A stretch of DNA of 7,977 nucleotides from an uncultured archaeon (GTDB taxonomy: Archaea; Iainarchaeota; Iainarchaeia; Iainarchaeales; CSSED10-239): contig CAYXAY010000004.1 in assembly GCA_964463155.1 (NCBI GenBank), positions 4,469 through 12,445 on the forward strand, read 5' to 3'. The position numbers were made by a program, and so were the translations under genes. Positions 1 to 7,977 of the stretch are shown piece after piece. Each line of letters begins with the position of its first letter. Position 1 is the first letter of the stretch. The notes under the pieces were generated by a model. The model was not told where the DNA came from, ran no database searches, and saw nothing but the letters and a program-made list of their open reading frames with translations.

Positions 1-757
1 TGTAGACTGGCATAAGGAATACACTAAATATTAAAATAAATATCAGAAAGAACAAAAAAATATTAATTTCAAACAAAAGAGTTATTTTGCTTCTTTGCCT
101 TTCTTCTTTTTCTTTTCTCAAGTGTTCTGTTGACTCCAAATAATCCTTTATGACATCAGAAAGATTTGATTTGTTGTCAAGAACATCTATCATCCTTGAG
201 AAAAACGCATATTCTTGCTCAGAGTAGGTATTGCTACAAATGTATTTTACTGTTCCTTTAAGGTTATTGTTCAAATCAGACATTGCAAGAATCTTTTTGG
301 ACTCCTCTGTAAGTAATTTGTTTTTTTCAAACTTTTGAAACAACAATAGCACCTCTTTTACTGTCAAGTTTTTGTCCTGCAAGACAGAAAGGTGCTTTAT
401 GCTTCTTTCAAGTTCGTTTTCTATTTCCTTTTTGTTTGACACCACAATATAGTGCGGATATTTATATAATGTGATAAAGACAAATCCTCCAAAAGTTGTT
501 GCAATTATTATTGTAAGGATAAATGTAAATATTGTAAACAGAATGTTTAGTTTTAACATCACAAAAATCATCAAAAACTCAAGGCAAAAACCAACAATAA
601 ATGATAAAAAGATTATGTTTGAAAGATAGGTTTGTATGTCTTCGTCAATATTTGTTATTGCTAGTGTCTTTGTAAGCTCTTTAAATCTTGGAGCTATTCT
701 TTTTGAAATGTCTCCAAAGAAGAAATCAGAAACTTTTGAGAACTGTTTGCCAAACAT
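1..757 (-). CDS. FlaJ/TadC-like platform membrane protein (T2SS-F family) of a type IV pilus/archaellum-like machine; C-terminus lies beyond the window edge
   Basis: Absent from the supplied ORF track because it runs off the window. My own translation from the ATG at 757..755 is open for all 252 codons: MFGKQFSKVSDFFFGDISKRIAPRFKELTKTLAITNIDEDIQTYLSNIIFLSFIVGFCLEFLMIFVMLKLNILFTIFTFILTIIIATTFGGFVFITLYKYPHYIVVSNKKEIENELERSIKHLSVLQDKNLTVKEVLLLFQKFEKNKLLTEESKKILAMSDLNNNLKGTVKYICSNTYSEQEYAFFSRMIDVLDNKSNLSDVIKDYLESTEHLRKEKEERQRSKITLLFEINIFLFFLIFILIFSVFLMPVY. The layout is a short cytoplasmic N-terminus, two TM helices, a ~130-aa helical soluble domain and then another TM helix, which is the T2SS-F/FlaJ arrangement. 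The start lies 1 nt after the stop of the FlaI-like gene. A GGGGT Shine-Dalgarno-like element (complement of 766-770) sits 8 nt upstream. Confidence 0.7.
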   Translation of the reverse strand, partial: MFGKQFSKVSDFFFGDISKRIAPRFKELTKTLAITNIDEDIQTYLSNIIFLSFIVGFCLEFLMIFVMLKLNILFTIFTFILTIIIATTFGGFVFITLYKYPHYIVVSNKKEIENELERSIKHLSVLQDKNLTVKEVLLLFQKFEKNKLLTEESKKILAMSDLNNNLKGTVKYICSNTYSEQEYAFFSRMIDVLDNKSNLSDVIKDYLESTEHLRKEKEERQRSKITLLFEINIFLFFLIFILIFSVFLMPVY

Positions 758-758
758 A

Positions 759-3134
759 TTATTCTACCCCTGCTTGGATGTTTAGTTTGGTTAGTAGTTG
801 CTCTTTGTTTTGATAATAGTCGTTGACTATGTTGTTAAAGTCTAGACTATCTGTTATGCCTGAATCGATAAGCCATCTTAATAGTTTTTTGTGTCTTATG
901 AAATTGACTATGCTTATGTTTGAGGAAATTAGGTTAATATGGAAATCCATTTCTTTTTCTATATATTCAACCACATTGTATTTGTTGCCATTGTATATCT
1001 CTGTGATGTTTCTTATCTGCATCTGTTCAACATTGTTACTGTTTGTTCTTCCCAATTGAATTATTATTTTATTAAAACCCATTATCTTTGATTTTTTCAA
1101 ATATTCCCCTAAGATGCTTTTGTCAAGATACAGCATGTTTATCTCATACCATTTGGTGTCAAATAAATCCTCTGTAAAGTTGTCAAGTATTAGGTAATCG
1201 GATCTTTGGGAAATTGCTTGTGAAAGAATTGTTTTTTTACTTATTGAGGAGTTGTCTAAAATCAATTTCTTAATCCAGTTTTTCTGAGGCAATTTTATGT
1301 AATCAAATGATTGTATGGTGGTTATCTTCTTATCAGGATAGAAATGTGCTAATGCCGATAATAATAATGTGCTGTCTCCCCCAACAATAACCACTTGATA
1401 ATCTTCGTCTATGGCTGTCCATATATATGAGAATATGTCTGGAGCACCAATGCCTAGGTTAATGAGATTTACTGGTGTCAACGGATCTTCCAGATATTTC
1501 TTTATAACAAAGGAAGAACCTTTATTGCTTGTATCCCCTACAGAATATAATCCTTCGACCTTGTAGCCATTTGGCAAATAACCATTTATTACTGGCTGTG
1601 TAGAATTGACTTGTAAGCCCATTATTTTTGTCAAAGATAGAACATACTGGTTCAATTTTGCTATACTTTCAAACTTAAGATTCGTTTCTAGTCCCCCATA
1701 CAAGAGATGATACACTGTTATTGGCATATGCTCCCCTGAACAGCTTATTTCAATTATGTTTTTGTCCTCTAGCACACTTGATAAAAATCCAAATCCCGAA
1801 AAATCCCTTTTTATGAAATTAAAATAAAGTTTATTTTCTAAATCAGTTAGATTATAAGATAATTTGTCTATTGTTAGGTCATATATCTTTTGTATATAGC
1901 TGTTGATTGTTTGTTTATCTCCTTTAAAGGACAAGTAGTTTGAATCAATTGAATCCAAGAACAATCTTTTTATTTCCTTATAGGTTTCTTCTTGGTTCTT
2001 GCTTAGCTCTGGCTGGATTATGTTATATAACAAACCATTTGAGGCATAATCCAGATTAACAAATGTAAATTCATCTATATTGTATTTCTCAGAAATTTCT
2101 TTTCTATCAAGTATTGCTGTTTTTGGTTTAATACTATAGATTAGTTCTTGCATTTTTGATTGTGATTTTGGATTAATGCTTTCGGATCTTTCCTTTTCTG
2201 TCTTTGCTTTAAAATCTGTTGGAAGTATGTAATCAAAAGGAGTTTTTGGCTTTTGGTCTTGTTCTTTGAAGACTTTTGAAAATTCTTCTTTTTGTTTGAT
2301 TGCTTGTTGGTTACTTTTTTGAATAATATTTTTTTGGTTTTTTATCTTTATTTCTATGTGTGGATTTGGAACTACTTTCTTATCTTCCATTACAAAAATT
2401 GGGGCAGTTGGTGTTTTTTCTACAGGCTTTTGTTCATAGCTTGAAAACTCTTTTATAATTGCCTGAGATATCTTTGTCTCATCAGGAATTGAAACAATTT
2501 CTGGAATTTCTATTTCTTCTAGTAACGCCTGTATCTTTTTTGGTTTTAGCTCAGGTCTTTTGTTTTGGTTTAGGTATTCTGTTTGAATTACTTTTGGAGT
2601 AGCTTCTTTGTTTGCTATTGAATCTATTTTAGCATAGAGGTGAGAAACATTCATGCTTTTTATTGGAATCTTCTCAATTTTTGGTTGGTCGCCAAGAAAG
2701 CTTATCGATTCAAAAAATGGCAGTTCTTCTTCTACTTTTTCCAGGTGTTTATTTAGGGAATCCAATAGCCCGTCCATATTTGGGGCATCTTTATCCACTA
2801 TGTTATCCAAATGATTAGAGGTTATTTCTTCATAATGTTCTGTTAGTTTGTTTGATATTACTTGTAGTCTTTTCTTTTCAATCTCTAATTTTAATGAGTT
2901 TTCAAGATTGTCAGGGACAGTATTTTTTTCTTTTTGCACAGCCATGATTTTATTTTCTTTATTCTTGGAATAGTCGTGTGGTTTTAATTTTGGATTTATT
3001 TTTTGTATTTTGTGCTGATAGCTATCTTGTTTGTGTTTTTCAGAACTTAGATTAAATTTTGGGGACACAGTTTTAATTATCTTATTTGAATCATCAAAAT
3101 CTTTGATTCTTTCTAGTTTTTTTAACTCGACCAT
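759..3134 (-). CDS. FlaI/GspE (T2SSE) family secretion-ATPase homolog with degenerate NTPase motifs and a ~350-aa low-complexity N-terminal extension
   Basis: 791-aa ORF ending in TAA. From about aa 355 it follows the archaeal FlaI/PilB pattern throughout. N-terminal domain: YNIIQPEL, KRDFSGFGFLSSVLEDKNIIEISCSG (compare rd.GyG...l.D..iEDIs.nG). Middle: LPNGYKVEGLYSVGDTSNKGSSFVIKKY..PLTPVNLI (compare LpdGsRi...ftIRkf...P.tp.dLi) and PDIFSYIWTAIDEDYQVVIVGG. C-terminal tail: KKLLRWLIDSGITDSLDFNNIVNDYYQNKEQLL (compare the FlaI tail R..iL.wl...gi.dy..v...i..yy.dpe.vl). The canonical Walker A position reads VGGDSTLLLSAL instead of G.T.SGKTT.LNAL. Confidence 0.85.
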   Translation of the reverse strand: MVELKKLERIKDFDDSNKIIKTVSPKFNLSSEKHKQDSYQHKIQKINPKLKPHDYSKNKENKIMAVQKEKNTVPDNLENSLKLEIEKKRLQVISNKLTEHYEEITSNHLDNIVDKDAPNMDGLLDSLNKHLEKVEEELPFFESISFLGDQPKIEKIPIKSMNVSHLYAKIDSIANKEATPKVIQTEYLNQNKRPELKPKKIQALLEEIEIPEIVSIPDETKISQAIIKEFSSYEQKPVEKTPTAPIFVMEDKKVVPNPHIEIKIKNQKNIIQKSNQQAIKQKEEFSKVFKEQDQKPKTPFDYILPTDFKAKTEKERSESINPKSQSKMQELIYSIKPKTAILDRKEISEKYNIDEFTFVNLDYASNGLLYNIIQPELSKNQEETYKEIKRLFLDSIDSNYLSFKGDKQTINSYIQKIYDLTIDKLSYNLTDLENKLYFNFIKRDFSGFGFLSSVLEDKNIIEISCSGEHMPITVYHLLYGGLETNLKFESIAKLNQYVLSLTKIMGLQVNSTQPVINGYLPNGYKVEGLYSVGDTSNKGSSFVIKKYLEDPLTPVNLINLGIGAPDIFSYIWTAIDEDYQVVIVGGDSTLLLSALAHFYPDKKITTIQSFDYIKLPQKNWIKKLILDNSSISKKTILSQAISQRSDYLILDNFTEDLFDTKWYEINMLYLDKSILGEYLKKSKIMGFNKIIIQLGRTNSNNVEQMQIRNITEIYNGNKYNVVEYIEKEMDFHINLISSNISIVNFIRHKKLLRWLIDSGITDSLDFNNIVNDYYQNKEQLLTKLNIQAGVE

Positions 3135-3170
3135 ACCGATATATATTTATAGCAAATAATAAGGACATTA

Positions 3171-3180
3171 TATTTATAAA
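3171..3180 (-). promoter_or_regulatory. Candidate archaeal TATA box (TTTATAAATA on the minus strand), internal promoter for the FlaI-like/FlaJ-like gene pair
   Basis: It lies in the only sizeable gap (56 nt, 3135-3190) of the minus-strand cluster, 37-46 nt upstream of the ATG at 3134. It matches the TTTAWATA-type archaeal TATA consensus and is embedded in a 16-bp perfect palindrome at 3169-3184. Confidence 0.4.
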
Positions 3181-3190
3181 TATATTTAAC

Positions 3191-3922
3191 TTATACAAAA
3201 GAAACCGCAAAATTGCTTAGAAACGATAATGCATTAAAATAAGTTAAAACTCCTATGATTGAGTAAGCAATAATCATAGTCACAACAAATGGGATCAAAG
3301 GAGACACCCACACTTTTTTTATACCAAATTTTTTTGAAAAGATTTTTAACTCCTCAATCTGTTTTTCAGGAGAGCTGTCTGGTCTGATGATTGTTTTAGA
3401 AATTATTTTTTTATTAACGAAACTAAACTTTTCAAGTGGGGTATAGAAGTTTTTTAGTCGATCTATCCTTTTTGGGAAACCAAATGTCATAAGCATCATG
3501 CTTTCACCGATTGGTTTTTTTGGAAAATTGCCTTTTAGCAGATTAAAGAAAAACAGAGCTATAGGTAAAGACAGCATTAAAATCATCGCCAAAAGAAAAA
3601 CAAATGGCGCAAACAGAACAGACACTCCGCTAACAGCGCTTATTGCCATTAATGCTAGAAGATCCCCCTCGCCAATATAGGCATAAATTGTTAATTTCCC
3701 CAAAAGGTAAATAATTACCACAAAAACAAAAGTGATTATCAATTGTAAAAGATACATAAAGACAAAGCCCTTTATAATTCCAATAACAACAAAATAAACA
3801 AAACCAATTGCAGATAATACAAACAAAGGAATAATGTTTATTTCTCGTGTCTTTATGTCTTGATAGCCAAGATAGATTAGGCAAGAAAGTCCTAAAAAAA
3901 ACATTGGTAGTAACGCATTCAT
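3191..3922 (-). CDS. Peptidase A24 family archaeal prepilin/preflagellin peptidase (FlaK/PibD/EppA type)
   Basis: 243-aa polytopic membrane protein. The first catalytic Asp is in YQDIKTREINIIP (D22). The second is in the GxGD motif IGEGDLLAL (D87). The 65-residue spacing resembles what I recall for PibD and FlaK. A soluble insertion (FPKRIDRLKNFYTPLEKFSFVNKK...EKQIEELKIFSKKFGIKKVWVSPLIPF) precedes the last TM helix, as in the archaeal A24 C-terminal domain of FlaK-type enzymes. Confidence 0.85.
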   Translation of the reverse strand: MNALLPMFFLGLSCLIYLGYQDIKTREINIIPLFVLSAIGFVYFVVIGIIKGFVFMYLLQLIITFVFVVIIYLLGKLTIYAYIGEGDLLALMAISAVSGVSVLFAPFVFLLAMILMLSLPIALFFFNLLKGNFPKKPIGESMMLMTFGFPKRIDRLKNFYTPLEKFSFVNKKIISKTIIRPDSSPEKQIEELKIFSKKFGIKKVWVSPLIPFVVTMIIAYSIIGVLTYFNALSFLSNFAVSFV

Positions 3923-3931
3923 GGTTTACTC

Positions 3932-4870
3932 TTATTTTTCTGCTTTTGTTTTCTTGGAATCAAATGCTGTTTTTGTAAGATGTATCAAATCATCATAGGC
4001 TTTTCTTTTTGTTATCCTTGCCGTTGACCTTTCAAACAATTCATCTGTGTATTTCCCTGGTGGTCCAAAAGACTTTATTTGTCTTTTTGCTATTTTGTTA
4101 AGTATTGCTTGGTTTTGAATAGTTGTGTTTGTTTCGTCAAGAACCGTTTTTGCTAAGTCCATTGTCAGGACTCCACTACCAATCCTGTCAACATAATCTG
4201 TTCCTGAACCGGCAGTTACAAAATTTGCCATCTCTGAAAGCTTTATTGTTGCAGCAAACTTGTATACCATATCGTAGCTTTTTTGGTCAATCTTTTTATT
4301 TAGCCTATCTGCAACTTTTGATATTCCCACAATATTTAATGCTTTGTGAGATTGGACAAATTCTAAGACTTCTATTAGGGTCTTTAAGAAAAATGAATCA
4401 TACATGTAATAGGAGAGATAGCCAATCATTCCATTGTAAGCTTCTACTCCTACATTTTTCTCTTTAATGAATTTTTCAAGTTTTGAAAGTCCCATCTTAT
4501 AACTTGCAGAATTATGTATTAATCCAAAGGGATGTGCTATTACAAAAAGATAATTTTTTCTTTCACACAGGTCATAGATTCTTTTCATTGAAACATTTTC
4601 CTCAAAGAAAACACTATAGCTGTAAATGTCTTCATTTGGAGCATAGACTAAAACATCGCCTGCATCTGTTGCAATTGTCAAACCAGGGATTAAAACATTT
4701 GCTTTTGGTTTATCCTTTAACAAATCAAAATATGCCTTTTTTGGATTCTTGTTTGAATAATCAGTTATTGCTGTTCCAAGAAGATTGTTTTTGTTAACAA
4801 ACTGCCAATATCTTTTACTTGATTGCTTTCTTTTCAAGAAATGTGTGTTTAAATCCAGGTTATATGGCAT
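3932..4870 (-). CDS. PHP-domain-like (polymerase/histidinol-phosphatase superfamily) protein with several metal-ligand substitutions; function unknown
   Basis: 312-aa ORF ending in TAA, starting 2 nt after the stop of the upstream gene. Motif-level resemblance to PHP: NLDLNTHF (canonical DxHxH), GLTIATDAGDVLVY (canonical GxExs..gHxLxy), FVIAHPF (AHP motif intact), GVEAYNG (canonical iEvxNg) and TAGSGTDYVDRIGSG (canonical GSDAH...iG). The assignment rests on remembered motifs, not on a search. Confidence 0.45.
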   Translation of the reverse strand: MPYNLDLNTHFLKRKQSSKRYWQFVNKNNLLGTAITDYSNKNPKKAYFDLLKDKPKANVLIPGLTIATDAGDVLVYAPNEDIYSYSVFFEENVSMKRIYDLCERKNYLFVIAHPFGLIHNSASYKMGLSKLEKFIKEKNVGVEAYNGMIGYLSYYMYDSFFLKTLIEVLEFVQSHKALNIVGISKVADRLNKKIDQKSYDMVYKFAATIKLSEMANFVTAGSGTDYVDRIGSGVLTMDLAKTVLDETNTTIQNQAILNKIAKRQIKSFGPPGKYTDELFERSTARITKRKAYDDLIHLTKTAFDSKKTKAEK

Positions 4871-4872
4871 AA

Positions 4873-5487
4873 TTATCTTTTATTTATCCTTACATCAAGA
4901 ACATACGCTTCTTTTTCTGTTAAGATTACTGGGTTTAAGTCAAGTTCCAATAGATTCTTATCTTTTCCCATATTGCATACTTTTTCAAGCAATAAAATAA
5001 GTTTTGAAATAGCATAGCTTTTTCCTCTTGCAAAAAAGTATTTGCTAATCTTTGTTGAATAAATCATTTCTTCAATTTCTTTTTTTGTTATTGGAAGAAT
5101 CCTTATCACCGTATCATCTTCTTGCTCTGTGTATATTCCACCTTTCCCAAAAACAATAACTTTTCCAAACTGAGCGTCATTGTTAATTCCAATAATCAGT
5201 TCAAGTCCTTTTACTTGCTTTTGAATTACCACTTTGCCTTTTGTCTTTTCTTTTTTTAGAACATTTTCTAGGTGATCAACGGCTGAAAAAAGTGCTTCTT
5301 TTGAATAAATGTCTGTGATTATTGCTTTGCTTTCTGTCTTATGTATCAGATTGGAACTAAGCTTTAGGACATATGGAAAATCCTTGAATTTTTCAAGTTC
5401 CTTTCTTGAAATTGCCTTTGTCACAAGAACAGATATCTTCCTTTTTTTCAGGTATTCCATTGATTCTAAAAGATTTAACCAAGCCAT
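4873..5487 (-). CDS. ATP-grasp domain protein related to the beta subunit of ADP-forming acetyl-CoA synthetase (acetate--CoA ligase family, ATP-grasp_5 type)
   Basis: 204-aa ORF. It fits the ACD-beta/ATP-grasp_5 pattern end to end: LLESMEYLKKRKISV (l.e.e.k.lL..ygI), FPYVLKLSS..IHKTE (fPvVlKi.s..i.HKte), VVIQKQVKGLELIIGINNDAQFGKVIVFGKGGIYTEQEDDTVIRILPI (vlVq.m..g.ElivG...Dp.FGpvi.fG.GGi.vE...Dva.rl.P) and LELDLNPVILTEKEAYVLDVRI (ElDiNPl.....a.alDari). Confidence 0.75.
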   Translation of the reverse strand: MAWLNLLESMEYLKKRKISVLVTKAISRKELEKFKDFPYVLKLSSNLIHKTESKAIITDIYSKEALFSAVDHLENVLKKEKTKGKVVIQKQVKGLELIIGINNDAQFGKVIVFGKGGIYTEQEDDTVIRILPITKKEIEEMIYSTKISKYFFARGKSYAISKLILLLEKVCNMGKDKNLLELDLNPVILTEKEAYVLDVRINKR

Positions 5488-5516
5488 AAATTACTAACCC
5501 CAAAGCATTACTTTAC

Positions 5517-5524
5517 TATTTAAA
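5517..5524 (-). promoter_or_regulatory. Candidate TATA box (TTTAAATA on the minus strand) for the five-gene minus-strand cluster
   Basis: Perfect TTTAWATA match with 29 nt between it and the ATG at 5487. This implies a very short or near-leaderless 5' UTR, which is common in archaea. Confidence 0.5.
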
Positions 5525-5612
5525 AACCTATATATTACTATAAATATATAGTATATAAATATATCTAAATTCTTTAGATTTAACATCAATTTAAAATCAT
5601 TGTGTTTTACTA

Positions 5613-5620
5613 TTTAAATA
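5613..5620 (+). promoter_or_regulatory. Candidate TATA box (TTTAAATA) for the beta-CASP RNase / NMD3 transcription unit
   Basis: Perfect TTTAWATA match 44-51 nt upstream of the ATG at 5664. The predicted ~20-nt leader contains the purine-rich aaagagagataaa. Confidence 0.5.
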
Positions 5621-5663
5621 TTTAGAAATACATTTACAAAAAAACAAAACAAAGAGAGATAAA

Positions 5664-6965
5664 ATGAAATTACGGTGCCTCGGGGCAGGACAAGAAGTTG
5701 GAAGAAGTGCCCTATTACTGAAAGGCAAAGATAACATACTGTTGGATTATGGTTTGAAACTTAATCCTACAACACAAACAAAAGAAGATTTGGAATTACC
5801 AGCAAAGACCAAACATCCAAAAATTGTTAAAGAAGAATTGACTGGAGTAATCCTAAGCCATGCTCATCTTGACCATTCTGGCGCAATACCCACTCTTTAT
5901 AAGAATTCAAATGCACCATTGTTCTTAACAGAACCAACATTAGAACTTTCAAACCTTCTGTGGAAAGACACTCTTAAGATTGCAAAGCTTACTGGAGAAG
6001 ATTGTGAGTTTAAGCCAAATCATGTAGATGATACAAACAACTCTGCATTCTATATAGATTACAGAGTGCCTGTCCAAATATCTCCAAACACAAGAATTAC
6101 TTTCTATGATGCAGGACATATTGTGGGAAGTGTTATGCCTCTTATTGAAATGGATACGAAAAAAATACTTTATACCGGAGACTTTAGAGCAACTCAAAGC
6201 CAGATGTTTAAAAGTTATGACAAAAAACTGCCACAGGTGGATGTATTAATAACAGAAACAACCTATGGAGATATCCCACACAAAGACAGAAAAGAACAAG
6301 AAAAGCTTTTGATTGACGAGATTAAAGAAACAATTGACAATAGAGGAATAGTAATTCTTCCTGCGTTTGCAATAGAAAGATCTCAAGAATTAGTAAGCAT
6401 TCTTGATAGATACAACATAAAGGCACCTATATACTTAGATGGTATGGCAAAAAAAGCAACAACCATCTTTGCTCAATATCCTGATCAGTTTTATGATTAT
6501 TCTAGATTTAAGAAAGCAGTTGATAAGATTGAGTTTATTAAAAACCAAAAGACAAGAGAAAAGATTGTCTCTGCAAACACCTCTTGTATTATCATAACAA
6601 CTGCAGGTATGCTTGAAGGTGGGCCGGTTTTAGGTTTTATTAGAGACTTGGGGGGCGACCCCAGAAACAAAATAATCCTTACTGGTTACCAGGTTGAAGG
6701 AACAAACGGGAGAAGATTACTTGATAACGGAAAACTTTATATTGATGGTAAGATTTATGCACCAAGAGCAAAAGTAACAAAATATAACTTCTCGGCACAT
6801 GCTGACAAGAACGAAATATTGGAGTTAATTAAAATTGTTAATCCAAAGAAAGTCATTGGCATACACGGAAATAAAAATGTTACCTTTAATTTTAAGGCAG
6901 AACTAAAAAAACTAGGAATAAATGCAGAAAATCCAGCAACTGGTGATATGATAGATTTAGATTAG
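5664..6965 (+). CDS. Metallo-beta-lactamase fold beta-CASP ribonuclease, KH-less archaeal CPSF homolog (aCPSF2-like)
   Basis: 433-aa ORF ending in TAG. All signature motifs are visible: LLDYG (motif 1 Asp), SHAHLDHSG (HxHxDH, nt 5859-5876), DAGHIVGS (motif 3 His), LYTGDF (motif 4 Asp), TETTYG (beta-CASP motif A), FSAHAD (motif B His) and GIHG (motif C His). At ~430 aa with no N-terminal KH domains it fits the aCPSF2 group rather than aCPSF1. Confidence 0.85.
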   Translation: MKLRCLGAGQEVGRSALLLKGKDNILLDYGLKLNPTTQTKEDLELPAKTKHPKIVKEELTGVILSHAHLDHSGAIPTLYKNSNAPLFLTEPTLELSNLLWKDTLKIAKLTGEDCEFKPNHVDDTNNSAFYIDYRVPVQISPNTRITFYDAGHIVGSVMPLIEMDTKKILYTGDFRATQSQMFKSYDKKLPQVDVLITETTYGDIPHKDRKEQEKLLIDEIKETIDNRGIVILPAFAIERSQELVSILDRYNIKAPIYLDGMAKKATTIFAQYPDQFYDYSRFKKAVDKIEFIKNQKTREKIVSANTSCIIITTAGMLEGGPVLGFIRDLGGDPRNKIILTGYQVEGTNGRRLLDNGKLYIDGKIYAPRAKVTKYNFSAHADKNEILELIKIVNPKKVIGIHGNKNVTFNFKAELKKLGINAENPATGDMIDLD

Positions 6966-6975
6966 AAAGAAAAAC

Positions 6976-7746
6976 ATGCAAAGATTTTGTCCTAAATGTG
7001 GAAAGAATGTTCCTGAAGAGAGGGTGATACATAACTTTTGTTTAAATTGTTATGTTGAAGACCATCAGGTGATTATTGCTCCTACATTTGAGATAACCTA
7101 TTGCCCTAAATGTAAGAAATTCAAATATGCAAGACGGTTTTTTGATAATAAAGAAAGTCTTGAAAGAGAACTTGTTAAGCATATAAAAATAAAAGACATA
7201 GAGCAGGCAAAGGCTAATGTTAGTTTAATTCTTGATTTTGAAAAGCACGAATATTATGTAAGTGTTGTTGCTAAGGCTTTAATCGCTAATTCTATTCAAG
7301 AAATTGCCATGGAAAAGGATATTTCTTTAAGGGTTGAACCCTGTGTAGAATGCCTTAAGGAATCAAGCCATTATTACACAACAATCTTACAATTAAGGTT
7401 TGACACCAAAGACTTGTTAAAAGAACTTCTGCCGATTCTTGTTAAGCAAATAGAAAACCAAGTAAGAACTATCAATAATGCAGAAACAAGTAAAAACAAG
7501 CCATTCTTTATTGCAAAGACTATTAAACAAAAGACTGGTATTGACATTTATTTAAATGATATTGACCATACCGAAAAGGTAAGAAAAACATTACTTTACA
7601 ATAAGCAGGTAAAAACCTGGCAAAGAACAAGAAGCCTTGTTACTGCAGACAAAGCCGGCAAAAGAAAATATCGTCATACCATCTGCTTACATTACGGACA
7701 ATTGCCAACAGATAATCCACAAGAATTACCTGAACAAAAAAATTAA
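6976..7746 (+). CDS. nmd3: NMD3-family protein (archaeal homolog of the 60S/50S subunit biogenesis factor), short form
   Basis: 256-aa ORF starting 10 nt after the beta-CASP stop. It has the N-terminal Cys clusters CPKC-x13-CLNC, then CPKC, then CVEC followed by SHYYTTILQLR. The last matches the NMD3 hallmark C..C....g.YyEAilQvR. Confidence 0.75.
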   Translation: MQRFCPKCGKNVPEERVIHNFCLNCYVEDHQVIIAPTFEITYCPKCKKFKYARRFFDNKESLERELVKHIKIKDIEQAKANVSLILDFEKHEYYVSVVAKALIANSIQEIAMEKDISLRVEPCVECLKESSHYYTTILQLRFDTKDLLKELLPILVKQIENQVRTINNAETSKNKPFFIAKTIKQKTGIDIYLNDIDHTEKVRKTLLYNKQVKTWQRTRSLVTADKAGKRKYRHTICLHYGQLPTDNPQELPEQKN

Positions 7747-7825
7747 AATAATCTAATGTTGTTTGTAGACAAAATATAAACTATTTCTATAGCGGCACTT
7801 AATATCATGCCAATTATTCCCAAAA

Positions 7826-7977
7826 TCAACCAAGTCTTGACATCCTAGTATTTAGTTTTTGTGTTATGGAAAAGAACATTGCAATTATTTCTGCAATAAA
7901 AGAAACTATTGGAAAAAGAGTAAGGGATACTGCTGCAGAAAGAAATGAATATCTACCAAATCTTTTTGGGTCTATTG
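7826..7977 (-). CDS. Candidate C-terminal end of a membrane protein gene entering from the right edge (alternative to the plus-strand reading of the same DNA)
   Basis: The minus-strand frame is open from the window edge to the TGA at 7828..7826: IDPKRFGRYSFLSAAVSLTLFPIVSFIAEIIAMFFSITQKLNTRMSRLG*. This is one clean ~29-aa TM helix followed by a basic tail. No homology is recognised, and the opposite strand is also open. Confidence 0.3.
   Translation of the reverse strand, partial: IDPKRFGRYSFLSAAVSLTLFPIVSFIAEIIAMFFSITQKLNTRMSRLG
7866..7977 (+). CDS. Candidate N-terminal start of an unidentified soluble protein running off the right edge (alternative to the minus-strand reading)
   Basis: From the ATG at 7866: MEKNIAIISAIKETIGKRVRDTAAERNEYLPNLFGSI..., open to the window edge. 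This frame is open from 7803 onward. The sense strand is purine-rich like the other soluble-protein genes here. No homology is recognised and there is no convincing TATA box at the right distance. Confidence 0.25.
   Translation, partial: MEKNIAIISAIKETIGKRVRDTAAERNEYLPNLFGSI

Follow-up and report, generated by a model that had tools for sequence, protein, structure and literature searches.

Two genes with no established tie to surface filaments, one for an ATP-grasp protein and one for a PHP-like protein, lie directly upstream of type IV pilus (T4P)-like genes in an uncultured archaeon. Do they work together with these genes, or do they merely share a neighborhood? We analyzed a stretch of 7,977 nucleotides containing this cluster (GCA_964463155.1 CAYXAY010000004.1:4469-12445, hereafter the window), which belongs to a low-GC genome of the Iainarchaeota (Diapherotrites, DPANN). 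A true link between ATP-grasp, PHP and pilus biogenesis would be a new pathway connection. Our sequence comparisons indicate instead that the association mostly reflects gene packing and inherited synteny, and they do not support the proposed connection between ATP-grasp and the pilus genes. On balance we favor, as a likely though not secure explanation, a lineage-specific T4P-like module accompanied by two upstream neighbors that synteny has kept in a packed genome.

Organization of the gene cluster

The minus strand of the window carries five co-directional genes (ATP-grasp, PHP-fold, A24 peptidase, FlaI-like, FlaJ1) with intergenic gaps of 2, 9, 56 and 1 nt in the ORF calls, which agrees with the description in an earlier note on this DNA. 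Upstream of the cluster, a divergent spacer of 176 nt (5488..5663) with four TATA-like octamers separates the ATP-grasp gene on the minus strand from a beta-CASP gene on the plus strand. The TATA-like element reported earlier, TTTAAATA, is present at 5517-5524 on the minus strand, and the ATG of the ATP-grasp gene follows 30-37 nt downstream. The whole window has six TTTAWATA matches where 3.9 are expected, which is no excess over chance; four of them lie inside this spacer, and the octamers are putative promoter elements. A motif scan of the window ORFs detected no class III signal peptide, in line with the earlier note, which saw no room for such a gene, and neither tRNAs nor Rfam families were found in the window.

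For comparison we used about 16 related Iainarchaeota loci (21 in the synteny table), all of them MAG contigs from one phylum, for which starts and gap sizes derive from our own ORF calls and blastp and are approximate. The junction between the A24 and FlaI-like genes is the sole one with a consistently long spacer, of 56-117 nt in all 16 loci. In the window this spacer (3135..3190, minus strand, 56 nt) is A+T-rich, contains the TATA-like elements TTTATAAATA and CTATAAATATAT and is a candidate internal promoter. Its greater length in every locus suggests two transcription units that are split at this point. Genes in these genomes are as a rule closely spaced: the unrelated beta-CASP and NMD3 genes of the window are 10 nt apart, and the methyltransferase and NDK genes overlap in locus L004. 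The earlier deduction of co-transcription from the spacings is thus weakened, since unrelated genes are packed as tightly and the A24/FlaI-like spacer points to two units.

A peptidase, a degenerate ATPase homolog and a split platform

The gene at 3191-3922 (minus strand) encodes a predicted A24B class III signal peptidase of 243 aa, similar to FlaK and PibD. It matches the Arc_PepC_II profile (1e-9), the FlaK model (1.3e-9) and, just below the Pfam cutoff, Peptidase_A24 (1.6e-5). Both catalytic aspartates are present, D22 and D86, the latter within GEGD; in the alignment to FlaK (3s0x) D22 falls on QDFRSREI and GEGD on GGGD.

The adjacent gene (759-3134, minus strand) encodes a 791-aa member of the FlaI/PilB/GspE family with a two-domain fold. 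Residues 342-650 match the NCBIfam FlaI model (1.6e-36), the PDB sequence matches include afGspE (2e-39) and FlaI (9e-27), and the C-terminus shows a weak match to PilB3_C (3e-4, below cutoff). The AF2 model reaches a pLDDT of 80-92 over residues 330-785, with a Foldseek match to 2oap (7e-33, TM 0.74). Ahead of the fold lies a low-complexity, K/E-rich N-terminal extension of ~330 aa, which measures 330-620 aa across the family. Type IV filament machines are thought to need an active hexameric ATPase of the PilB/FlaI type, and Archaeoglobus fulgidus GspE (2OAP) and Sulfolobus FlaI (4II7/4IHQ) are such active hexameric ATPases. These two are the best matches of the window protein in sequence and structure, and their N- and C-terminal domains are retained here. 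By contrast, the P-loop (Walker A) carries a 3-residue deletion and lacks GK[ST]; Asp box, Walker B and His box have disappeared too. The window offers the fold of an active T4P-like ATPase without its four motifs, and to judge by the motif alignment the protein cannot be a canonical ATPase. GK[ST] is absent from 18 of the 18 closest 50%-identity clusters and present in nearly all more distant matches. Every close family member shares the loss of all four motifs, including those from lineages that keep adhesins; the loss is ancient. Despite it, the gene is under purifying selection: dN/dS is 0.16 between L004, which lacks FlaJ, and L011, which has it, and the A24 gene gives 0.20 in the same comparison.

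The left edge of the window cuts the first half of an apparently split FlaJ/PilC-type platform, FlaJ1 (1..757, minus strand, 252 aa visible), whose relatives measure 280 aa, which places the last ~28 aa beyond the edge. FlaJ1 matches T2SSF (1.1e-9) and ArlJ/FlaJ (3e-12, profile positions 4-168 of 555), and it is 72-77% identical to the 280-aa FlaJ1 proteins of L007 and L009-L011, where a 375-380-aa FlaJ2 follows. Since the matched profile positions are N-terminal, the two genes look like one split FlaJ. A predicted T2SSF platform is thus encoded beside the ATPase-family gene, and the window shows FlaJ1 only.

Conservation of the module and its putative substrates

In the synteny of 21 loci, the A24, FlaI-like and DUF192 genes occur in every locus that extends far enough to include them, and FlaJ1 and FlaJ2 in all such loci except L004/5 and L008 of the window clade. 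The ATP-grasp, DHH, prenyltransferase and adhesin genes vary between loci, and the region as a whole, housekeeping genes included, is collinear across the relatives. The conserved core accordingly comprises A24, the 56-117 nt spacer, the Walker-less FlaI/PilB-like protein, FlaJ1 with FlaJ2, and DUF192. The remodelled surface-appendage module of the earlier note survives in part: peptidase, dead ATPase and platform belong to a conserved module, and the five-gene version does not recur as a block, as ATP-grasp is absent from five lineages, DHH and prenyltransferase genes are inserted, and PHP is separable.

In nine deeper loci, proteins of ~170-1200 aa that begin with class III signals of the KKGISPIIGIVLLVLVASILVG type come directly after DUF192; contig ends truncate some of them, and frameshifts interrupt others. 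Their domains are of the LamG, PKD or chitobiase type (lectin/Ig), and the large adhesin proteins number one to three per locus. Given the class III signals on lectin/Ig proteins in deeper relatives, the system is not pilin-less as a kind. No adhesin genes were found between DUF192 and the L16 gene in the window-clade loci L004/5, L007, L008, L010 and L011; to judge from these nearest relatives, the window clade has no pilin gene beside the module. The label pilin-less given earlier thus fits the window and its nearest clade locally, and fails for the system at large. As a separate observation, adhesin genes after the module come close to the neighboring pilins that the earlier note had itself named as counterevidence.

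In four related lineages there is a canonical T2SSE ATPase, fused to ferredoxin and accompanied by platform genes of its own. It adjoins the locus in L013, lies on the same contig in L021/L022, and is also found in the complete Forterrea genome, on the contig of L001 and in the PHX47 assembly.

Among known systems, the archaeal adhesion T4P (PilB3-PilC3 and PibD of Haloferax volcanii, Aap and Ups of Sulfolobus) share with the module a PilB/FlaI-family protein beside a T2SSF platform, an A24 peptidase with two catalytic aspartates, and, in the relatives of the window, class III signal-peptide substrates. The module differs from them in a PilB-like protein that lacks the four motifs and carries the 330-620-aa N-terminal extension, in a platform made of two genes, in DUF192 as a constant member, in having the peptidase gene within the locus, and in its substrates, which are not small pilins but lectin/Ig-domain proteins of hundreds to ~1200 aa. 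Two platform genes with one T2SSF domain each recall TadB and TadC of the Tad/Flp systems, and a TadA/CpaF-like ATPase accompanied by two small platform genes is present in relatives as well; the FlaI-like protein of the window, however, is closer to GspE/FlaI than to CpaF, and FlaJ1/2 resemble a split FlaJ. The ATPase-fold, platform and peptidase families are likewise homologous to FlaI, FlaJ and FlaK of the archaellum. An archaellum was considered and rejected: genes for FlaH, FlaF, FlaG, FlaCDE/X and archaellins are all missing from the window and from the 10 kb flanking the module in the relatives, as assessed by called genes and Pfam.

The PHP-fold neighbor

The PHP-fold gene (3932-4870, minus strand) encodes 312 aa with an incomplete metal-ligand set and a conserved, disordered, basic C-terminal tail. 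Sequence profiles bear out the identities proposed earlier for the ATP-grasp, A24, FlaI and FlaJ genes; the PHP assignment finds no Pfam or PDB sequence match and comes from structure prediction. In Foldseek searches with the AF2 model (pLDDT 78, pTM 0.76) the top 21 PDB matches are all PHP domains, with probabilities of 0.82-1.0 at TM scores of only 0.3-0.5, the best being the PHP domains of RNase AM, PolC and Pol III alpha. The model thus predicts a PHP barrel, a distorted (beta/alpha)7. The best fold matches include phosphoesterases of the YciV/TrpH type (RNase AM 7UG9, Cv1693 2YB1, Bad_1165), from which the window protein differs by an extra helical insert, the conserved disordered tail and its ligand residues. 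Inspection of the family alignment gives DLNTH, AITDY, IAHPF, GVEAYN and SGTDY as the window motifs, with DLNTH where DLHTH is expected and no C-terminal D-x-H, so the full ligand set (H-x-H, D/E-H, H, E, H, D-x-H) is not present. About half of the family retains an intact DLHTH (motif I), and the terminal D-x-H occurs in no aligned member. The degenerate active sites noted earlier in the FlaI-like and PHP-like proteins are both evident in our alignments.

Could the PHP-fold protein alone be an accessory of the module, a non-catalytic or altered phosphoesterase co-translated with A24 that serves substrate maturation or modification, or regulates the peptidase? In the window and in 10 of the 15 compared loci, its gene lies directly against A24 or runs into it (-26 to +19 nt). 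Its 49 homologs, all at least 55% identical, come exclusively from Iainarchaeota MAGs, the same narrow range as the FlaI-like family. Constraint is very strong (dN/dS 0.045, the lowest of the region), and the conserved tail resembles a binding motif. The usual insertion beside PHP, a polyprenyl-diphosphate synthase gene, could hint at lipid-linked glycan chemistry. This prenyltransferase gene, however, separates PHP from A24 on the opposite strand in L006 and L021, and the same gene abuts A24 at the contig end in L012; in L018 the two genes stand 90 nt apart, and in L013 no PHP gene precedes A24. The level of PHP conservation equals that of the housekeeping proteins beta-CASP and NMD3, whereas the module proteins evolve faster. 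The best structural matches are nucleotide and RNA phosphoesterases, a DHH phosphoesterase adjoins PHP in some genomes, and adjacency weighs little where the whole region is collinear. An accessory role is therefore rather unlikely, and a functional PHP-A24 link is a minority possibility. In most lineages the PHP-fold gene probably shares a transcript with the peptidase gene, from which it is nonetheless separable, and most likely it is just a tightly packed neighbor of the module.

Proposed function of the module

Under the favored reading of a lineage-specific module with passive neighbors, the A24 peptidase, predicted to be active, would trim adhesin-pilins, and the split platform together with the dead ATPase homolog would provide membrane docking or an assembly scaffold. 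ATP-driven work, if needed, could fall to the separate canonical ferredoxin-fused ATPase of PilB/TadA type that related lineages encode elsewhere. The ATP-grasp and PHP-fold genes would sit upstream through regional synteny and tight packing. Local adhesins are missing from the window clade, and FlaJ1/2 from two of its members too, which would make the local copy a trimmed form of the module. Such a module may point to how DPANN archaea attach to their hosts. A family of pseudo-ATPases in which fold, platform partner and purifying selection all persist, beside giant pilin-like adhesins with lectin domains, would moreover be a useful natural experiment on the non-hydrolytic contribution of the ATPase.

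A bolder proposal, which we regard as improbable at present, makes the Walker-less FlaI/PilB protein, the split platform and DUF192 an adhesin-display machine of the Iainarchaeota. The dead fold, retained over a very long time, would then act as a structural or regulatory hexamer, the ferredoxin-fused ATPase would work in trans or no ATP would be used, and the degenerate PHP protein would be a conserved partner through A24. If true, host-dependent archaea would provide the first described case of a type IV filament-like system built around a pseudo-ATPase.

The module of the window clade might, alternatively, be a decaying relic whose remaining genes build nothing, as the missing adhesins in L004/5, L007, L008, L010 and L011 and the additional loss of FlaJ1/2 in L004/5 and L008 would suggest. 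Every ORF is intact, however, the dN/dS values of the FlaI-like and A24 genes (0.16 and 0.20, L004 versus L011) indicate constraint, the motif loss is ancient and common to adhesin-keeping lineages, and the catalytic aspartates of A24 persist; decay is accordingly quite unlikely.

The ATP-grasp neighbor

The ATP-grasp gene (4873-5487, minus strand) encodes a stand-alone ATP-grasp_5 protein of 204 aa that resembles the beta subunit of ADP-forming acetyl-CoA synthetase (ACD). The Pfam match (8e-37) covers profile positions 9-219 of 221, a complete domain, and PDB matches include PH1789 (8.5e-20) and ACD beta of Ca. Korarchaeum (4XYL; 4xyl_B, 1.2e-17). It shares with these the full-length domain of ~205 aa and the aligned HK[ST][DE] stretch. 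Unlike in these systems, no ACD alpha subunit was found in the window, and none in the flanks of the relatives. The gene shows a dN/dS of 0.10. At this position it is present in 7 of the 12 informative species loci and absent from 5; it is missing from the Forterrea lineage (L001-3, L019, L020), a complete genome among them, and from L014, L018, L006 and L013. Besides the window clade, two deep lineages (L017, L021) have ATP-grasp at the head of the array, a position that may be ancestral; in L004/5 and L017 it is followed by an inserted DHH phosphoesterase gene.

That all five genes form one operon, in which ATP-grasp and perhaps PHP serve nucleotide chemistry or modification for a pilin-less appendage, is very improbable: the genes run in one direction, spaced by 2, 9 and 1 nt, the order ATP-grasp/PHP/A24/FlaI-like holds in the window clade (with insertions in L017 and L021) and the cognate ATPase is dead, but five lineages, complete genome included, keep the module without ATP-grasp here, DHH and opposite-strand prenyltransferase genes interrupt the supposed operon, unrelated housekeeping genes are spaced as tightly, related lineages possess canonical ATPases, relatives encode adhesin-pilins after the module, and ATP-grasp homologs elsewhere lack pilus neighbors. 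Nothing suggests that ATP-grasp takes over the lost ATPase chemistry; it is a facultative neighbor, dispensable for the module and outside its core. In other archaea a homolog adjoins beta-CASP in the absence of pilus genes, and a 44%-identical homolog (L026) has an ACD alpha gene 3.6 kb away. By its sequence it is an ordinary ACD beta-like protein, with a probable role in acetate/ATP metabolism; the sole ATP-yielding step reported for Forterrea is the conversion of acetyl-CoA to acetate (PMC5905446).

Organization of the gene cluster

The earlier note described five co-directional genes on the minus strand and raised, as a speculation, a functional link of an ATP-grasp and a PHP-like protein to a pilin-less type IV pilus (T4P)-like module. 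The observation itself is correct, and the interpretation is half right. There is an unusual T4P-like module, composed of an intact A24 peptidase, a long-conserved FlaI/PilB homologue that is catalytically dead, a platform split in two and a DUF192 protein. The functional link is unsupported: across relatives the ATP-grasp gene is a dispensable neighbour of the module, and the PHP-fold gene is a frequent yet separable one. Our ORF calls place all five minus-strand genes at positions 1-5487: ATP-grasp (4873-5487, 204 aa), PHP-like (3932-4870, 312 aa), A24 peptidase (3191-3922, 243 aa), FlaI-like (759-3134, 791 aa) and a partial FlaJ-like ORF starting at 757 and running past the left edge. The gaps of 2, 9, 56 and 1 nt are reproduced exactly. 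The plus strand carries a KH-less beta-CASP ribonuclease (5664-6965, 433 aa) and, 10 nt further on, an NMD3 homologue (6976-7746). A partial minus-strand ORF at 7830-7977, comprising the final 49 codons of a hydrophobic protein, converges on the latter; it differs from TrkA, which all relatives have here, marking a synteny break at the right edge. The G+C content is ~31% all along the window, in which no tRNA was detected and no Rfam family matched.

Upstream of the ATP-grasp ATG, at a distance of 30-37 nt, is the octamer TTTAAATA (5517-5524). It is weak evidence of a promoter, since TATA-like octamers show no enrichment over the whole window (six observed against 3.9 expected at 70% A+T); four of the six fall in the 176-nt divergent spacer. 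The beta-CASP protein across this spacer aligns to the aCPSF1 profile only from position 176 on, so the KH domains are absent, and it matches a type VII CRISPR Cas14 model at 5e-76, below the cutoff. Its gene is the divergent partner of the ATP-grasp gene in the window; in a distant archaeon (locus L024) an AsnC gene lies between the two.

Gene neighbourhood across relatives

Related loci (L numbers) were fetched via three PHP homologues, and 15 more were found by scanning GTDB species representatives using the FlaI-like alignment, among them the complete Ca. Forterrea multitransposorum genome. All were annotated by one ORF-plus-blastp pipeline and Pfam. They are MAG contigs of one phylum under our own annotation, with approximate start codons and hence gap sizes. 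With variable items in parentheses, the collinear order is ADK, TrkH, TrkA, NMD3 and beta-CASP, the last read towards NMD3; then, divergently, (ATP-grasp), (DHH), PHP, (prenyltransferase, opposite strand), A24, FlaI-like, (FlaJ1, FlaJ2) and DUF192; then (class III-signal proteins), L16, a methyltransferase and NDK.

The expectation that the five genes recur as a block holds for only part of it. A24, FlaI-like and DUF192 are found in every locus long enough and are absent nowhere, the first two being also in the window. FlaJ1/2 are present in most loci and in the window, where only FlaJ1 is visible, but are missing in L004/5 and L008. PHP lies upstream of A24 in the window and most loci, but is missing in L013. 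ATP-grasp is present in the window clade (L004/5, L007-L011), L017 and L021, and absent from the Forterrea lineage (L001-3, L019, L020), L014, L018, L006 and L013. An opposite-strand prenyltransferase gene splits PHP from A24 in L006 and L021 and occurs elsewhere only in L012, adjoining A24 where the contig ends. A DHH phosphoesterase gene follows ATP-grasp as an insertion in L004/5 and L017, and no other locus has it. This DHH/DHHA1-like gene (L004 8901-9998, L017 5992-7116, between ATP-grasp and PHP), assigned on visual inspection from its DHH and GHAYAAGG motifs, with Pfam matches below cutoff, puts two proteins of phosphoesterase fold next to each other in two lineages.

Most gaps inside ATP-grasp/(DHH)/PHP/A24 and inside FlaI-like/FlaJ1/FlaJ2/DUF192 range from -26 to +30 nt. 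Such short spacers are no evidence of function, as unrelated pairs in these genomes are packed just as closely: beta-CASP and NMD3 are 10 nt apart in the window, the methyltransferase and NDK genes overlap, and L004 has two tRNA synthetase genes with 14 nt between them. The A24/FlaI-like spacer measures 56-117 nt in 16 of 16 loci and in the window has TATA-like elements inside, from which we infer an internal promoter that would divide the genes into two transcription units.

The ATP-grasp and PHP-like neighbours

The ATP-grasp protein matches Pfam ATP-grasp_5 over the whole domain (8e-37). Its PDB matches are PH1789 and the ADP-forming acetyl-CoA synthetase (ACD) beta subunit, and the HK[ST][DE] stretch aligns. 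Its homologues are all stand-alone proteins of ~205-215 aa, named acetate--CoA ligase family at source. One that is 44% identical has a gene for an ACD alpha subunit at a distance of 3.6 kb. Another, 40% identical and from a different archaeon, is divergent from a beta-CASP gene and followed by an Ig-domain protein, with no pilus genes at the locus. The Forterrea genome paper (PMC5905446) reports the conversion of acetyl-CoA to acetate as the sole ATP-yielding step it identified. The most economical interpretation makes the gene product an ACD-type beta subunit involved in energy metabolism.

The PHP-like protein has no significant match among sequence models or PDB sequences. Its AlphaFold model (40 homologues, pLDDT 78) finds PHP domains as the best PDB structures (RNase AM, PolC/Pol III alpha, Bad_1165 and Cv1693), with probability ~1 and modest TM-scores. 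Alignment by eye shows the canonical DLHTH of motif I in about half of the family, DLNTH in the window, and the terminal D-x-H in no member. Given this fold and these departures, a PHP-like protein with a degenerate site is a fair description. Identity with the RNase P subunit Rpp30, which is also PHP-like, was rejected: there is no Pfam match, and no Rpp30 is among the 50 Foldseek matches listed. Homologues fall into 49 clusters with identities of at least 55%, confined to Diapherotrites/Iainarchaeum MAGs.

An ancient FlaI-like protein without nucleotide motifs

The peptidase of the module is intact: it matches the Arc_PepC_II and FlaK models in profile searches, and in alignment with FlaK 3s0x its two catalytic aspartates (D22 and that of GEGD) are retained. 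The FlaJ-like fragment holds a single T2SSF domain and covers positions 4-168 of the 555 in the ArlJ/FlaJ profile. Residues 327-652 of the FlaI-like protein align to A. fulgidus GspE (2e-39) and Sulfolobus FlaI (9e-27). Alignment against canonical relatives shows that Walker A (GGTASGKT) has become GGDST---LLL, a three-residue deletion that leaves no GK[ST]; the Asp box (IEDTxE) reads IQSFDY, Walker B (GE(I/V)RG) reads DNFTE, and the His box is deleted. The model nevertheless retains the full two-domain fold (pLDDT 80-92 over residues 330-785, TM 0.74 to 2OAP), preceded by a K/E-rich extension of low model confidence (residues 1 to ~330).

The loss is shared by a whole family. A HMMER search over 1.84 billion representatives shows a sharp break in scores, with 18 clusters between 2e-283 and 1e-45. 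None of the 18 has an [AG]xxxxGK[ST] motif, and nearly all matches below them have GGTASGKT-type P-loops. Four of four members from separate loci have a degenerate P-loop at a mutual identity of only 37-57%, which argues that the motifs were lost long ago and that the loss has been kept since. Selection was measured on L004 versus L011, the least saturated pair among the relatives (dS 0.6-0.9; most other pairs are dS-saturated). dN/dS is 0.16 for FlaI-like, 0.20 for A24, 0.10 for ATP-grasp and 0.045 for PHP, and 0.07 and 0.08 for the comparison genes beta-CASP and NMD3. Judged by these ratios, purifying selection acts on all five genes, and pseudogene status is ruled out for both proteins with degenerate sites, FlaI-like and PHP-like.

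A limited search of the searchable literature turned up no account of a Walker-less PilB/FlaI family, and nothing relevant on pseudo-ATPase PilB or on DUF192 with pili. A 2016 census of archaeal T4P loci mentions neither DPANN nor PHP, nor inactivated or Walker-less ATPases. The Forterrea paper (PMC5905446) reports mis-assembly driven by repeats in 'a secretion-related ATPase', which is probably the FlaI-like gene. The N-terminal extension (window 2150-3134, minus strand; also in L001, L014, L016, L017, L019 and L020) is of low complexity, with the short conserved motifs PFxESISFLGDxPKIxKI, LYAKID and LxEEIExPE inside it; among relatives the length of the whole protein varies between 788 aa and 1226 aa or more.

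A canonical ATPase in related lineages

In L013 the gene directly after the module encodes a T2SSE ATPase of 596 aa that is fused to a ferredoxin and has intact motifs (GNTGSGKTT; VIGEIRN); two small platform-like genes accompany it. Homologues are common among Iainarchaeum MAGs: one lies on the L021 contig ~8 kb beyond the L16 gene, cluster members are on the 839,632-nt Forterrea chromosome and the 48,270-nt contig of L001, and the PHX47 assembly has both a cluster member and a PHP homologue. A size of 63,384 nt is that of one contig with the ferredoxin-fused ATPase and of one with PHP and ATP-grasp homologues. The module may be energised in trans, with the FlaI-like protein as a putative scaffold. 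A candidate canonical ATPase for the window clade was discarded, its contig having 54% GC against 28% in L004/L005 and thus belonging to a different organism. In L013 (10080-13475) and L022 (8001-12714) the ATPase bears an N-terminal 4Fe-4S ferredoxin-like Cys-rich domain and is followed by small platform-like and DedA/VTT genes, an arrangement widespread in Iainarchaeota MAGs; fusion of a redox cluster to a PilB/TadA-type ATPase is unusual in itself.

Substrates and the spacer beyond DUF192

A simple motif-rule scan found no class III signal-peptide ORF in the window. In L001-3, L006, L012, L014, L016, L017 and L019-L021 the genes right after DUF192 open with classic archaeal pilin-type signals, exemplified by MSKKGISPIIGIVLLVLVASILVG, KKAISPVIAIIFIVLIAAILTG and RKKSISAIISVVLLILVTAVLVAG. 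These proteins of ~170-1200 residues, some of them truncated at contig ends or broken up by frameshifts, have domains of LamG, PKD or chitobiase type. As a kind, the module thus has substrates, and these look like adhesins. In the window clade (L004/5, L007, L008, L010, L011) DUF192 is followed by a ~470-nt non-coding stretch and then L16. The term pilin-less is therefore probably true locally for the window's genome, judging from its nearest relatives, but fails as a trait of the system: their absence characterises a single clade.

The DUF192-L16 spacer (L004 14740-15210, L007 14897-15373, L008 12925-13395, L010 14729-15175, L011 14887-15360) occupies the position of the adhesin genes of deeper relatives and is predicted past the left edge of the window. 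Beyond that edge, on the 34,565-nt contig that holds the window, the predicted order is the end of FlaJ1, FlaJ2 (~375 aa), DUF192, this spacer and L16 (rpl10e). The spacer gave no match to Rfam (best E 0.13) and encloses no class III ORF. At the nucleotide level it is conserved far above the neighbouring protein genes despite dS of ~0.6-0.9, with 81% mean column identity, long invariant runs and hairpin-capable segments. It is a candidate for an unannotated small RNA or regulatory element.

Follow-up and report, generated by a model that had tools for sequence, protein, structure and literature searches.

A conserved secretion-ATPase homolog lacking NTPase motifs in an adhesion-pilus-like gene cluster of Iainarchaeota

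Results

The window, a stretch of 7,977 nucleotides from an uncultured archaeon of the Iainarchaeota, encodes a homolog of the archaeal GspE/FlaI/PilB secretion ATPases that has kept the fold of this family and lost its catalytic residues. The loss is conserved in orthologs and the gene is under purifying selection, and by these operational criteria the protein is a pseudoenzyme, hereafter called the pseudo-ATPase. Judging from its sequence, it would be unable to bind or hydrolyze ATP in the canonical way. Its gene is embedded in a conserved, pilus-like cluster (Table 1), in which, as in the usual setting of GspE and FlaI, it lies beside a FlaJ/TadC-type platform gene and the gene for an A24 peptidase. 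Rfam and tRNA scans detected no RNA genes in the window.

Table 1. Coordinates of the pseudo-ATPase gene, its domains and former motif sites, and its neighbors in the window
Feature	Position	Strand	Basis
Pseudo-ATPase gene, 791 aa, GspE/FlaI/PilB fold without NTPase motifs	759..3134	minus	ORF, PDB matches, Foldseek, orthologs
N-terminal extension, aa 1-328, Lys/Glu-rich, mostly disordered	2151..3134	minus	composition, AF2 pLDDT
N-terminal domains, aa 329-560, homologous to FlaI/GspE NTD/N2D	1455..2150	minus	HMMER alignment
C-terminal RecA-like domain, aa 561-791, dead active site, trimmed loops	762..1454	minus	sequence to Walker B; fold throughout
Former Walker A slot, VVIVGGDSTLLLSAL, aa 581-595, 3 residues shorter than GxxxxGK[ST]	1350..1394	minus	HMMER, orthologs
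Former Asp-box slot, TIQSFDYI, aa 606-613	1296..1319	minus	HMMER, orthologs
Former Walker B slot, SDYLILDNFTEDLF, aa 645-658	1161..1202	minus	HMMER, orthologs
His box removed by a 5-residue deletion, between N666 and M667	1134..1139	minus	alignment with canonical P0020-P0022
First FlaJ/TadC-like platform gene (T2SSF), cut by the window edge	1..757	minus	NCBIfam ArlJ/FlaJ, E=3e-12
A24 prepilin/preflagellin peptidase, 243 aa, apparently active	3191..3922	minus	Pfam, FlaK match, invariant residues
Conserved 312-aa protein, immediately preceding the peptidase gene in 28 loci	3932..4870	minus	synteny

Family membership and fold

Membership in the FlaI/GspE family, which the sequence-only reading had asserted, is borne out by both the sequence and the predicted fold. 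A phmmer search of the PDB with the full protein matches afGspE (2OAP) at E=2e-39 and FlaI (4II7) at E=9e-27, and a profile of the pseudo-ATPase family finds similarity to secretion-ATPase family members at E=4e-48, although similarity to the GspE and FlaI structures at the level of sequence stops at Walker B. The fold extends further. An AF2 model (pLDDT 85.9) is matched by Foldseek over its full length to 2OAP (E=7e-34, TMq 0.72, approximately 500 aligned columns) and FlaI (E=4e-31), and contains the NTD/N2D region followed by a RecA-like CTD. The two-lobed NTD, the RecA-like CTD and the C-terminal helices are thus common to the pseudo-ATPase, afGspE (2OAP/2OAQ) and Sulfolobus acidocaldarius FlaI (4II7/4IHQ). 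Erosion of the catalytic motifs is severe enough that the protein no longer scores against Pfam T2SSE (PF00437): there is no match even at E<=0.1, and a precomputed match is present for 0 of 19 orthologs. PilB3_C matches aa 747-785 weakly, at 21.2 bits, below its gathering score of 27 bits, and the archaellum FlaI/ArlI equivalog (NCBIfam NF058587) gives 126 bits, its cut-off being 550 bits.

Conservation is highest in the N-terminal domains (dN/dS 0.02-0.08), which HMMER aligns to residues 111-340 of 2OAP and 10-336 of 4II7. Invariant residues shared with canonical ATPases include D457, G467, Y475, H476, P521, G523, S540 and F542. The RecA-like domain, recognizable by sequence only to Walker B but by fold from end to end, has undergone several deletions relative to canonical relatives, and is under comparable constraint (dN/dS 0.02-0.10). 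In all, some 50 residues of active-site loops present in afGspE and FlaI have been deleted, and an N-terminal extension of about 320 residues has been gained. This extension is rich in lysine (16.6%) and glutamate (11.3%), and most of it is modeled at pLDDT <50 in the full-length AF2 prediction. It contains short conserved islands (aa 121-175, 204-219 and 301-307), its 'MVELKK' start is kept among close orthologs, and dN/dS is 0.23-0.56 in the better-resolved pairs.

Loss of the catalytic motifs

Whereas afGspE and FlaI carry a Walker A motif, an Asp box, a Walker B glutamate and a His box, none of these is found in the pseudo-ATPase, and HMMER alignment to the solved structures places each of the first three slots, upholding the earlier claim that the NTPase motifs are ablated. 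In the Walker A region, 'vvivg...gdstlllsal' is aligned with a 3-residue gap to 'GEtaSGKTTtLNAi' of afGspE/FlaI, such that Ser588 occupies the position of the lysine. No 'GK' dipeptide occurs anywhere in the 791 residues, as had been noted from the sequence. Within the former Asp box, 'tiqsfdyi' is aligned with 'sIEDTrEi', and at Walker B 'lildn' faces 'iivGE', with N652 falling on FlaI chain position 336, the glutamate of 'vGE'. The reported absence of a His box likewise stands: histidine does not occur between aa 598 and 731 (the nearest residues are at 597 and 732), and the site itself, 'ATGHTSYATVH' in the canonical ATPases P0020-P0022, is reduced to 'N-----M'. The present coordinates of the Walker A and Walker B slots differ by 3 nt from those first reported (1347-1394 and 1164-1202), which is immaterial.

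The same pattern is found in all 37 distinct orthologs and so is not due to chance. GxxxxGK[ST] is missing from 37 of 37; the P-loop slot is 2-3 residues too short and lacks its second glycine in every family member; and the lysine slot is occupied by S in 21 sequences, N in 8, A in 4, K in 2 and T in 1. The former nucleotide pocket has acquired a set of invariant residues of its own, comprising D587 (31/37), Q608 and D611 in the old Asp box, D651 (36/37) and F653 (37/37) in the Walker B slot, and W662.

Orthologs, selection and history

At least 45 loci encode the pseudo-ATPase. The 37 distinct orthologs are 46-75% identical over the folded part and derive mostly from MAGs labeled Iainarchaeum/Diapherotrites. 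On the folded domains, the dead CTD included, dN/dS is 0.02-0.10, and the adjacent platform protein is constrained equally (0.04-0.11). Together with the motif loss shared by every ortholog, these values argue for a retained scaffold rather than a decaying pseudogene, as the sequence-only reading had proposed. In a neighbor-joining tree the family is monophyletic, and the branch that carries it is the longest of all internal ones (0.99; median 0.05), so that a single ancient loss is its likeliest history. This inactivation would have taken place at the base of an Iainarchaeota (Diapherotrites, DPANN) clade, and a burst of change in the CTD would have preceded the strong purifying selection.

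An adhesion-pilus-like locus

The conserved gene order consists of an A24 prepilin peptidase, the pseudo-ATPase, two FlaJ/TadC-like genes (T2SSF) and DUF192, and is present in 27-33 of the 37 loci. A platform gene adjoins the pseudo-ATPase in 33 of 37. Of its product, 252 aa are visible in the window and 280 aa are encoded in orthologous loci, where it matches Pfam T2SSF. The close juxtaposition described earlier is confirmed, in that the pseudo-ATPase stop codon (TAA, 759-761) is separated by one base from the ATG of the FlaJ-like ORF (755-757), with an SD-like GGGG approximately 10 nt upstream of that start. In two loci of a single lineage, L095 and L097, both platform genes are cleanly absent while the pseudo-ATPase, peptidase and DUF192 genes are kept.

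On the other side, the peptidase adjoins the pseudo-ATPase in 31 of 37 loci and matches Pfam Arc_PepC_II (E=1e-9), Peptidase_A24 (E=1.6e-5) and FlaK (E=1.3e-9). Since D22 and G84-E-G-D87, which include the catalytic aspartates, are invariant in 30 orthologs, the enzyme is plausibly active, in agreement with its first description. The 312-aa neighbor is also well conserved (dN/dS 0.045-0.08) and has nothing significant in Pfam, NCBIfam or the PDB; it is a candidate component of the pilus-like system.

Directly downstream, members of the deeper-branching half encode pilin-like proteins that bear class III signal peptides, and so complete an adhesion-type T4P set of ATPase homolog, TadC-like genes, A24 peptidase and class III pilins. 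Neither the conserved gene order nor the Pfam tables of called genes within ~10 kb contain archaellins or FlaF/G/H/X(CDE). An archaellum, which would be expected to include FlaH/X/F/G, was accordingly rejected, the score against the FlaI equivalog being far below its cut-off. The locus is adhesion-pilus/PilB3-like. Its earlier assignment to a pilus-like system is in this respect sharpened, but it is qualified by the absence of a pilin gene from the locus in the window's own subclade and by the missing platform genes of L095 and L097.

Canonical ATPases related to the family or present in the same genomes

The closest canonical relative, P0020 (locus L004), lends itself to comparison as a PilB3/PilC3-type adhesion-pilus ATPase. 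Its locus has the same architecture, with an A24 peptidase, a Pilin_N pilin, an N-extended ATPase, two T2SSF genes and Laminin_G_3 surface proteins. In contrast to the pseudo-ATPase family, P0020 has intact motifs (GGTASGKTT, IEDTRE, VGEVRG and a His box), and the two proteins are 35% identical over just 40% of the length.

A second canonical ATPase, a CpaF/TadA-like T2SSE protein fused to a ferredoxin (Fer4) domain, belongs to the same superfamily and is widespread across the phylum. Its module lies on the contig of the pseudo-ATPase in at least three lineages, where it is adjacent in L010 (10080-11870), 13 kb away in L124 and 12 kb away in L126/L127 (16061-17824 in L126). Unlike the pseudo-ATPase, the Fer4-T2SSE protein has canonical motifs, an N-terminal 4Fe-4S dicluster domain, T2SSF genes of its own and an associated VTT/DedA gene. 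The motifs are intact in L126/L127, and the L124 copy carries a frameshift and a stop codon. A Trm11 gene served as the bridge linking pseudo-ATPase matches to Fer4-ATPase matches. With the pseudo-ATPase as query, the Fer4 ATPase was not retrieved at E<=1e-5. In L122, a syntenic Laminin_G_3 block is found upstream of the Fer4 module, and the flank ends before the expected place of the pseudo-ATPase. Among the best 80 of 489 loci in a genome scan, no canonical match has its assembly prefix in common with any pseudo-ATPase locus, a result that is uninformative on absence.

The sequence-only reading had taken the cognate motor of this system to be catalytically dead. This holds for the putative ring encoded at the locus, yet with a canonical Fer4-T2SSE ATPase on the same contig in these lineages the cell could still possess a motor, and energy could therefore come in trans. 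The Fer4 ATPase, with its own T2SSF genes, may serve only its own system.

Discussion

The reading that we favor, with some confidence, is that of a pseudoenzyme that retains the fold and operon position of the motor within a T4P-like system, acting as an inert ring or cap or belonging to a module that operates without a motor. The likeliest role would be that of an inert cytoplasmic ring or cap, docking on the split FlaJ/TadC platform via the conserved N-terminal domains and the remodeled CTD, while the long disordered tail with its conserved short motifs may recruit partners. In such an arrangement, the energy for pilin extraction would be supplied in trans, most plausibly by the ferredoxin-fused canonical ATPase. 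Alternatively, the module may have been reduced to prepilin processing and a form of surface display that needs no motor. An obligate version of this scheme, in which the pseudo-ATPase forms an inert stator ring onto which, or between whose subunits, a redox-sensing 4Fe-4S T2SSE ATPase swaps or intercalates in trans to drive the assembly of filaments or adhesins on the split FlaJ platform, or in which assembly requires no NTP hydrolysis at all, seems unlikely; if true, it would constitute a new operating mode for the type IV filament superfamily. The persistence of the pseudo-ATPase in L095 and L097 argues against an obligate platform-bound role and, taken together with the lack of a pilin in the window's subclade, indicates that its present role may have drifted away from filament assembly.

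In a rival reading, the protein would have left assembly altogether, having been exapted as a regulator or brake, an inert ring competing with an active ATPase for the platform and holding the machine in an off or static state, or having taken on a function outside the pilus through its remodeled pocket and its tail. The two loci without platform genes, the lack of adjacent pilins in the window's subclade, the new invariant residues of the pocket, whose acidic or polar character hints at a new ligand or partner, and the conserved islands of the extension are all consistent with this idea; however, the tight linkage to the platform gene at 33 of 37 loci, with one-base spacing, and the equal strength of selection on the two proteins speak against it, and the platform genes of L095 and L097 may simply sit elsewhere in those genomes. 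Exaptation is a possibility, though not a probable one. It is much harder to envisage that the protein has remained an NTPase, binding or hydrolyzing nucleotide at a site of non-canonical geometry. The Walker B slot does read 'hhhhD[E/N]', the nearly invariant D651 being followed directly by glutamate in 15 of 37 sequences, L010 and L009 have 'DKS' in the P-loop slot, and the residues of the pocket show constraint, not drift. Nevertheless, the Walker A lysine, which is essential in the P-loop NTPase fold, is missing from the other 35 members, the P-loop is shortened everywhere, the Asp box and His box are gone, several nearby loops are trimmed, and Pfam T2SSE gives no score, and we regard retained NTPase activity as very improbable. 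Decay into a pseudogene, or an artefact of sequencing or assembly confined to one MAG, would account for the missing motifs and nothing more. With an ORF that runs unbroken over 2.4 kb in the window and is likewise intact at 44 further loci of independent assemblies, with the same substitutions everywhere, and with dN/dS far below 1, this last reading is refuted.

Non-catalytic scaffolds with an ATPase fold are familiar from secretion and pilus machines, as exemplified by the actin-like GspL/PilM and the KaiC-like ArlH/FlaH. The pseudo-ATPase shares with these the concept of an ATPase-fold protein that a type IV filament machine retains for a structural or regulatory role. However, they belong to other folds and work alongside an active GspE/PilB/FlaI motor, whereas here the motor homolog itself is dead. 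To our knowledge, every characterized type IV filament machine (T4P, T2SS, Tad, Com, the archaellum and archaeal adhesion pili) uses an active GspE/PilB/FlaI hexamer. Our literature search found no published description of such an inactivated secretion ATPase or of a pseudo-ATPase pilus locus in Diapherotrites/Iainarchaeota. In a census of archaeal T4P (PMC4858521), there is no mention of an inactivated ATPase, of DUF192 or of a ferredoxin fusion, and inactivation also goes unmentioned in PMC6393860.

A whole clade in which the engine has been killed, while the protein is tightly selected and the peptidase, platform and, in many members, pilins are kept, amounts to a natural experiment in which what the ring does structurally is set apart from what it does catalytically. 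It speaks to the question of whether a non-cognate ATPase is able to drive platform proteins, and may relate to the building of attachment structures by host-dependent DPANN archaea. A further question that it brings up concerns the power source of the pilus-like cluster, or whatever stands in for its motor. One family member is named 'flagellar protein FlaI' in at least one source (IMG), a label that would inflate the motility or pilus capability assigned in metabolic reconstruction.

A degenerate active site within a retained fold

The 791-aa ORF had been placed in the GspE/FlaI family by the sequence-only reading, and both sequence matches and predicted fold agree with that placement. The protein, here termed the pseudo-ATPase, matches GspE of A. 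fulgidus (2OAP; E=2e-39) and FlaI of S. acidocaldarius (4II7; E=9e-27), with strong similarity that extends across the N-terminal domains as far as Walker B and is lost beyond it. Modelled with AlphaFold2, residues 321-791 (pLDDT 85.9, pTM 0.81) match 2OAP and FlaI over the whole length of those structures (Foldseek E=7e-34, TM 0.72), followed in the list by CpaF/TadA, PilB, VirB11 and PilT. The Pfam T2SSE model gives no match to this protein, the sole Pfam trace is a sub-threshold PilB3_C match at the extreme C-terminus, and the NCBIfam FlaI equivalog, whose cut-off is 550, reaches 126 bits. The model thus shows a predicted FlaI/GspE fold that is retained without any NTPase motif, and the pseudo-ATPase therefore belongs to the GspE/FlaI/PilB superfamily by structure while lacking all of its catalytic hallmarks.

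The motif strings quoted in the earlier reading are all present in the ORF, at coordinates correct to within 3 nt, and alignment to 2OAP and 4II7 places them in the catalytic slots. At Walker A, a 3-residue gap is required in the query within 'GEtaSGKTT' and Ser588 is aligned to the Lys; as claimed, the protein contains no Gly-Lys dipeptide. The Asp box 'IEDTxE' is replaced by 'IQSFDY' and the Walker B 'iivGE' by 'LILDN', so that N652 is aligned to FlaI chain position 336. Relative to canonical ATPases, 5 residues are deleted at the His-box site, as are several more loops of the C-terminal domain, and the stretch described as His-free indeed contains no His (residues 598-731).

Residues 1-328 form an extension that is rich in Lys and Glu and mostly of low confidence in the full-length AF2 model. 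Its length is variable among orthologs, whose ORFs range from 788 to ~1,200 aa, and it contains conserved islands (aa 121-175, 204-219 and 301-307; for example E.iSFLgd.PK..KI, llEei.iP.iv and dYilPtD) that may serve as docking motifs. The start 'MVELKK' is kept in close relatives, so the extension is genuinely coding; it resembles a disordered tether bearing short linear motifs.

Conservation and selection

Orthologs were collected by a protein search (18, 47-73% identical, all lacking a T2SSE Pfam match), a scan of species-representative genomes (11 further among the best 80 of 489 loci, with Candidatus Iainarchaeum, Diapherotrites or 'ainarchaeum' wherever a title gives a taxon) and a metagenome scan (29 further loci), which de-duplication reduced to 37 distinct sequences in 45 loci. 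Walker A is absent from all 37, and its loop is 2-3 residues short in every one. The Lys slot is occupied by Ser (21), Asn (8), Ala (4), Lys (2) or Thr (1); Lys is kept only in loci L010 and L009 ('DKS'), where the loop is still one residue short and the second Gly is absent. Losses of the Asp box, the Walker B Glu and the His box are universal across these sequences. New residues are invariant in the former pocket (Q608, D611, F653 and W662) or nearly fixed there (D651 in 36/37, D587 in 31/37), and the former active site has been remodelled and is not drifting.

Nei-Gojobori dN/dS is far under 1 on the folded domains: in unsaturated pairs (dS 0.5-1.2) the N-terminal domains lie at 0.02-0.08 and the dead C-terminal domain at 0.06-0.10, and in the two closest pairs (dS <=0.2) the C-terminal domain lies at 0.017-0.11. 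Strong constraint includes the remodelled pocket. It equals that on the adjoining platform, which rules out a pseudogene and upholds the earlier view that the gene is not decaying. In a rough neighbour-joining tree (fast alignment, midpoint rooting), 34/34 full-length members fall into one clade, the stem of which is the longest internal branch (0.99 substitutions/site versus a median of 0.05). This topology fits a single origin for the family, with one ancient inactivation and then rapid remodelling.

Features of the window and of compared loci, with dN/dS (Nei-Gojobori)
Feature	Locus	Position	Strand	dN/dS	Remarks
First platform gene, FlaJ/TadC-like	window	1-757	minus	0.04-0.11	truncated
Pseudo-ATPase ORF, 791 aa	window	759-3134	minus		
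N-terminal extension of pseudo-ATPase	window	2151-3134	minus	0.23-0.56	
A24 prepilin peptidase	window	3191-3922	minus	0.11-0.27	
312-aa protein	window	3932-4870	minus	0.045-0.08	among the neighbourhood's tightest-constrained genes; no significant Pfam/NCBIfam/PDB match, faint PHP/CehA-like hint (E=0.066)
ATP-grasp_5 protein, 204 aa	window	4873-5487	minus		stand-alone; E=8e-37
beta-CASP/RMMBL nuclease	window	5664-6965	plus		
NMD3	window	6976-7746	plus		
Second platform gene				0.08-0.15	
DUF192 (COG1430), ~116 aa	L001	14481-14840		0.10-0.33	
Giant class III signal-peptide proteins	L112	14809-22224			
	L110	10937-17761			
Fer4-T2SSE ATPase, 596 aa	L010	10080-11870			
Fer4-T2SSE ATPases	L086	6001-7740			
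	L090	6001-7749			
	L124	15937-17693			
	L126	16061-17824			

A T4P-like module

The window is AT-rich (GC ~31%), and NMD3 together with an A24 peptidase of archaeal type would indicate an archaeal source, given how these families are known to be distributed. The conserved gene order runs NMD3, beta-CASP nuclease, (ATP-grasp_5), 312-aa protein, A24 peptidase, pseudo-ATPase, T2SSF (280 aa), T2SSF-like (~378 aa) and DUF192, followed by ribosomal protein L10e/L16, a Trm11-like methyltransferase and NDK. As previously reported, a single base separates the pseudo-ATPase stop codon from the FlaJ-like ATG. D22 and the GxGD Asp (D87) of the peptidase are kept in 30/30 orthologs examined. In 28 loci the peptidase has the 312-aa protein directly upstream, and the ATP-grasp_5 protein is kept between the 312-aa protein and the nuclease in 18.

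Among the deeper-branching half of the members, DUF192 is directly followed by 1-3 genes for proteins of 175-2,471 aa that begin with an archaeal class III signal peptide (e.g. MDRKKSISAIISVVLLILVTAVLVAGFLSW). Laminin_G_3 or PKD domains occur in some of these proteins, which are pilin-like subunits or adhesins. The giant proteins at this position in two loci (2,274-2,471 aa, with the pilin-type signal peptide) are candidates for adhesins of the pilus tip or cell surface that the A24 peptidase would process. By gene order, the pseudo-ATPase is in predicted operon linkage with a predicted-active peptidase and a split platform, and often with pilins as well. P0020, the closest canonical relative, lies in an identical layout, with a peptidase, a Pilin_N pilin, two T2SSF genes and a Laminin_G_3 protein, but its ATPase is intact whereas the pseudo-ATPase has lost its motifs. 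Together, gene order, peptidase, pilin-like genes and the P0020 layout identify the locus as a derived adhesion-type T4P-like module rather than an archaellum.

Two departures from this arrangement occur. In the window's subclade (L001, L006-L008, L098, L107 and L109), no pilin gene is present in the locus, and the ~470 nt between DUF192 and L10e contain no credible ORF and no tRNA. In L095/L097, one lineage represented by two independent assemblies (on contigs of 287 and 52 kb), neither platform gene remains: the pseudo-ATPase (stop codon ending at 12502) is followed cleanly by DUF192 (start at 12574), and these two genes and the peptidase are intact. DUF192, which follows the second platform gene in 27/37 loci, is a candidate uncharacterised component of the module, being retained in this platform-less lineage as well.

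A separate canonical ATPase

In L010, the gene directly after DUF192 encodes a canonical ATPase that carries a 4Fe-4S dicluster domain at its N-terminus and has intact GNTGSGKTT, VEEVRE, PDRVVIGEIR and TFH motifs; T2SSF-like genes of its own and a VTT/DedA gene come next. Members of this CpaF/TadA-like Fer4-T2SSE family are numerous in Iainarchaeota and Micrarchaeota and always lie within a module of their own (a 250-380 aa protein, 1-2 small T2SSF genes and a VTT/DedA protein), usually beside PCC and PRPP-synthase genes. It is unusual for a pilus-type ATPase to carry a redox-cluster domain, and none is mentioned in the 2016 census of archaeal T4P (PMC4858521).

Contigs carrying both ATPases were recovered with the Trm11 gene as a bridge. 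On JBBISB010000002.1 (L124) they lie 13 kb apart, and the Fer4 gene is interrupted by a single frameshift (near 16416) and a single in-frame stop just past the His box, its motifs being otherwise intact; these lesions may reflect MAG error or recent decay of the canonical ATPase with the pseudo-ATPase kept. On the ENA contigs L126 and L127, an intact Fer4 gene lies 12 kb from the pseudo-ATPase. At least three lineages carrying the pseudo-ATPase thus have a separate canonical module.

Possible roles

The pseudo-ATPase is probably a scaffold that would sit on the platform as an inert ring or cap, with the energy for assembly supplied in trans, the Fer4 ATPase being the obvious candidate, or not needed at all. 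A less probable alternative, though one of some weight, is that it has been exapted as a regulator or brake, or acts independently of a pilus; the pilin-less locus of the window's subclade and the loss of platform genes in L095/L097, where the pseudo-ATPase is kept, both favour such a role. Cryptic, non-canonical NTPase activity is improbable, and a pseudogene or artefact has almost no likelihood at all, given dN/dS values as low as the platform gene's.

Pseudoenzymes and non-catalytic scaffolds with an ATPase fold are familiar in general; what is new here is that the motor itself is conserved as a dead copy, clade-wide, at its own operon position. A literature search of incomplete coverage, and hence absence of evidence, found no archaeal T4P locus described as carrying a catalytically dead homolog of GspE/PilB/FlaI, nor does the census mention one (PMC4858521). 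For specialists in T4P and archaella the finding is surprising and experimentally tractable, the surprise being tempered by the nearby canonical ATPase and the uncultured organism. Automated annotation calls such dead proteins archaellum motors, as in the IMG name 'flagellar protein FlaI' for a 1,006-aa family member (P0024, cluster of P0019).
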